64,000 bases of DNA, from assembly GCA_002067705.1 (NCBI GenBank), contig MVRL01000142.1:1142-65141 (forward strand). The letters run 5' to 3'. The position numbers were made by a program, and so were the translations under genes. The stretch is from Methanosaeta sp. PtaU1.Bin112 (GTDB lineage: Archaea; Halobacteriota; Methanosarcinia; Methanotrichales; Methanotrichaceae). Below are positions 1 through 64,000 of this stretch, piece after piece; positions within the stretch are counted from its first letter, which is position 1, and each line of letters begins with the position of its first letter. The notes under the pieces were generated by a model. It did not search any database. It had not been told where the DNA came from and saw only the letters and a list, made by a program, of their open reading frames with translations.

Positions 1-50
1 TAACATCCTCAAAATGGTGATATTTGAGGCCATTTTCGCTATGCAGCGGC

Positions 51-120
51 CTTTCGAGCATCGATTTTAGACGGTTGTCGGCTGTTGCTGGTGGCCTTTT
101 TTGGGTGAGATGCTCGAAAG
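51..120. repeat. Perfect 12-bp inverted repeat CTTTCGAGCATC / GATGCTCGAAAG with 46-nt spacer
   Basis: Read directly: 51-62 and 109-120 are exact reverse complements. Confidence 0.85.
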
Positions 121-377
121 CATTTTATAAAAAGATCATTATTAGGATGTTGTCGGCCTGGCGTTTCACGAGTTTATATATAGTTTAAATATATAGCCTT
201 TTCCATCCGCTGGCCCGGATGGCTCCTGGCCGAATAGGAGGGCCTGCCCGCCAGACAGTAAGCCTTATTAAAGCTGCTACTATCTAAACTTTTCTCCTTT
301 TCATTCAATCAATTTTATAGAAGACGGCACGCGATGATAATGATAATATAGATTGCAATGCAATATGAATACTCGCC

Positions 378-2318
378 ATGACCATCTCACCGGAATATAG
401 CCGAATCATTAAAATTGAGTCCCGGCAAGAGTGGCAGTCTGCTCTGCAAGAGGCGGAAAAATTTGCCATTTGCGCCCTGAGAATCCTCACCACCGGCCCG
501 GATCCGCTCAGCGAAAGAATCTGGCTGGCTTCGATTGCCCTTCCCAACAAAACCGTCTCCATCGCCGATTGCCTGGAGGCAGATTTTGATATCCTGGGCG
601 ATCTGGCCTGCCTCCTGGAGAACAGCCGGATAAAGAAGGTGCTCTTCGATGCCAAGACTGCCGTTTCTTTTATCAGAGTAGCCGTTAATCGAAAGATCAA
701 TGCCCGCAACCTGTTTGACCTCATGCTTGCCTCTCAAGTCTGCTGGTCGGGATTTCATTACCTGGTGCCATCCAATTCGCCCAAAAACCCCTGGAAGAAA
801 CAGGAGCCGGATCATAGCCTCGCCGCTCTGGCGGAAAGACATCTGGGAATAGTTCTCGCTCCCATTGATCAAGAGAGCAATTCAGATGCAGATGAGATTG
901 ATGCTCTCCAGCACCCCTCTCCAGGCCGTTTCCTCTCCCCGCATCTCATCGAGGGCGTGGCAGGCGAGTCTGCCGTTCTGCTGCCCATCTACCTGATACT
1001 CGATGAGCTTCTCGCCAAAAATGAGCTGCAGAGGATCGCCGATCTTGAGTTTAGGGCAATCTGCGCTCTGGCTGAAATGGAGATCACGGGAATCTATCTG
1101 GACTCTTGCCGGGCGGAAAGAATGGTCCAGGAATTGGAGTACGAGATCTGCCGCCTCGTCTGGATGATCCAGGACGAGGCCAAAAGAAAAGGCTTTGTTG
1201 CCGCTTCCCAGGATGGCAGGAAGCTTAGCTGCTATCTCAATCCGGAAAGGCAGGAGGAGGTCATGGCCTACCTTAACAAGAGAGGCTATGCGGTAGCCTG
1301 CACCAAAGCAGAGGTGCTGAGGGGCCTTGCCGCTGCCGGCTGCGCCTTTGCAGAAGCGATCCTCAATTACAGACACGCCTCTTTTCGCCTGGCATTTCTG
1401 AACAGCTGGCTCAGGCACCTGCCCTCCAGGGATGGCCGGGTTCACCCCCAGTATTTCCAGATCCCTTCCACTACCGGCAGAATCAGCTCCCGAAATCCCA
1501 ATGCCCAGCAGATTCCCAGAGCCGGAGCGGACGCTCCTGCCTTCAGAAGTCTCTTTCTGCCCTCGCCCGGAAAGAGGTTTGTCAAGGCAGACTTCTCTGC
1601 CATCGAACTTGCCATCATTGCCTGCCTCTCCGGGGATGCTGCCATGCAGGAGGCCTTCCGGGACGGCGTTGACCTGCACAGGCTCACCGCCAGCAAGATC
1701 AGCGGAACTGTGATCGATCAGGTCACCGATGGTCAACGCCAGGCAGCCAAGATCATGAACTTCCTTCTCATCTATGGCGGCTCTGCCAAAACCCTTCAGT
1801 ACAAAATCCTCTCAGACTTCGGAAGGTTCATCCCCCTGGAAGAAGCAGAGCAGGCGGTGGCCAGCTTCTTTCAGACCTACCGGGGGGTGGCAGAATGGCA
1901 TAAGCGGCAGATAGCAGAGATGAGCTACACCGTGATCCACCATTTTCATAGCTGCATTCACGGATTCTTTTCCCTGCCGGTCACTGCCGCCAGTACCGTC
2001 CTGGGAAGAAGGCGGATCTGGCCCCGCTTCGGAACTGGAATTCGCGCCAGCAGATTTCAGATGTTCAACACCCCCTGCCAGGGAACCGGAGCAGACCTCA
2101 TCAAGCTGGTGATGTCCGAGGTCTACGACAAAATATCCACTGAGAATGCGAGGATAATCGGCTCCATCCATGACGAAATTGTCCTGGAAGTTCCGGAGGA
2201 GGGGGCAGAAGAGGCCGCCTGCAATTTGCAGCAAATCATGCAAAGAATAGGCTGCCAGCTTCTGCATCCCATTCCCGTTAGGGCAGAGGGCAGGGTCCTG
2301 GCAACGCTTGCCGGATGA
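378..2318 (+). CDS. Family A DNA polymerase (degenerate 3'-5' exonuclease domain + polymerase domain, no 5' nuclease)
   Basis: Motif A KADFSAIEL, motif B RQAAKIMNFLLIYG, motif C IHDEIVLEV, plus TGRISSRNPNAQQIP and NTPCQGTGADLIK. The N-terminal exonuclease-like region has lost its acidic motif residues. Confidence 0.93.
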   Translation: MTISPEYSRIIKIESRQEWQSALQEAEKFAICALRILTTGPDPLSERIWLASIALPNKTVSIADCLEADFDILGDLACLLENSRIKKVLFDAKTAVSFIRVAVNRKINARNLFDLMLASQVCWSGFHYLVPSNSPKNPWKKQEPDHSLAALAERHLGIVLAPIDQESNSDADEIDALQHPSPGRFLSPHLIEGVAGESAVLLPIYLILDELLAKNELQRIADLEFRAICALAEMEITGIYLDSCRAERMVQELEYEICRLVWMIQDEAKRKGFVAASQDGRKLSCYLNPERQEEVMAYLNKRGYAVACTKAEVLRGLAAAGCAFAEAILNYRHASFRLAFLNSWLRHLPSRDGRVHPQYFQIPSTTGRISSRNPNAQQIPRAGADAPAFRSLFLPSPGKRFVKADFSAIELAIIACLSGDAAMQEAFRDGVDLHRLTASKISGTVIDQVTDGQRQAAKIMNFLLIYGGSAKTLQYKILSDFGRFIPLEEAEQAVASFFQTYRGVAEWHKRQIAEMSYTVIHHFHSCIHGFFSLPVTAASTVLGRRRIWPRFGTGIRASRFQMFNTPCQGTGADLIKLVMSEVYDKISTENARIIGSIHDEIVLEVPEEGAEEAACNLQQIMQRIGCQLLHPIPVRAEGRVLATLAG

Positions 2319-2501
2319 CGATGCCTCTTATGATTATGATAACACAATTGGCTCAGGCCGATCCCCAGTTCGTGGACTGCAATGAGATCAGCATAATGTC
2401 ATTTCAATTTTGTTTGCCAATAGAACTGACAAGCAGGCTTCCATCTGGTAGCAGTAGCCAAATTGATTATTTCGCACGCGCCGCGGGAAACAAGCCTGCC
2501 C

Positions 2502-3386
2502 TCAACGCCGAGCAGGCTTGGAAGCTTGGCGATCTGCGGTTGACTGGCAATCAGACTCTCCATCCAACATTTCCTCCTCCAAAACGGAGTAGAATCTGTC
2601 CTCTGCCCTTCTCTCTATCCACGGCTTGTGTCCGCAGCTCTCCAGCAAGATGAACTTAAAGCTCTTCAATGTCTCCCGCAAGGGCTCGCTCACGCCTTTG
2701 TGAGGATGCGGGTCCCAGTCTCCATGAATGGCTGTCACCGGACAGACTATCCTCTTGCCGTTCTCCAGCAGCTTCCCGCTCTGCCTGAGGAGCGATGCTT
2801 CCTTCCAGACAGATGCAAAGATATCCGCCCGGCATGATGCCTTTGAGCTGTCTGATTCTTTTTCTTTTTCTTTTTCTTCTTCTTCTGGCAATTTTATGGG
2901 ATCAAAGGCATCAGCTCTGGAGAGCAGCTCGCCCAGCTCGGCCAGCAGCCTGTCCTTTTCCCGGTCGCAGCCTTTCGGTCTCTTCAGGATGGAACAGATC
3001 AATTCCACCCGGCCCCTTTCCCTTTCGTCCAGGCGGCAGAGCCTTGTACGCATTATCTCCGGAGCATACCTCTCCTGGAAGGGGCCGCTTGCCACCAGAA
3101 TCAGCTTCCTGACCATATCCGGATGGCAAGCTGCCAGGATGAACGAGAGCCACGCGCCCCAGGAGAAGCCGATCAATGTGACCGGCAGGTCTGCCCACTC
3201 CTCCAGAAGCTCTTTCAGCTCTTCAACCTGGGCCGGCAGTGATCGGGCCGTCTGCATAGGCTCCAGAACCCCCCGGCGGGCGCTCAGCCTCAGGGCGACC
3301 GGTGCCATCTCGCCAGCCGCCCCAGGGCCGCCGTGAATGACCGCTACGGAAAACGGACTGCATCCATATCTTCTGGGATTGATCAT
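2502..3386 (-). CDS. Alpha/beta-fold hydrolase
   Basis: HGGPG oxyanion motif, GFSWG nucleophile elbow, C-terminal HGDWD and CGHKPW catalytic Asp/His. Confidence 0.9.
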   Translation of the reverse strand: MINPRRYGCSPFSVAVIHGGPGAAGEMAPVALRLSARRGVLEPMQTARSLPAQVEELKELLEEWADLPVTLIGFSWGAWLSFILAACHPDMVRKLILVASGPFQERYAPEIMRTRLCRLDERERGRVELICSILKRPKGCDREKDRLLAELGELLSRADAFDPIKLPEEEEKEKEKESDSSKASCRADIFASVWKEASLLRQSGKLLENGKRIVCPVTAIHGDWDPHPHKGVSEPLRETLKSFKFILLESCGHKPWIERRAEDRFYSVLEEEMLDGESDCQSTADRQASKPARR

Positions 3387-3397
3387 TTGAGAGCAGT

Positions 3398-4447
3398 CTA
3401 TTTGAAAGCAGTCTCTACCTTTATCCTGCCATCCCGGATGTCTATTTCCGTCTGGTTGATCCTGGCCTTGATATCATCAGGCGTGATCTCCTGATAGCGA
3501 CGGCTCTTAGCGAGACCCACGGCATCCTCCTTGATGCCCTGAGTCTCTGCCCGGCCAAAGGGCAGACTTCCGCCAATATACAGAGCTAGGGCGCGGTAGA
3601 GGCTATTGTCAACGTTCTTCATCACAGAGGTGAGGATCTGCCCGGCCTGCTCTGGATCGGTCACTTCGATTATCTCCCCCTGATCGGAATCAACCCCTAT
3701 GGCATATTTGCCTGATTTCAGGGCCGCCTGGAAGACGCCCAATCCCGTGGTTCCCGCTGCCTGAAAGACTATATCTGCCCCCTTGCTGTACATCTCATTG
3801 GCCATTGCCTCCCCCCTGGCAGGATCATTCCAGCTTCCCGCATATCCGACCAGGATATCGATATCAGGATTGATCGACCTGGCACCCTGCTCGTATCCCA
3901 GGACGAAATCGTTGATGGTGGTGCTGTTCTGCCCGCCCAGTATGCCGATTATGTTCGACCGGGTCATCAGTCCCGCATAAACTCCCGCCAGGTACGCTCC
4001 CTCATTCTGTCTGTAGAGAATGGAATAGACATTGGAAAAACGGCCGCTTGTGTAGTTCACGCTGGAATCGAAAATTATAAACTTCTTATCCGGATGCTTT
4101 TCCGCCACCCCTTCCAGGAGCCCAATCATCGGAGCAGACCCTGCAATCATAATATCGTAATCTCGATTGCCGGCTGCATCTTCAATCATATTCTTCCACA
4201 ATGAATCATCATAGCCGCCCTCGATTATGGTCGCATTGATATGATAATCGGCCTTTGCTCTGGCAATGCCCCTCAGCGCCGAATCAAAGAACGACTTGTC
4301 TCCCGCCGCTCCATTGATAAAGTATATCACCTTCACGTTTTCTTTTCCATTCCGGTCGGAATAGCCGGAAGATAGCGAAAAAGAGAATAGCAGGACTGCT
4401 GATAATATTGCCGCCCCTATCCAGATGGCAGAAGATCTCGGCATCAT
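3398..4447 (-). CDS. BMP-family (basic membrane protein, nucleoside-binding type) substrate-binding protein
   Basis: Signal peptide, then GDKSFFDSALRG, YRQNEGAYLAGVYAG, GADIVFQAAG and AIGVDSDQ, all typical BMP motifs. Confidence 0.9.
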   Translation of the reverse strand: MMPRSSAIWIGAAILSAVLLFSFSLSSGYSDRNGKENVKVIYFINGAAGDKSFFDSALRGIARAKADYHINATIIEGGYDDSLWKNMIEDAAGNRDYDIMIAGSAPMIGLLEGVAEKHPDKKFIIFDSSVNYTSGRFSNVYSILYRQNEGAYLAGVYAGLMTRSNIIGILGGQNSTTINDFVLGYEQGARSINPDIDILVGYAGSWNDPARGEAMANEMYSKGADIVFQAAGTTGLGVFQAALKSGKYAIGVDSDQGEIIEVTDPEQAGQILTSVMKNVDNSLYRALALYIGGSLPFGRAETQGIKEDAVGLAKSRRYQEITPDDIKARINQTEIDIRDGRIKVETAFK

Positions 4448-4605
4448 GTTGAGAAAAATAGAGCTTTCTCCTATAAAAATATGAACGGCCTGCCGCCATC
4501 CCGCTCTTTTCTCCTGCTCTTTTCTCGCCCCTTTCCTTCTCTTTTGCGCCTCTCATCAACAAGCTCGGCAAAGCGTCAGAGCGCCAAGGGCATCAAAGCG
4601 ACAAA

Positions 4606-6228
4606 TCACTGGAGATCATAAATCTCCCCGTACTTGTTGTCCAGGTAGCTCAGGAAAAACCTGGCCTGCGTCTCGTTTCCAGTTGCCATCTTCATCAGTT
4701 CCGGCGTATCATAAATGGCCCCGTACCTGTAGATGTGCTCTGCCATCCATCTGGCCGGAATGGAGAAATCTCCGGAGGCAAACCTCTGGTCCAGATCAGG
4801 ATTATCCCTTCTTATGGTCGCTTCCAGTTGAGCGGAATTCAAAGAAGCAATGGCATAAGCCGGGAAGTAGCCGAAGTTGCCATAAGCCCAGTGAACATCC
4901 TGAAGTATGCCGCTGTCGTCATCGGTTATGTTCAGCCCCAGATAATCTCTGTACTTCTCTCTCCAGATAGCAGGCAGATCATCAAAGCTGATCTTGCCCT
5001 CGAAGAGATCCCGCTCAATCTCGTAGCGAATGATGATATGGAGCATGTAGGATACCTCGTCTGAGTCGATGCGAATTGGAACGATGTTGAGGCGGTTGAT
5101 GTATCTGTACATGTCCTCAGCAGTCACATTATCCATATTCGGCTTAAACCCGCTTTTCATCTGAGGCAGCCAGTACTCCCAGAAAGCCCGGCATCTGCCA
5201 AAATTGTTCTCAAATATCCTCGACTCTGCCTCAGCCATATCCATACCAGGCTCAATGGCAATGGGCATTCCCACGTACTCATCAGGGATACCCTGAGCGG
5301 CAAGTCCATGGCCGCATTCGTGAATGATATCCAGAAGGGCGATCTCAGGATTGTGCTCATCAAAACGCAGCGTGGTTCTGACATCATGCATTCCTACGCT
5401 GTAGGTCAACGGGTTTCTCTTGGCCCGGGTCATGATTCCCGATTCATAATCAAATCCCAATGCAGCGGTGAGATTTCTCAGCAGGACCTCCTGCTTTTCC
5501 GCAGGATAATAGCCGTTGCCATAGACACACGAGCCGGACTCATTAATCCTGGCTATCAGCCCGACAATGTGGGGCTTGATGGCCTCAAAGAGTTCATCGC
5601 ACCTGGCAGAAGTCACTCCCGGCATGAAGTCATCCAGAAGGGCGTCATAGGGATGCTGATCATAGCCCCAATATCTTGCTTTCTCCTGGTTGAGCTCGAC
5701 CAGGCTCTTCAGGTAGGGCTGGAATATGGAGTAATTGTTCTCTTCTCTGGCTTTCTCCCAGGCAAGCAGAGACTCGGAGACCATCTCGGACTCGCGCGCT
5801 GCGAAATCTGCAGGAAGCTTGATCCTCTTGTTATAAATGCGGTTCCATTGCTTCAGATTTGCTTTTTCAACCACAGACCAATTGCTGCCATTATTGGCAA
5901 TAGAGAGAAGCCGTCCGAACTCCGGATCGATCCACTTTTTGTTCTTCAGGTCCTCCATGTAGCTCTGGGCCTTGGATCGATATTTCGTCGCATTCTGCGG
6001 CATATAAATATCCTGATCCCATTGAGAGAGGCTTATCATCGTATCCAGATAAGCCATCTCCTGGGAGGTATTCAAAAGTCGGCCATATGCCTCTTTGGCA
6101 GTCATATCCGCACCGGTCGTATCTGCATTATTTTTTTGGTCGGCCATTTCCTGGCTGCCGGCGCTTAATGCGGCAAACATTATCGTTGTCATGAGGATGA
6201 TGCCCATCTTATGAAAGTCGTATCTCAT
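4606..6228 (-). CDS. M32 carboxypeptidase (Taq-type) with N-terminal signal peptide
   Basis: HECGH (HEXXH), AESRIFEN, IRIDSDEVSYMLHIIIRYEIE, GILQDVHWAYGNFGYFPAY. Start set at the SD-preceded ATG 6228. Confidence 0.92.
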   Translation of the reverse strand: MRYDFHKMGIILMTTIMFAALSAGSQEMADQKNNADTTGADMTAKEAYGRLLNTSQEMAYLDTMISLSQWDQDIYMPQNATKYRSKAQSYMEDLKNKKWIDPEFGRLLSIANNGSNWSVVEKANLKQWNRIYNKRIKLPADFAARESEMVSESLLAWEKAREENNYSIFQPYLKSLVELNQEKARYWGYDQHPYDALLDDFMPGVTSARCDELFEAIKPHIVGLIARINESGSCVYGNGYYPAEKQEVLLRNLTAALGFDYESGIMTRAKRNPLTYSVGMHDVRTTLRFDEHNPEIALLDIIHECGHGLAAQGIPDEYVGMPIAIEPGMDMAEAESRIFENNFGRCRAFWEYWLPQMKSGFKPNMDNVTAEDMYRYINRLNIVPIRIDSDEVSYMLHIIIRYEIERDLFEGKISFDDLPAIWREKYRDYLGLNITDDDSGILQDVHWAYGNFGYFPAYAIASLNSAQLEATIRRDNPDLDQRFASGDFSIPARWMAEHIYRYGAIYDTPELMKMATGNETQARFFLSYLDNKYGEIYDLQ

Positions 6229-6351
6229 AATCTCCCTCTGCCCGAAGACCAAGGATCATCGCATATTTGCTGGTATATCAACTTTCTTAATGCGGTTTTT
6301 AAAAATAGTAATTATAATTAAAAAAAATATAACGAATTGAAGATCCTCCGC

Positions 6352-8928
6352 CTATTCTTTTACCTCCAGCACAACCTTCTTGATGGTTCCCGAGAATTCA
6401 AACGGGCTCCTGTAACTCTCCGTCACCGGAGTCAGACGGTCTTTTCCAATCTCAAGCCCTTCCTCATATGAGTAGATATTGGGAACAGTCGGGGCTATCA
6501 TGCCGCTGCCAGCCGCTTTTCCGTTTATATACAGAGTTGCAATGCCGGTGGCACCTGTGTGGTTGAGGAAATCGCCTTCTGCGGTCTTATCAAAGCTGAA
6601 TCCCAGAGTCAAATTGCCCGTAGGAACCTCTGTATCGGAGGTTATGTTTGTGTGCCTTATGCCCAGGTAATTGTAATCAAAGATCAGGGTTTTGTTCTGA
6701 ACGTAAAGCGACATCCCATTGAATCGCCCTCCGATGGAAAAGAGCACACCCTGCGCGCCTCCTTCAGGAATATCGACATCAGCGTCGATCGTAAAGGAGC
6801 TGAACTTGGTATCGGGAATTGCCGGCTCAAAGATCGGATCCATGCCCGGATAGTATGTGAAAACGCCCTTCGGGCCATGCTCCATCATCATGTGGTACCG
6901 GTCGTCCAGCGGCAGGACATTGTACTTTCCAGCCTCCACCCACCAGCGTTCCACCATCTCCTGGACTTTATCCGGATTCTCCGATGCCAGGTTGTGCGAT
7001 TCTGATACATCCTGGGTGAGATTGTACAGCTCCCAGACATCATCGTCGAAATTGCCTCCAGAACCGCGCTGATGAGCGGTTACCGCTTTCCAGCCATCAT
7101 ACCAGATTCCGCGGCTGCCCAGGATTGAGAAGTACTGGACGGTCTTTCCGTCGGGAGCGTCGGGCTGGTCAAAGGTGTATGCCATGCTGACGCCTTCTAT
7201 CGGCTTCTGCGGGATCCCTTTATACACCTCAGTAGCTTCGATGCCCACCACCTCCAGAACAGTGGGGACAATATCAATGGCATGAGCGAACTGGGATCGA
7301 ATCTCCCCTTTATCTTTGATCATAGCCGGATAATATATTATCATTGGATCATGGACGCCCCCTTCATGGGTCCATTGCTTGTAGAGCTTAAACGGCGTGT
7401 TGCCAGCCATAGCCCATCCTCTGGGATAGTGTGAGAATGCCATCGGTCCGCCCAGCTCATCGATCTTTTTGATCAAGGAGCTGGCATTCTCTTCAGGCAT
7501 GCCATTGATCATCATATACTCGCTGGATCCATTCATCCCTCCCTCCATGCTGGCTCCGTTGTCTGAGACCAGAATGATCATCGTGCTGTTGATCCGATCT
7601 GTCTCTTCCAGATAGTCGATCAACCGGCCGATCTGATGATCGGTATGATCCAGGAATCCGGCATAAACCTCCATCATGCGAGCAAAAAGCCTCTTCTCAT
7701 CTTCTGATAGTTTGTCCCATTCCTTCACATCGGAATTGCGCGGGGGAAGCTTCGTGTCGGCAGGCACGATCCCCATAGATTTCTGCCGGGCGAGCGTTTC
7801 GTTCCTGACTGCATCCCATCCTTGATCGAACTTGCCTCTGTACTTGTCAATGTACTCTCTGGGAGCCTGATGGGGAGAGTGGCCGGCACCAAAAGCCAGG
7901 TACATCAGGTATGGTTTGTCCGGATCTGACAATTGCGCCGATTGCTGACTGTTTACATATTTTATGGCCTGGTCTACCAGATCCTGAGACAGGTGATAGC
8001 CCTCCTCAGGAGTAGCAGGGGGATCTATGTGGCGGGTATCATCAATAAGAGTGGGATACCACTGGTTGGTTTGGGCCTGCAGGAAGCCATAGAAATGGTC
8101 GAATCCCCGGGAGGTAGGCCAGTTATCGTATGGTCCCTGGGCATTGATATCTTCAGTGGAGACGAGGTGCCATTTGCCCAGGGCAAAGGTATTGTAGCCC
8201 GCTGCCTGAAGCATCTCTGCCAGTGTGGCTGTATTTTTAGAGAGGTTTCCGTTGTATCCGGGATAGCCGACCGACATATCCGTAAGCGCACCTATCCCTG
8301 TCGAATGATGATTTCTGCCGGTTAAAAAGCAGGCTCTGGATGGAGAGCAGAGAGCGGTGGTGTGGAAATTGCTATAGCGAAGGCCTCCTGCCGCGAGACG
8401 ATCGATATTCGGCGTCTTTATCGGACCGCCAAAACAGCCCAGCTGGCCGAATCCCACATCGTCCAATACAATGTAAACGATATTGGGTGCACCCTTGGGA
8501 GGCAGAACCGTCTCCGGCCAGCATTCGGTGGAGTCCTTGTAGGTCAAGCCGATCCTCTGACCATCACATTTTGAGGATGTCTGGGCAGAAGTGGACTTGC
8601 TGGAATTTCCATTTGCCGCCATTACGACCAGAACGGTATCCTGGGGTGCTGCTATATCCTCATCGAGGATGTCATCGAGCGTCGAGCTCTCTGTCAGGAC
8701 CTTTCTTCTGTTCGTAACCATCTCCAGCGATGACTTATCAAGCGATCCAGCAATGGACCGGCTACGATCATCTGCAGCCAGAGTCTTGCTGTCCGCCTGG
8801 CAGTCTTGCATTGCAATTTGATCAGACGGATCCGCAGAATCTCTATTGTCCGCTGCAAAGCTGCCGGGAGTAATCAAAGCGAATAAAAAAACCGAAAATA
8901 TCATCATTACAGTTGCCCTTTTTAAAAT
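6352..8928 (-). CDS. Secreted Cys-type arylsulfatase (formylglycine-dependent)
   Basis: IVLDDVG, LCSPSRACFLTG (C-x-P-x-R), GKWHL, SDNG, YKQWTHEGG. The start is either ATG 8907 or the SD-preceded ATT 8928 (see findings). Confidence 0.93.
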   Translation of the reverse strand: MLKRATVMMIFSVFLFALITPGSFAADNRDSADPSDQIAMQDCQADSKTLAADDRSRSIAGSLDKSSLEMVTNRRKVLTESSTLDDILDEDIAAPQDTVLVVMAANGNSSKSTSAQTSSKCDGQRIGLTYKDSTECWPETVLPPKGAPNIVYIVLDDVGFGQLGCFGGPIKTPNIDRLAAGGLRYSNFHTTALCSPSRACFLTGRNHHSTGIGALTDMSVGYPGYNGNLSKNTATLAEMLQAAGYNTFALGKWHLVSTEDINAQGPYDNWPTSRGFDHFYGFLQAQTNQWYPTLIDDTRHIDPPATPEEGYHLSQDLVDQAIKYVNSQQSAQLSDPDKPYLMYLAFGAGHSPHQAPREYIDKYRGKFDQGWDAVRNETLARQKSMGIVPADTKLPPRNSDVKEWDKLSEDEKRLFARMMEVYAGFLDHTDHQIGRLIDYLEETDRINSTMIILVSDNGASMEGGMNGSSEYMMINGMPEENASSLIKKIDELGGPMAFSHYPRGWAMAGNTPFKLYKQWTHEGGVHDPMIIYYPAMIKDKGEIRSQFAHAIDIVPTVLEVVGIEATEVYKGIPQKPIEGVSMAYTFDQPDAPDGKTVQYFSILGSRGIWYDGWKAVTAHQRGSGGNFDDDVWELYNLTQDVSESHNLASENPDKVQEMVERWWVEAGKYNVLPLDDRYHMMMEHGPKGVFTYYPGMDPIFEPAIPDTKFSSFTIDADVDIPEGGAQGVLFSIGGRFNGMSLYVQNKTLIFDYNYLGIRHTNITSDTEVPTGNLTLGFSFDKTAEGDFLNHTGATGIATLYINGKAAGSGMIAPTVPNIYSYEEGLEIGKDRLTPVTESYRSPFEFSGTIKKVVLEVKE

Positions 8929-9242
8929 ATCGATACCTCCTCCTGTCCAGTTATTCCATCATAATACTATATTAATTGTTGCAGTAGATATAACAAATTA
9001 GTAATATAATAAGGTTTGTATGCTGCATTGCCGATAGGTGCTATTTTTTGGTGATAAGAATATTAAAAATATTAAAAATACAAAGGTGAATTATCTTCAG
9101 ACACATGGATTCCAGTCTATGCCGTTTTGTCTTCCATTATGCCTCCTGCGTCATTGAGCACCTTTGGGCTCTCCGCAGGAGGAAAATTCGAGGAATGAAC
9201 AATTAAATGCAAAGAATAGACAACATTGAGCAAGGTGTATTT

Positions 9243-11597
9243 ATGATTAATAGGTTCATCATATTTGGCCCAGTCTTTCCCTCAGGCCTGTTTCGTCTTA
9301 TCGCCGGCCTTTTGGCAGTCGCTATCTTGCCCAGTTCCGGCTTTGCATACGATGCAGCAGGATCGGCAAGTTTATCGTCCCAGTCTTTCGATTATGCCAC
9401 TGCGCAGCGATTTGTGCCCGCAAATGCAATCGGGTCAATGTTCAATATGAGCGTGGACCCGCACTGGATAGCCGGCACTCATTCTTTCTGGTATCTGAAG
9501 ACTGGCAGAAACGGCCAGGAGTTCATGCTCGTTGACCTGCAAAACAGCACTAAAAAGCCGGCATTTAACCATTCATTGCTTGCCCTGTCCTTATCCCAGG
9601 CCACAGGCGAGGCGGTTGATCCAGCTCATCTCCCATTCGATGAGATCACCATTCATCCGGGAAGCAATGAGATTGAATTTTGGGCCTTTAGCCGTACAAT
9701 GCAGTTCAACCTGAAGAGCGGCCAAATAGTCGATGCACCCGCAGAGCATGAGGTAATGCCCGGCGAGGCACTCTCTCCAGACGGCAGGTTTGCGGCATTC
9801 GTCCGCGACCACAACCTCTGGATCAGAGATGCGGAAAATGGAGAAAAATATCCGTTGACTTCCGACGGAACAGAGGACTATGCCTATGCAGAGCGCTCTG
9901 ATACCGTCAGCCATCCCGTGAGCCTAGTCCGCCTCAATGAGACGGCAACTCCCTATCTGGTCTGGTCGCCGGATTCTCGAAGGATTGCCACATTCAGAAT
10001 GGACCAGAGAAATGTGACCGAGATGCATCTTCTCCAATACGCTCCGGATAACGGCTCTCGCCCGAAGCTCTGGACCTACAGGTTCGCATTGCCGGCAGAC
10101 GAAGCAATTCCCATGTATGAGCCGATAGTAATAGATGTTCAAAAGAGGGAGGTGATTGCCGTATCCTATCAGGCTCAGCCTGAGGTATCTCTGATGGATA
10201 CGGATGATGATGTGCTGCAGTGGTGGAGCGATGACGGCCAGGCGCTTTACTCGCTCTATGCTCTGAGGGGAGAGAAAGCATTGCTTCTCTTGAAGACCGA
10301 TCCGGCCAACGGCCAGACTGAGGAGATCCTCGGTGAGAAGGGCCGAACCTACGTAGAAGCAAACCTGGATTATGCGAGCCTACCCAATGTCAGGGTCCTG
10401 AGGAACGGAGACCTGGTCTGGTTTTCTGAGAAAAACGGCTACGGCAATCTATATCTCTATGGAAGAGACGGCAGGCAAAAGAGCATCATAACTTCCGGGG
10501 ATTGGGTGGTAAGAGAGCTTCTGTTTGTAGATGAGAATAACTGCCAAATCTATTTCACAGCCGGAGGCAGAGAGCCGGGCCGCGATCCCTATTACCGTCA
10601 TTTATACAGATGCAATCTGAGCGGCGGCGACTTGCAGCTGCTCACCATTGAAGATGCTGACCATGATATTCAGGTCAATCCCGAAGGCACGGCCTTCGTA
10701 GATACTTACTCCCGGGTGGACAAGCCACCGGTATCGGTCATTAGAGACAGAAACGGCTCTGTGACCCTCGATTTGGAGATCGGAGATATCAAGAACATCA
10801 CAGATATGGGCTGGACATCGCCTGAGAGAATTCAGGTCAAGGCGCTGGATGGAAGGACAGATCTGTATGGGCTGATCATCAAGCCTACCAGCTATAGCGC
10901 CTCCCAAAAGTATCCTGTTGTGGAGACCGTCTATCCTGGTCCCTGGACCACGGTCACGACAAAATCGTTCCCATGTGATCTCTCCTTTACAAGCAAGGTC
11001 TTCTGGAGGGCTCAGGCCGTCGCAGAGCTGGGATTTATCGTCGTCACTCTGGATGGTCCCGGGACGCCCTACAGGTCCAAGCAATTCCATGATGCCTCCT
11101 ATGGCCATCTGGGCGATGCCGGGTATCTGCCCGAGCACATCAATGCTCTCAAGCAGCTGGCGCAGGAGCGGCCGTACATGGACCTGAGCCGAGTGGGGAT
11201 GTTCGGCCACTCTGCAGGCGGATTCATGACCGCTCAGGCTCTTCTCACCTATCCGCAATTCTACAGGGTGGGCGTGGCCTCGGGAGGGGATTACGATAGC
11301 CGGTTTTATGGGGCTTACTGGGGTGAGAAGTATGAGGGGCTGAACCTGTCGGATTATGGGGAGCAGATAACCTCCCGGAAGGCCGGAGACCTGACCGGCA
11401 AGCTGCTGCTCATCACCGGGGATGTGGATGATAACGTCAATCCCTGCATGACCATGCAGCTTGTGAATGCGTTCATAGATGCGGATCTTCCCTTCGATCT
11501 GCTGGTTATGACGAACAGAAACCATGACCTCAGCTACGAGACGTATTATCTGCATCGCCTGTTCCGTTACCTTGAAGAGAATCTGAAAGAAGCCTGA
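9243..11597 (+). CDS. S9 / dipeptidyl-peptidase IV-like serine peptidase, secreted
   Basis: Signal peptide, DPP IV N-terminal propeller (WSPDSRRIA), GHSAGG nucleophile, GDVDDNV and NRNH catalytic Asp/His. Confidence 0.92.
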   Translation: MINRFIIFGPVFPSGLFRLIAGLLAVAILPSSGFAYDAAGSASLSSQSFDYATAQRFVPANAIGSMFNMSVDPHWIAGTHSFWYLKTGRNGQEFMLVDLQNSTKKPAFNHSLLALSLSQATGEAVDPAHLPFDEITIHPGSNEIEFWAFSRTMQFNLKSGQIVDAPAEHEVMPGEALSPDGRFAAFVRDHNLWIRDAENGEKYPLTSDGTEDYAYAERSDTVSHPVSLVRLNETATPYLVWSPDSRRIATFRMDQRNVTEMHLLQYAPDNGSRPKLWTYRFALPADEAIPMYEPIVIDVQKREVIAVSYQAQPEVSLMDTDDDVLQWWSDDGQALYSLYALRGEKALLLLKTDPANGQTEEILGEKGRTYVEANLDYASLPNVRVLRNGDLVWFSEKNGYGNLYLYGRDGRQKSIITSGDWVVRELLFVDENNCQIYFTAGGREPGRDPYYRHLYRCNLSGGDLQLLTIEDADHDIQVNPEGTAFVDTYSRVDKPPVSVIRDRNGSVTLDLEIGDIKNITDMGWTSPERIQVKALDGRTDLYGLIIKPTSYSASQKYPVVETVYPGPWTTVTTKSFPCDLSFTSKVFWRAQAVAELGFIVVTLDGPGTPYRSKQFHDASYGHLGDAGYLPEHINALKQLAQERPYMDLSRVGMFGHSAGGFMTAQALLTYPQFYRVGVASGGDYDSRFYGAYWGEKYEGLNLSDYGEQITSRKAGDLTGKLLLITGDVDDNVNPCMTMQLVNAFIDADLPFDLLVMTNRNHDLSYETYYLHRLFRYLEENLKEA

Positions 11598-11689
11598 AAG
11601 ACGGCGAGCAGTCCTGGTCGTCTTGGTCGACATGTTCTACCCGGTTGAGCTGGTCGGGCTGCTCTTTTCCATTTTTCAAAGAACGCGAT

Positions 11690-12976
11690 TTATGCCGCCC
11701 TGCCGTGGCACTTCTTGTACTTCAGACCGCTCCCACAGGGGCAGGGATCGTTTCTTCCGGGATTCATGACCATATGCGAGATCTGGCCCTCTTTCATGTA
11801 GTTCATAATATTGGCCGGGGCTCTGCCCTGACGGAGTTCATGAGCCATGAACCGCATAGCTCCATCGATGTGCCTGAAGAAGCCCCTGTAGCCCTCACAG
11901 AGATAGTTGAGACCCGCCTGCCCGTCCGGCGTCTTGATGAATCGGTTCTTGGGGCATTCGCCGTTGCAGACGAAGAGGACCTCGCATCTGCGGCAGTATC
12001 CGGGCAGGGTATCTTGTTTGTCCAGGCCGAACTTGCGCTGTTTTTTCGAGCCTGCCAGAAGGGACATCTCCTTCTCGTTGATATTGCCCAGGAGATGCCT
12101 GGGCTCCACAAAGTGATCGCAGGAGTACATGTCGCCATTGTGCTCCATGGCCATGGCGGTACCGCAGGTGGGCGAGAAGGCGCAGATTCCGGGAGGGGCT
12201 CCCGACCAGGCGGCCAGAGCCACATCGAAGATCTGCACATAGGTTTTGCCCACATCCCTCTTCACCCATTCATCAAAGATGGAGATAAGGAAACGGCCAT
12301 ACTGGTCAGCCCTGACAGAGCGATCCGTGACGGTGTCGCCCTCCTGAAATCCGGTATCGTTGTCTCTTTCTACGATGGGTATGAACTGGATGAAACTCGC
12401 CCTGACCTCATCTCTGAGAAAGCGGTAAACCTCCAGAGGATGATCGCCATTGGCAGCATGAACCGTAGTGAGGATATTGTATTCAACCTTATGCTTTCGC
12501 AGGAGCCTGGCGGCCTTCATCACCCGGTCAAAGGTTGGATTGCCGGATTTATCAACGCGGTAAGCATCATGAAGCTCTCTAGGCCCGTCCAGGCTCAGGC
12601 CGATGAGGAAGTTGTTGTCATGGAAGAATTCGCACCACTCATCATCAAGAAGGGTTCCGTTGGTCTGCATGGTGTTCAGAATGGCCATATTCGGGCGCCT
12701 GTATTTCTGCTCGTACTGAATCGATCTCCGGAAGAAATCCAGACCCATCAGCGTCGGCTCGCCTCCCTGCCAGGCGATGGTAGCCTGAGGGGCTTTCTGA
12801 GCCCCTATGTACTGGCGGATGTAGCTTTCCAAAAGCTCATCCGACATACGGAAGCTGCTCTCTGGATAGAGGTTCTTCTTGGAGAGAAAAAAGCAGTACT
12901 TGCAGCCCAGATTGCACAGAGCCCCTGTGGGCTTGGCCAGGAGATGAAAAGCAGGCAGAGAGTCCTTCTTGCTCAT
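11690..12976 (-). CDS. Anaerobic sulfatase maturase (radical SAM/SPASM) with C-terminal SEC-C motif
   Basis: AKPTGALCNLGCKYCFF (CxxxCxxC), WQGGEPTL, YSCDHFV, CNGECPKNR, GRNDPCPCGSGLKYKKCHG. Confidence 0.95.
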   Translation of the reverse strand: MSKKDSLPAFHLLAKPTGALCNLGCKYCFFLSKKNLYPESSFRMSDELLESYIRQYIGAQKAPQATIAWQGGEPTLMGLDFFRRSIQYEQKYRRPNMAILNTMQTNGTLLDDEWCEFFHDNNFLIGLSLDGPRELHDAYRVDKSGNPTFDRVMKAARLLRKHKVEYNILTTVHAANGDHPLEVYRFLRDEVRASFIQFIPIVERDNDTGFQEGDTVTDRSVRADQYGRFLISIFDEWVKRDVGKTYVQIFDVALAAWSGAPPGICAFSPTCGTAMAMEHNGDMYSCDHFVEPRHLLGNINEKEMSLLAGSKKQRKFGLDKQDTLPGYCRRCEVLFVCNGECPKNRFIKTPDGQAGLNYLCEGYRGFFRHIDGAMRFMAHELRQGRAPANIMNYMKEGQISHMVMNPGRNDPCPCGSGLKYKKCHGRAA

Positions 12977-13082
12977 TGATGATTATTATCCATCAGGCCT
13001 TCATTAATCTTCTCATCCTGACTGCAGGAAATGCTGTGAACCCATCGAAAGATCAGCTGATCGAGATGATGAGATCAACTGT

Positions 13083-13805
13083 TCATAAAATATCCGACAG
13101 CATCTGTCGGCGCGGGCCTTGCCAATCTCGTAGGAAGAATCTGGGCTTGAGCTTGCCTCTCACCCGCGCTCTTTTGTAAATGATAACCTTATCCTTTTGC
13201 CCGGTCTTCTCAGCCAGCAGAGCCTCTAATGTCTCTTTTTCCTTTTGGTTCAGCTCTATCTCGCCCTCTCTGCCGGTCGACCAATCGAATATCCGGACTC
13301 TGTACTGGGTTTTTATATGAAGGAGTCTGCCCTTTTCTTCCTCTTCGCCACCATCTTTCGTTCTCATGCCGCAAGCATACTCCACCGGGCTCTCAAATTT
13401 CGGGCAGTTCTCATCCGGCCGGCACAGTCCAATATCTGCCACTCCCAGATCTGGATAGCCTTTGCTCTGCCGTTTCATAATCCTGCATCTGGGGCAGTGC
13501 ATCTTAAGGAACCACTCATCAAAGATCCGCTCTTGCACGGCAGTCGCGCCCGACCAGATCTTTTTTGCCTCCTCGCGTCGATAGCCTGTCTGCCCAAGGA
13601 ATGCCGCCAGGATGGCAGCGGTTCTGTGCCTACCACTCCCGCCTCCCCCTCCGGAGATGATGCCCTTGATGCAGGGCGGAAAAGCCTGCTCCTGCACAGG
13701 CTCAAGGGCAGTCCAGAGCATCTCCTCCCATGCTGTTATGTTCTGAATGGATACTGGGATCTCCTCTCCCTCGGCAGGCAGAAGGAGGCGTTTATTGGCA
13801 GGCAT
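13083..13805 (-). CDS. Stand-alone protein resembling the 4Fe-4S C-terminal domain of primase large subunit (PriL-CTD/PriX-like)
   Basis: FPPCI...RHRTAAILAAFLGQTG...CPRC...GLCRPDENC...SPVEY pattern. SD-preceded ATG 13805 lies 4 nt after the marker-14 stop. Confidence 0.65.
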   Translation of the reverse strand: MPANKRLLLPAEGEEIPVSIQNITAWEEMLWTALEPVQEQAFPPCIKGIISGGGGGSGRHRTAAILAAFLGQTGYRREEAKKIWSGATAVQERIFDEWFLKMHCPRCRIMKRQSKGYPDLGVADIGLCRPDENCPKFESPVEYACGMRTKDGGEEEEKGRLLHIKTQYRVRIFDWSTGREGEIELNQKEKETLEALLAEKTGQKDKVIIYKRARVRGKLKPRFFLRDWQGPRRQMLSDIL

Positions 13806-13809
13806 TCTC

Positions 13810-15330
13810 CTAAGCTCTCTTGTGTCCTCCCACAAAATAAGCCTGAGTCTCCTTGTCCGGCCTGGCAAGCTGGGGAACAGCGGCATCGCTCTTGCTTGAC
13901 TCATAATCCATCCTCTGCTTGAGGATGCACTTTCCTCCTCGCAGACCTCCCAGCGGATTCTTTGGGGTTCCCATGGAGTTCATGCACCGGGCCATGACCG
14001 CCGCTCCTCGCGCAAGACCATCATCCACGAAGACCACATTCTTCTCCACCTGATCGTAAAGTCCCAGCTTCTCTATCTCCTCCAGAATCAAGGATGGCTT
14101 GCCGCCGCTGATCCCCGCCCTTCCGGTAACACCCAGAGCGGTATTCTTGCTGACGACGCCCTCTTCGATACCCACCTGCACCAGCCTTCTGGCTGCCCTA
14201 GCCATGGCGATATCCAGTGCGCCAAAGAGGATCTTGAGGTTCTTTGAGCGGTAAATATCCTCTCCAATCTTGGCTAGCTTGGGAAGGTCGCTGCCGTTTA
14301 CACCCACATCACAGCCGATGAGCACCACATTATTCTGAGCGGCGGCCTCCGGGCATACGGGCACGAGGCCGTATTTTGTGCGGCTTGCCGGGACCTTCTC
14401 AATTTTCACCAGCTCGTCGATCTGATTTCCGTATTGCTGTGCCTCTTTGCCGTAGTCCGGCTTGGTCTTGCCGTCAAAGATATCCAGCGTCGCTCCCGTC
14501 TTCTTGTCGACCAATCCCGTTCCCTGGACAACGGCATCGGGAATGGCTCCTGCCAGGCCGAGAAGATTGCCGATGGTGTAGGCATAGGGAAGATCGCCGC
14601 TCGTCACCCTTCCGTCCAGGGTGGTGCCAAAGTCCATGGAGAGGCATGGATTGCGGAAGTCAACATCCGTCCAGCGGCTGCCTTCCTTTATGCCTGCGGT
14701 GGCCAGCTCCCCTTCCATCTCATTGGCAACAACCTCGACTCCGGTTGAGCCCTGCGGCGGAAAACAGGATGCTACGGCCCCCATGAATATCACCTTCTCA
14801 ATCAGGGTGAAGTTCTTGAATTTATCAATAATGTTATGGATGCTCATCGCCGGGGTCATGAGACGGGGCGGAACTCCGGCGTCAAGGCAGCCCTGGGCCA
14901 ATGCCTGGATGAAGGCGCCCACCTGGTCAGGCGAGTCCAGCTCGGCTACAACGCCTGTGGAGCGCACCACAAAATGCAGGTCGGTCTTGATATCCAGGCG
15001 GGCCTTATCGTGGCTCTCAATGAGGGTATTTTTTACAAGCTCGGCAATTGATTCTCTGGTGAGAGGGGTTCCATTAATGGTGTGGGCAAAGACCTCCTCT
15101 CCGGGCTTGGGACTGCGCACGTCCCTGGTCATCTTCACCGTCTTGTTGACGATGTAGGTCTTGCCGTTGTTCATGTCCGTGGCGGTAAGAACGCATTTGG
15201 TGGTGGTATTTCCTACCTCTACCGAGGCAACGATGTAAAATGGCTTGAGTTTGAGGTCAAGATAATTGAATGGCGGGCTGCTGGCAATGCGAGGCGTTGG
15301 TTTTGATCTGAAGAGTCGAGCGAAGTTCAT
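13810..15330 (-). CDS. Methanogenesis marker protein 14 (ASKHA-like ATPase motifs)
   Basis: VASVEVGNTTTKC and SMDFGTTLDGR; about 500 aa; C-terminal DDGLARGAAVMARCMNS. Start could be TTG 15354. Confidence 0.85.
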   Translation of the reverse strand: MNFARLFRSKPTPRIASSPPFNYLDLKLKPFYIVASVEVGNTTTKCVLTATDMNNGKTYIVNKTVKMTRDVRSPKPGEEVFAHTINGTPLTRESIAELVKNTLIESHDKARLDIKTDLHFVVRSTGVVAELDSPDQVGAFIQALAQGCLDAGVPPRLMTPAMSIHNIIDKFKNFTLIEKVIFMGAVASCFPPQGSTGVEVVANEMEGELATAGIKEGSRWTDVDFRNPCLSMDFGTTLDGRVTSGDLPYAYTIGNLLGLAGAIPDAVVQGTGLVDKKTGATLDIFDGKTKPDYGKEAQQYGNQIDELVKIEKVPASRTKYGLVPVCPEAAAQNNVVLIGCDVGVNGSDLPKLAKIGEDIYRSKNLKILFGALDIAMARAARRLVQVGIEEGVVSKNTALGVTGRAGISGGKPSLILEEIEKLGLYDQVEKNVVFVDDGLARGAAVMARCMNSMGTPKNPLGGLRGGKCILKQRMDYESSKSDAAVPQLARPDKETQAYFVGGHKRA

Positions 15331-15490
15331 GGTGAGAGGAGATGGGTCAGGCAAGATTAAACCTTTGGGTGGGGTGGTTTCCGCTAATCATCAATCGATC
15401 CGTGCGCCGCGAAGCGATGGGTGGCTGCGGTCTGGGTGCGGTTTATCTTCCCGCTTGGCAGCGTGTCTTTTCTATCCGCTATTGATTATC

Positions 15491-15891
15491 GCAATTGTCT
15501 ATATCTATTGGAAAAAGAACGGTAAGAATGGCGATCCGTGGCAAATACCATTTTAATCTCCCTCCTTTACGCGGATCACCCTCTACTCCTTTAGATAAGG
15601 TCTCTATGCTAATTCGTCGCGGCAGAGCGGCTGCATTGGAGATAAGGTACTATGCCATAACAAAAGAAATATATATCAGATGAACATAGTTAGTGTTAGG
15701 TGATGGGGCCTCTGCACCGATCAAGACTAGTGTCCCTTCAAAGACGCCTTATCACCATTCACCTCTTAATCCTTCAGCCCTTTTGCAGGCGGAAAAGGTT
15801 CCCTCAGTGCTTGGTGACTTGATTGGACCCAATGGATTAAGCTCATCATTTATGCTGATCGAAAACTATTTATCTCGGCAATTGTCTATAT
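15491..15891. repeat. 14-bp direct repeat GCAATTGTCTATAT (15491-15504 and 15878-15891)
   Basis: Two identical copies read directly in the 750-bp intergenic region. Confidence 0.8.
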
Positions 15892-16103
15892 ACTTTCAGG
15901 TGAAAGTCGATAGTGTTTCCTCCTACCTCCTTTACCCTTCGGCTTTCCCTCCCTCCTACTTGTCACTTCAAATACGGATGATTCCTGATACCTCTGCTCT
16001 TAATAATCTTTCATAGCCTAAGATTCGGCATATCTCCGTCTTTAGTAATTCGTGCAGAAATCTAAATAGAATTAGTTATGTACATTGTTATAGAAACATT
16101 TTG

Positions 16104-17027
16104 ATGGAGGGACTTAATATAAGAAGCATCGAATTTTTAGCAGTTGCCTGCATGGTAGCTCTTCTGGGATCATCTTCAGTTATCTGGGCGGCCATAGCAG
16201 ATGAAAATGAAAGCTATGTATATATATTAGAACCAGAAGCAAGAGAAGACCTGATTGCATTTGTGAATGAAGCCAGTGACTTCGTTGTGGTACAAGGCAA
16301 GGATAAGGCCCTTGAAGTATTCAATGATCCCAATGGAGAGTTTACCAGAGGCGAACTCTACATAATCGCCTATGACTTCAATGGGACCCGCTTGGCGCAC
16401 CCCTATCTGCCAGCAGGGATCGGCAAAAATGCCCTCAACGTGACCGATTCCAATGGGGTTGCCGATGTTGTGAATATGCGCGAGGTAGCAAAAAGGGGTG
16501 AGGGATGGACTTACTACATCTGGCCCAATCCCGCTCATTCTGATGAAGAGCAGCTTAAGCTTACCTATGTTCTCAAGGTAGATGATGGATTATGGCTGGC
16601 AGCAGGTACTTATCTGAGAATACATACACCCATCTTCAGCAACGAATACAGAGAAGATCTCGTGGGCTTTGTGGGGAAAGCAAGAGACTTCGCACTAAGC
16701 ACCTCCCAGGAGGAAGCAGTTAAGGCCTTCAATGATATAAATGGCAGTTATGTCGAAGGAAACCGTTATATATTCGCCTATGACTTTGCTGGTAATTGCT
16801 TAGCACTTCCTACTCAGTCCGAATTTTTAGGAGTAAACAGGATTAATATCACAGATTCTAACGGCGTTGAATACATCCGAGACATGATCGCTCTTGCCAA
16901 AGGAGGAAACGGTTTCGTTTACTATATAAAGCCCGATCCGGCAGAAAACATGACACAGGGATTCAAGTTGAGCTATATTACGAAAGTGGATGATACCTGG
17001 TGGTTAGGGGCAGGGATCTACGCATAA
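16104..17027 (+). CDS. Secreted tandem Cache-domain protein with no signalling domain
   Basis: Signal peptide and two internal repeats (ELYIIAYDFNGTRLAHP...DSNGV / NRYIFAYDFAGNCLALP...DSNGV; KLTYVLKVDDGLWL / KLSYITKVDDTWWL). Confidence 0.88.
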   Translation: MEGLNIRSIEFLAVACMVALLGSSSVIWAAIADENESYVYILEPEAREDLIAFVNEASDFVVVQGKDKALEVFNDPNGEFTRGELYIIAYDFNGTRLAHPYLPAGIGKNALNVTDSNGVADVVNMREVAKRGEGWTYYIWPNPAHSDEEQLKLTYVLKVDDGLWLAAGTYLRIHTPIFSNEYREDLVGFVGKARDFALSTSQEEAVKAFNDINGSYVEGNRYIFAYDFAGNCLALPTQSEFLGVNRINITDSNGVEYIRDMIALAKGGNGFVYYIKPDPAENMTQGFKLSYITKVDDTWWLGAGIYA

Positions 17028-17191
17028 GGAGCAATACCAAGAGCTTATGGGTCATCGCTATTTCAGCTCGCTATTTGATAGACCAATATGGGCTATATGA
17101 ATTATTTCGTCTGCTCCTCTTTCCAATTCATTTTCTGCCCTACATGGGAAGCCTCATGAATAATAACAGTTCTATAAAGAAGGCGATAATC

Positions 17192-17530
17192 ATGAAGTTG
17201 ATCAAAGTAGATCAAGTAGCTAAATAGCCGTGGGAAGATAAATTCTTTTCCTGTCCGGTCACCTTGCAAGCAATTATTGGAAAAGAACTTAGTGAAAACT
17301 TCTTGATACAGCAGGTGAACTTCAGCAAGGGTGTAAGGAACAAATTTCACAGTTACTCTATCGAACAAATCCTCATTATCGCGGAAGGCAATGGTATTGT
17401 TGCCAAAGATAACGAAAATATAATCGTTAGACCTGGTGATGTCATATTCATTCCCGCGGGAGAGAAACCCGATCACAGTAAATTAGAATGCCAAAAAAAT
17501 GATTGCGGAGTTGCAGGTTATCCTCAATAG
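17192..17530 (+). pseudogene. Cupin-domain pseudogene (in-frame TAG at 17225-17227, divergent C-terminus)
   Basis: MKLIKVDQVAK*PWEDKFF...FSKGVRNKFHSYSIEQILII...VRPGDVIFIPAGEKPDH is one frame broken by TAG. The usual HWHG end is degraded. Confidence 0.75.
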
Positions 17531-17566
17531 ATGGAACTGGGATTTCTGTCCCAGTTCATTCTTCTT

Positions 17567-19045
17567 CTATTCTTTCGGATCGAACTTTATTGCCCTGTCG
17601 TATACGATCTCCGAATAGGTTGGCCCGGTCTTTGTTGACTTTTCCAGGTATGCTCTCCAGAAAATCATAAGAGGCTGGTCCAGAGCTATACCGTAGGCTC
17701 CCGGACCGGTAGGAACCTCAAAGCAGTGAGCATTGCCGCTGCAATTCCTGGCTATCTTGTAGACATAGAGGTATTTTGCGTTGGGATTTTCAGGGAGGTA
17801 CTCCTCAGCAGTTCCAGTGAAATTCCTATCGTGGATCGTTCCAATACCATTCCAACCAGTCGCTCCATAAATGGTAGCGCTTGAGTATGTTGCTTTTCCT
17901 GTGGCAACATGGTTGACACCATAGATGATTATGAACTCATTTGTATCGCTACCAAGAGTCACTGTAGGATGCGGTTGGAAATCGTAATACTTCGAGAGAT
18001 CGGGGAATGGAGGTGTCGGCGAAAAGGGAGTTAGTTTTGATGTCCATAGGTAGCATGCATCGTTGTCTGGCCCCAGGGCATCGATTCCTCTCTGAATTCC
18101 ATCTAAAGGAACTGTCATGCTTGTTGGAAGTTCTGTAGCATTCAAATTGCTATTTTTATTGAGGATTGCCTTCTTCAGCTGTTCTAGATCATCCATAAGG
18201 TCAAACTCTGTCGTTCCCGTTCCACGGACCCTTAACTTTGGGTAATCGTACGGATCTAGTTTCGTAGTTTGGTTGGGAGTAACTCGGAAAACAATTGCAG
18301 GTGTGTTATTAAGGTAGTCATCGCCCGCCTGTTTGTCTTCATAGAAAGCTGGACGCATGGCGATGAGAAATGTGTCTGAGTTATTTTCTACGCCCATATT
18401 CAGCATTGATGATGGAAGCACCAGAGTGTTGAATATGTTGTCTGGATATCCTGCTGATAATGCAGCAGCTCGGATGCGTTGATCAATACCCCTGTCAGCG
18501 GTGGCGACTATTACGGTTGTTTGATCAAAGGGATCTCCAGCTGTTCCATTCGGCGTTCCTTCAGTATTGATAACTAGATTATTCACTGTGTCGCCTATGT
18601 TGGAGAAAATCCATCGGGGCTCATTTCCATACGTCCTTTCTACTAGTTGCAGATCAAAGCTGAAGTATCTACATTCCGGGGGTGTCCTTCCCACGAATAC
18701 AACGGCTTCATCAGGACCAAGATTCCAGAAAGCGCCTGCGTCCAGGTTTATTCCAAGAGTTGCGGCAATTTCTGTAAGCTCTTCAGGCAACTTCTGGCCA
18801 GGTGCCGGTGGAACAAAATAAGACAGATATTTTGTACTGGGATTGTTTCCAAGTGCATTGGGCAGCACGCCCATATCATATAACTTGATTACATCAAAAA
18901 AACCTATAGCGCCTTGTTGTACAGTAAATCCGTCCTTTTCTAAGGCTTGCTTAAAAGCAGTTGCGTCACTTATTATCGCATTCTGTGCGAGACCAGCTCC
19001 TATCAACATGGCCACCACAAATCCAAATAGTATATAGTGCTTCAT
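17567..19045 (-). CDS. Secreted hypothetical protein, 492 aa
   Basis: Long ORF, AGGAGG SD, clear signal peptide (MKHYILFGFVVAMLIGAGLAQ); no family recognised. Confidence 0.85.
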   Translation of the reverse strand: MKHYILFGFVVAMLIGAGLAQNAIISDATAFKQALEKDGFTVQQGAIGFFDVIKLYDMGVLPNALGNNPSTKYLSYFVPPAPGQKLPEELTEIAATLGINLDAGAFWNLGPDEAVVFVGRTPPECRYFSFDLQLVERTYGNEPRWIFSNIGDTVNNLVINTEGTPNGTAGDPFDQTTVIVATADRGIDQRIRAAALSAGYPDNIFNTLVLPSSMLNMGVENNSDTFLIAMRPAFYEDKQAGDDYLNNTPAIVFRVTPNQTTKLDPYDYPKLRVRGTGTTEFDLMDDLEQLKKAILNKNSNLNATELPTSMTVPLDGIQRGIDALGPDNDACYLWTSKLTPFSPTPPFPDLSKYYDFQPHPTVTLGSDTNEFIIIYGVNHVATGKATYSSATIYGATGWNGIGTIHDRNFTGTAEEYLPENPNAKYLYVYKIARNCSGNAHCFEVPTGPGAYGIALDQPLMIFWRAYLEKSTKTGPTYSEIVYDRAIKFDPKE

Positions 19046-19387
19046 ATGCTGGAATCCTCCTTACCGTAGGTTTACCGTAATTATTATCTATATACTATCT
19101 AATAAAAACTCTGGCTAAATCATAAGCAAACCAAGGATGATCTTGCAGGGATCTCATAACTCAGCTCATATGTCAATGTAACCCTCTTCCTATGATTCAT
19201 TCTGCCATGCATCTTGGAGGCCCGCCTATTCTGCAATGCCTATGCCATAACCGAGAAATTAATGCATTTTAGGAAGGGCTATCCGTATTCGCGAATCGAA
19301 GGTACTTTTCAACATGGAAAAGATAGATTGTGATAATTCAATTTCCGGGAGGCATTTTCATATCATCCCGTACAGCCCTGCCCACCT

Positions 19388-20365
19388 CTAGTCCTTCAGC
19401 CCTTCCGTGGTCACAGAGAAGACCGCTTCTCCGTCCGGCAGATTGGGCGAATCCACAAGCCTTGCAATTCTCTTTTCGCCCTTGGACTTGCGCAGGTAGA
19501 TCCTGAAGGTGGAGGTATGCCCGAGCACATGCCCGCCCACCGGTTTTGTGGGATCGCCGAAGAATGTGTCCGGCTTGCTCATGACCTGATTGGTCACCAG
19601 AATCAGGGCATTGTTCAGGTCTCCAAAACGCATCAGGTCGTGCAGGTGTTTGTTCAGCTTCTGCTGCCTGTTAGCTAGTGTGCCGCGCCCTACATACTCC
19701 GCCCGGAAGTGGGCAGTCACCGAGTCCACGATGATCAGGCGCACAGGATAATCCGAGTCCTTCGCCTTCTCTGCCATCTCCATGGCTTTCTCAGCCAGAA
19801 GGATCTGGTGGTTGGAGTTGAAGGCTCTGGCTACGCTGATGTTCTTCAGGAAATCGGCAGGGTCGCGCTCCTGGCCATCCGGCCCGGGGGGGAGGCCTTT
19901 TACCATCTGGGCGATGCGCTCCGGTCGGAAGGTGTTCTCAGTGTCGATGATGATAACCGAACCATGCAGACCGCCCATTTCGGATGGCAATTGCACATTC
20001 ACTGCCATCTGATGGGCGACCTGCGTCTTTCCAGAGCCGAATTCGCCGTAAAGCTCCATAATGGACTGGGTCTCCATGCCCCCGCCCAAAAGCTCATTGA
20101 GGTTCTTGCTGCCGGTGTTGATCTTGCCCACCATGCGCCTGCGCTCTAAGATTCGGTCTCCTGTCTCAAATCCGCCCACATCTGCAACCTCTCTGGCCCC
20201 GGCGATGATCTTGGATGCAGTTGCTTCTCCTACCTCTGCTGCTGCAACCAGCTCTCCCGGAGAGGCAACAGCTATGGCTTCTACAGATGAAAAGCCGGCC
20301 TCGCGCAGCTTTTCCGCAGTGGCCGGTCCCACGCCCGGCAGGTCTTCCAACAATTTTATCGGCAT
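19388..20365 (-). CDS. radA: DNA repair and recombination protein RadA
   Basis: N-terminal HhH ([15 protein letters not shown]), Walker [46 protein letters not shown]. No intein. Confidence 0.97.
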
Positions 20366-20416
20366 CTTCCAGTTCCTCGAAATCCTCAAAGTTTCCTGAA
20401 CGATAGATCGCACACC

Positions 20417-20424
20417 TTATTTAA
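20417..20424 (-). promoter_or_regulatory. TATA-box-like element upstream of radA
   Basis: TTAAATAA on the minus strand about 50 nt upstream of ATG 20365, just after the rpa stop. Confidence 0.45.
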
Positions 20425-20429
20425 CAGCG

Positions 20430-21545
20430 TTATCCAGGCGGGGCGAAAGTAATCCTGGTGCGCCATCCGCAGGATATCTCCAATTCCTCGTTCCATCCGC
20501 TCTTGGTCATGGCATCGATGATCTCTGCTCTGTAGCCCAGGTCAAGTCCTGCCAGCAGATCGACGTGCTCGCCCCAAAGAGCGACTCGGATACGACCGGA
20601 ATTGTCTGATATGTAGATATTGGCGACTCTTCCCGCTCTTCCGTCATCTCTCTGAAACTGCCGCACCTCGCCCAGGCCGGTCACAAATCCTGAGACGCTG
20701 GCGATCATACCCGGTTTCAGGTCGGCAATCTGGGTCATCATCTCTCTGAACTGCACCTTTTTGCTGCTCTTCTTAACTGTGCTGTAGGACCCGGTCTGAA
20801 TTTCCAGCGATCCATACCTCTCTCGGCATGAGCCGCCCACGACCTCGATGGTCTCTCCTTTTTCGAGCGGCATTGCCGCCTGTGTATCCCAGAGGGTGAG
20901 CCTGATCTTGCCGGTCTCATCTCCCAGGAGCACTGAACGCACCTGGCCCGTGCCTCCATCTTTGCGAATAAACTGCCTGATCTCCCCCGGATCCACGACT
21001 GTGCCCAGAAGGTTGAGGTCGCTCATATCGCTCTTTATCTCTGCGATCTTGTAGAGCGTCGTCCTGGGGGAGATGTCTGCGTCCACCTCCTCGATGCTCC
21101 CGCTTCTGCCCAGAGAGACTTCGGTGCCGGTGTAGCCCTCTTTAGCCAGACCCCTGATCTTGAGGCATTGCCCCACCTTCAGATCTCCAGAGCGTACCAG
21201 CTCAGCAGTCTCATCCCAGAGAGTGACGCGCACCGATCCTGTCTCATCAGCAAGCGTCAGGTTGGAAACCCGTCCCATAGATCCGTCTGAGCGAGGAAAC
21301 TCCCGGATTTCAGAGACGGCGAGCACCTTTCCCGTGAAGATGACATTTCCGGACTCTGGCCGGATGCTGCCTATCTTTGTCAGCACCTCGGATGCTCCCA
21401 GGTCGCGGGCTACCAGCATGGCAGCAGTGCGGCTGTCGCATAAACCGGCCATGAGAGAGACCTTTTCCTCCACTCTTGCCTGGAAATCCTCCGGTGTTAT
21501 CTGATCTGCTACCTGCCGGTAAATCTCCTCAACCTGCTCGTCCAT
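20430..21545 (-). CDS. rpa: Replication protein A (three OB folds)
   Basis: Repeated OB-fold segments: LADETGSVRVTLWD, LGDETGKIRLTLWD, ISDNSGRIRVALWG. Confidence 0.92.
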   Translation of the reverse strand: MDEQVEEIYRQVADQITPEDFQARVEEKVSLMAGLCDSRTAAMLVARDLGASEVLTKIGSIRPESGNVIFTGKVLAVSEIREFPRSDGSMGRVSNLTLADETGSVRVTLWDETAELVRSGDLKVGQCLKIRGLAKEGYTGTEVSLGRSGSIEEVDADISPRTTLYKIAEIKSDMSDLNLLGTVVDPGEIRQFIRKDGGTGQVRSVLLGDETGKIRLTLWDTQAAMPLEKGETIEVVGGSCRERYGSLEIQTGSYSTVKKSSKKVQFREMMTQIADLKPGMIASVSGFVTGLGEVRQFQRDDGRAGRVANIYISDNSGRIRVALWGEHVDLLAGLDLGYRAEIIDAMTKSGWNEELEISCGWRTRITFAPPG

Positions 21546-21551
21546 CTCAGA

Positions 21552-23285
21552 TCATCCCTGGTTTTTATAGCGCTCTTCCAAATACTTCAGGTAAGGCGCA
21601 TGGCAGGAGGCCAGGAAGGCGTTACAGACGCTGGCAGGATCGCCGTCCGCAGTTATGGCTCCGTTCTCGATGAGCATGGCCCGGTGTGATATCTCCTTAA
21701 TGAATTCAACATGATGGCTGACCAGGATTATAGTTGTGCCTAACTCTGCATTGATCTTCTTGATGGCATTGGAGACCTCACGCATGGTAATAGGATCGAT
21801 GTCTCCAAAAGGCTCGTCCAGAATCAGGATCTTAGGCCTTGCTGCCAGAATTATGGCCAGTGAAGCTCTGACGAGCTCACCTCCGCTAAGCTGCCTGGGC
21901 AGCTTCCACATCGCTTCTCTATCAAGAGATATGAGATCGAAGACGGGCTCGGCATACTTGCGAGCCTCAGTTGTGGGAAAACGGGGAAAGAGCTCTTTGA
22001 AGATGTCTCTGGTCAGCCCCAGTGCTTCGAGGGCGGCTTTGGCATCCTCTTCAGACATATCCGTCATGCCGTAGATGATATCAAGCACCTTATCGCTTAT
22101 GCCCATCTCCTCGGCAACTGCCCTGGCCTGGTCGATCACATCGTTGCCCTTGATGCCCATTTTGTAGGCAATCTGATCGAGAATCGTCTCTCCGGCGTAG
22201 AGAGCAAACTCCTGATACATGATGCCCAAAGACCGACGCACATCCATTCTCTCTGGGGAGTAGACGACTATATCCACCCATTTGTCGTCATAGCGATAGC
22301 AAACACTGCCTTCATCCGGCAGGCGCACCCCCTGCATGATCTTGAGAAGGGTGGTCTTTCCTCCACCGCTGTTGCCGATGATGGATGTGATCTCGTGCTC
22401 GTTTATATCGAAGTTGAGGTTCTCCATTTTGAGGACATTCAGGACCTCTCCTACACAGATCTGGCATCCTCTCTTGGACAATCCCCTTACCTTAATTAGT
22501 GGGCGGGAATCGGGCCAGGATGCCAGGGGCTCCATCTTTCCAATTCCAGCCAGGAATCGGTCTAAGATCTCCTTCGGACTCCCCTCGGCGACGATCTTTC
22601 CTTTATCAAGCCAGATGAGCCTGTCCGCCAGATACTCATGAATCTCGGGAAGATGAGACACGACAATTGTGGTAAGATTCAATTCTCTGTTGACATTCTT
22701 GATGGCGTCCAAAACCTCTTGCTTGGTTGCGGGGCAAGCCATGGTGGCCGGCTCGTCAAGGAGCAATACCTTAGGCTTTTTTGCCAGTTGCCTGGCGATA
22801 AGAAGCCTCTGCTTCTCGCCGCCGCTCAGGATGGTGGCCAGATGCTGTGCTTTGCTTTCCAGGCCCACCAGCCGCAGGTAGTCCATGGCCTCCTGGTACA
22901 GCTCATCATAGTCGGCGTCCTCGGGAATAGGCAGAGCCTCATAGCCGGTTTTTCTGGCTTTAACCCTTCGAACCACGTTTTTAAGAGCAGTCTCGGTCCA
23001 GAGTGCAAAGTCCCGTTGCAGATGTATGGCGGTCACTGCAAGCTGCTGCTTTTTCACCTCATCCCCTGAATCGGGCGTGATGGTCAGGTTGTCCAGGATT
23101 ATCCTGCCGGAATCAAAGTCCTCCATGCCCCTCAGGATCTTCATGAGAGTGCTCTTTCCACCCCCGCTCTTTCCTACTATTCCTAAAATCTCGCCTGGTC
23201 TGGCTGTGAAGCTGATATTCTCAAGAGCTGCAATTTCTCTGTCCTTCAGCCTGTATCTCTTGGAAAGACCTTCTATCTGGAGCAA
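21552..23285 (-). CDS. atwA: Methyl-coenzyme M reductase system component A2 (twin ABC ATPase)
   Basis: Two Walker A motifs ([16 protein letters not shown]), LSGGE twice, DEPATMACP, no membrane domain. TTG start after AGGAGGT. Confidence 0.9.
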
Positions 23286-23297
23286 AATAAAAACCTC

Positions 23298-25316
23298 CTA
23301 TCTTACCTTAGTTCCCGTTTTCACAGATTCTCGAGGCTGGAGCAGCACGGCTTTTCCTTCTACATCCGCTGCCAGAAGCATGGCTTGCGAATCGACACCA
23401 AAGAGTTTTGTAGGCTTGAGATTGGTCAGGACTACCACCTGTGTTCCAACCAGCTCATTCGCTGAATAGGCTCCTGCGATGCCTGCCACCACCTGACGAA
23501 CTTCGCCTCCAATATCGACCTGCAGTTTGATCAGCTTCTTTGAGCCCTTGATGGCTCCTGCCTCTTTTATCTCGCCGATGCGAATGTCCATTGATCCAAA
23601 TTGCTCAAAGGAGATCTCAGCCTTCTTTTCGGCTGATTTGTCTTTCGCTTTGCCCTTTGATTCTGCCTCTTCCATCCTCTTTTTAAAGATGGCGTCCAGC
23701 TCATTGACGAATTTTTCCTCCATGCGTGAGAAAAGGATCTCCGGTGTGCCGAGCAGGCGGCCCTCCGCCAGTGGAGCTATGGCCTCCTGGAAGGATCTTT
23801 CCGCCACCGATCCATCAAGTCCTAGCTGTTTCCAGGCAGCCTCCATCTTTGTGGGCATCACCGGCTGCATTAGAACGGCCAGCGCTTTTGCGATCTGCAG
23901 ACAGCTTCTCAAGACCGCACCTGCTGCAGCTTTATCGCCCTTTACCAGCTTCCAGGGCTCATGGCTCTGGAAGTAGATATTTCCGTAGTCTGCCAGAGCC
24001 ATCACGCTGTCTATGGCTTTCTTGAACTCATACTCTTCCAGGCCGGATACGACTTCGTTCAGGGTCTGGCCTATCCTGGTCATGACCTCCGGGTCGATCT
24101 CACCCTGCGGAACCCGGGAATCGAAGTTCTTGGCAGTGAATGTCAGGGCGCGGTTTATGAAGTTTCCCAGAGCGCCTACCAGCTCGGTGTTCACCTTATC
24201 GGCAAAGATCTTCCAGGCGAAGTTGACCTCCTTGTTATGAGCGGTGTAGCTGGCCAGATAGTAGCGCAACAGATCGGGGTGAAGGCCTTTTTCCAGATAA
24301 TCATCTTTGACCCAGATGACATTGCCCCGAGATTTGGAGAACTTTTTGTCGTCTATCTTCAGCATGCCGCTGGCGACTACTGCCGAAGGCAGTGTGTAGC
24401 CTGCTCCTTTGAGCATGGCCGGCCAGAAGATGCAGTGATGGTAGACGATGTCTCCTCCAATAAAATGAACGATTTGAGCATCGCTTTTCCAGTAAGATTG
24501 CCAGTCCACTCCGTTTTTAGCGCACCACTCCTCTGTGAAGGCGATATAGCCGATGGGCGCATCCACCCAGACGTAGACCACTAGATCCTCATGTCCCGGG
24601 AACTTGACTCCCCAGGCCATATTTCGGGTTATGCACCAGTCCTTGAGCTCCTGGCGAACCCATTCCATAGCATAATTGCGTGCTGATGCAGTCCCGCCCA
24701 GTGTTTCAAGATAGCAGAGGAGAAAATCTTTAAACTGGGAGAGACGGAAGAAATAATGGGTTTGCTTTCTGTACTCTGCCTTCCCGCCACAGACCTTGCA
24801 GACTGCGTTCTTGATCTCCCCCGGCTCCAGGTGGCGACCACAGCCCATGTCGCATTCGTCGCCGCGAGCGGGCTTTCCGCAGTAGGGGCACTCTCCCTCT
24901 ACGTATCTATCCGGCAGGAATCGCTCGCATTTAGGGCAATAGGCCAGCTCGATATCTTTGGAGTAGACATGCCCTTCAGCCATCAGGGCCCGAACGATCT
25001 CCTGGGTGCGATTGTGGCAGGCATCATCATCAGTGTCCCCGAAGAAATTGAAATCAACACCCATGCCTTTAAAGACCTCGTCAAAATGCTGATGGTATCT
25101 GGCGACGAGCGCTTTGGGCGTCATTCCTTGAGCCTCGGCATTGACCACTATGGGAGTTCCATGGGCGTCCGAGCCGCAAACGAAGAGCACATCTTTGCCC
25201 ATCTTCTTCAATCCTCGAACAAAGATGTCCGCAGGTACATAAGTTCTTAAATGGCCAAGATGACAGGGCCCATTGGCATATGGTAGGCCGCAGGTTACAA
25301 GGATAGGCGATGACAA
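23298..25316 (-). CDS. metG: Methionyl-tRNA synthetase with C-terminal tRNA-binding domain
   Basis: [12 protein letters not shown] (HIGH), zinc knuckles, KFSKS (KMSKS), C-terminal Trbp111-like domain. Start set at TTG 25316. Confidence 0.96.
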
Positions 25317-25443
25317 TCTAGAACACCGCTTCTGCTTATGATGAAAGGGGCAGATATAGGTTTCCCAGCCTGGGCGGTCTTGCCTTTCCTGGACAAAATG
25401 TATATAATTGAATTGCAAATGTAGAGATAAAGGGGGTATTCAG

Positions 25444-26460
25444 ATGAGATCAATTATTATAGCCCTTTTGCTGGTCCTGGCCCTTGCAACGGCCCAGGCC
25501 GTGCCGCTTCAGGGAAGCGACGGCAACTCGACTGTAGTGCTATTTGGAGCCAGCAGGACGCCTCTGGACGATGAGAACGCCACCCATGAGATTCTGAAGG
25601 TTGATGTCGGACTCATGGGCGCAGAAAATGCCACATATCAATTAATCGATGCGGATAATATAATCCACCCGGTTGGCTTATACAAGCCGCTCTCTTCCGG
25701 AAGACAGACGATATGGTTCCTCTGCAGCAACGATCGCCTCATGAAACTCATCAATGTGACGCCAAATGGGGGAGCGCCCATTTATATCAACTGGTGGGCA
25801 ACACCCAAGGCAAGCAATGAAAACCTGATCATAAGGTATTACGGAATCACCGACTGGCTGGTTAACTCCGATGAACAGGCAATCGTCGTTCAGGTCCGTG
25901 TGCAGAATAACGGCACAAAAGACCTCCTGGTCAGCCCGGAGAACTTCACACTCCTGGATCAGTGGGGATGGCCCTATCAACCTACCCTTGGTTTTGATAC
26001 CGAGGTCGTCGCCCCGCAAAATGCCACCGCGGAACGGGTTAAACTCGGGTTTACCGGGGTCTCGCTGAATAGCCGCCCTGCTGCCCTGGCTTATGACTAT
26101 ATGACGGCCAATCAAATCCTCATAAATTTTGACAGAGATTACGTGCCGCTCTCAGATGAGCTTGTCTATGGCAGCAACGCCACGAAGAGCCAGGCTCCCG
26201 CCCAGCCTCTGCCCGCAGTTGCCGCGCCTGCCTCTGATCAAACTGCAGCGGCTCAGACTGCACCAAGCGAAGCCGCACAGGATTCAGCCAAGGAGAATGC
26301 AACGACAAAGATAGGCACCTCTATCAAGGATAAGATAGCAGCCAGCAAGGCGCGGCTTGCGGCCACCAAAGAGAGCCTGGATCAGAAGACGCCGGACACA
26401 GGTGAAAACGCCAGCGTATCAAGCGACTTCACGAATAGCACATCCAGCATCTCCGCCTGA
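25444..26460 (+). CDS. Secreted hypothetical protein, paralogue of 26588-27532
   Basis: Signal peptide; NNGTKDLLVSPENFTLLDQWGWPY; Ala/Pro/Gln linker; tail IAASKARLAATK. Confidence 0.85.
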   Translation: MRSIIIALLLVLALATAQAVPLQGSDGNSTVVLFGASRTPLDDENATHEILKVDVGLMGAENATYQLIDADNIIHPVGLYKPLSSGRQTIWFLCSNDRLMKLINVTPNGGAPIYINWWATPKASNENLIIRYYGITDWLVNSDEQAIVVQVRVQNNGTKDLLVSPENFTLLDQWGWPYQPTLGFDTEVVAPQNATAERVKLGFTGVSLNSRPAALAYDYMTANQILINFDRDYVPLSDELVYGSNATKSQAPAQPLPAVAAPASDQTAAAQTAPSEAAQDSAKENATTKIGTSIKDKIAASKARLAATKESLDQKTPDTGENASVSSDFTNSTSSISA

Positions 26461-26587
26461 GCCAGAAAGGAAGCTCGAATGGATGGCGATCGCCTGCTGT
26501 CCCGAGAGCTTCATGTATTTCTTTTAATGATATATGCAAAGGGAAGCACCCAAAAGAATATATCATAACATCGGAGGTATGTTATAG

Positions 26588-27532
26588 ATGAAATGGATGG
26601 CTCTGGCAGTGTTCATGCTCCTATTGCTCGGAATCGCCCAATCGGGGATCGCCCAGGATTACCCTCTGCAAATGAGCAACGGCGTGGTCAACTGCACCAT
26701 CTTCGGCTCTTTCAAGGATCCAGGATTTACAGGAACCGCTTATTCCGACTCATATTCCGTCCTGGTGGTAGATTCGCGCCTGAGCAGATTAAACGAGAGC
26801 GATAAAGAGGCAATTCGTGCCGTCTACAGCCTTACCGATGGAAACGACCGGGTCTTTCAAGCCAGCCCTCAAAATATAAAGGAGCTGCAGCCAGGCAGAA
26901 GGCTTATCGGCTTTGTCGTCCCCAAGGAGACCATAGCCAAGAGCCTGACAATAGATTTGTCTTCGGACAGGAATGGCGGCGAGCAGTTTTCCCTCCGTTT
27001 TCCCGAGCTGGTCAACATCAGCAATGAGAATGTGACATTGCTCTACTATGGAGTGCTCCGCTCCAGCGTAACCTCCTATAAGAAGACGATCGAACTTGAT
27101 GTGGCCATATCCAATAACGGCACAAAGAAGCTGGTAATCGAGGCCAATAACTTCACTCTGAAGGACCAGTGGGGCTGGGAGTATATGAGCAGGGAATATG
27201 ATAACTACATCAAGAAAGGCATGTCTGAAACGGTGCTGGTGCAAAATGAGACCATCAGATCCAATTTGATATTCAATTCAGTTTCGCCGCTGAGCAGGCC
27301 GGTTGAGCTGATCTACAGGTATTCCAATAGCAGCTATCTGACGATGAATATCGATTTCGAGGGCGGACTTCTATCAGCCGAGCCAGAGAATGTCTGCACC
27401 GATTGCGAGAGCCCTGAGGACTCGGCATCAAGCCTGGCCGGTTCCATCAAGGCAACCAAAGCTCGCCTGGCAAAGGTCAAAAAGCTGAACAGCACATCCG
27501 AGAGCGCCCCAAAGGGCAGGGATGAGCTCTAA
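26588..27532 (+). CDS. Secreted hypothetical protein, paralogue of 25444-26460
   Basis: Signal peptide; NNGTKKLVIEANNFTLKDQWGWEY; tail IKATKARLAKVK. Confidence 0.85.
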   Translation: MKWMALAVFMLLLLGIAQSGIAQDYPLQMSNGVVNCTIFGSFKDPGFTGTAYSDSYSVLVVDSRLSRLNESDKEAIRAVYSLTDGNDRVFQASPQNIKELQPGRRLIGFVVPKETIAKSLTIDLSSDRNGGEQFSLRFPELVNISNENVTLLYYGVLRSSVTSYKKTIELDVAISNNGTKKLVIEANNFTLKDQWGWEYMSREYDNYIKKGMSETVLVQNETIRSNLIFNSVSPLSRPVELIYRYSNSSYLTMNIDFEGGLLSAEPENVCTDCESPEDSASSLAGSIKATKARLAKVKKLNSTSESAPKGRDEL

Positions 27533-27545
27533 AGTCCATTGCTGT

Positions 27546-27748
27546 ACACTCCCACGACAATGTGCTCTTGCCTGAGGGCACTTTGCCGCCCACGGTAGCC
27601 AGGAGCGCATCGAGCGACTGCCGGGTGTACATTGGTCCGGATGCGCTCCATGCGGCCATCAAGAACTACTGGGTGAAGATCGGCAAGATCAAGCCCTAAG
27701 AGGCCGGACCAGAGGAAGGCGAAGAGGGGGGAGAGCTGCGGTATATGA
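27546..27748. pseudogene. Chimeric remnant: diverged internal secD fragment joined to diverged iscU 3' end
   Basis: 27576-27642 matches secD 29322-29387 (59/67 nt by hand count). 27640-27696 matches iscU 39581-39637 (49/57 nt), and similarity continues to the iscU stop. Confidence 0.9.
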
Positions 27749-27785
27749 AACCGACTACAAAAATCCAATTGATATCCATCATCAG

Positions 27786-28074
27786 TCAAAGGGCATTATT
27801 GCTGTTTCCCATCAATTCGAAACCCATCGCCTTCAGAAATCTCAAGGGTTAATGACCATCAATTGCAGGAGTCTTTTGCATCGGCAGCAACTTCCATCTC
27901 TAAAACCGACGAAAGTATTGAGGCTCTCCATCTTGGTCTCTTCCATGCATATAAGAATGACCTCCCTAATATTCCTCATGGCATCGTCTATGCTCTCACC
28001 CCAGGAGTGACAGCCCTTGAAAAGAGGGCAACTCACTATGTAATGCAAAGGCCATCTTCATCGATTAAATGCAT
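27786..28074 (-). pseudogene. Decayed hicB-hicA type II toxin-antitoxin pair
   Basis: IDEDG then a frameshift to YIVSCPLFKGCHSWGESIDDAMRNIREVI...FVGFR (HicB-like), overlapping MQKTPAIDGH*PLRFLKAMGFEL (HicA-like N-terminus, broken). Confidence 0.7.
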
Positions 28075-28139
28075 TTGGATTATAAAATAGAATATGTCCT
28101 GCAGGTTTTCTCACCCTGCAGGCACCCTCTTTTAAAGTT

Positions 28140-29822
28140 CTAGCTCGTGGACAGTATATGGCCGATGATCCTTCCGTAGGCAGGTCTCGCTATGAATGTG
28201 CCCAGGATCACACCCAGGATGATGATGAGTGCAAATCCGGTGAGCGAGCCAAAGCCCATGACCAGCAATGGCAGCATGGCCACAGTCGTTGTCGCCGCCG
28301 CTCCCATGATGATGAGAAACGCCCTTGACAGCCTGGTCAGATAGACCTTGCTGCTGGTAGCGGCAATCTTGCCCACGCCCGCTTTCTCAGCCGCATCCGC
28401 AGCCCTCTCCTTGATGCTGCGATCAGCAGCGGAAGCCGCAGCCTCTCCGCCTCGCATGAGCTCATCGGTGATGATGACCAGCTGATCCACGCCCGTGCCT
28501 ATCACCATGATGATACCGGCCAGGCTTGCCAGATCAAGCTGCCAGCCAGCCAATGCCCAGACGCCCAGCATCATCACAACCTCGGAGAGGGAGGTGGTGA
28601 CCATTGGCAGGACAATTCTCCTCTCCCGGTAGCGGTAGAAGATCATGCCAGCAACAGCCAGAAGAGCAATCAGCCCGGCGATAACCATCTGCAGCTTGAA
28701 CTGCTTGCCCAGGGCAGCGGAGACCTGGCCGGAGCCCACAACCTCGACATTGACTGGCAGAGCGCCTTCTCGCAGGTGGATGTAAAGCTCTTTAGCCTTT
28801 GCAGAACCTGCATCTCCTCCACCAACGGTAGCCTGCATACTTCGAGAGGGAGCCTTCTGCAGACTGCTGGCCAGTTCTGGGGCAAGCGGCGCTGAGAAGA
28901 TCTCATCCTTATCGAGATACATGGATATGTAGTGATCTTCAGGCCTCTTGGTGGCCCCGGCATCTATGGCCGCCTTCTGGAAGGTCAATGCTCCTTCTTC
29001 AGAGAGGACAAAGGGAACTCCCCATCCGCCGTTGCGTTCTCCCTGGGGGATGTCCACCGACTCCACGGCATCTCCATAGAGCACATGCATGCTATCATTG
29101 TTCTCGGTCTGAATTCTTATCTCGAACTTGCCTGGCTTGCCCACTACCTCCTGAGCAGTGGCCACGTCCATTCCGGCCAGATCGATGAGGATGTATTTAT
29201 TGTCGACTACTCTTACTTTTATATCCTGAAGTCCGAGCCGATTGAGCTTGGAGTCCAGGACTTTTTTGGTCTCATCCACGGTCTCCTTGGACACACCCGC
29301 TACAAACGAGTCTTCGCCCGCGGGCACCTTTCCGCCCACCGGGGCGAGGAGCGCATCAAGCGACTGCCGGGTGACATTGGTCCGGATCTCATATCGAACG
29401 GGCACGACAGCCACATTGAGCTGAACATCTGCGTCCAGGTTCTTCTTCAGGTAATTGATGACGATCGTCTCGGGAGCTGCTACTATTGTGATCTTGGTGC
29501 TGTTGCCACCCTTTGCGATCTTCGATCCAATGTAGCCGAGGTCATCGGCGAATGCTGAATCTACCGAGCCCGGCACGGTCACCACATAGCTCTGTCCATG
29601 CTTCTCTACAGAGGAGGCATTGAACTGATATTCCAGAATTTTCTCGGGAGATACATCGATCTGTGCTTCTGCTCCCTGCAGCTGCAATTGCAGATATGAT
29701 CCTCCCTCCAGATCCAGCCCAAACTTCAAGCCGAAAAAGCCGATGCAGATGATGGCAACAGCTACGACCACCGCATAGAGGACGACCCTTCGGTCCTTTG
29801 ACAGTTCCTCGATCAGGCTCAT
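28140..29822 (-). CDS. secD: Protein translocase subunit SecD
   Basis: LKFGLDLEGGS, KLNRLGL, LREGALP, GTGVDQLVIITDE; six TM segments. Confidence 0.96.
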   Translation of the reverse strand: MSLIEELSKDRRVVLYAVVVAVAIICIGFFGLKFGLDLEGGSYLQLQLQGAEAQIDVSPEKILEYQFNASSVEKHGQSYVVTVPGSVDSAFADDLGYIGSKIAKGGNSTKITIVAAPETIVINYLKKNLDADVQLNVAVVPVRYEIRTNVTRQSLDALLAPVGGKVPAGEDSFVAGVSKETVDETKKVLDSKLNRLGLQDIKVRVVDNKYILIDLAGMDVATAQEVVGKPGKFEIRIQTENNDSMHVLYGDAVESVDIPQGERNGGWGVPFVLSEEGALTFQKAAIDAGATKRPEDHYISMYLDKDEIFSAPLAPELASSLQKAPSRSMQATVGGGDAGSAKAKELYIHLREGALPVNVEVVGSGQVSAALGKQFKLQMVIAGLIALLAVAGMIFYRYRERRIVLPMVTTSLSEVVMMLGVWALAGWQLDLASLAGIIMVIGTGVDQLVIITDELMRGGEAAASAADRSIKERAADAAEKAGVGKIAATSSKVYLTRLSRAFLIIMGAAATTTVAMLPLLVMGFGSLTGFALIIILGVILGTFIARPAYGRIIGHILSTS

Positions 29823-30709
29823 CTCTTCTGCCCCCGAGCTGCCTTCTTTGGCTTATTCAGGTACCATCGCAATCCCTGAGCATTGGTTACCCAGGTGTTG
29901 AATACATCCGCCGCCAGTCCGAATATCAGGACTGCAGACATATCGGCAATGATGTCCATCCTGGTAAATGAGGGCACTATGAAGTAAAGGAAGTTGGAGA
30001 CAATAATCAGGGCGATTACCGCACAGATTGTGGTTCCGGCCATTGTGAGGCCCGTTCCCATTGCCCCTATGATCTTCTCTTCCACGAGGCCCTTGCGCTT
30101 CAATACTCTCATGGATAGCAGGATATCGGTATCTACGGAATAACCGATGAGCATGAGAAGGGCGGCAACTGTTCCCAGTGAGAGCTGCACGCCTGTCAGG
30201 TTCATGGAGGCTGCTGCCGTTAAGATGTCAGCCAGCGCGCTGACCACAACCAGCAGAGAAACGATTGGTTCCCTGAAGACCAGGAATACCACTATGGCCA
30301 TCAAAAGGAACGAAAGTGGAAGGTACCTGACGACCTGCTCCTGAAGCTCCTTGCTGTAAATCGGTCCTATATGCCTGATCTCCGGGCCATCGAAATTGCT
30401 GTTGGCCAGTTTTACAAGATCTGCATATTGAGAGTCGCTCATCGGGCCGAACTGGAGCATGTATCTTCCGCCGATGTTTCTTATGTCCACCAGTGGATAA
30501 GCATCAAACTGCCCGGCTACTTGTTCTTCCGATTCCGTTGATGGCACTGTGACAAGAGTGCCTCCTGTAAACTCTATCCCCAGCTTCACAGGCGAGCCTG
30601 TGGCAAGATAGGTCGCGCCCAAGCTGATAAGTGCTAATATTATGATAGCGATAGGAATCAGCATTATCTGCTTGGGTGGGTACTTAGAAACGATGTCCTC
30701 CAATTCCAT
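29819..30709 (-). CDS. secF: Protein translocase subunit SecF
   Basis: LGIEFTGGT, LMLIGYSVDTDILL; overlaps the secD start by 4 nt. Confidence 0.95.
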   Translation of the reverse strand: MELEDIVSKYPPKQIMLIPIAIIILALISLGATYLATGSPVKLGIEFTGGTLVTVPSTESEEQVAGQFDAYPLVDIRNIGGRYMLQFGPMSDSQYADLVKLANSNFDGPEIRHIGPIYSKELQEQVVRYLPLSFLLMAIVVFLVFREPIVSLLVVVSALADILTAAASMNLTGVQLSLGTVAALLMLIGYSVDTDILLSMRVLKRKGLVEEKIIGAMGTGLTMAGTTICAVIALIIVSNFLYFIVPSFTRMDIIADMSAVLIFGLAADVFNTWVTNAQGLRWYLNKPKKAARGQKR

Positions 30710-30887
30710 GTTATTTCTCCTCAAACTCACTCTCTTTTTAAACCCACCACGCGAATATTACTCTGCTAATCTGCTTTCATTGCGAATGTGTTACTTGATG
30801 CTATTGCGCCTTCATAAGAATATTTCAATCTATTTACGGCTTGTCATCAATGGTTCTCCTTAAAGGCAGCATCAAGCGCTAACTCTG

Positions 30888-32168
30888 TCAAACCTTTTCC
30901 CACTTCTTGAGGTTTGCCACCGTGGAGAGCGTCCCACCGCGCCGAATCTCCTCATAGAGCCGGCTTTCCATCTTCTGGACCTCTTTGGCTCTTCTGGCGA
31001 TCTCGTAGGCTCTCTCTTTGGGAATGACCACCACTCCGCTCTCGTCTCCTACAATGTAATCCCCTGGTCGAACCGTCTGGCCGCCGCAGGTAATCTCGCT
31101 ATTGATCTCGCCCATACCCTTGGGATCGCCAGCATTCGGAGTGATGCCTGAAGCGAATAGGGGGTATTTTAGCTCTCTGATCTCATCTACATCTCGAACG
31201 GCTCCGTCAATGACCACGCCTTCAATTCCCCGGTTCTTGCTGCTCAGGGTGGCAAGGCCCCCCCAGGGCGCAATATAGTTGCTTCCGTTGTAGATGACCA
31301 GCACATCCCCGGGTCCGCACAGGTCTATGGCTTCCACTGGCTTGGCCCAGTCTCCGGCAAAGGTCTGCACCGTCACCGCCCTGCCAACGATCTTGGTCCC
31401 AAGATTGATGGGAAGGATGCCGCGCATGGCTCCTTTGCGGTGCATGCCGTCTGAGATGTTGGGCGTTGATACCTCACGGAAGATGGCGATCATCTCCTCG
31501 TCCCGGCTCATCTTTGCGCCCACGCTGGTTTCTGCATGGTCTATTGCATCGCGAAGCTTTTGGGCGGATGCAGTCACATCAGCGCTTCTTACAATGCTTC
31601 CCCCCACAATGACGATATCAGCGCCGCTGGCGATAGCCTGCGCACCGGTGATCGGATCTATGCCTCCTGCTGCTGCCAGGGGAGTGCTGACCACCTTTGC
31701 GATCTCTTTGAGGAAATCGACCGTATCGCGACCGGTCATCTGCTGGTCGATGCCCACGTGAACGCAGATGTAATCCACGCCGAGGGCCTCCAGCTCGCGG
31801 GAACGCGCTATCGGGTCCGGAACGCTGATAAGGTCCATCATGATCTGTACGCCGTATTTTCGCGCCGCCCGCAGGGCATCCTCGATAGTGGAGTTATCGG
31901 ATACGGCCAGCAGGGCCACAATATCGGCTCCCGCTTTGGCCGCCATCTCCACCTCCATTGCTCCCGTGTCCACTGTCTTCATATCGGCAACTATTCGAGT
32001 CCCCGGCAGGGCCTTCTTTATCTCGCGCACAGCGTCCATGCCCTCGCTCTTGATAAGGGGTGTTCCTGCTTCAATCCAGTCTGCGCCGCCCAAGACTGCC
32101 TCTTTGGCTATCTGAATTGATCTGTCCAGCTCAAGAAGATCCAGTGCCACCTGTAGAATGGGTTTAAT
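30888..32168 (-). CDS. 3-hexulose-6-phosphate synthase fused to RraA/HMG-aldolase-like domain
   Basis: (I)[38 protein letters not shown]; C-terminal [32 protein letters not shown]. No in-frame ATG; ATT 32168 or GTG 32150. Confidence 0.9.
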
Positions 32169-32229
32169 ATGACATCACCACACTATCAGCCGATTAGCAT
32201 ACATCAGCACACGCTAAGTAAAAAGGTGC

Positions 32230-33141
32230 ATGGTATATAAAATGAAGCTGGCAGATATTTCTGAGATAGAGCTTGATGACGATCCCTTTCGGCCTCGCGG
32301 CCTGAGTTTCACCAAGCTGCATGGAAACGGCAACGACTTCATCCTGATAGATGAGACCAGTCGCGAGCAGGTAGCAGAGAACGAGAAGAAGAGGTTTGCC
32401 ATTGCCGTCTGCCATCGTCATTTTGGCATAGGTGCGGATGGGGTCTTGTTCCTGATAAACAGTTCGCGAGCCGATCTCGGCATGAGGCTAATTCAGCCGG
32501 ATGGCTCAGAGGCTGAGATGTGCGGCAACGGCATACGCTGCCTGGCAAAATACGCCTGGGACACCGGGTATGTTGGCGAGGCTTTCGATATAGAAACCCT
32601 GGCCGGCATCATCCCTGTGCAGGTTCGAGAAAGAGACGGCTTCTTCTGGACCAAGGTGGACATGGGGACGCCCAAGTTCGACCGGCCTTCCATTCCGGCC
32701 TGCGGCCAGGGAGAGCTGATTTCTGAAGAGATCGAAGGCAGCAGGGTATCGGCGGTCAATACCGGTGTCCCCCATGCGGTCCTCTTCGTTGAGGATATGA
32801 ATTTCGATATTCTCAGAGCTGCTCCGTCTATAAGACATAACAGCCTCTTTCCAGAAGGAGCCAATGTGAATTTTGTCAAGGTTGGCCAGCATCTGGAGAT
32901 CAGGACCTTTGAGAGGGGCGTGGAAGGAGAGACACTCTCCTGCGGGACGGGATCTGTGGCCGCTGCCAGCGTGGCCCACCGCATGGGACTGGTGGATGAT
33001 GAGGTCCTGGTCCAGACCAAAGGCGGGCCTCTGCTGATAAGCTTTGAAGATGGAAAAGCCTTCATGGAGGGACCGGCAGTAACGGTCTGCTCTGGGGAGC
33101 TATCTGAAGAGTACCTGTGGAACTTATCCATGGAGCCTTGA
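32230..33141 (+). CDS. dapF: Diaminopimelate epimerase
   Basis: FTKLHGNGNDF, EMCGNGIRC, NTGVPHAV, ERGVEGETLSCGTG. Confidence 0.96.
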   Translation: MVYKMKLADISEIELDDDPFRPRGLSFTKLHGNGNDFILIDETSREQVAENEKKRFAIAVCHRHFGIGADGVLFLINSSRADLGMRLIQPDGSEAEMCGNGIRCLAKYAWDTGYVGEAFDIETLAGIIPVQVRERDGFFWTKVDMGTPKFDRPSIPACGQGELISEEIEGSRVSAVNTGVPHAVLFVEDMNFDILRAAPSIRHNSLFPEGANVNFVKVGQHLEIRTFERGVEGETLSCGTGSVAAASVAHRMGLVDDEVLVQTKGGPLLISFEDGKAFMEGPAVTVCSGELSEEYLWNLSMEP

Positions 33142-33172
33142 TAAAAGCATTGAAGGCAAAATTGAGGCAAAA

Positions 33173-33655
33173 ATGAAGATAAAAGCGGCACTATCGGGAC
33201 TGATGATTCTCACAATCACTTTCATTTTTGTCCAATGGATTCTCGCGAGCACAGCATTTGCAGATCATTATGTGATGGAGATAGGAAGCAAGAGCAATCC
33301 CAATGCTCATCTCTTCGCTTATGACCAGAAGTTTCGGGAGAGCACCAATTTGCGCAACTATCCCATGAGGACGAGCGCATCCAAGGAGTTTACCGATGCT
33401 ACTCGTCTTTCCACCAAGATGGGGCTGAAGGCGCTGCCCAACCTCACCGAGATGACCATAGACGCTGATTTCATCGGCATAGGGCGCATTGGCTACCTGG
33501 TGCTGGATCCGGATAGGGCGAATCCGGAGATGTGGGGCCCGAAGCATGAGGTGACGCGCATCAATCACATGTTCGTGGGCAACTTTACCATCAATGAGCA
33601 GATAATAGTAGCAAAGAATCATATGTGCGAGGACGGATACTTGCCGTGCGCTTGA
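33173..33655 (+). CDS. Secreted hypothetical protein
   Basis: Signal-peptide-like N-terminus and coherent 160-aa frame. Confidence 0.75.
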   Translation: MKIKAALSGLMILTITFIFVQWILASTAFADHYVMEIGSKSNPNAHLFAYDQKFRESTNLRNYPMRTSASKEFTDATRLSTKMGLKALPNLTEMTIDADFIGIGRIGYLVLDPDRANPEMWGPKHEVTRINHMFVGNFTINEQIIVAKNHMCEDGYLPCA

Positions 33656-33723
33656 TGTTCTCTTTATGGGTCACCGAATCATGAGGGTTTTAAAATGAGA
33701 GGACAGGAACATGTGATTGAATT

Positions 33724-33759
33724 GGGCAGACTCTCCTGCCCCAGCTTTCCGTTTTTTTT
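33724..33759 (+). terminator. Hairpin GGGCAG-N6-CTGCCC followed by a T8 tract between convergent genes
   Basis: Read directly. T-tracts are the usual archaeal termination signal. Confidence 0.5.
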
Positions 33760-33808
33760 CCTCACTTTCCTCTAGATTTCTCTTGTCGACTTTCTTGACT
33801 CTTGCCTG

Positions 33809-34876
33809 CTAAACTAACCTTCTTTCATGGGCCAGCCAGTCCTGCCAGAGGTAAATCCTGGCATCAAAGCCCATGAGCTCTAGAGCAAACCAGACAATTG
33901 ATGCCCCATAAATTTCATCCGAGTAGACCACAGTCGTCCGGCTGGAATTCAATCGGGCAAATACATCCTGCAGATTCGTTCCATTCTTCAGCCTTCCGCC
34001 GTCCAGCACGTTCTTTGGACTGATGAAGGTGGCATTGAGAATTCTGGATCTGCCGAACTCTTCAAATGTCCTGGCATCCACCATCTGAGCCTCGCCTGAT
34101 CTCACATAATCATAGTCCGCTAAAAGCTCGTCTTTAGGGCGGGCGGCGACATAGCTTGCCGGAGGACGGACGTTCTCCGCGGTCTCCAGGGGCAGACTGG
34201 CTGCAATCCAGTTTTCCAGTCCCCCATCCAGAGCCCTGACTTTGTCGTGCCCCAGGTAGCGCAGCGAGAAGAGGACGGATGTTGCTTCTCCCGAGGCAAA
34301 TGAGTCAGAATAGATCATCAATGGATCATTCTGGGATATGCCGGCCCTGCTCAGAATTTCCGCCAGGTCAGCGGCATTGCGCAGCGATCCATTCTCAAAA
34401 AAAAAGCCCTTAGCGGGGATATTTATGCTGCCTCGGATATGAGCCTGGCCTGGGGTGCGGCTGGCGGATACATCGAGCACCACATCTCCCTCAGCTATGG
34501 CATCCAGAGATTTCAGCATCTCTGGTTCCGGAAAAGAATCCGCCCTGCTGCCGGGGGCAACATACGCTCCGCTGGTGCTTGAGGCCGCGATGTTTGGCGT
34601 GCTGCCCACGGTTTTGGTCGCTGTAGCGCCAGAGGCCTGGCCGGCCCGAAAGCTGCTGCTCGAGCTGATGCTGTTTGAGCTGGAGGCTCCAGTCAAGCCC
34701 ATCAGCGGGACATCGGAGCTCATAAATGCCTGAGCCGATTCCAGCCAGGAGTCGCTGCCTGATCCGCATCCTCCCACTGAGCAGCTGGCCTGCGCAGGAG
34801 GAGCAGATGCAGAGACTACGATGAGAATTGATAAGAGGAATGGCAAACATAGCCAAGATGGCAAATAAGTCTTCAT
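33809..34876 (-). CDS. Secreted tandem rhodanese-domain protein lacking active-site cysteines
   Basis: HIRGSINIP, VRALDGGLENW, MVDARTFEEF. Active-site loops read IYSDSF and VYSDEI. Confidence 0.8.
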   Translation of the reverse strand: MKTYLPSWLCLPFLLSILIVVSASAPPAQASCSVGGCGSGSDSWLESAQAFMSSDVPLMGLTGASSSNSISSSSSFRAGQASGATATKTVGSTPNIAASSTSGAYVAPGSRADSFPEPEMLKSLDAIAEGDVVLDVSASRTPGQAHIRGSINIPAKGFFFENGSLRNAADLAEILSRAGISQNDPLMIYSDSFASGEATSVLFSLRYLGHDKVRALDGGLENWIAASLPLETAENVRPPASYVAARPKDELLADYDYVRSGEAQMVDARTFEEFGRSRILNATFISPKNVLDGGRLKNGTNLQDVFARLNSSRTTVVYSDEIYGASIVWFALELMGFDARIYLWQDWLAHERRLV

Positions 34877-34947
34877 CTAAAATGATCTCCTGAGGCCCTC
34901 TTAATTTATTCTCAATTGGTATTTAGCCAGATATTGCTCCGCCGCCC

Positions 34948-35781
34948 CTACCTTGGTTTTACCGCGCTGACCTTTATGCTCAAAACCGAATCGGCAACTT
35001 CCTTCTGCTGCTCGGGGGAAATGCTCGGCATCTCAATCACCGACGAGCCCGCGGTCCCGCACAGGAGCGATTCTACAGGAAAGCTCGATTCGGCTGCAAC
35101 AGTCACTTCTGAAAAACCAACATCTTTTATGATCTTCAGGTATTCGTCCTTCATGATGGCTCCGGCCAGACAGCCGATGTAGGCTTTGCTTGAGCTCTTC
35201 ACGAACTCCGGCAACTCTCTGGTCAGCACCACATCAGAAACCGCCAGCCTTCCGCCGGGCTTGAGAACCCGGAAGGCTTCTCTGAAGGCCATGGTCTTGT
35301 TGGGAATGAGATTAATGGCGCAGTTGGAGATGACCACATCCACGTACCTGTCAGCCACAGGCATGTTCTCGAGGTCTCCCTGCCGAAAATCGATATTCGT
35401 GTATCCCCCTTTGCGGGCATTGGACCTGGCGCGATCGACCATCTCCGAGGTGATATCAACGCCTATTACCTTTCCGGACAGACCCACCCGAAAGGAGGCT
35501 AAAAAGCAATCAAATCCACCTCCTGCGCCCATGTCCAGGACGATCTCCCCCTCTTTCAGGGAAGCCAGGGCCACTGGATTGCCGCATCCCAGTCCCATAT
35601 TCGATTCCGGGGGAGCGGCAGAGATCTCCTCATCGGAATAACCCATCCTCTTGCTTATAGATTCAGGAATATCGCCACAGCCGCAGCAGCTCCGTGACGA
35701 ATAATAGGATGTTGCCTGTTTTGCAATTCGAGCATAGCCTTCCTTTACCGCTCTCTTGATCTCCTTTTCCTTAATCGCCAT
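34948..35781 (-). CDS. arsM: Arsenite S-adenosylmethionine methyltransferase
   Basis: MGLGCGNP, LDMGAGGGFDCF, VVISNCAINL, YIGCLAGA. Start set at ATG 35781. Confidence 0.9.
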   Translation of the reverse strand: MAIKEKEIKRAVKEGYARIAKQATSYYSSRSCCGCGDIPESISKRMGYSDEEISAAPPESNMGLGCGNPVALASLKEGEIVLDMGAGGGFDCFLASFRVGLSGKVIGVDITSEMVDRARSNARKGGYTNIDFRQGDLENMPVADRYVDVVISNCAINLIPNKTMAFREAFRVLKPGGRLAVSDVVLTRELPEFVKSSSKAYIGCLAGAIMKDEYLKIIKDVGFSEVTVAAESSFPVESLLCGTAGSSVIEMPSISPEQQKEVADSVLSIKVSAVKPR

Positions 35782-35929
35782 TAGAAACTCCACCGATCCT
35801 GAATATTGGTTTATTCGCATCTGTAGTTCAACTGGGAAATTGTATCTCATCATCTTGGTCTTAGGCTATTATTAAGGTTTGCTCAAAACGCAAGGAGAAA
35901 ATAAGATGAAGCCCATCAGCATGAGCGCA

Positions 35930-36502
35930 TCATCTAGTCGGACCGATCCGTCTATCCTTCTTTGCCGGCTCGTAGTCGCTAATGGTCTTGATCAGCATCT
36001 GGTGCCTCGCCCACAGGATAGCGATAGCCATCAGGGATACAACCAGCCAGGCGGCAAACCACAGCTTCATCAATCTATCTGTGCAGCCACCTGGAATGAG
36101 CCCCTGAGATAGGATAAAAGCGGCGGCTGCAAGTGTTACAATAATTGAGAAGAACAGATTGGCAGAAGGGGCCATGCCGTCCCGATAGGAGGCACAGAAG
36201 CGCTCCCATTCCCTCTCCGCCCTGCCGGTCAATGACGCTGGGTTTCTGCCCAGAAAGATGCCCACGCGCTTGATCCGAGAGTCGGCGGACATAATATAGA
36301 GATCGTAGCTTATGGCCACCAGAGGGACAAAGTAAAGCAGCCAGAAAATGTCAGAGATATCGATGCCCATATTCACGGAGCTGAGGCCGAATAGAACGGT
36401 GATAAAGGCCAGCTTCATTGTGACGAGCTGGGTGCGTTCATTTTGAGTTCGTATCTTCTCTTCATGAAGCGCGCGCAGGAACTCCTGATCGTTTTCCTCC
36501 AT
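35930..36502 (-). CDS. Hypothetical membrane protein (about 4 TM)
   Basis: SD-preceded ATG and several hydrophobic helices. Confidence 0.8.
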   Translation of the reverse strand: MEENDQEFLRALHEEKIRTQNERTQLVTMKLAFITVLFGLSSVNMGIDISDIFWLLYFVPLVAISYDLYIMSADSRIKRVGIFLGRNPASLTGRAEREWERFCASYRDGMAPSANLFFSIIVTLAAAAFILSQGLIPGGCTDRLMKLWFAAWLVVSLMAIAILWARHQMLIKTISDYEPAKKDRRIGPTR

Positions 36503-36625
36503 TAGTACCCTACTCCCTACTATAGGATGTATCGATAATATTAATAATTTTTGTATGTAATGGTCAAGAAGCAGGTAAAAGATATGGGAAATGAATTTAT
36601 CCTAAATGCGCTCAATTTAAGTGGA

Positions 36626-37564
36626 ATGAAACCGATGGACCAGGTACTGGATACCTGCACAAAGATTCGCAGCATGCAGATCAGAGGCGCAGGCAGAATT
36701 GCGACGGCAGCGGCAGCATCTCTGCGAGATTTCTCTCAGGACATGCAGGCGCAAAGCCTTGATGAGTTCAATGGTCAGATGAAGAAGGCCGCCGACATTC
36801 TTCTAAATACCAGGCCCACCGCGGTCTCCCTCTCCAATGCCATACGGATGGTGATGAAATATGATGCACAAGACCTGGATACGGCTCGCCAGGCTATTGC
36901 TCTGAATGCCAACCGCTTCATCGAGATCTCAGAAAAGGCTCTGGAGAGAATCGGGCAGATCGGCAGCCGCAGGATAAAGGATGATTCTGTCGTGCTCACC
37001 CACTGCAACTCTCTGGCTGCGCTATCCGTTATCAGTACCGCTCACAATTCCGGAAAGAGGATCAAGGTGATCGCTACCGAATCGCGACCCAGGTATCAGG
37101 GCATCACCACTATCGGAATGCTGGACAGGATGGGCATCGAGACGGAATTGATTGTCGATTCCGCGGCCAGGAGCATCATGAATGAGGTTGATCTGGTGGT
37201 GGTGGGAGCTGATGTGATAACCGCCAACGGCAATCTGGTAAATAAGATCGGCACCGCTCAGATAGCTCTCTCAGCCCATGAGGCCAGAACCAGTTTTATC
37301 GTAGCCGCAGAGACATACAAGTTCAGCCCTCAGACAATCCTGGGCGAATTGGTTACCATCGAGGAACGCGAAGCCAGCGAGGTACTGGCAGACCTCTCCA
37401 GGTACAGCCATGTGCGGGTAAGAAATCCGGCCTTTGATGTGACTCCTCACCAGTACATCGATCTGATTTGCACCGAGGTTGGAGCCATACCTCCGGAGAT
37501 GAGCTATCAGATCATCAGGGAGCGGCTGGGCTGGGAGATGGAAGAGGAGTGCCTGCGAAAATAA
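36626..37564 (+). CDS. Ribose-1,5-bisphosphate isomerase (eIF2B-like)
   Basis: IRSMQIRGAGRIA, TRPTAVSL, LTHCNS, TESRP, VGADVITANG, NPAFDVTP. Confidence 0.9.
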   Translation: MKPMDQVLDTCTKIRSMQIRGAGRIATAAAASLRDFSQDMQAQSLDEFNGQMKKAADILLNTRPTAVSLSNAIRMVMKYDAQDLDTARQAIALNANRFIEISEKALERIGQIGSRRIKDDSVVLTHCNSLAALSVISTAHNSGKRIKVIATESRPRYQGITTIGMLDRMGIETELIVDSAARSIMNEVDLVVVGADVITANGNLVNKIGTAQIALSAHEARTSFIVAAETYKFSPQTILGELVTIEEREASEVLADLSRYSHVRVRNPAFDVTPHQYIDLICTEVGAIPPEMSYQIIRERLGWEMEEECLRK

Positions 37565-37921
37565 GAATGCCTGCGAAGAAAATGGCTCTGAGGAAATGAT
37601 TAACGGAGCTGAAAAAAGCTGAGGCGAGGTGGCCCGAATTAAGGCCAGCAGATAGATGGTCTGTTGAAGACGTTGTTGATCTCCTTTGATCCCGGCAATG
37701 ATGTCGTGCTTTCATTTTCCGTTTTTTTTGATGACTTGAAGCTCTGCCGAAAAACCGAGAATTTCTGCCGTAATGGCATTGATTCTCCTGCAATCTCCTC
37801 CACTATTGCAGACAATCAGATGCTTGAGTGTCCAAATACCCGCCTGGCTGAATGGAGGAAATGTCAGAATTGTGGAATTATCAACAGTTTGCTTGATCGC
37901 AGAACCTAATCACAAGGCCTA

Positions 37922-38491
37922 TCAGGCCATCTTGCGAAAGACGAGCATCATGGCAAGAATTGCCGCTACTGTCCCTGATGCCGGTGTATTCCGGGATTGA
38001 GCCGGGGGCTCCTCTGAGGATCTTCTCTCATCCTGCGATGCATTATCTCCTTGCAGCGTCGTATCTGTTGCCATCGACCTGTCCTGCGCCTGAATTTCCT
38101 GGCCGCCATCTTTTTCCAGCACATTAATAAAGCCCGTCTTCTTGCCGGAGGGCGCTCCTTTAGCAGCGACGTCTGCTACGAAAGAGTAGTTGCCAGGCGG
38201 TACGTCTGCTGCTTTGACGCTGCAGTTGAACTGGGTCACGCCTGCCGGAAAGACGTTTTTGATCATCTTTGGGCATGAGATATGGAAGCCATCGCTTATG
38301 TTCTTGAAGACCAGTTCGACATAGGCTCTCTCACTGCCCAGCCCCTTAACCGAGACTGAAAAGTTTGCTTCGCTATTGGCTGTCATCTCAATGGGAGTGA
38401 TCTCTTTGACCTGGAACCAGAAGGATGCACCCGCTTGGCCGGCCAGGATCAAGAGAAGAGCGATGAGAAGAACATAAAATTGTTTTTTCAT
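37922..38491 (-). CDS. Secreted Ig-like hypothetical protein with C-terminal anchor-like tail
   Basis: Signal peptide; tail TPASGTVAAILAMMLVFRKMA (short TM plus basic residues). Confidence 0.8.
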   Translation of the reverse strand: MKKQFYVLLIALLLILAGQAGASFWFQVKEITPIEMTANSEANFSVSVKGLGSERAYVELVFKNISDGFHISCPKMIKNVFPAGVTQFNCSVKAADVPPGNYSFVADVAAKGAPSGKKTGFINVLEKDGGQEIQAQDRSMATDTTLQGDNASQDERRSSEEPPAQSRNTPASGTVAAILAMMLVFRKMA

Positions 38492-38835
38492 GAGGATTGA
38501 GTGTCTTGAAGAATATAAAGAGATTTCGGAATATATTCAGAATACCTATCCCATTTCCGCCAATCTCTGGGATGTATATCTTTAAAATTGTTGATATACA
38601 AATATCTTGGCGGCGTATAGCGCCACAGGTCAAATATGCGATATTCAGAGCTCCAGTAGTTGTTATATGTTCCTCTATCCGGATCAAAATAGGACCCCAA
38701 AACAACAGCGCCGGTTTCGTGAGGATTCAGGTTGCCGATAAGGCCGTGGCCGATATGAACCGACGCAGGAGTTGCCAGGCCCTGCCCGATCATCATAACA
38801 AGACAAAAGAATATTGCTGCAATATATCTCTTCAT
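38488..38835 (-). CDS. Secreted hypothetical protein
   Basis: SD-preceded MKRYIAAIFFCLV signal peptide; overlaps the next gene by 4 nt. Confidence 0.7.
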   Translation of the reverse strand: MKRYIAAIFFCLVMMIGQGLATPASVHIGHGLIGNLNPHETGAVVLGSYFDPDRGTYNNYWSSEYRIFDLWRYTPPRYLYINNFKDIHPRDWRKWDRYSEYIPKSLYILQDTQSS

Positions 38836-39247
38836 TGCTATCCTCTTGATTGTCAGGCATTTGATCTTGCAGGAATAAATAATTTGGTCTAAACTTGCTC
38901 TGTGCCTCATGGCCCTCACAGATCCCACCAGGCAGGAAGTCGCTCAACGCTATCGATTGAAGCTATCGATTGGCCGGCGGGGCCATACAAGCTCAGACAG
39001 CGTTTTCGAGAGATAGAGATGCTGCTCTTGGATAGAGACAAAAGATGGCAAGCCAAATGCAATCACATCACCAACCATCCCATCTTTCCCCCCAGCCATA
39101 GGCTTAAGACATGAGCAAGCACATGGATGCATGATCGTTGCACCGGGCAGGAGCGACAACCCGGATCGGGCACAGGCGATTTCCAATGAAACAAATATCA
39201 AATTACAAAGGTAGAAAGACCTCACTCCTCTAAAGGTGATTGACTAA

Positions 39248-39703
39248 ATGGCACAGATAGGCTACTCCAAGGAAGTAATGGACCACTTCATGAATCCCAG
39301 GAATGTGGGGGTGATTGAAAATCCGGATGGATACGGAAAGGTGGGCAACCCCGTATGCGGCGATCTTATGGAAATATTTATCAACGTTAAAGATGACAGA
39401 ATCGATGAGATAAAATTCAGAACCTTTGGCTGCGGAGCGGCCATAGCCGTCTCCAGTATGGTAACTGAGATGGCCAAGGGCAAGACCCTGGATGAGGCCA
39501 TGAAGATCACCCGCAAGGATGTGGCTGATCAGCTTGGAGGCCTGCCGCCCCAGAAGATGCACTGCTCCAACCTCGGTGCCGATGCGCTGCATGCAGCAAT
39601 CGAGGATTACTGGGCCAAGATCGGCAAGATCAAGCCCGAGCAGGCCAAGTCAAAGCTAGCTGAGTCTGAGGAAAGCGAAGAGGGGAAAAGCTGCGGGACG
39701 TGA
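39248..39703 (+). CDS. iscU: Fe-S cluster scaffold protein IscU/NifU
   Basis: YSKEVMDHFMNPRNVG, GNPVCGDLM, FGCGAAIA, KMHCSNL. Confidence 0.96.
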   Translation: MAQIGYSKEVMDHFMNPRNVGVIENPDGYGKVGNPVCGDLMEIFINVKDDRIDEIKFRTFGCGAAIAVSSMVTEMAKGKTLDEAMKITRKDVADQLGGLPPQKMHCSNLGADALHAAIEDYWAKIGKIKPEQAKSKLAESEESEEGKSCGT

Positions 39704-39847
39704 TGGTGGGAAGGCACCTTTTTTCTGGAGATGCTATCCATGATGCTACTCATTTCAGTGCATTTCATAACGAAGATGCACGTTGCCGAAAGACTGCCAA
39801 AGAAACACCCGAAAAGTCAAAAATAGAATAAGATCTCAAGATGCGGC

Positions 39848-40285
39848 TTAGATACCACCAAGGTATTCTGCACCCTGGGTCTTTCCTTGCTCCGAACCCG
39901 CATATTTCGCTATGGCAGAGTCGGACATGAGGTTAATATCGTTGGCAGTATATTTCGCTCCATCACTATTAATGTCATGGACTATGCCCTTGCTTGTGGT
40001 ATTGTTTCCGGCGACGGCGTAGGGCTTCTGCAGATTGACTGGCGCGGCCATCTTTTTCATGATCAGGGATGTATCATTGGCAAAGTTCTTGCCGACCCAT
40101 GCATTCCACTCTTCGACCAGAGCATTGAACGCCTGTATATCCTGGCCCTGAGAAGCCTTTTCGTATGCCTGGCCGAGCTGGAAAGACAGGCGCAGGCCAT
40201 CCACTGTGGCTTGTTGTTCCGGAGCATATGCCGCAGCCAGAGAAACGACTGCCAACAGGCTTGCAAGAATGATAATTGTCTTCAT
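39848..40285 (-). CDS. Secreted hypothetical protein
   Basis: Signal peptide MKTIIILASLLAVVSLAAA and coherent frame. Confidence 0.8.
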   Translation of the reverse strand: MKTIIILASLLAVVSLAAAYAPEQQATVDGLRLSFQLGQAYEKASQGQDIQAFNALVEEWNAWVGKNFANDTSLIMKKMAAPVNLQKPYAVAGNNTTSKGIVHDINSDGAKYTANDINLMSDSAIAKYAGSEQGKTQGAEYLGGI

Positions 40286-40578
40286 GCTAATGACTTTTCT
40301 GTGTAGATTATTAATACCTCTTGGTCAGGCCTATGAATATAGACTGGACTGAGCAGATATGACTGAGCAAGGGAAGATCTGGCGGATCTGTTGCCGGTGG
40401 CCAGAAAGCATTTTCTTGTTGCGTTCCTCCTTCTGGCCTTCCGGAGAGCTTTTGCGGCAGCTATTTTCCGGCTCTCTTTGATCTGATCAACACTGAGGTT
40501 ATCCGCAATACGCAAATGAATGGGTCAACGGGGAGCGAGGCCTGCAAGAGCTTGGCAGCGCCGATCTGCACATGCCTC

Positions 40579-41790
40579 CTACACGTGCATCCTTCTCATG
40601 CCAGTCTCCAGTATTCCCAGAAACTCCGCGCCCACAGCCACCACGCTGTTGGTGAATACTGAAGCATTGATCTCGAATATCGGATAGCGGAATTTCGTGT
40701 ACTCTGACATCAGCCAGGTGGTGGAGCTGGTATCACCCATAAACAGCTCCCTGTATTCCGGCTTTACCGGTATCACGGCGATGTCCTTCTCCCTGCCGTG
40801 CTTCTTGAGCATCACGACCTGCCGGGAGGAGGGATTGGCAGTAATGGGCATCACGTCAGCTCCCTTGCTCAGGGCAGTGACCGTTCCCTCCAGAGCCTCA
40901 TAGGTGTTACCAATGCCGGTGATGGGAATGTAAACGTCTCCAATCTGAAAGCTTGGTGTATTGAAATCCCTCTCCCAATAGCTGCTTTTGTTAAGATGGG
41001 TAAACCTCATCTCAAAAGCGCGGGCCACCAGGCCAGATCTTCCCACTCCGCCGATGATGTACCTGCCGCTCCTGGGCAGCAGCCTGTTAAACCAGTGATC
41101 CAGATGCTCAGGGTCCATCTGGGAGATGAGTCGGGCATTCTCTTCAAAATCATTTATCGTAGAGCGATATTGCGGACAGCCAGGATCGCATACTCCCTTG
41201 AGTCGGGATTGAATATCCGCGAAAAGGGCATTCAAGAAAGCGAGAACCTGGAGCTCAAACTCGGTTCCCATGGGAGAGAGACGGGACCTGGTATCCTTAT
41301 CGGTGGACTCTTTTGTTCTCGCTTTGAAGACCAGAACTGATCCCCTTTCGTACTCGCTTACCATCTTGAAGGCCGTACCTTTCTCATTGGCGGTTATCAG
41401 CTTGATCTCGCCTCCAAGAGATATAATATCGTCAATATATTTATTTACGGCCAGTGTTTCACCGGAGCCGGATATGGCTATGCCCAGGTTCTTACCTTTG
41501 CGGTAGTGCCTCTGCACCGGATCCTCAAGGGTGAACGGAAATACATTATCAAAGTGGTTTTGGATAAGCTGCAAGAAGCTGTAGAGAGAGAGAGCAGACC
41601 GGCCCGCAGCAATGCCGTAGACGAACCTGTTGTCCGGCAACGGTCCCAAAAACTCCACCATGGAGTCGGAAAAGGCAGCAACGCTTGCCATATCCAGATC
41701 CAGCAACTTCTCTAAAAAGCCGCACTGGAGAAGCGTGGCCTCTTGGAAGGTCTTAATCAGGCCTGACATAATGGCACAACTATCGACCAC
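40579..41790 (-). CDS. Tandem double SIS-domain protein (6-phospho-3-hexuloisomerase-like)
   Basis: Two Phi-like halves: AAGRSALS...ISGSGET...ITAN...PMGTEFE and GVGRSGLVARAFEMRFTHL...ITGIGNT...ITAN...PIFE. Confidence 0.75.
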   Translation of the reverse strand: MVDSCAIMSGLIKTFQEATLLQCGFLEKLLDLDMASVAAFSDSMVEFLGPLPDNRFVYGIAAGRSALSLYSFLQLIQNHFDNVFPFTLEDPVQRHYRKGKNLGIAISGSGETLAVNKYIDDIISLGGEIKLITANEKGTAFKMVSEYERGSVLVFKARTKESTDKDTRSRLSPMGTEFELQVLAFLNALFADIQSRLKGVCDPGCPQYRSTINDFEENARLISQMDPEHLDHWFNRLLPRSGRYIIGGVGRSGLVARAFEMRFTHLNKSSYWERDFNTPSFQIGDVYIPITGIGNTYEALEGTVTALSKGADVMPITANPSSRQVVMLKKHGREKDIAVIPVKPEYRELFMGDTSSTTWLMSEYTKFRYPIFEINASVFTNSVVAVGAEFLGILETGMRRMHV

Positions 41791-41829
41791 TCCAAGATAA
41801 GCCTTTTCTTTTTGGTTATAAATTCGATC

Positions 41830-42900
41830 TTAAGTTACGATCTCATGGAGCAGGTTTCTTTCGTTTGCCAGCTTGATCTCCTGAGCGATCCTCCTGCCAT
41901 TGGATAGGCCAGGCTGGATGAGATCGGAATAGGGAGATCCGCTCATGTAGAGGTTGGTGCCAGCCACGATTCTGGCTGATATCTCAAAGACCTTGAACTC
42001 CAGCTCATCAGTGACTATGGTCTCCAGGCTGAAGGCTCCGATCATCCCACCAAATAGCTCCAGGCTGGTCTCCACAACCCTCTCGCCCAGCTCAAAGGCG
42101 CGGGGCAATAGAGACTCGCGCAGAACCAGCGGCAGGTTGCCCGTGACCACGAAGCTGGGATAGATGCCCGCTTCCGCCAGCTCTTTCATGCTTCCTATGC
42201 GAAAGATCTCGTCGGCATTGGACTCGACGCGCCGATCGATGCCCAGCATCTGCAGAGATCCTTTGCTGAGCTTGTATCCTTCCTCGTTTATGGGCGAATA
42301 GAAGAAATGGATGTAATATCTGGTGCCCAGGATGAACTCCTGGATGGTGTACTTCTCTTCCGCTTTCATCTTCATGAGCAGCTCATCTTTGGTCTTGGCA
42401 ATGAAAAAGCCCCTTCCGCCTTTAGCACCGTGATATTTTATGATGACAGGTCGGTCGATATCATCCGCCGTTTCAAACCGCATGGGAACATTTACCCCGG
42501 CTCTTAAAAGCCACTCTCTCTCCATCTCCCGGTCGCTCTCCCAGGCCAGAACGCGCCTGTTTCCGAAGGTGGGAACGGCCAGCGATTCAAACTTCTCAAT
42601 TCCCAGATACTCTACCAGAGAGCCGTGCGGAATAATGATCACATTCTCGGCTATGAGATCATCAGCATAATCCAGCAGCGCCTTATAGCTCTCCACAGAG
42701 AGGAACTTGTCCGGCTTTGCTTGGGGAAAGGCGTCGTAGAACCGAGGAGGCTGACCGATGCATATTCCTATGGTCTTGAAGCCCTCCATGCGCGCACCAT
42801 GGAAAATTTGCAGGCTGCTGTGCGAGCAGATGGTAGCAATGGTAAGGTCGTTCTTATCGTATCCCTTCAAAATCTTTTGAATATCTTCTTTAGAAATCAT
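41830..42900 (-). CDS. purP: Formate--phosphoribosylaminoimidazolecarboxamide ligase PurP
   Basis: IATICSHSSLQIF, IPHGSLVEY, FGNRRVL, GAKGGRG, TGNLPLVLRESLL, FEISARIVAGTN. Confidence 0.93.
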   Translation of the reverse strand: MISKEDIQKILKGYDKNDLTIATICSHSSLQIFHGARMEGFKTIGICIGQPPRFYDAFPQAKPDKFLSVESYKALLDYADDLIAENVIIIPHGSLVEYLGIEKFESLAVPTFGNRRVLAWESDREMEREWLLRAGVNVPMRFETADDIDRPVIIKYHGAKGGRGFFIAKTKDELLMKMKAEEKYTIQEFILGTRYYIHFFYSPINEEGYKLSKGSLQMLGIDRRVESNADEIFRIGSMKELAEAGIYPSFVVTGNLPLVLRESLLPRAFELGERVVETSLELFGGMIGAFSLETIVTDELEFKVFEISARIVAGTNLYMSGSPYSDLIQPGLSNGRRIAQEIKLANERNLLHEIVT

Positions 42901-42959
42901 GGTGATGACCTTTGAAACGATCAGGTTGGTATGAAGGTAGATAAACCCTTCGCAAAGAT

Positions 42960-45149
42960 CTAGATCCCGCCGAAGATATCCCCTTTTGCTTTTTCCCTTA
43001 TCCCGGCACCTTCCATCTTCATGGTCGACTCCAGCGCTTTTTTGTAGAATCGATCCGCGTATTCCTTGGCCATCCTTCGGGCGGAAAAGCCCCGTCCGGC
43101 CATCTTGATGGCCTCTTTCATGATAGCCGCCCAGCCGTGCGAGACGCCATCCTCATCCACATCATAGAACAGCGGCACAATGTCCTTTTCGAGCAAGTCG
43201 TAGATGGCAGCGGCGTCGCGTGCATCCCTGTCCGGCCCATCGGCTGCGCCTTCTACAGCCCAGCCATTCTTTCCGTTGTAGCCTTCAATCCACCATCCAT
43301 CCAGGATGGAGAGCTGAGGCACGCCGTTTAAGGTGGCTTTCATGCCGCTCGTCCCGCTCGCTTCCATGGGCGGCAGAGGATTGTTGACCCAGACATCAAC
43401 GCCATGCACCAGATACTGTGCCAGAAGCTCATCATAGTCCTCAACAAAGGCGATGCGACCTCCGAAGGCCTGGTCCCTGGCGGCCTTGAAGACCATTTGC
43501 AGCAGCTGCTTGCTCTGCTGGTCGTCCTGATGAGCTTTGCCTGCGAAAATTATCTGCACCGGCCTGCTGGGATCGCCCACGATTCTGGCCAGACGGTTCA
43601 TGTCCTGCAGGAGGAGCGTGGGCCGTTTATAGGAGGCGAAGCGTCTGGCAAAGCCCAAGGTGAGGGCAGACGGATCGAGCAGCACACCGGAAGCTATGAC
43701 ATTATTCAGGTCTGAGCCTGATTTGCGCCACTTGTTGCGGGCCCTTTCTCTTATCTTGGCGATCGCCATCTCTTTCATGAATAGATGATGTTCCCAGATA
43801 ACGCGGTCCGGTATCTCATCAACCAGCTGCCAGATGGCCGGTTGGTCGTGTTCCTCCAGCCAGGTTCGTCCAAGGTACTTGTTGAAGATCTCATCGCCCA
43901 GGCGACGATCGATCCAGGAGGGCACATGCACTCCGTTGGTGATGTGCTCGATGGGAACTTCGCTCACATTGAGTTCGGGCCAGAGCTGCTGCCACATATC
44001 CCGGCTGACCTCACCATGCTTCTTGCTCACCGCGTTTCTATAGGCGCTGCATCGCAGGGCAAAAGCAGTCATGTTGAAGCCCTCCGGGTTAGCGGGATTC
44101 ATTCCCAGGCGGAATAGCTCATCTCTGGAAAGGTCGAGGGTGGGAAGGTAAGAGCCGAAGTACTTGTCTATCAGTTTATAGGAAAAGACGTCATGGCCGG
44201 CGGGAACGGGCGTGTGCGTAGTGAAGACCGTGGTGCTGCGCACGCGCTCGAAGGCATCTCTGTAACTTGCACCTTCTTCTACGATCTCCCGAATCCTTTC
44301 CAGTATGGCAAAAGCGGGATGGCCCTCATTGCAATGAAGAACTGAATAGTCCACGCCCAGGTGGTGCAGGACACGGACCCCTCCGATGCCCAGGACTATC
44401 TCCTGGCGCAGGCGCTGTTCAAGGTCGCCGGTATAGAGCCGGTCGGATATAACCCGATTCCAGGGATCATTGGCCTCGCTGGAGGTATCTATCAGGTAGA
44501 GGCTGGTCTTTCCCACCTGGACCTTCCAGATCTCCAAATAAATCGGAGGATCCATGATCGGCACTTTGACGGTGATCGGATCTCCATTAGCATCTTCCAT
44601 CTTTCTAATGGGGGCATTCTCTCGATCTATCATCTCGCAGGCTCCCATCTGCCAGCCGTCCGGCGAGATCATCTGGCGAAGATATCCCTGCGGGTACATG
44701 AATCCGACAGCGACGAGAGGCAGGCCCAGGTCGCTGCCTTCTTTGAGAAAGTCTCCTGCTAAAAAGCCCAGACCGCCTGCATAAAAAGGAAGGGCGTGGT
44801 GCAGGCCGTACTCTGCCGAGAAGTAGGCGATCTTGCATTTGTCCGGCTGAGCCACACGGTTGCAGAACCAGCCTGAAGATGGGTCCATGTAGCTATTGAA
44901 GCGGGTCATGACGGACTCGTAGTGCCTGAGAAAGTGCGGGTCGGATGCAGCTGCCTGCAGAGCAGCACCATCCATGCGGTTGATCATCTTTACAGGATTG
45001 TGGTTGCTCAGATACCAGCCCCTGCGATTGAGGAGCTTGAAGAGAGCCCTGCCCTCTGGATGCCAGCTCCACCAGAGATTGTAGGCCAGCTCTCGCAATC
45101 CTGAGATCCTTTCGGGTAGATGGGGAAATTTGTCTTTGATGCCTTGCAT
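42960..45149 (-). CDS. glgP: Alpha-glucan phosphorylase
   Basis: LAYNLWWSW, AYFSAEYG, YAGGLGFLAGD, NEGHPAF, FARRFASYKR, EASGTSGMKA (PLP lysine). Confidence 0.96.
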   Translation of the reverse strand: MQGIKDKFPHLPERISGLRELAYNLWWSWHPEGRALFKLLNRRGWYLSNHNPVKMINRMDGAALQAAASDPHFLRHYESVMTRFNSYMDPSSGWFCNRVAQPDKCKIAYFSAEYGLHHALPFYAGGLGFLAGDFLKEGSDLGLPLVAVGFMYPQGYLRQMISPDGWQMGACEMIDRENAPIRKMEDANGDPITVKVPIMDPPIYLEIWKVQVGKTSLYLIDTSSEANDPWNRVISDRLYTGDLEQRLRQEIVLGIGGVRVLHHLGVDYSVLHCNEGHPAFAILERIREIVEEGASYRDAFERVRSTTVFTTHTPVPAGHDVFSYKLIDKYFGSYLPTLDLSRDELFRLGMNPANPEGFNMTAFALRCSAYRNAVSKKHGEVSRDMWQQLWPELNVSEVPIEHITNGVHVPSWIDRRLGDEIFNKYLGRTWLEEHDQPAIWQLVDEIPDRVIWEHHLFMKEMAIAKIRERARNKWRKSGSDLNNVIASGVLLDPSALTLGFARRFASYKRPTLLLQDMNRLARIVGDPSRPVQIIFAGKAHQDDQQSKQLLQMVFKAARDQAFGGRIAFVEDYDELLAQYLVHGVDVWVNNPLPPMEASGTSGMKATLNGVPQLSILDGWWIEGYNGKNGWAVEGAADGPDRDARDAAAIYDLLEKDIVPLFYDVDEDGVSHGWAAIMKEAIKMAGRGFSARRMAKEYADRFYKKALESTMKMEGAGIREKAKGDIFGGI

Positions 45150-45330
45150 GATAGTGTCAGCTCCCTAGCAGGCCGTACTGAGGGCTCTCCTCAGAGATAT
45201 ATCCTTCGAATATTTGTAGTGAACTACCCTGAAGGATAGGTCTTCTCATCTAGACAGAATCCGACAGGCCAGAGCCTTTCTTTTTCGTGCTCCAGACAGC
45301 AGCTTCGCTTCTCCAGTCTGCTGGAAATCA

Positions 45331-45840
45331 TTAGAACACCTCCAGTGTGGACTGCGATCCGGCCATTTTCATCTCCGCCTTAGATCTGCATCTTGCGGGA
45401 GCTTTGGGCGTCTCGTAGAAGCAAAATACCCGGTCAGCTAGTTCGGCTATCTTCTCTAGATGAGGGTCTAAGGCTGGTGAATAGAGCAGAATGGTTGCCT
45501 CTCTGGAGGCTTGTCTCAGTGCTTGTGCCAGATAGAGAACCATCTCTTTGGCATCCTCATACAGAGACGGATCATGTTCGATGATCAAGAAGCTGTGGTG
45601 GTTTTCCTCCAGGATGGTCATCAGCTGGAAGGATGTGAAGGCCCGGCGCACCTCTAATTCTGTAAAGAGTCGATCCAGTCGGCTGAGCGTGCATGAGCGG
45701 TTACCGCAGACGAAGAGGATTTTGTAGCGCTGCAATTCCAGATGGCTGTTCAGGGCGCCTGCCAGCATCTCTGCCGGGGCAACCAGGATATTGAATGTTT
45801 CAGGTAGCAGAGAGACAGCCGGGTGCAGTTCGATTTCCAT
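45331..45840 (-). CDS. Inactivated RecA/RadA-fold-like protein with PIP-box-like C-terminus
   Basis: VRRAFTSFQLMTIL, LIIEHD, TILLY and ADRVF segments, no Walker A; ends QSTLEVF. Confidence 0.6.
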   Translation of the reverse strand: MEIELHPAVSLLPETFNILVAPAEMLAGALNSHLELQRYKILFVCGNRSCTLSRLDRLFTELEVRRAFTSFQLMTILEENHHSFLIIEHDPSLYEDAKEMVLYLAQALRQASREATILLYSPALDPHLEKIAELADRVFCFYETPKAPARCRSKAEMKMAGSQSTLEVF

Positions 45841-46078
45841 GAAAAAGATGTAAGTGGCTCAACGAATATGAGAGCAAGCCGCGCGTGGAGCGAAAGTAAT
45901 GAGGGGATATGAATGTACCTATGCCAGCGATAGATAACAATTCAAGGTATAGCTAAATAGTATTGTTAAATAATATGCATGATAGGCTGGTGGTGATGAG
46001 ATATCAGGTCTTAATTCTCAGATCCTACGAGCAACCAGCATCATTTAAGCCCAAGCATCTTGTATGGAGGAGTTGGAA

Positions 46079-46363
46079 ATGGCTGTTTATAAAATAAGAT
46101 GTGAAGTAGTTAGCATTGCAGGAGACAAGGAAAAGTGTATAGGCGCGGCAAAAATGAAAAAAGGCGAAAGTTTCGTCTTTGAAGCCAGAACGCCTGAGGG
46201 CATGTGCGTAAGAGCATTCAATGCCATCTTTCCGTCAGCTTTCGCGATGCGGTATAGCGATAAAATGCCCTGGGAAAAAGGCGATGGTTATGTGGAAGTA
46301 ACCTGTCCTGATGGAGATATAGTTGTTCGGTTAAGTCGTATTAAAGAATCGCTGCAAATTTGA
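46079..46363 (+). CDS. TIGR04076-family small Cys protein
   Basis: KC...PEGMCVRAFNAIFP...W...VTCPDG pattern; GGAGG SD. Confidence 0.75.
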   Translation: MAVYKIRCEVVSIAGDKEKCIGAAKMKKGESFVFEARTPEGMCVRAFNAIFPSAFAMRYSDKMPWEKGDGYVEVTCPDGDIVVRLSRIKESLQI

Positions 46364-46435
46364 TGCAAAATATTTTGCTTACCTTCTTTTTTTCCGAAAT
46401 GGAACTTGCTGAAGCGCAGCCAATAATCATCGATC

Positions 46436-47329
46436 TCAAGAGACGAGATACACTCCTGCAATAATCAGGATAATGGCGACCGTCTTCAGAGCTATCGTCT
46501 TTCTGTCCAGCTCTTCCTCCAGGATTCCCGGAACAAACAGCCCCAGGACTACGACATAGATCAGAGTTATAAACGGCTGAAGAGCGGCCACGCTGGAGAC
46601 CAGGGCAACTGAGCCGACGGCATAGGCGAAGATGAAGGCTCCTCTTCCCAGAAAGTCGAAGATCTCGTCTGCCAGAAGGACGGAGAGCAGAAACGGACCG
46701 CGGCGGAAGTACGCAGCAAACTCCCTGCGCACCTGCTCCCGAGCTAGAAGGGGCAGCACGGTGAGCAGACTGCCCAGGGATGACCAGAGAATTAAATGCC
46801 ATTCGCTCATGAAGTCGAGCAGGTATTTGGCAGCCAGAGCATAGACCGCCGAAAAGATCCAGAAGACTGCCATGTATCTGAGAGCAGGTGAGATAATAGC
46901 AGGACCTCCGGGCTTCGCAGGCCGGTAGGAGATCAACAGAGCGCTGCCGACCAGCAGAGCGCCTCCTGCATAATCCTTGGTGGCGAGGGTCTCTCCTAAA
47001 AGGAGGAACGCGCCCAGGAAGACGAAGACCGGAAAGACGAAGACCATCGCGGCTACCCGGCTCGTCTCCTCCACGTGAAGGGCCAGGAGATAGGCAGCCC
47101 ATAAGACCACCTGAATGCTGCCTGCCGCCATAGCGTAAAAGGTCTGAGGGTAGACAAAACCCCATCCCAAATATAGCGGGATGACCGCGATAAGCATCTG
47201 CTGCAGGACTACCAGCGCTGCCAGATAGGCGAGAGGATTTCGTACGTACTTGCTGAGGATGAACTTGTCGATTACCCCGGTAACGGCAAGAGAAGCAGCG
47301 CCCACTAATGAGAGGATGAACCAGTCCAC
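46436..47329 (-). CDS. EamA/DMT-family transporter
   Basis: Ten hydrophobic helices in two repeats; ETSRV, GAFLLLGE and VSSVAALQP motifs. Confidence 0.88.
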   Translation of the reverse strand: MDWFILSLVGAASLAVTGVIDKFILSKYVRNPLAYLAALVVLQQMLIAVIPLYLGWGFVYPQTFYAMAAGSIQVVLWAAYLLALHVEETSRVAAMVFVFPVFVFLGAFLLLGETLATKDYAGGALLVGSALLISYRPAKPGGPAIISPALRYMAVFWIFSAVYALAAKYLLDFMSEWHLILWSSLGSLLTVLPLLAREQVRREFAAYFRRGPFLLSVLLADEIFDFLGRGAFIFAYAVGSVALVSSVAALQPFITLIYVVVLGLFVPGILEEELDRKTIALKTVAIILIIAGVYLVS

Positions 47330-47592
47330 AATGTTATTTCTGATGGATGGCAGTTATAGCTTTCGCATCAGTTAGATTTATATAAGTTGGGTTAGAACCT
47401 TATCTTTTATGTCGAGGCTCATTAATTCTATTCTCTGTCCGGAGCACGGCAATGGTGCATCCTTAGATGCATCTATGAAACATTCAGGCTTATAAACCCA
47501 ATCCGGTGATGAATTGGGTTGGGCTCTATTTGTTTTGTTGCTGTGCAGCAGTATCGAATTTTGAAAAAGAAAACAAGTTTAAAATCAAGAAA

Positions 47593-47820
47593 ATGATAGA
47601 TCAAATTGGAAGAAGAACATTGAGAGAGTATTTGAACATAGTAGTCGCCCCCAGCCTGCTCAGGCGGGAAGCGCTGGACGCATTTCCAATCGAGGCTATT
47701 GAGAGCCTTGTCAGGGGCGGGCTTCGTTATGCGAATGCATTCCTGGTTGAAGGAATTCTTGCCCTGGGCGCAGGTATCGGAGTCGGCCTGGTGGCGGTCC
47801 TCGTCAGGGCGGGATGGTAG
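47593..47820 (+). CDS. Small hypothetical protein with C-terminal TM helix (75 aa)
   Basis: MIDQIGRRTLREYL...GILALGAGIGVGLVAVLVRAGW; ends 2 nt before the next ATG. Confidence 0.5.
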   Translation: MIDQIGRRTLREYLNIVVAPSLLRREALDAFPIEAIESLVRGGLRYANAFLVEGILALGAGIGVGLVAVLVRAGW

Positions 47821-47822
47821 AT

Positions 47823-47960
47823 ATGGATAGCAAAACGAAATTTATCATCCCGCTTTTTGGCAGAGATGCTTTGCTTGAGAAACGCATCAGTTTGCTGGAG
47901 CGGCTCGCAGAGTGCGCCAATGAGATCAAAGAGATCGATGAACAACTGAAGCTGATTTGA
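47823..47960 (+). CDS. Small coiled-coil protein (45 aa), not in the ORF track
   Basis: MDSKTKFIIPLFGRDALLEKRISLLERLAECANEIKEIDEQLKLI; heptad pattern and purine-rich upstream. Confidence 0.5.
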   Translation: MDSKTKFIIPLFGRDALLEKRISLLERLAECANEIKEIDEQLKLI

Positions 47961-48011
47961 GGGCTAGAGGAAATGCCAGTGGCGGTCCGGCCGGGGCAGC
48001 TGGTTGAGCCA

Positions 48012-48488
48012 TCATCTCCTGCCATCAAGCCTGATCCTGATCACCGGCACATCCCCCGTCTTCTTCAGCACCACATCATCCGTTGCCGTCTTTGGATCAA
48101 ACCCGTACATGGAGCGATTGAGGCCGCTAGCCATCAGAAGCCGCCTGATTGCCTTCAGCTTTTCCTGTGAATCAGAAACCTCTTCTCCTTTCCCGGAAAA
48201 TCGTCCCTCAGGCAGGAGAACCTCGACTCTGGGACTCTCCAGAAGGTTCAGGTACCACTGTCCTTTCGTCTCTCTTCCCTGGTAGCAGTAGATAGCCTCT
48301 CCCATTCGGGCATAGCTTACCGGAGTATAGCGCATCTTTCCCGTCCTCCTGCCCCGAATACCGAGAACCATGACATCTCCTGTTATGAAATTGGATATTA
48401 TCCGCCCCCAGCCTGCCTGAAAGACCGGAACGACGACGAATCGGTTGACCAACCGGAAGAAAGCTCTCAGAGCCGATCTCTTATCCAT
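48012..48488 (-). CDS. Deazaflavin (F420)-dependent nitroreductase-family protein
   Basis: LGIRGRRTGKMRYTPV, WYLNLLESPRVEV split-barrel motifs. Confidence 0.85.
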   Translation of the reverse strand: MDKRSALRAFFRLVNRFVVVPVFQAGWGRIISNFITGDVMVLGIRGRRTGKMRYTPVSYARMGEAIYCYQGRETKGQWYLNLLESPRVEVLLPEGRFSGKGEEVSDSQEKLKAIRRLLMASGLNRSMYGFDPKTATDDVVLKKTGDVPVIRIRLDGRR

Positions 48489-48594
48489 TGGAATCTTCCT
48501 TTGGGGCTCTTTCAGCCCTTATTTTTTATCTTTGTATCTCTTCATCATGTTAATGCCGATACTATTATTTCAGTTTAGCCTCTAAGGAGCGAGA

Positions 48595-49089
48595 ATGCAG
48601 ATTGCAGTTGTGGGCGGAGGAGCATGCAGCCCTGAATTCAGGGATGCGGCCAGAAGGATCGGCCAGATAATTGCCTCCCACGGCCATGTCCTCATTTGCG
48701 GGGGACTGGGCGGGGTGATGGAGGCGGCCTGCTGCGGGGCCAGGGAGGCCGGAGGCCTCACTGTGGGAATACTTCCCGGCGAGATGCAGGAGGCCAACTC
48801 CTGCGTTGATGTGGGGATAGCCACCGGCATGGGCCACGCCAGAAATGTGATAATAGTAAAGAGCGCCGATCTGGTAATCGCTCTGCCCGGAGAGATGGGC
48901 ACTCTATCAGAGATGGCCCTGGCCATGAAGATGAAAAAGCCGGTCATAAGTCTCTCCAGCTGGGAGATCTGCGGCGCTTTCCAGGCGAAAGATCCTGAAG
49001 AGGTCGAGCAGCTGCTGGCGAAAATTGATTCCAGCCAGAAAGAGCCAGGCCAAGAGGCTCTCAGCCAGAGAGAGCAGGAAGCGCAATAG
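48595..49089 (+). CDS. TIGR00725 / LOG-family protein
   Basis: CGGLGGVMEAACCGA, VGILPG, TGMGHARN, PGEMGTLSE. Confidence 0.9.
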   Translation: MQIAVVGGGACSPEFRDAARRIGQIIASHGHVLICGGLGGVMEAACCGAREAGGLTVGILPGEMQEANSCVDVGIATGMGHARNVIIVKSADLVIALPGEMGTLSEMALAMKMKKPVISLSSWEICGAFQAKDPEEVEQLLAKIDSSQKEPGQEALSQREQEAQ

Positions 49090-49135
49090 CTTTATTTCTT
49101 TTCCGTGTTAGATTCCCAACACAGGTGAAAAGATC

Positions 49136-50317
49136 ATGGAAAGAGAGAGAAGCTTCGGCACTCGGTGCGTTCATGCCGGTGAAGGGCACAATCCATTCGG
49201 TGCTCACGCCACACCTATTTACCAGACGTCCACATATGTTTTTGAAAACGCAGAGCAGGCAGAAGCCTCTTTCTCCGGCGGTCCCGGCTACAAGTACATC
49301 CGCTCACCGCCAAACACGCCTACCCATGCCGCATTCATCAGCAAGATCACCTCTCTGGAGGACGGGGCGGCTGGCCTGGCATTCTCCTCAGGAATGGCAG
49401 CTGAGACTGCGCTGGTTCTCGCCATGCTCGAAAAGGGCGATCATTTGATATCCTCCGATGTTATCTACGGCGGAACCTATGGCCTCTTCTCCAAACTTCT
49501 TCCCAAACTAGGAGTAGAGGTCAGCTTTGTGGATACGACCGACCTGGAGAAGCTTTCGTCCTCTATCCGGAAGAACACCCGTCTGGTCTTTTTGGAGACT
49601 CCGGCCAATCCCACCTTGGCTATAAGCGATATTGGTGAGATCAGCAGGATGGCCCATGAAGCCGGAGCCCTTCTGGCGGTGGACAACACCTTTGCCACCC
49701 CTTGTTTTCAGAGGCCGTTGCAGCTGGGCGCAGATGTGGTGGTGGAGAGCTGCACCAAGTACATCGGCGGACATGGCGACCTTCTGGGTGGCGTAGCCGT
49801 GGGCTCAGAGAAGGCGATCTCCGCCATGAGGCGCATGGCGGTTTCGGCAGGCGGGACCATGGGCACTCATGAGGCCTGGCTCTGTCTGAGGGGCTGCAAG
49901 ACCCTGCATTTGAGGATGGAAAGGCACGCAGAGAACGCTCTGCATCTCGCCCTATACCTGGAGGGCCACCCTGCGGTGGAAAAGGTCAACTACCCTGGCC
50001 TTGCCAGCCATCCTCAGCATGCCCTGGCAGCAAGACAGATGAGCGGCTGGGGAGGAATGCTCTCCTTCGAGGTAAATGGGGGAGTGCAGGCCGGCCGCAG
50101 CCTCATGAACAGCCTAAGACTGTGCAGCCTGGCGGTCAGCCTGGGATCGGTGGACACGCTGGTTGAGCATCCCGCCTCCATGACCCATGCCGTCATGCCA
50201 AAGGAGATGAGAGAACAGATGGGGATAACCGACGGCCTGGTGAGGGTCTCGGTGGGCATTGAGGACAAAGAGGATATCCTGGATGACTTCGCCCAGGGTC
50301 TGGAGAGGATATCATGA
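49136..50317 (+). CDS. PLP-dependent Cys/Met metabolism enzyme (methionine gamma-lyase / cystathionine gamma-synthase family)
   Basis: PIYQTSTY, FSSGMAA, ETPANPT, VDNTFATP, SCTKYIGGHGD, AVSLGSVDTLVEHPASMTH. Confidence 0.93.
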   Translation: MERERSFGTRCVHAGEGHNPFGAHATPIYQTSTYVFENAEQAEASFSGGPGYKYIRSPPNTPTHAAFISKITSLEDGAAGLAFSSGMAAETALVLAMLEKGDHLISSDVIYGGTYGLFSKLLPKLGVEVSFVDTTDLEKLSSSIRKNTRLVFLETPANPTLAISDIGEISRMAHEAGALLAVDNTFATPCFQRPLQLGADVVVESCTKYIGGHGDLLGGVAVGSEKAISAMRRMAVSAGGTMGTHEAWLCLRGCKTLHLRMERHAENALHLALYLEGHPAVEKVNYPGLASHPQHALAARQMSGWGGMLSFEVNGGVQAGRSLMNSLRLCSLAVSLGSVDTLVEHPASMTHAVMPKEMREQMGITDGLVRVSVGIEDKEDILDDFAQGLERIS

Positions 50318-50451
50318 AATTTCAGCCAGGCAAAATGTCACAAACACAAAGCAAATGTCATTTAGCAAAATGCTGGGAAGCAAATGCCACGAATATAAAA
50401 TTTTTAAATTAAAATATCTAAAATGCAATTTAACTAAAAAATGATGTGTAC

Positions 50452-51780
50452 CTATGTACATGAGTGGCTTGCAGAACATCCTCCCGATAAGCATTCGAAG
50501 TTCTTATCACATGGTTTACCAGCTCCTTTCTTCTCTTTGCAAACCCTTGGAGTCGAAGTAAAATCACATGCAAGCTGATCCGGATTATATTTAGCATCAA
50601 ATTTGCATACGCTCTGATACGAGCAAGGATCATTCTTCTCTTTCCAAATTCGTTCTCCTTTTGCATTCTCTATCCATATTTTGTAAATAGCAAAGTCATC
50701 TCCTTTTGGATTGATCTTTAAAGTATTCTTTCCGATTTTCAAGTATGATGCCGGCAATTTGTATAGGAATTTGTCTTTGCCTTCATCTGTTGTCTTGCTA
50801 CTGTAGTCTTTAAGCTCTTTTGCTGGCTTATCATTTATTTGCAGCTCGCTATTTTGTGATAGGTCGACACCGTTGTCCAATTTCTTATCGATTAAGATCA
50901 CTAATCTAGGTGCATCTTGTGCCGCATTTGACTGACCAGTTCCTCCAATAATGGCCACATTGAATTCCGCATAATAAACATCGGCAAATGCGTTGGGACC
51001 CTTGCCTATTCTAAACTGTTCATTCGGCGGCCCAAATAAGCCAAGGAAGCAACCTTGAGGTTCTATTGTTTCACTATTATGATCGCATCTATGCAGCACA
51101 TTAACATCAGTGCAGTACGATTCTGTGCAAGCCGGTCCTTTGATATCCGGATAGTCTTCGCTTGTTAATGTGCTGGTGGTTGGCACCGTCCCAGCAGGAT
51201 CTTCGATCATGCCAAACCAGACAACTGCGTAGTTGCCCCCTATACCAACACCCATAGCCTTCCAGGCTGAATTCGCCCACATATTGCGTTCGAGGATGAC
51301 ATCGCTATGATCGCTGCTGCTCTTCCACGTACTAATAGCACCTTCAGGAGTAGCTTCGCCGCTACTCCAAGATGCAATTTCGTAACCATTACCGACATAG
51401 CCTTCAGTTATCTCGCTGGGCTTGTTATGCATCTGCAATTGCTGACCAGAACCGGTATAACATACCGCTGTCCAATCACCATTATTGGACCAACTATGAG
51501 TATTGCAGTCGCCGAGTCCATAGTTCTTTGTGTCAGGATGATATGCTTTGAGATCAGCAATGTGTGTTCTGGCGACTTTTGTTAACGAGTTCGAGACAGG
51601 GATGGCTGAAAGACCGCTCTCCGCACGATATTGGTTTATCTGATCAGCCAGCTTCTTCTCCTTGTCATTCAAGGGAGGCTGCTGGTCTTGTGCCTGGACT
51701 TCAAATATAAAAATTGCCAGCAACAAGAAAATGATGGCGAGCAGATTTTTATTTGATATCAGTGTTTTCGATATGCGCAT
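50452..51780 (-). CDS. Secreted CAP (SCP)-domain protein with beta-rich middle region and Cys-rich C-terminus
   Basis: INQYRAESGLSAI, CNTHSWS, GNGYEIA, WKSSSDHSDVIL, WKAMGVGIGGNYAVVWFG; tail CDKNFECLSGGC. Visibly AT-richer than the backbone. Confidence 0.85.
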   Translation of the reverse strand: MRISKTLISNKNLLAIIFLLLAIFIFEVQAQDQQPPLNDKEKKLADQINQYRAESGLSAIPVSNSLTKVARTHIADLKAYHPDTKNYGLGDCNTHSWSNNGDWTAVCYTGSGQQLQMHNKPSEITEGYVGNGYEIASWSSGEATPEGAISTWKSSSDHSDVILERNMWANSAWKAMGVGIGGNYAVVWFGMIEDPAGTVPTTSTLTSEDYPDIKGPACTESYCTDVNVLHRCDHNSETIEPQGCFLGLFGPPNEQFRIGKGPNAFADVYYAEFNVAIIGGTGQSNAAQDAPRLVILIDKKLDNGVDLSQNSELQINDKPAKELKDYSSKTTDEGKDKFLYKLPASYLKIGKNTLKINPKGDDFAIYKIWIENAKGERIWKEKNDPCSYQSVCKFDAKYNPDQLACDFTSTPRVCKEKKGAGKPCDKNFECLSGGCSASHSCT

Positions 51781-52020
51781 AATCAATCCTCTATTTTGGC
51801 CTTCAAGAAGCTGCAAGACTCCTTTTATCGATTATTATTTCATTCAATAATGATAAACTTTACCTGCTCTGCGGAGTAACTTCAGAAGTTTCTCGTATCA
51901 GCGTCCTATTGCATCATCGCTGGTTAATCAATCTCAGGAAAATATAAAATCCAGGCAAAGGTTCACTTCATCCCCAATCCAAAGGATGAGGAATTCGTGA
52001 CCCTCCGCCCATTCGTTGTA

Positions 52021-53877
52021 TTAAATTTTTTTGGTCTGGTTCTCCCTGATGTAGGCAATTGGGTCCGATGTGGTGATATTCACTGTCTTTTTCGCGTATA
52101 TCACATCAGGAATCTCCCGCAACGCCTGGACATCATACACCCTCGGGCCATACTGGTAGCCCGTTTTCTCCAGCCACCAATCCGGGTATCCGATGTTCGT
52201 AATGGTCTTATTCTGAATATCGTTATACTGCCCGTTGCGATAGGTGATAACCAGTCTCTCAAAGAGCGCCATCCAGCTCTTCAGGTTCTCCATGGCGGTG
52301 GCATTGGTATAGTCAGTCAGAAACTGCCGGGCAGAGAGTTCATCCTTCTTATGCAGATCCAGAGCCTGCTGCTCAATATCCGCCTGCCGGGAAAGCTCGC
52401 CGCCCTCAATTTTCGCCTGTTCCGCCTTGATGACCGGGATCATCTCCCCATACATCAGCCTGGCCCAGTTCTGCACAATCTCAAAGGGCCAGAATGCTGT
52501 GTTGAAATCGAGGTTCCAGTGCGACCCATTCAGATAGGGCTCGGGAAGCCCGGTAATGCCTGAGTAGAACGGCGCATAGCATGTCTCGGACGGAGAAGAG
52601 AGCCCGAGCCAGCAGACCCCGCCGATGGAATCCGGAAGCCAATCCCTCGCCTGGGCGACGTAAGAGTAGCCGCACGGATCGGTTGATATCGGCCTCGGCC
52701 AGGCTCCCGGCTTGAGCTCGCCAGGATAGAGCCGGTCATGTTCATCAAACGGTCCCCATTTCCGGTACGGGTCTCCGAACGGACCGCCTGCTGGTGGCGC
52801 TGTGAGATCAAACTCGGTTCCCTCGTAGTGATCGCGGTAGAGGTCAAACGCCTCGGTGAGGTTTATCTTTCTGTCCGGGACAACGAAGACCGGATAGGCA
52901 GTGGTGAATGGTCCCTCCACATTGGCAGAGAGGTTCATCGACGGAGCGATGCGATCCAGGATTCGCCAGACTCGGCCCAGGGAGTAATACGGATGAGAGT
53001 ACTCGCCGGCGCTGAAAGTTGCCGTCCAGTCGAGCTTGCCCTGGCTTCGGTTCCACCAGCCCATCGCCTCAGCATCATCAAAGAGATTGGCAGAAAACAT
53101 CAGATCGGAATTATTGCTGCTATTGGCATCGATCTCCCGGATTCGAAACTCATTGGCGGCGACAAATACCTGGCCTTCCGGAACGCGCTCTGCCACCCAG
53201 TATCCACCGGTGCCCGAAGGAGTCCCTCCGCACATCTCAATGACCCAGACCTCTTTAGGATCCCCGAAGATCAGGGTCTCTCCGGTGCCGTAGTAGCCGT
53301 ACCTATCGATTAGCGATCCCACCAGCGCTACAGCTTCTCTGGCTGTCCTGCATCGCTCCATTGCGATGTTTGAAAGATCCGAGCTGTAAAAGATCCTTTT
53401 GCCTTTCTCGGCATCAGGGTGGACCCTGGCAAAATCGGTGCACTCTCCCGAGATCAACTGATGCTCATTTATCATTCCGTAGGAGCCGGATATGTAGGAA
53501 TAGGTGTGATTGGCCTGATCTATATAGCCGATGATAATTGAATCGTTATCCGATGATTCGCCGCTCCCCCGGAATTCCCCGCCGCTGTTCGGATCATAGA
53601 GAACAGGGCGCTTCGACCCAGGAGCGAAATCCTGAGCAGGGACATATGAGAAGACCACGGCATCTTCCCGAATTTCTGTGCCCACCTCGCCCGGTCCGAA
53701 GCCATCGTTGCTGTGGGCCACAATGACCGACCCATCGGCGGAGGCTGATTTAGTTATGCCGAATGTTGTACACCCCAAGGCGGAAAGAGAGAATGCGGAA
53801 ATGAGAAAGACCGCGCAAAGAAATACCGCACAAAATACTTCGCCCAAACAAGATACCAGAGGAGCATATCGTTTAAT
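52021..53877 (-). CDS. Secreted C69-family dipeptidase (Ntn hydrolase)
   Basis: Mature N-terminus CTTFGITKSASADGS, AHSND, GMINEHQL, WVAERVP, ANEFRI, WRI. Start is TTG 53847 or SD-preceded ATT 53877. Confidence 0.9.
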   Translation of the reverse strand: MKRYAPLVSCLGEVFCAVFLCAVFLISAFSLSALGCTTFGITKSASADGSVIVAHSNDGFGPGEVGTEIREDAVVFSYVPAQDFAPGSKRPVLYDPNSGGEFRGSGESSDNDSIIIGYIDQANHTYSYISGSYGMINEHQLISGECTDFARVHPDAEKGKRIFYSSDLSNIAMERCRTAREAVALVGSLIDRYGYYGTGETLIFGDPKEVWVIEMCGGTPSGTGGYWVAERVPEGQVFVAANEFRIREIDANSSNNSDLMFSANLFDDAEAMGWWNRSQGKLDWTATFSAGEYSHPYYSLGRVWRILDRIAPSMNLSANVEGPFTTAYPVFVVPDRKINLTEAFDLYRDHYEGTEFDLTAPPAGGPFGDPYRKWGPFDEHDRLYPGELKPGAWPRPISTDPCGYSYVAQARDWLPDSIGGVCWLGLSSPSETCYAPFYSGITGLPEPYLNGSHWNLDFNTAFWPFEIVQNWARLMYGEMIPVIKAEQAKIEGGELSRQADIEQQALDLHKKDELSARQFLTDYTNATAMENLKSWMALFERLVITYRNGQYNDIQNKTITNIGYPDWWLEKTGYQYGPRVYDVQALREIPDVIYAKKTVNITTSDPIAYIRENQTKKI

Positions 53878-53964
53878 GTCAAATCCCCCATTTATTCGAA
53901 CAGATCGAGATTTGTCATGTTTATGCTCCCTTACTATTAGATTATTTCGAGCAGGAAGACGGCC

Positions 53965-54126
53965 TCACATGTAGATCGGAACCTCCCATTTGCTCTGCAG
54001 CTCCTTTGGTGCATTCTTCTTCGACCAGTTGGGATAGGTCAGGATATTGCCGTATTCGTCTTCTTCCTGAATCATCTGCTCCTTTTCCTCATTTTGCTCT
54101 TTTTGCCCTTTTTCTTCTTTGCCCAT
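53965..54126 (-). CDS. Small acidic hypothetical protein (53 aa)
   Basis: GAAGGAGGG SD before MGKEEKGQKEQNEEKEQMIQEEDEYGNILTYPNW... Confidence 0.5.
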   Translation of the reverse strand: MGKEEKGQKEQNEEKEQMIQEEDEYGNILTYPNWSKKNAPKELQSKWEVPIYM

Positions 54127-54211
54127 CGAATTGAGCCCTCCTTCTCGCTTCCGGATCTGAGGTCTGCTGCCGCAGGGTCTGCCACAGAGGATGTCGCAAT
54201 GGCAGAAAAAT

Positions 54212-55162
54212 TTAACCATTAATGTGCTCAAGGATGTGCTTTTCCGTCTGATTCTTGATGGCTGGCTCCTCGACTGCCAGGAGAAGATGGCCCCCTCTCT
54301 TGAAGCTGACCAGCCTTGATCCAGGAATGGTGGATGCAGCAAACTGGGCATTGCGATAGAGCTGCAATGCGTCATCCGTGGCATGGAATATCAGAGTCGG
54401 AGCCTTGATTGCCGCGATCCTCTCGTCCGGCATCTTTGCCTTATTGTCGAAGGAAACGCCTGCGGATCGCAGCGAGACCGGATTCATGTAATCGACAATC
54501 CGGTCAACCAACTCCCGCTGTTCCGGATTGAGGCCGGCGATGACGGTGCCGCTGGCGCCCAGAAGCTGCAGGAACTGGCTGCGGAAGATCCTGGTTGCTG
54601 CCCAGTAGAGAGGGTCATACCTGTAAATCGCGGTCAATGTATCGCCTTTTTGGTTTGCATCCAACTGGGCGGTTTCGTTTGAAGACGCAACACCGCAGGA
54701 GACGAGCGTCAGCGATGATACTCGCTGCGGGTAGAGCACGGCAAAGAGCAGAGCGGATGGGCCGCCGTGAGAGAGCGCAACAACGGCCACCTTTTTAATG
54801 CCCAGCTGGTCGAGCAGGTAGGCATAAGCCCGCGCTTGGTCGTCAAATGTAGCTCCCTCATGGAAGGTCGATCGCAGATATCCAAAGCGCGAAGGTGCAA
54901 TCCAGTGGAATTGGTCTCCGACCGTGGCCTGAGCCAGAAGCTCTCCCTGATCGTATCCTCCGCCGCTGCCGTGGATTACCAGGACATCCGGACCGGACCC
55001 ACCTTCGGAAAATTCGATGTCCCCGCAAGGCGAAGGAATAACCGTGCTCTTTCCAGAGATCCGATCATAGGAGCGGTTCATATCCCAGAGGTATGCCGCC
55101 GAAACGATAATCATTGCTGAAATTAGCCCTATCGCAATCCAGCGCAGAATTCTCAGCATCAT
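54212..55162 (-). CDS. Membrane-anchored alpha/beta hydrolase
   Basis: N-terminal TM, IHGSGGG, ALSHGG nucleophile, FHATDD, GGHLL. Confidence 0.88.
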   Translation of the reverse strand: MMLRILRWIAIGLISAMIIVSAAYLWDMNRSYDRISGKSTVIPSPCGDIEFSEGGSGPDVLVIHGSGGGYDQGELLAQATVGDQFHWIAPSRFGYLRSTFHEGATFDDQARAYAYLLDQLGIKKVAVVALSHGGPSALLFAVLYPQRVSSLTLVSCGVASSNETAQLDANQKGDTLTAIYRYDPLYWAATRIFRSQFLQLLGASGTVIAGLNPEQRELVDRIVDYMNPVSLRSAGVSFDNKAKMPDERIAAIKAPTLIFHATDDALQLYRNAQFAASTIPGSRLVSFKRGGHLLLAVEEPAIKNQTEKHILEHING

Positions 55163-55235
55163 TCTCTTCCTTCTGGCATCAATGCGGCCCTCACTCTGCA
55201 ATAATTAAGCAACAAATGCAATGCCCAACTTCCAA

Positions 55236-55265
55236 TGGCTTCTTGCCAACAAAGTCAAGAAGCCA
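55236..55265. repeat. Perfect 10-bp inverted repeat TGGCTTCTTG-N10-CAAGAAGCCA
   Basis: Read directly; lies between the KGG gene end and the hydrolase start. Confidence 0.75.
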
Positions 55266-55334
55266 GTCCCAGGAAAAAGTGTTTGAATCTGCCATGATCA
55301 GGACTGGCCTGATATTTTTATCGCCATATATGCG

Positions 55335-55493
55335 CTACTTCTTCTCACCGCTCTGTGCCTTGGCTTTCTTTCCTTCCTCGATCAGCTCTTTGACCCTTTG
55401 GCCGCCTTTGTGACCGATTTCTTCATAAAATTCCTTGCCATGCGTTTGGGCAGTCTTCAAACCGCCCTTTCTGCCCGCCTCCTGAACGGTCAT
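55335..55493 (-). CDS. KGG-motif / Em-like general stress protein, not in the ORF track
   Basis: MTVQEAGRKGGLKTAQTHGKEFYEEIGHKGGQRVKELIEEGKKAKAQSGEKK. The frame extends to an SD-preceded ACG at 55538. Confidence 0.85.
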   Translation of the reverse strand: MTVQEAGRKGGLKTAQTHGKEFYEEIGHKGGQRVKELIEEGKKAKAQSGEKK

Positions 55494-56104
55494 CGTTCCT
55501 TTTGCGCTTTTCTTTGAACTCCTCTTCTCTTCTGCCGTCTGTATCCCTCCCTAGATTCTTGAAATTATTTTGCTTGCCCATAGGCCCTCTCGCTCTTTTC
55601 AGGATTTGCTTCAACGCAATTAATGTATATAATTCCTCATTATTTCTCGATCCAAATCCCAGGGAGTGCCGAAGCCTTCAGATTTAATTAATTTGTATTT
55701 AACATTCTTTCTATCTTCTTTGAATATTTATGTTTTGCGCCTCTTATTTCCTGGAAATTGCGAGAATAATTGCAGCAATAATCTGATGAAATGCAACTTA
55801 TTTTATGAGAGCTGAATCATCATGAATTAGTAGTTGTTGATACATTAGCGATTAGCAAGAAAATCACTGAATACTCCATTGCCAAATCACCTCGCGCTAA
55901 CTGGACAGGCTGATTCACTAACTAATCAATATCAATAGACCTATTAAGGAGATCGAACTGTTGATTCCGGGAACATCTATTGCGCCAGAAAAGAAATGAA
56001 AATGTGTTGATAATAATTGAGTTAGTTAATTGGAAATGGATGGATCCTTCTGACGAAAGAACAGATCATTGCTGCACCCTCAATTAGCAAAAGTGCAATT
56101 GATC

Positions 56105-57250
56105 TCAAGCGTATCCTATTTTCGTTATTGTCATCTCATCGATCAGTGCCCTGGCGATCTCCTTCAAACCCAGATCTTCCTCCGCCCGGAGGATCTCGTC
56201 CTTCTTGGCTCTTGTCATGGGCTTGATCGGCACAGCTGTGCAGGAACGGGTCTCGGCAGCAATGCCGTAGGTGCCTATCTTTCTGGCCAGGTCTGTGATC
56301 TCTGTCTTATCCATCGAGATCAGAGGATGAAATACGGGAATGGCCAGAGCCGCCTGCTCAGCGAGAATGTTATCCGCGGTCTGTGAGGCCACCTGGCCCA
56401 TTGAGTAGCCGGTGACAACGCCAAGGCATCCCTGCTTCTCCATAACCACTGAGGCGATGCGGTACATCAAGCGCCTGCATAGAATGCAGGTTGCCCTTGG
56501 ATAGTGAGATGCAATCTTCTCAATTCCCCGACTGAGGGGAATGGTGATGAAATCTATCTTCCGGCCAGCCGTCCAGTCTGCCAGAACCTCGGCGCATCTC
56601 ATGGACTGCTCTATGGCATCGGCATAAGGCCGCGAGTCGAAATGCAGGAGTGTGACCGGACAGCCCCTCTTCATCATCATCCAGGCAGCAACGGGGGAGT
56701 CAATGCCTCCGGATATCAGCGCCAGCATCTTGCCCTGTGAACCCAGGGGCAGGCCGCCTACCCCTTTCAGAATGTTGCTGAAGACAAAGGTCCGATTCTT
56801 CCTCGCCTCAACGAAGATCTCCAATTCCGGTTTGTTCAGGTCCACTCTGGAGAGCGTTGCCACTCTCACTGCTTGCCCTACGACTCGCCCTATATCTTCG
56901 CTGGAGAATCCTGTCCCGGAACGTCTGGGCCGGATGGCAAAAGTGCCGGGCTTCGTCTGGCCTGCCAGCTCTACAGCTGCCCGGCTTATCTCCTCCAGAT
57001 CAGAGGCTACTGTCGAAGCATGGCTGGCAGAGACGACTCCAAAAACCCGTGCAACAATCTCGCTCGCTCGGGGGTCAGAGGTATGGACGAATATCCTGCC
57101 CTCGCCCATCTCCATCTTATGCTCCACCCCGGCTCTACGCAAGGAAAAAGAAATATTGCCTGCTAAGATGCGTTCCCAGTTCTTCCTGGTCCAGCTATCT
57201 TTAAGTGTGATCTCCCCGTAGCGAACCAGCACTACGTCCGGCGAGATCAT
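56105..57250 (-). CDS. thiI: tRNA 4-thiouridine synthase ThiI
   Basis: VRYGEITLK, THUMP domain, GGLPLGSQGK, LISGGIDSPVA (PP-loop), GQVASQT; no rhodanese domain. Confidence 0.95.
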   Translation of the reverse strand: MISPDVVLVRYGEITLKDSWTRKNWERILAGNISFSLRRAGVEHKMEMGEGRIFVHTSDPRASEIVARVFGVVSASHASTVASDLEEISRAAVELAGQTKPGTFAIRPRRSGTGFSSEDIGRVVGQAVRVATLSRVDLNKPELEIFVEARKNRTFVFSNILKGVGGLPLGSQGKMLALISGGIDSPVAAWMMMKRGCPVTLLHFDSRPYADAIEQSMRCAEVLADWTAGRKIDFITIPLSRGIEKIASHYPRATCILCRRLMYRIASVVMEKQGCLGVVTGYSMGQVASQTADNILAEQAALAIPVFHPLISMDKTEITDLARKIGTYGIAAETRSCTAVPIKPMTRAKKDEILRAEEDLGLKEIARALIDEMTITKIGYA

Positions 57251-57426
57251 GTTCTGATCTGAGTCGCCTTGACAGATCTCTTTATCTTCTTGATTCTTGA
57301 ACCTGCGGCATTGTATTTCTGCATTGGACCGGGTTTCTTGTGAGTAACCTCAGCTTTGGTAACCTGCCTAACCTGACCCTTTCTGCCCTTAATCTTTACC
57401 CATTCTATGCTTCCTGTCTTTCCCAT
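57247..57426 (-). CDS. Small, very basic protein (59 aa) resembling the DUF5350 family, not in the ORF track
   Basis: MGKTGSIEWVKIKGRKGQVRQVTKAEVTHKKPGPMQKYNAAGSRIKKIKRSVKATQIRT. Its TGA overlaps the thiI ATG (ATGA). Confidence 0.8.
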   Translation of the reverse strand: MGKTGSIEWVKIKGRKGQVRQVTKAEVTHKKPGPMQKYNAAGSRIKKIKRSVKATQIRT

Positions 57427-57526
57427 GAGATGACCCTATCAAAGCAGGATTTAAAAAGGTTGTGATTAGAATCGCAAAGCTTTGATGGCGCTACAGTTGG
57501 TAACCGGTGAATTCTAAGCAAAAGGC

Positions 57527-57534
57527 TTTTAAAG
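57527..57534 (+). promoter_or_regulatory. TATA box (TTTTAAAG) with purine-rich BRE for the tRNA gene
   Basis: About 30 nt upstream of the tRNA 5' end, preceded by GCAAAAGG. Confidence 0.55.
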
Positions 57535-57564
57535 ACGACAGACCAGTAGGGCCTACTTCGTTTT

Positions 57565-57639
57565 GGGACAGTGGGGTAGCCTGGTCTATCCTCGAGGGTT
57601 TGGGACTCTTGGACCGCGGTTCGAATCCGCGCTGTCCCA
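57565..57639 (+). tRNA. tRNA-Pro (anticodon UGG), intronless, CCA not encoded
   Basis: Acceptor GGGACAG/CTGTCCC, D arm GGGTAGCCTGGTCTATCCT, anticodon loop TTTGGGA, T arm CGCGG-TTCGAAT-CCGCG. Confidence 0.96.
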
Positions 57640-57644
57640 CTAAT

Positions 57645-58643
57645 TTAGATGATTACTGCCTCATTGCAGCAGCGGCAGGCTTCTTCCATCTCAGCCGTCT
57701 TCGCGCCAGGAAAGTGATCGATCAGGCATAATCCGGCAGGCTTTGCTCTGGAGAAGAGCCGCCGGAGGTCGCCGTGATAGACCTCGATCTCGCATGCTCC
57801 GTGAGCTCGACCGACGAGCACCGGCTCTATTCCTACTTCGCTCTTGGCAGATTCGGGATACTCTATCTCATCGATTCCAAGCAGGCTTCTATTAGCCTCC
57901 AGGTTGAGCAGCACATTTTGCACGCTCTCCAGCCAGGCATCATTGAAGACTACGCGCCTGGCCCCGGCCAGGACGCACATCAATCCCAGCGTTCCCGGAC
58001 CACAGAGCCCATCTACCACATCGCGAAGCTTTCCCTGCAAATATAGCTGCTCAAGAATTCTCATTTTGGGGGCGCTCTGCCTGGAGAATTCTATGTGAAT
58101 TCGCGACTGCCTCTTGTAGACAACTGCTTCCCCAAACAGGCTCTGAGAGATATCGGCGCGCATGTCGCATCCCGCCAGCAGCAGGTTTTCCAGCGGCCTT
58201 GATTCCATATCAGCTATGCCGGCAACGCCACGGTTCAAAATCACTCCCTTAATCTCAGGTATTCTTTCGACCATCGCCTCCGCTGCTTTTTTGCTGTAGC
58301 CGCTGCCGTATAATATCAGGCTCCTGGGCCCAAGCCGGGGTGAATAGGCCAGAGGATAGCCCACCTCAATGAGCGGCGAGCCAACGGAGCGCAATGTATC
58401 ATTCTCATCGCGCAGGCCGAACTGCTGCAGCAGGCGCAGGGCATCGAGCATTACAGCATCCAGCGTAGCTTTGCCGCAAGAGGGGCACCGCTCTACTCTC
58501 TTCGGAAGATGCTTCGACCCTTTAGTCTTGTCCAAATTAGGCTCCGGCGCGCAGGCAGAGCAGGCAGGATACCTCTGCTCGATTCCTGCCAGAACCTCTC
58601 TTGCAGGCTGAATGCAGCCTTTTCCGCAAACAGGGCACTTCAT
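57645..58643 (-). CDS. Hypothetical protein with N-terminal Zn-finger-like Cys pairs and SAM-methyltransferase-like motif
   Basis: CPVC, CSAC, CPSC; VDGLCGPGTLG (motif I-like), FNDAW, LIDHFPG. Confidence 0.75.
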   Translation of the reverse strand: MKCPVCGKGCIQPAREVLAGIEQRYPACSACAPEPNLDKTKGSKHLPKRVERCPSCGKATLDAVMLDALRLLQQFGLRDENDTLRSVGSPLIEVGYPLAYSPRLGPRSLILYGSGYSKKAAEAMVERIPEIKGVILNRGVAGIADMESRPLENLLLAGCDMRADISQSLFGEAVVYKRQSRIHIEFSRQSAPKMRILEQLYLQGKLRDVVDGLCGPGTLGLMCVLAGARRVVFNDAWLESVQNVLLNLEANRSLLGIDEIEYPESAKSEVGIEPVLVGRAHGACEIEVYHGDLRRLFSRAKPAGLCLIDHFPGAKTAEMEEACRCCNEAVII

Positions 58644-58754
58644 TGTATGTCGGCCTCCTGGGTGTATTTCGCCATTTATGAGACAATATCGCCTTTTCCT
58701 TTAGAAAGGTTTGTAAATAAGAAAAACATTAAGGCGGCGAAGGTGGTTTTGGAC

Positions 58755-60023
58755 ATGGCACAGAGAGGCATTAGGGAATACGATGCAAAACGTTTGCTGG
58801 CAGGATTCCTTCCCCAGTACCTCAAAGAATTCTCCTATAAAGGCGATCTCGCCCTTGTGGGACCGGAGACCGATCTTGAGGAGCTGGCATCAGTTCATCC
58901 CTGGCTTAAGACAAGCAAGCTTGTCGTCAAGCCTGATCAGCTCTTTGGAAAGAGGGGCAAATATGGTCTGGTTCTTTTGGATGCTGATTGGGATAGTGCG
59001 AAGAAGTACCTTCAGGAGAACATGGGTGCATTGGTCACCGTAGGAAACATAACCGGAAGGCTATCACATTTCTTAATTGAACCCTTCATACCCCATGAGG
59101 AGGAGCTCTATGTGGCCATCAGTTCGGAAAGTGATGGCGACAATATCTTCTTCTCCATGAAAGGCGGGGTCTTTGTCGAAGAGAACTGGGACAGCGTAAT
59201 CCGTTTTCATGTAGACCTGCTGGACGGAATAGAGGGCATTGACATTAAGTCCAGGCTTCCGGAGGGTCTCGGTGAAAAGAGAGTCGCCGTAGAGAATTTC
59301 ATCAAGGCTCTGTGGCGCTTTTATGCCGATAGCGGCTTTTGCTACCTGGAGATCAATCCCTTTACCTTCCGGAATGGGTCCATTGTGCCTCTGGATATGG
59401 TGGCCAAGCTTGATGATGCTGAGGAGTACTGGCAGAGGAAGAGATGGCTCGGCCTTTCATTCCCAGAGCCATTCGGCAGAACTCTGTCCAAGGAAGAATT
59501 GTTCATCAAGGAGCTTGATTCCAAGACAGGCGCATCTTTGAAGCTGACAATTCTAAATCCGGAAGGCCGGGTCTGGACGATGGTAGCCGGAGGTGGAGCT
59601 AGTGTCATTTATGCCGATACCATTTGCGATCTGGGTCATGCCAGGGAGATGGCCAATTACGGCGAATACAGCGGCGACCCAAATACAGAGGAGACCTATT
59701 ATTACACCAAGACCATTTTGGACCTGATGACACGCCATAAAGATCCTCGGGGAAAGATGCTGCTTATCGGCGGCGCCATTGCCAACTTCACGGATGTGGC
59801 CAAGACCTTCAAGGGAGTGGTCATGGCACTGGAAGAGTACCAGCCAAAGCTGCAGGAAGCAGGCGTCAAGATTTATGTGAGAAGAGGCGGCCCCAATTAT
59901 GAGCAGGGCCTCAAGCTTATGCGCAATTTAGGAAAGAAGCTAGGTGTGCCCATTGAAGTCTACGGACCAGAGACGCATATGACGAGAATTGTTCCCCTGG
60001 CCCTGGGTGGTGCTTTGCAATGA
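58755..60023 (+). CDS. aclB: ATP-citrate lyase, beta (ATP-grasp) subunit
   Basis: IREYDAKRLL, VVKPDQLFGKRGK, YLEINP, WTMVAGGGASV, ANYGEYSG, GGAIANFTDVA, RRGGPNY. Confidence 0.93.
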   Translation: MAQRGIREYDAKRLLAGFLPQYLKEFSYKGDLALVGPETDLEELASVHPWLKTSKLVVKPDQLFGKRGKYGLVLLDADWDSAKKYLQENMGALVTVGNITGRLSHFLIEPFIPHEEELYVAISSESDGDNIFFSMKGGVFVEENWDSVIRFHVDLLDGIEGIDIKSRLPEGLGEKRVAVENFIKALWRFYADSGFCYLEINPFTFRNGSIVPLDMVAKLDDAEEYWQRKRWLGLSFPEPFGRTLSKEELFIKELDSKTGASLKLTILNPEGRVWTMVAGGGASVIYADTICDLGHAREMANYGEYSGDPNTEETYYYTKTILDLMTRHKDPRGKMLLIGGAIANFTDVAKTFKGVVMALEEYQPKLQEAGVKIYVRRGGPNYEQGLKLMRNLGKKLGVPIEVYGPETHMTRIVPLALGGALQ

Positions 60024-61897
60024 GCGAAACATCAAAAAAGAGTTACGTTCTATTTGACAGGAATACGAAAGCCTTTGTCTACGGCTATCAGACCAATGCC
60101 ATCCAGCGCATGCTGGATTTCGATTTCATCTGCAACCGTCCCGAGCCCAGCATCTCTGCCATCATCAATCCCAGCCGAGCCGGTATCCACAAGGCCTTTT
60201 GGGGAACTAAAGAGATCCTCCTGCCCATGTACAAAAGCATCCCCCTGGCGGCCAAGGCCTATCCTGAAGGAGATGTAATGGTCAATTTCGCTTCGCACCG
60301 TTCCGCTTTTGATACCACTATGGAAGCGCTGGCTGAGGACAGCATTCGCATCGTGGCAGTCATCGCCGAGGGTGTGCCTGAGAGGCAGTCGCGCATCATG
60401 AGCCTCACCGCCAGAAAGCAGGGCAAGATGGTCATCGGTCCAGCCACGGTTGGAGGCATGACCGCAGGGGCTTTTCGCATAGGCAATACCGCCGGCACAA
60501 TTGAGAATATCATCGCCTCCAAGCTCTATCGGCCTGGCTGTGTGGGCTTTGTCTCCAAGTCGGGAGGAATGCTCAATGAGGCATTCAATATCATCTCCAG
60601 AAACTCAGACGGAATTTACGAAGGGGTGGCCATTGGCGGAGACCGCTATCCCGGGTCGACCATGCTCGATCATATCCTGCGCTATGAAGAGAATCCCGCC
60701 ATCAAGATGATCGCCTGCCTGGGCGAGCTGGGCGGAGAGGATGAGTACAGGATCATCACCGCACTGAAAGACGGCAGGATTAAAAAGCCGCTGGTGGCCT
60801 GGGTCACTGGAACCTGCTCGCCAGTTCTTCCCGCCAGCGTTCAATTCGGCCATGCCGGAGCCAAGGCGGATACCCAAAAAGAGACCGCCCAGGCCAAGAA
60901 TGATGCCTTCAGAGAGGCTGGAGCCTTTGTGCCCCAATCATTTGACGGCTACGGGGATACCGTTCGGCGGGTCTACGATATGCTGCTCTCCCAGGGCAAG
61001 GTGGCGCCCCTCGTAGAACCTGAAGTGCCCAAGATCCCGGCGGACTACAGCAAGGCGTTGGCATCAGGCGATATCAGAAAGCCGACCACTTTCATCTGCA
61101 CGATATCCGATGACAGCGGAGAAGAGGTGCTCTATGCCGGCAAGAGGCTCTCCAGCGTTCTCGAAGAGAAGATGGGTATCGGCGGGGTCATTGGCCTGTT
61201 ATGGTTCAAGAAGGAGCTGCCAGAATATGCCGTAGGTTTCATTGAGCTGGTTCTGCAGATCGTGGCTGATCATGGTCCGGCAGTATCCGGAGCCCATAAC
61301 GCCATTGTGGCTTCATGCGCTGGAAAGGATCTCATATCGTCACTGTGCAGTGGCCTTCTGACCATCGGCCCGCGATTCGGGGGAGCTATAGACGATGCCG
61401 CCCGCGAGTTCAAGCACGCCAGAGAGACGAATATGACGCCCGAGCAGTTTGTCAAGGAGATGAAGAGAAAGGGCATCAACATCCCTGGCATCGGCCATAA
61501 GATCAAGAGCGTCAAGAATCCGGATAAGCGCGTTCAGCTGCTCATAAGCTACGCTAAATCCAACTTCCCAAGCACAGAGCTGCTCGATTACGCATTGCAG
61601 GTGGAGGAGCTGACGACCGCCAAGAAAGGAAATCTGATCCTGAATGTGGATGGCTGTATAGGCATTCTGTTTCTGGATCTGATGAAGTCATGCGGTGTTT
61701 TCAGCCAGGCGGAGATAGATGAGGTTGTCCGGCTTGGATATCTCAACGGTCTGTTTGCTCTGGGCAGAAGCATCGGCCTGATCGGCCATATCCTGGACCA
61801 AAAGCGTCTGGGCTCAAGGCTCTACCGCCATCCTGCGGACGACATCGCCTACATGATGCCTTCTAAGGATGAGATTAGGTGCAAGCGTGCAGCTTAA
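60020..61897 (+). CDS. aclA: ATP-citrate lyase, alpha subunit (phospho-His and citryl-CoA lyase domains)
   Basis: IAEGVPE, IGPATVGG, SKSGGML, QFGHAGA, ADHGPAVSGAHN, IGPRFGGA, GIGHKIKS, NVDG. Confidence 0.94.
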   Translation: MSETSKKSYVLFDRNTKAFVYGYQTNAIQRMLDFDFICNRPEPSISAIINPSRAGIHKAFWGTKEILLPMYKSIPLAAKAYPEGDVMVNFASHRSAFDTTMEALAEDSIRIVAVIAEGVPERQSRIMSLTARKQGKMVIGPATVGGMTAGAFRIGNTAGTIENIIASKLYRPGCVGFVSKSGGMLNEAFNIISRNSDGIYEGVAIGGDRYPGSTMLDHILRYEENPAIKMIACLGELGGEDEYRIITALKDGRIKKPLVAWVTGTCSPVLPASVQFGHAGAKADTQKETAQAKNDAFREAGAFVPQSFDGYGDTVRRVYDMLLSQGKVAPLVEPEVPKIPADYSKALASGDIRKPTTFICTISDDSGEEVLYAGKRLSSVLEEKMGIGGVIGLLWFKKELPEYAVGFIELVLQIVADHGPAVSGAHNAIVASCAGKDLISSLCSGLLTIGPRFGGAIDDAAREFKHARETNMTPEQFVKEMKRKGINIPGIGHKIKSVKNPDKRVQLLISYAKSNFPSTELLDYALQVEELTTAKKGNLILNVDGCIGILFLDLMKSCGVFSQAEIDEVVRLGYLNGLFALGRSIGLIGHILDQKRLGSRLYRHPADDIAYMMPSKDEIRCKRAA

Positions 61898-61936
61898 GTG
61901 ATAGTATCGCCATTTAGCTGAGAGGCGAGCGAGAAA

Positions 61937-63184
61937 ATGGCGACTGGAACTATAAGCCAAAAAATTTTTTCACGAGCCTCCGGTTCTGCCGGGATGGTGG
62001 AGCCGGGGGAGATAGTTGAGGCAGGCGTGGATTATGCCATGTCTCACGATGGAACGAGCGTTCTGGCCATAAAGGCGTTCCAGGAGATGGGGTCACAGAG
62101 GGTCTGGGATCCGGAAAAGATCGTAATACCCTTTGACCATATCGTTCCTGCCAACAATGAGACCGCAGCGGAGCTGCAGAGGGATGTGCGGGCCTGGGCG
62201 AGAGGGCAGAATATATCCAACTTTTTTGACTGCGGCAACGGAGTCTGTCATCAGGTCTTTCCGGAAGGCGGATTTGCTCTGCCGGGTCTGCTGTTGGTAG
62301 GAGCGGATTCGCACTCTTGCACCTACGGAGCCCTGGGGGCCTTTGGCACCGGCGTGGGTGCAACCGACATGGCCGAGATCTATTCCCGGGGACGCCTCTG
62401 GTTCAAGGTGCCTGAGACCATAGCGGTGCGCGTCACCGGGACGCCCAGGCCGTTCGTCTCCGCCAAGGACATCGCCCTCATGGTAATCGGCAAGCTGGGC
62501 GCGGATGGGGCTACATACAAGACCGTGGAGTACATCGGCCCGACCATTGAGGCTCTGAGCATATCGGGAAGGATGACGCTCTGCAATTTGGGAGTGGAGA
62601 TGGGAGCCAAGGCGGCCATAGTTCCGCCGGATAAGAAGACGCATGCATGGCTCGCAGGCCGGGCGCGGCAGCCTTACAAATCAGTCCATTCCGATCCGGA
62701 TTGTTACGATTACGAGCATGAGTACGACATCGCCGATCTGGAGCCGCAGGTGGCTGCACCTTACCGGGTGGACAATGTGAGGCCGGTCTCAGAGCTGGAG
62801 GGGCTGAAGGTGGATCAGGTCTTCATAGGCACCTGCACCAACGGTAGATTGGAGGATCTGGATCAGGCGGCCCGGATTCTCAAGGGAAAGCGAGTAGTAG
62901 CCAGGACTCTGGTAATACCAGCCTCGCGGGAGGTCCTGCTGGAGGCGCTGGCAAGCGGCATCATCCAGACATTGGTTGAAGCTGGGGCGATGATCGGGCC
63001 GCCCGGATGCGGGCCCTGCCTGGGGGCTCATATGGGCGTCCTGGCGGAAGGAGAGGTCTGCGTATCCACGTCCAACCGGAATTTTCCAGGGCGGATGGGC
63101 AAAGGCGGGCTGGTTTATCTGGCAAGCCCTGCCACAGCGGCAGCTTCGGCCCTGACTGGTTATCTGTCTGTTCCTGAGATCTGA
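61937..63184 (+). CDS. Aconitase-family hydro-lyase large subunit (3-isopropylmalate dehydratase / homoaconitase type)
   Basis: [58 protein letters not shown]. Confidence 0.92.
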
Positions 63185-63192
63185 GGGGATTC

Positions 63193-63858
63193 ATGAGATT
63201 TGATCTGCATGTTCATTCCAACTGCTCAGACGGCAGGGATGAGGTCCGGACCATTCTGCGAGCTGCCGCAGGGCGGGGCCTGTCCGGCCTGTCCATAACC
63301 GATCATGACACCCTGCAGGGCTCGCTGAAGGCCCTCAGAATCATCCGGGAGGAGAAGCTGGACCTGATCCTCATATCTGGAGGAGAGGTCACCACCGACG
63401 AAGGGCACCTGCTGGTCCTGGGAGTGCAGGAGCTTCCCCCCAGGGGGCGCAGCCCAGAAGAAACGGCGGAGATGGCCCATGAGCAGGGGGGAATCGCCAT
63501 CGTTCCCCATCCCTACCATCCATTTCGGCATGCAATCGGGCGAATACCGGACTGCGATGCGGTGGAGGTCTACAACTCCAAGCACCTCTTCGGCATAGCC
63601 AACGCCCGGGCGAGAATGGGCGCAAAGAAGCGGCACCTGCCAATGGTCGCGGGAAGCGACTCGCATTTTGCCGCTACAGTGGGATTGGGTGTGACAGAGA
63701 TTGAGGCGGATGATGCCGAAGAAGCAGTGGCCGCCATCCGGGATGGGCGAACGAGGGTAATCGGGAAGCGGACGCCGCCGAAGTTCTTCATCGGAAACAC
63801 TGTGCAGTCGATATGCCGGATTGTGAAGAAGGGAGTGAGGAGAGGGCGGAAAGTGTAG
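63193..63858 (+). CDS. PHP-domain metal-dependent phosphoesterase
   Basis: DLHVHS, SITDHD, GHLLVLG, PHPYH, AGSDSH. Confidence 0.92.
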   Translation: MRFDLHVHSNCSDGRDEVRTILRAAAGRGLSGLSITDHDTLQGSLKALRIIREEKLDLILISGGEVTTDEGHLLVLGVQELPPRGRSPEETAEMAHEQGGIAIVPHPYHPFRHAIGRIPDCDAVEVYNSKHLFGIANARARMGAKKRHLPMVAGSDSHFAATVGLGVTEIEADDAEEAVAAIRDGRTRVIGKRTPPKFFIGNTVQSICRIVKKGVRRGRKV

Positions 63859-64000
63859 TTATGGATATCTTGACTTTGTCGCATAATACTACTTAATAGG
63901 TCATGCATAATTTCGCGGATGTAAGTTTGATAACAGAGCAGATTTCTTAAAATCTTGATTCAGCGGATATAATGCTGATTTTCATATGATTTGCCATCCG

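Follow-up and report, generated by a model that had tools for sequence, protein, structure and literature searches.

A CRISPR-linked family-A DNA polymerase with a predicted inactive exonuclease domain in Methanotrichaceae

The archaeal genome studied here encodes a family-A DNA polymerase, polA1, whose gene is transcribed divergently from the leader of a CRISPR array. We propose that polA1 is probably a mobile-element replicase that was domesticated as a CRISPR-adaptation polymerase and that supplies DNA synthesis in spacer acquisition. The proposal rests directly on the anatomy of the gene, the state of its motifs, its fold and the selection on it, and on phylogeny and linkage, and from these we infer the catalytic activity of polA1, its interaction with Cas proteins and its role in gap filling.

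Domain architecture and active sites

The polA1 gene occupies positions 378..2318 of the 64,000-nucleotide stretch analyzed here (the window) and encodes 646 amino acids; it and all of the domains and motifs within it are on the + strand. The reading frame is intact and has exactly the limits first reported, and a Pfam profile search agrees with the original prediction of a family-A enzyme of the exonuclease-plus-polymerase type without a 5' nuclease. The polymerase domain (residues 216-646; 1023..2315) matches DNA_pol_A (PF00476) over residues 247-633 with 238.4 bits (cut-off 34.3; 1.6e-70). The 3'-5' exonuclease-like domain, apparently inactivated (residues 9-214; 402..1019), gives a weak match to DNA_pol_A_exo1 (1.1e-5, residues 50-168). 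The AF2 model (pLDDT 89, pTM 0.88) has a Klenow-like fold, with Foldseek TM values of 0.80-0.82 to apPol of P. falciparum (5DKU, 7SXL, 9QSC) and 0.77-0.82 to Klenow. By fold, apPol, Klenow and Bst match best and Taq is also among the matches; by sequence, too, apPol ranks first in the PDB. The RNase H-like exonuclease fold is kept in the model and aligns to the exonuclease domains of apPol and Klenow. Block pLDDT values are 87-98, mostly >90, for residues 9-156 and 188-214, and lower around residues 166-183, a variable and disordered linker. The best NCBIfam match is PRK14975.1-3, at 339.8 bits, below its cut-off of 640. A PADLOC match to 'RTasPolA (DRT)' (112 bits) was taken as generic PolA homology, not as membership.

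Motif states were read from an alignment of polA1 with relatives in which the exonuclease motifs are intact. ExoI (474..497) reads ALRILTTG in polA1 versus G(I/L)DLETTG in these relatives, so that Asp is replaced by Arg and Glu by Leu. ExoII (639..674) reads VLFDAKTAVSFI versus VGHNLKFDLSFI (Asn to Asp, Asp to Ala), and ExoIII (942..983; HLIEGVAGESAVLL) has GVAGE versus YAxxD (Tyr to Gly, Asp to Glu). The signature of an active DEDDy exonuclease (ExoI DxE, ExoII Nx3(F/Y)D, ExoIII Yx3D) is absent from polA1, and the alignment bears out the earlier claim that all three motifs have lost their acids. These acids are gone throughout the clade of polA1, in which vestiges alone are left in deep members.

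The polymerase motifs are all present. Motif A (1578..1637; FVKADFSAIELAIIACLSGD) contains DFSAIE, with the catalytic Asp405 and the steric-gate Glu410; motif B (1737..1781; RQAAKIMNFLLIYGG) has the form RQAAK..NFLLIYG and keeps Arg454, Lys458 and Tyr466; motif C (2154..2192; IIGSIHDEIVLEV) retains HDE (His598, Asp599, Glu600). These eight residues are invariant across a 67-sequence alignment, which fits, at the sequence level, the live polymerase site first proposed. Two substitutions that had been singled out are real but differ in reach: Leu in place of the usual Gly of motif B is common to the whole clade and to part of the exonuclease-intact sister clade, and Ala in place of the Arg that follows EL in motif A is confined to polA1 and its nearest relative (P0003). 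Judged by its sequence, polA1 is an apicoplast/Aquificae-like exonuclease-plus-polymerase enzyme of family A with a predicted intact polymerase site and a predicted dead proofreading site.

For full-length genes, dN/dS is 0.09-0.19 in the polymerase domain and 0.16-0.35 in the exonuclease domain. Purifying selection therefore acts on both, the dead exonuclease domain included, and this, along with the confidently modeled fold, is consistent with the suggestion that the domain persists as a scaffold. Loss of the exonuclease acids was considered as a marker of CRISPR linkage and rejected. The motifs are altered in many other relatives, and a relative borne on a mobile genetic element, beside a DUF3854 gene (P0132), is also exonuclease-dead, so the loss is not diagnostic of a CRISPR role.

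The CRISPR array beside polA1

The array lies at positions 1-1069 of the contig (C142), outside the window, with 72 bp between its end and window base 1. This CRISPR context was missed in the original prediction because the array is just beyond the stretch that was read. There are 13 repeats, and about 430-450 bp separate the leader end of the array from the polA1 start codon. The intergenic region within the window (1..377) presumably comprises the CRISPR leader and divergent promoters, and has TATA-like runs at 173-196, 312-323 and 340-352. The strand with crRNA sense is the reverse complement of GTTTCAAT..., with ATTGAAAC at its end. Inspection by eye shows a degenerate repeat at the distal end of the array, and a related locus (L001) has the same polarity; the leader, where new spacers enter an array, therefore adjoins polA1. 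The intergenic/leader region is 91% identical to that of L001, and dS between the polA genes is 0.39. Independent assemblies span the junction of last repeat, leader and polA.

The genome has six arrays in 3.44 Mb, and the repeat variant of the array beside polA1 occurs on this contig only. The cas genes of this array are absent from its contig in the present assembly. Copies of cas4-cas1 on two other contigs (C128 and C165) were considered as its partner, but they have only ~66-68% DNA identity to the L001 copy, so the true cas neighbor of the array is unassembled.

Host and authenticity of the contig

The genome is of Methanothrix type. The window encodes methanogenesis marker 14 (650.9 bits), the same genome encodes PolD DP2, and relatives are assigned to Methanothrix/Methanotrichaceae. 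We reject contamination or chimerism, given synteny of the polA1 contig with a 3.0-Mb contig, archaeal markers on the contig and the independent assemblies. The archaeal host first proposed is thus borne out, but the accompanying statement that archaea normally use PolB, PolD and PolY should be softened, as PolA subfamilies have already been described in Methanomicrobia, the Aquificae-like subfamily among them with an 'unknown role in prokaryotes' (PMC10201439). Short, low-depth and near-identical contigs across polA1 occur in sludge and wastewater runs labeled as RNA-Seq; they hint at expression and may reflect DNA carry-over.

Linkage to CRISPR loci across the family

We refer to the clade of polA1 as A1, and to a second exonuclease-dead paralogue, also present in this genome at 27574-28785 of contig C165, as A2. 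An array of one repeat family (GTTTCAAT.G.GCCAC...ATGGA.A.) adjoins the A1 gene in 23-24 of 26 informative loci, and 15 of the array-adjacent loci have cas4-cas1/cas2 as well. Two arrangements occur, one with the gene divergent from the leader and one with it convergent at the array trailer. The Cas4-Cas1 fusion at these loci is type I-G-like, with a Cas1g match of 571 bits. At one locus (L112) the A1 gene sits between a complete Cmr operon, which includes a Cas6g-like gene, and an array-cas2-cas4cas1 block. A2 is divergent from cas4cas1-cas2-array in all 28 loci (9/9 from genomes and 19/19 from metagenomes). Among controls, the exonuclease-intact sister clade is CRISPR-linked in 1/9 cases, and with a different repeat, and distant PolAs in 0/17. 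Linkage extends over 49-100% protein identity and different gene orders. This is the pattern of a cas-linked accessory gene: adjacency conserved among diverged members and far above background. The non-CRISPR flank varies among loci, so the polA gene moves together with the CRISPR module.

In the tree of Cas4-Cas1, sequences separate according to the polymerase that they accompany, and polymerase and Cas4-Cas1 distances are correlated for A1 (Mantel r 0.48, p=0.006) and for A2 (r 0.90, p=0.002); part of this signal of co-diversification could come from shared vertical descent. In these genomes, roughly every second Cas4-Cas1 fusion gene lacks a polA in its vicinity, so the enzyme is dispensable for many modules. 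Nine long relatives (861-1347 aa) have no Cas domains, and we found no PolA-Cas fusion among them.

Probable origin from mobile-element replicases

In the phylogeny, A1 is sister (100*) to a clade with intact exonuclease motifs. The members of this sister clade are encoded in plasmid-like modules, where their neighbors are a DUF3854/DUF927 primase-helicase-like gene, ParA and restriction-modification genes. The earlier description of polA1 as domesticated fits well, in that its nearest exonuclease-intact relatives are replicases of plasmid-like modules. A1 is best read as descended from a plasmid-like mobile-element replicase that is now a resident accessory gene of Methanotrichaceae CRISPR loci. 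A single clade of A1 plus A2 has a p-AU of 0.085 (AU test, 40-row set, LG+G4), and the tree favors two independent recruitments.

Proposed function in adaptation and its alternatives

In the mechanism that we propose, Cas1-Cas2 would integrate a prespacer and leave two single-stranded repeat gaps; polA1 most likely fills both, after which a ligase would seal the nicks. Without 3'-5' exonuclease activity, the enzyme would not chew back free 3'-OH ends, whether of integration intermediates or of prespacers. The retained exonuclease fold may be a structural or docking module. The loci combine arrays of one repeat family with a type I-G-like Cas4-Cas1/Cas2, to which some genomes add type III-B Cmr effectors. 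To our knowledge, the polymerase that repairs the gaps at the duplicated repeat is unsettled for nearly all CRISPR systems, and for archaea entirely. Genetics implicates host Pol I in gap repair in E. coli, where Pol I is reportedly required for naive adaptation. CRISPR-associated Prim-Pols (CAPPs) bind Cas1-Cas2 and have been put forward as gap fillers (PMC8211822), and adaptation modules linked to DNA polymerases have already been catalogued (PMC10910872).

The polymerase might instead act upstream of integration, making or repairing prespacers by second-strand synthesis on single-stranded fragments, or by reverse transcription of RNA for type III-B effectors, in the manner of CAPPs or RT-Cas1. 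Some loci are indeed type III-B, with Card1 and Csx3, and CAPPs and RT-Cas1 are likewise linked to type III systems (PMC8211822). Inherent reverse transcriptase activity is known in hot-spring viral family-A polymerases (PMC6468311), the kinship of which to the polA1 subfamily is literature-based. However, the Cas4-Cas1 fusion is of the type I-G kind, and this genome has type I-G effector pieces, no match to RAMP or Cas10 proteins and no close Cmr homologues, so we reject type III effectors here. Family-A enzymes also depend on a primer, and the loci have no linked primase. On balance, we regard an upstream role as unlikely.

The original prediction was of a specialized repair or bypass polymerase, and end joining was among the activities raised. 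By this account polA1 would be a general low-fidelity repair, lesion-bypass or end-joining enzyme of the host, with its position near CRISPR loci due to hitch-hiking in a variable island. Dead proofreading next to an intact polymerase site would suit such an enzyme, as would the patchy distribution (a match in 42/101 family genomes) and an intact A1 gene in a complete genome (L041 in G049) for which the nearest cas1 is ~0.8 Mb away and no array is closer than 10 kb. Nothing else pointed to this role; the conserved context is CRISPR. Hitch-hiking is hard to reconcile with linkage at nearly all A1 and all A2 loci over so wide a range of identity and gene order, or with flanks that vary as the gene moves with the CRISPR module, and no repair genes recur near A1 or A2 in the annotated loci. 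We consider a general repair role to be improbable.

It is very improbable that polA1 is a decaying plasmid or virus remnant integrated beside arrays, either selfish or without host function: the sister clade is borne on mobile elements, many polA copies in family genomes are fragments, split genes or pseudogenes, and in L001 a second array has a polA remnant at its trailer, but both domains of full-length genes are under purifying selection, the annotated loci have no primase-helicase, ParA or other mobile-element genes beside A1 or A2, the enzyme co-diversified with Cas4-Cas1, and the leader-polA junction is conserved.

We put forward a broader model tentatively. Adaptation modules of Methanotrichaceae may own a dedicated polymerase that stems from mobile-element replicases by one or perhaps two recruitments at least (A1 and A2). 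Cas4-Cas1, Cas2 and PolA would then be a 'cut, paste and fill' machine sufficient in itself, in which the casposon logic of integrase plus polymerase was re-run independently within a functional CRISPR system. In a bolder version, the exonuclease-dead PolA may also reverse-transcribe, providing RNA-derived spacers for the type III-B effectors that reside alongside, without RT-Cas1.

Comparison with known systems

A search of the literature found no description of this Methanothrix PolA-CRISPR system. The closest described enzymes are the Aquificae-like or apicoplast-type PolAs (PRK14975; 'Hot Spring 1', cluster #8 of Czernecki et al. 2023, PMC10201439), which, like polA1, combine exonuclease and polymerase domains without a 5' nuclease. 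However, ~93% of cluster #8 have an active exonuclease (PMC10201439), whereas all three motifs are dead in polA1. A CRISPR context is unreported for that cluster, whereas polA1 is CRISPR-linked and scores below the PRK14975 cut-off. The combination of a vestigial exonuclease fold without catalytic acids and an active polymerase (active in polA1 as predicted from its motifs) recurs in the large fragments of Taq and Bst and in APEX 2. Taq and Bst are bacterial Pol I enzymes that have housekeeping functions and a 5' nuclease, and APEX 2 proteins are actinobacterial repair paralogues; none is CRISPR-linked.

The CRISPR-dedicated polymerases that we know of are Prim-Pols (CAPPs) and reverse transcriptases only. 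CAPPs (Zabrady et al. 2021, PMC8211822) and RT-Cas1 resemble polA1 in that mobile-element replicases were recruited beside Cas1-Cas2, and roles put forward for CAPPs include prespacer synthesis, strand displacement and gap filling (PMC8211822). They belong to the AEP Prim-Pol and RT superfamilies, in contrast to family A for polA1, and de novo priming is a property of CAPPs. Fusion to Cas1 is also frequent among CAPPs and RTs, unlike among the long polA1 relatives. An acquisition-linked family-A polymerase is known from UAS-15 (TPR + DNA polA; seed JACDJC010011245; 10 loci; Altae-Tran et al. 2023, PMC10910872). As in the A1 and A2 loci, its PolA gene is beside the acquisition module, but UAS-15 has a TPR partner and the Pfam-annotated A1/A2 loci have no TPR protein, the two being compared by description only.

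Casposons, elements bounded by inverted repeats in which a Cas1-family integrase comes with its own DNA polymerase for the gaps left by staggered cuts, parallel the pairing of Cas4-Cas1 with PolA. Their polymerase is of family B, and they lack cas2 and an array, whereas A1/A2 loci have a family-A polymerase, cas2 and a Cas4 fusion, and their arrays reach 53 repeats and contain unique spacers. We therefore consider the A1/A2 loci to be CRISPR loci and not transposons.

Implications

A compact, strictly linked module of PolA, Cas4-Cas1, Cas2 and array would make the gap-repair step of adaptation testable in vitro, and its source is one of the most abundant methanogens of digesters and wetlands. 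It would bring a third polymerase superfamily to the CRISPR-associated replicases, and would give the Methanomicrobia PolA genes of 'unknown role' a function. It would also be a clean case of a defense system that domesticated a mobile-element replicase, with proofreading lost en route.

An archaeal family-A polymerase with a dead exonuclease domain

The contig carrying polA1, the family-A DNA polymerase gene at window 378-2318 (+), is archaeal. It encodes methanogenesis marker 14 (650.9 bits) and an archaeal SecD, and in the genome (G000) there are genes for PolD DP2, TBP and fibrillarin as well as a match to the DP1 (PolD small-subunit) family. Synteny links the polA-hydrolase-Bmp-M32 peptidase block, at 82-89% DNA identity, to a single contig of 3.0 Mb. 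The records of related loci are titled Methanothrix or Methanotrichaceae, and the local sequence is reproduced in independent metagenome assemblies. Archaeal PolAs as such are not new: the Aquificae-like cluster 8 and CHEAP cluster 15 have been listed from Methanomicrobia, with ‘unknown role’ (Czernecki et al. 2023, PMC10201439).

The gene is an unbroken 646-aa open reading frame in which Pfam profiles identify DNA_pol_A (1.6e-70, residues 247-633), a weak DNA_pol_A_exo1 (1.1e-5, residues 50-168) and no 5' nuclease domain. The top NCBIfam model, PRK14975.1-3 (‘bifunctional 3'-5' exonuclease/DNA polymerase’), scores 339.8 bits, below its 640 cut-off. The nearest solved structure, by sequence and by fold, is the Plasmodium apicoplast polymerase (apPol); Foldseek matches it to an AlphaFold2 model based on 67 homologues (mean pLDDT 89, pTM 0.88) with TM 0.80-0.82, and Klenow, Bst and Aquifex Pol I come next.

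Alignment with relatives that have canonical motifs bore out every exonuclease and polymerase motif substitution named in the original prediction. ExoI reads ALRILTTG versus G(I/L)DLETTG in exonuclease-intact relatives (D to R, E to L), ExoII VLFDAKTAVSFI versus VGHNLKFDLSFI (N to D, D to A), and ExoIII GVAGE versus YAxxD (Y to G, D to E). Residues D405 and E410 (motif A), R454, K458 and Y466 (motif B) and H598-D599-E600 (motif C) are family-invariant. The polymerase active site is intact, and the exonuclease fold is dead yet conserved, an architecture already known from Taq, Bst and APEX 2. Transcription of polA1 is weakly indicated.

A tree defines three groups: A1, the exonuclease-dead clade of polA1; A2, a second exonuclease-dead paralogue clade; and S, the exonuclease-intact sister of A1. 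The motif B Leu (NFLLIYG) is common to all A1 and part of S, and the motif A Arg to Ala change occurs only in polA1 and its nearest relative. Pairwise dN/dS in 11 close A1 pairs is 0.09-0.19 for the polymerase domain and 0.16-0.35 for the exonuclease domain, where selection is relaxed but still constrains the sequence. This conservation agrees with the earlier idea of a dead fold kept as a scaffold; the general repair or bypass setting proposed with it appears less likely than a link with CRISPR adaptation.

Linkage to CRISPR arrays and adaptation modules

That setting had been proposed with the neighbouring CRISPR array out of view, as it occupies bases 1-1069 of the contig (C142) and the window begins at base 1142; polA1 sits divergent from the CRISPR leader. 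The array has 13 perfect copies of GTTTCAATGGGGCCACTTCTTTCTAGAAATGGATAG and, at its far end, a degenerate one. Reverse-complemented, the repeat terminates in ATTGAAAC, the usual 8-nt 5' tag of Cas6-processed crRNAs. Since the degenerate repeat marks the trailer, the array would be transcribed away from polA1, and the region on the polA1 side (about 430 bp, window 1-377 plus 56 nt) would be a leader shared divergently with polA1. It is 91% identical to that of a related locus (L001), at a polA synonymous divergence of 0.39. Within this otherwise AT-rich leader, a GC-rich stretch with inverted repeats (window 196-252, CCATCCGCTGGCCCGGATGG...GGAGGGCCTGCCCGCCAGA) differs from L001 by one base, and could be a protein-binding site or small structured RNA. 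In an independent metagenome contig from sequencing run X1 (L003:1016, equivalent to C142:1034), the spacer that leads into the leader-proximal repeat differs from this assembly's, which hints at recent spacer turnover at the polA-proximal leader end; chimeric graph paths are the other possible source of this contig. No cas genes for this array are assembled beside it on C142.

The polA1 protein has matches in 42 of 101 Methanotrichaceae genomes. Clade A1 is monophyletic (support 100), spans 49-100% identity and is exonuclease-dead throughout. Among 26 A1 loci with informative flanks, 15 have polA beside array-cas2-cas4cas1 and a further 8-9 beside a same-repeat-family array at a contig end; two, L041 (complete genome) and L086 (split gene), have no array or cas gene within 10 kb. 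The arrangement differs between loci: polA diverges from the leader at the polA1 locus and in L001, and converges on the trailer in L054-type loci. L112 runs csx3-card1-cmr6-5-4-3-cmr2, a Cas6g-like gene, polA, array, cas2 and cas4cas1, a complete type III-B locus with a I-G-type adaptation module. About half of the Cas4-Cas1 modules lack polA. Remnants of polA1, either truncated or interrupted by stops, are found at array trailers or next to degraded cas4-cas1 (L001:177-539, L077:3-1013, L080:123-1070, L064:2-1561 and G001:C75); the polymerase has repeatedly been lost along with the CRISPR module.

The Cas4-Cas1 fusion is of the type I-G kind (PADLOC Cas1g, 571 bits), and these proteins group by partner polymerase. 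Cas4-Cas1 and PolA distances are correlated in A1 (Mantel r 0.48, p=0.006) and A2 (r 0.90, p=0.002), to which shared vertical descent may contribute. The G000 assembly, a 99%-complete MAG, has no RAMP or Cas10 match and encodes Cas5-6g (452 bits) and Cas7g on a 3.2-kb contig (G000:C189:737-3239), so type I-G is the probable effector type for its arrays. A stand-alone Cas6g-like protein is encoded on a separate contig (G000:C133:8850-9641).

Two other genes recur at these loci. A small HTH_45 winged-helix protein of ~91 aa with weak Csa3/CARF-HTH similarity, likely a local regulator, lies directly 3' of polA1 homologues or between array and cas4-cas1 at many A1 loci (L001:6727-6999, L055:11903-12175, L068:11978-12235, L061:5973-6197, L078:12189-12398), and was not seen on the assembled portion of the polA1 locus. 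An acylphosphatase-like domain protein (PF00708, E 1e-10 to 6.5e-15) adjoins polA or cas4-cas1 at at least 15 A1 and A2 loci (L112:17055-18404, L121 (G000:C128):1160-1834, L066:6120-6842, L081:11898-12359, L090:11974-12702 and others). Its length runs from ~225 aa in C128, where it has a coiled-coil tail, to ~450 aa, and it may be another uncharacterised CRISPR-linked gene.

The A2 paralogue and the mobile-element sister clade

A2 is ~30% identical to polA1. It is divergent from cas4cas1-cas2-leader-array, 130-320 bp away, in 9/9 genome loci and in 19/19 metagenome loci with sufficient flank. The G000 copy (593 aa; G000:C165:27574-28785, equivalent to L033:10479-12257, minus strand) is transcribed divergently from cas4-cas1, cas2 and an array of 48 repeats. 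It has lost both acids of ExoI and the Asp of ExoIII, motif C is HDS, not HDE, and Tyr (NYGTIYGG) occupies the motif B Phe position, which is known to govern ddNTP discrimination. A1 and A2 may have been recruited independently; the AU test gave p-AU 0.085 for A1 and A2 as a single clade (40-row set, LG+G4).

S is sister to A1 (support 100), with intact exonuclease motifs, and its members come from MAGs that carry the labels Methanotrichaceae, Chloroflexota, Omnitrophota and Methanoregula. Its polA lies downstream of a DUF3854/DUF927 protein (924-963 aa) in an operon with two small ORFs (L116:6669-12043, L118:3417-8869, L120:1160-6150), among many small ORFs and near ParA, restriction-modification and GmrSD genes, a neighbourhood that we interpret as a plasmid-like replication module. 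A1 descends from a mobile-element replicase lineage. The S element, binned with Methanothrix and Chloroflexota, appears to be a plasmid-like element of anaerobic digesters that has not been described before. Additional PolA-like matches (32% identity) in other Methanotrichaceae genomes, at G072:C3:44697-46262 and G069:C187:24391-25212, fall within much longer open frames (1197 and 811 aa) that may encode fusion replicases belonging to other elements.

One of nine S loci is near an array, with a repeat different from that of A1, as are none of 17 loci of distant PolAs. With six arrays in the 3.44 Mb of G000, we estimate chance adjacency at ~1-2%. PolA of A1 and A2 is tightly and repeatedly linked to CRISPR adaptation modules and arrays.

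A possible role in spacer acquisition

CRISPR-associated polymerases of other superfamilies are already known, and a ‘TPR + DNA polA’ acquisition-linked association was reported at 10 loci (Altae-Tran et al. 2023). By its description, that system has a TPR partner, and none was seen at the Pfam-annotated A1 and A2 loci. Our literature searches turned up no account of the A1 and A2 systems of Methanothrix.

What might the polymerase do? As an alternative to the reading that we prefer, it may act in prespacer second-strand synthesis or reverse transcription, which would suit the type III-B context at some loci and the fact that family-A polymerases of hot-spring viruses are inherently active as reverse transcriptases (PMC6468311). 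Our favoured reading, held tentatively, is that PolA fills both of the repeat-length gaps that Cas1-Cas2 integration leaves. We favour gap filling because, to our knowledge, this step is universally required after spacer integration, and E. coli Pol I is reportedly implicated in it genetically. CAPP Prim-Pols have been proposed for the same job (PMC8211822). Such a short fill-in could dispense with a 5' nuclease and with proofreading. A 3'-5' exonuclease, for its part, could attack integration intermediates at their 3'-OH ends. In Methanothrix, we infer, PolA would perform the DNA synthesis that adaptation requires.

Follow-up and report, generated by a model that had tools for sequence, protein, structure and literature searches.

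How did about 200 bp that read as a piece of secD followed by a piece of iscU come to lie beside the intact secD of Methanosaeta sp. PtaU1.Bin112? The original prediction saw in this sequence, here called the ghost (27543 to 27748 of the window, the 64,000-nt stretch of DNA that was analysed), a second copy of the neighbouring secD-to-iscU block that had collapsed by deletion. The reading that we favour, and to which we give about an even chance, is a different one: the ghost would be a non-functional scar at the ancestral iscS-iscU/secD junction, produced by a local head-to-tail duplication and later trimmed.

BLASTN of window positions 27500 to 27800 against the remainder of the window returned three collinear matches on the same strand. 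Positions 27543 to 27642 matched secD at 29288 to 29387 (81/101, 80%, 2 gaps, E 2e-19), inside a 560-aa SecD ORF on the minus strand (28140 to 29822) that carries the Pfam domains SecD_SecF_C and Sec_GG; the plus strand is here antisense to secD. Positions 27634 to 27705 matched iscU at 39575 to 39646 (59/72, 82%, E 5e-15) and positions 27712 to 27741 matched 39668 to 39696 (26/30, E 1e-3), both targets forming the 3' end of a 151-aa ORF assigned by Pfam to NifU_N/IscU (39248 to 39703). The secD and iscU matches overlap by 9 nt (GGTCCGGAT, 27634 to 27642). The predicted composite of decayed fragments of two genes, secD then iscU with a short-homology joint, is thus real, and the similarity did not vanish in formal alignment. 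No further copy of the ghost was found in the whole 3.44-Mb assembly. The features discussed below are as follows.

26588 to 27532, plus strand: DUFb, 314 aa, weakly DUF4352-like (Pfam), the left flank of the scar.
27543 to 27642, minus strand: Dmid', decayed secD fragment of 100 nt, codons about 146 to 179 (BLASTN).
27629 to 27642, no strand: the joint, a 14-nt homeologous patch (secD and iscU alignments).
27643 to 27748, plus strand: U3', C-terminal ~35 codons of an X-type iscU ('alpha'), ending at the former stop codon (BLASTN, translation, maximum likelihood).
27749 to 27817, no strand: decayed spacer 3' of the former iscU (alignment to L058).
27818 to 28066, minus strand: x', a hicB-like antitoxin remnant with an ORF at 27842 to 28048 (Pfam HicB_lk_antitox, E 1.6e-6).
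28067 to 29822, minus strand: secD downstream terminator region and intact resident secD (Pfam; collinear with L058 and G004:C46).
39095 to 39247, plus strand: remnant of iscS, last ~50 codons (homology start in relatives; tblastn).
39248 to 39815, plus strand: resident iscU ('beta') with ~110 nt downstream (Pfam NifU_N).

The order of genes in the window is metG (minus strand), DUFa, DUFb, whose stop codon lies ~10 nt ahead of the secD fragment, the ghost, the HicB-like ORF of 68 aa (minus strand) and secD. After secD come secF, an Hps-RraA fusion, dapF, h160, rhodanese, a methyltransferase, h190, an IF-2B family gene, h189 and h146, followed by the iscS 3' remnant (~150 nt), the resident iscU, h145, h403 and purP.

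The genome that carries the window (G000) is a draft of 200 contigs with an estimated contamination of 3.7%, and small contigs of the assembly hold 75 to 76% copies of nearby genes, which would favour an assembly chimera as the source of the ghost. We find this explanation hardly credible. Indeed, Logan contig L054 (run ERR14964769, 3665 nt), which was assembled independently, equals window 26009 to 29673 apart from SNPs at 28767 and 29163, which both lie within secD and outside the ghost. It spans the scar with both flanks, and DUFb, the ghost, hicB' and secD are all intact in it; because the joint is reproduced there, we do not take the ghost for a chimera. Furthermore, the two halves are 80 to 82% copies rather than exact pieces from another strain, and an overlap of 9 nt is not long enough to lead an assembler astray. 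The same joint, which the original prediction had proposed to look for in relatives, was absent from the 58 other species of the genus (59 species searched, 24 in a first round) and from the JGI metagenome contigs, and exact-protein look-ups with the resident SecD and IscU returned no other contigs.

In the nearest clade, DUF998-TusA-DsrE-iscS-iscU is followed by a variable toxin-antitoxin cassette and then by the 3' end of secD, with secD-secF-hps on the opposite strand. Between iscU and secD, the cassette consists of y, HicA and HicB, of HicB alone or of a PIN gene, or there is none. The JGI contigs L058 and L059 carry DUF998-TusA-DsrE-iscS-iscU and, on the opposite strand, y, HicA, HicB, secD, secF and hps, then dapF, h160 and rhodanese. 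In L057, the secD 3' end lies about 190 nt after iscU; NCBI GCA_041305465.1 (L080) has iscS-iscU, a PIN-domain gene and secD; and G004:C8 has iscS-iscU, HicB and a 137-nt secD 3' fragment. The block from secD to h160 was syntenic in every relative examined.

The right-hand part of the ghost fits into this arrangement. Window segments 27640 to 27790, 27818 to 28066 and 28076 to 34850 are collinear with L058 7967 to 8114, 9028 to 9273 and 9402 to 16056 at 83 to 88% identity (83% for the first of them). L058 8115 to 9027 is without counterpart in the window, the spacer lacking y and hicA relative to L058. The hicB remnant is 88% identical to L058 9028 to 9273, whose full 84-aa gene also matches HicB. 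As a side observation, this remnant is an orphan: its first ~11 codons, its upstream region and its HicA partner are missing. Since iscU tail, spacer, hicB' and secD keep the ancestral order, the iscU half is what remains, in its original place beside secD, of an iscS-iscU copy ('alpha') that has been lost.

Read in the iscU frame, the ghost gives DALHAAIKNYWVKIGKIKP, a stop, and EAGPEEGEEGGELRYMK. It holds a premature TAA at 27697 to 27699 and one additional G in the run 27726 to 27731, this stop and this frameshift being all that separates it from a real IscU C terminus (P0008/L057: ...KIGKIKPEEAGPEEGEEGESCGT). The iscU half is 92% identical to iscU of G004:C8, L057 and G053 versus 82% to the resident iscU, and has the short tail and the diagnostic bases of the G004, L057 and L058 iscU genes. 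In the maximum likelihood tree, it falls inside the X clade, which includes G004:C8, L057 and L058 (UFBoot 97, terminal branch 0.054). A position as sister to the resident iscU was rejected (dlnL 30.6, AU p 0.001); topology tests gave p 0.06 for a position as sister to the entire Y clade (the resident type, see below) and p 0.11 for a position outside the X crown. Its place within X is not robust, a CTC site favouring L057/L058 and GGTA favouring G004:C8. As the resident copy is fast-evolving (branch 0.09), the iscU half could also look X-like through retention of the ancestral state.

The resident iscU ('beta'), 12 kb from the ghost, belongs to a second, separate locus beside h145. Indeed, h145 follows the resident-type iscU in 3/3 contigs carrying this type. 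The IscU of JGI contig L055 is 95% identical in amino acids to the resident one and has a full iscS upstream and h145 downstream. That of NCBI contig L056 (MAG GCA_964621705.1) is 91% identical; this contig has the same iscS truncation, joined to h146, and shares the arrangement h146, iscS remnant, iscU, h145 and h403 at 88 to 94% nucleotide identity. The resident gene, L055 and L056 form the Y clade, with a long, distinct C-terminal tail (EQAKSKLAESEESEEGKSCGT in the resident protein). The homology of relatives to the resident iscU region always starts at 39087 to 39095, in the last ~50 codons of iscS; tblastn with amino acids 345 to 390 of the G004 IscS also supports the iscS remnant. The body of iscS, present in L055, is missing before the resident iscU. 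A further full iscS-iscU operon of the genome lies on contig C181. Separately, an isolated IscS C-terminal fragment was seen at C46:8774-9055 of G000 (48% amino acid identity to residues 296 to 390 of the G004 IscS).

Two other accounts of the resident gene were rejected. A recent foreign import does not fit, since its dS to X-clade iscU (0.68 to 0.83) resembles that of secD (0.59 to 0.66) and the locus is common to L055 and L056. Nor can resident iscU and ghost be the two products, with overlapping ends, of one translocation, the iscU tail being too fresh for neutral evolution since the origin of the resident-type (Y) clade (P 3e-5).

These results bear on the original prediction, according to which a second block from secD to the resident iscU, there through tandem duplication or transfer, had stood at the left and was collapsed by a 10.2-kb deletion from secD 29387 to iscU 39581. 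The two halves are indeed collinear with the present order of secD and resident iscU, the stretch from DUFb to h145 has a terminal redundancy (iscU tail at one end, iscS remnant and iscU at the other) of the kind that a tandem array could leave, and the end product would look alike whether a small tandem duplication or a large one with a subsequent 10-kb deletion had made it. We nevertheless consider this history quite unlikely. As the rejected sister position shows, the iscU half belongs to another type than the resident gene. It lies in the ancestral place, judged from G004:C8, L057, L058, L059 and L080, and is followed by hicB and secD as is the X-type iscU of relatives, whereas the resident type, at its other locus, leads to h145. 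For the secD half, the resident secD is not a closer match than the secD of other species. Furthermore, no second secF, hps or dapF of comparable identity was found in the assembly, and tblastn detected no second secD in the genome. When the G004 block (secD to IF2B) was compared with the genome by BLASTN, only methyltransferase-h190-IF2B had a second match, at 75 to 76% and on small contigs. The 10-kb-deletion route, which needs more steps than a small tandem duplication, is thus not supported.

Contigs C120, C57 and C50 of G000 hold these 75 to 76% copies of the methyltransferase-h190-IF2B part (about 34.9 to 37.5 kb of the window). They may be old paralogues or stem from a second binned Methanothrix population, probably the latter.

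We then considered the joint itself (27629 to 27642). Here secD reads ACATTGGTCCGGAT and the iscU alleles read ACCT(C/T)GG(G/T)GC(C/G)GAT, 10 to 11 of the 14 positions being shared. The final 3 to 6 nt of the patch are exact, depending on the iscU allele, and several iscU alleles align to the ghost from window position 27629 onward. In the ghost, a piece from the middle of secD lies 5' of the iscU tail on the same strand, while in the native order iscU is upstream of secD. Because of this reversed order, a deletion of the native locus cannot make the joint. A natively downstream sequence is joined in direct orientation to a natively upstream one, with short and imperfect homology at the point of exchange, as is typical of a tandem duplication. 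The left copy, which such a duplication should also leave, is represented by 100 nt only (27543 to 27642), with DUFb to the left of 27543, and a later deletion must therefore be assumed.

The secD half gave a different picture from the iscU half. Its translation reads IRTNV, a frameshift, and TRQSLDALLATVGGKVPSG, with one inserted and one deleted base. It is 84.8% identical to secD of L058/L059, 81.8% to that of G004 and 80.8% to the resident gene; its closest known sequences are L058/L059 at 83 to 85%, and L080 stands at 73%. For both halves another species is thus closer than the resident genes (iscU, 92% versus 82%; secD, 84.8% in L058 versus 80.8%), an outcome for which the original prediction had proposed to look.

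The secD half has GCGACTGCC.GGTG in common with the resident, G004 and L058 genes, and retains the ancestral CACTTTGCC and GCCAGG at sites where these three have a derived state in common. In a parsimony comparison with L058, G004 and outgroups, it carries none of the about six changes of the resident secD branch, and it also lacks 7 to 8 changes common to the secD genes of the X clade. In the maximum likelihood tree it branched off at the base of G000+X (UFBoot 75), its terminal branch being 0.157, and AU tests were compatible with other nearby placements. A likelihood profile disfavoured an origin from the resident lineage past one third of its branch (p 0.018 at 0.33, 0.006 at 0.5 and 0.0016 at 0.67), and likelihood ratio tests of a late resident-lineage origin ranged from p 0.018 to 0.0005. 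Either the duplication of secD would be old, or the secD half would have a source other than the resident lineage. We read this half as an older, displaced piece of secD. We also considered an imported tract in the resident secD beside the ghost, and none was seen: in a sliding window, the identity of the resident secD to L058 and G004 was uniform (0.85 to 0.90), without a step at 29288 or 29387.

The difference between the halves extends to their ages. Between G000 and the X clade, dS was 0.59 to 0.66 for secD and 0.68 to 0.83 for iscU, and hence neutral divergence would amount to about 0.3 per lineage. Roughly 5/98 positions have changed in the iscU half and roughly 16/100 in the secD half (Fisher p 0.02). 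The iscU half is too fresh to have evolved neutrally since the G000-X split (P 2.5e-7) or the Y crown (P 3e-5), while the secD half could have arisen at the Y crown or after it (P 0.2 to 0.7) and is marginal for the X-Y split (P 0.024). For the iscU half, the simple reason would be that the alpha iscU remained a working gene in place until fairly recently. This agrees with the original prediction in so far as selection is concerned: the short iscU branch (0.054 versus about 0.3 expected under neutrality) and a reading frame one stop and one frameshift away from a real C terminus support the view that both source genes were functional, and distinct from the resident copies, before they decayed.

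Taken together, the joint and the ancestral place of the iscU half suggest the following course for the tandem duplication that we favour. A head-to-tail duplication of [iscU 3' end ... hicB ... secD middle] would yield the backward joint in one step, the exchange being guided by the 14-nt secD/iscU patch with its 10 to 11 matches. The duplicated interval would measure about 1.75 kb in present coordinates and 2.75 kb in those of L058. The upstream copy would then have held intact iscS-iscU, hicB and a truncated secD, and the downstream copy a truncated iscU, now the ghost, together with the intact secD. With the upstream copy deleted as far as 27543, DUFb would have come to lie beside the last 100 nt of the truncated secD. 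Decay would account for the rest, namely, for the substitutions, for the pair of single-base indels of the secD half and for the stop and frameshift of the iscU half.

Several findings weigh against this proposal. The duplication is deduced from a single joint, and 100 nt of the upstream copy are left. The decay of the halves is unequal (0.157 versus 0.054), while equal decay is predicted if one event killed both; the model would then require that the iscU tail underwent gene conversion by the intact copy. In addition, the adjacency of DUFb and h145 in G004 and L074 implies further large rearrangements that the model leaves unexplained. The main problems, in our view, are how unequally the halves have decayed and how old the secD half is, and they keep alive both a two-step history and a small chance of foreign DNA.

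The two-step history is a minor but real possibility. An old stray secD fragment, the residue of an earlier rearrangement in this unstable region, would have lain upstream of the alpha operon, and a more recent deletion from this fragment into iscU, via the 14-nt patch, would have taken TusA-DsrE-iscS and the 5' part of iscU. This accounts for the unequal decay, and for a secD half as old as the split of the X clade next to an iscU half that is too fresh for neutral evolution over that time. Stray secD fragments near the locus are also known elsewhere, as in G004:C8. The price is an additional, earlier event that has left no observed trace: none of the relatives has a secD fragment upstream of the isc operon, and DUF998-TusA-DsrE occupies that place in G004:C8, L058 and L059. 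Another scheme, a single deletion with a templated secD insert, we disfavour, since the secD half is 80% identical to the resident gene and is the older of the two halves.

Foreign DNA is a doubtful source, for which we see a small chance. A fragment [iscU 3' ... hicB ... secD middle] from another Methanothrix, circularised by end-joining at the CGGAT patch, could have entered through a single crossover within the homologous hicB/secD 3' region, or else via homology-facilitated illegitimate recombination, and have given a tandem duplication with one foreign copy. In line with this, both halves resemble working alleles unlike the resident genes, the X clade includes the iscU half with a UFBoot of 97, and the secD half is without any change of the resident branch. 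The placements of the halves conflict with each other, the iscU half falling in the X crown and the secD half lacking 7 to 8 X changes, so that no single sampled donor fits. No donor above 85% for the secD half or above 92% for the iscU half was found in the 59 species and the metagenome contigs recovered via protein look-ups. Moreover, the uniform identity of the resident secD to X reveals no imported tract beside the ghost, and the X-like iscU half is explicable as a retained ancestral state.

Beyond the ghost, the left edge of the scar coincides with larger differences between species. In G004 (L062) and the Logan contigs L074 and L075, h145 follows directly after DUFb, and in ENA contig L073 it follows after an extra stretch of 1.7 kb. 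Relative to G004 (L062) and L074, window 27533 to 39815 (12.3 kb) is an insert between DUFb and h145. It is circularly permuted and terminally redundant, with the iscU tail at its start and the iscS remnant-iscU plus 110 nt at its end. In L072 (GCA_041305465.1), DUFb is followed by the inverted counterpart of window 53917 to 45328 (L072 10939 to 17277), which indicates a large inversion with one breakpoint just after DUFb, at the ghost's left edge.

Other members of the genus carry their own irregularities at this place. In G004:C8 (L028 10454 to 10597), a stray secD 3' fragment of 137 to 144 nt lies between hicB and y, the full secD being on C46. It carries derived sites of G004's own secD, and is therefore the product of an event separate from the ghost. 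A single duplication in the common ancestor of G000 and G004 for both was rejected, since at least 7 derived sites are shared with the G004 secD; the differing positions of the hicB/secD junctions also rule it out. No genes of the window were found over 26 kb upstream of iscU in G004:C8, and there is thus no large secD...iscU unit in it. In G008 (L047, G008:C147 7189 to 7407), a decayed partial copy of the iscU 3' end, with a stop and indels, lies about 1 kb after the intact iscU. The backward joints and partial duplicates in G004:C8 and G008 make plain that this place is prone to rearrangement, and the iscU/toxin-antitoxin/secD junction is a recurrent breakpoint in Methanothrix.

Could the scar itself be a working element, either a small RNA antisense to the secD mRNA or a small protein? 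A plus-strand transcript of the secD half would indeed be antisense to secD, and ORFs of 60 to 86 aa overlap the scar. We judge such a role very improbable. The complementarity of 80%, with indels, is poor for an antisense RNA; a stop and frameshifts break both source frames; the scar sits between two convergent genes; and the joint occurs in no other species. An Rfam scan of 27300 to 28300 at E<=1 gave a sub-threshold match inside secD only, and Pfam gave no match for the ORFs across the scar. Nothing in the sequence indicates that the scar has a function of its own.

As a product of rearrangement, the scar can be compared with known systems. In the genetics of Salmonella and E. coli, the join points of spontaneous tandem duplications arise via illegitimate recombination at short or imperfect homologies. 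The ghost is similar in that it links the middle of the downstream secD to the 3' end of the upstream iscU, in direct orientation and at imperfect homology; unlike these join points, it keeps only 100 nt of the upstream copy, is old (5 to 16% decay) and is archaeal. It also resembles the gene remnants found at prokaryotic breakpoints, with two truncated, frameshifted housekeeping pieces in an intergenic gap and intact genes elsewhere, but differs from simple remnants in being a composite of two genes in reversed native order.

Templated insertions at breakpoints arise by replication template switching (MMBIR/FoSTeS). The likeness to the ghost lies in a 100-nt piece from a gene 1.7 kb away, set between two breakpoints (DUFb/secD piece/iscU tail) with microhomology. 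However, had the secD piece been copied in the event that killed iscU, some 90% identity or more with the resident secD would be expected; the piece is 80% identical and older than the iscU half. The attachment sites of integrative elements involve a partial duplication of the target gene's 3' end, and two direct iscU 3' ends do flank a 12-kb stretch. In contrast to an integrated element, this stretch consists of housekeeping genes (secDF, hps, dapF) and is without an integrase; its flanking repeats differ in allele type and are 82% identical, and the displaced copy is on the wrong side of the intact gene for an insertion at the 3' end. No integrase, recombinase or mobile content was found among the ORFs from 27.7 to 39.2 kb, which are secD, secF, Hps-RraA, dapF, rhodanese, a methyltransferase, an IF-2B family protein and hypotheticals.

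The scar, an ordinary relic of rearrangement, is of little importance alone and should be annotated as two pseudogene fragments rather than as a gene or an RNA. It is of use as a marker: of a lineage that has recently lost one of three iscS-iscU loci, the ancestral one beside secD; of the 12.3 kb between DUFb and h145 that are reshuffled relative to sister species; and of an iscU/secD junction whose cassette content differs in almost every species. It is also a caution, since a ghost that is collinear with the present gene order can be misread where that order has itself changed. If the import were true, the scar would be direct sequence evidence of chromosomal recombination between species in a methanogen without a known competence system.
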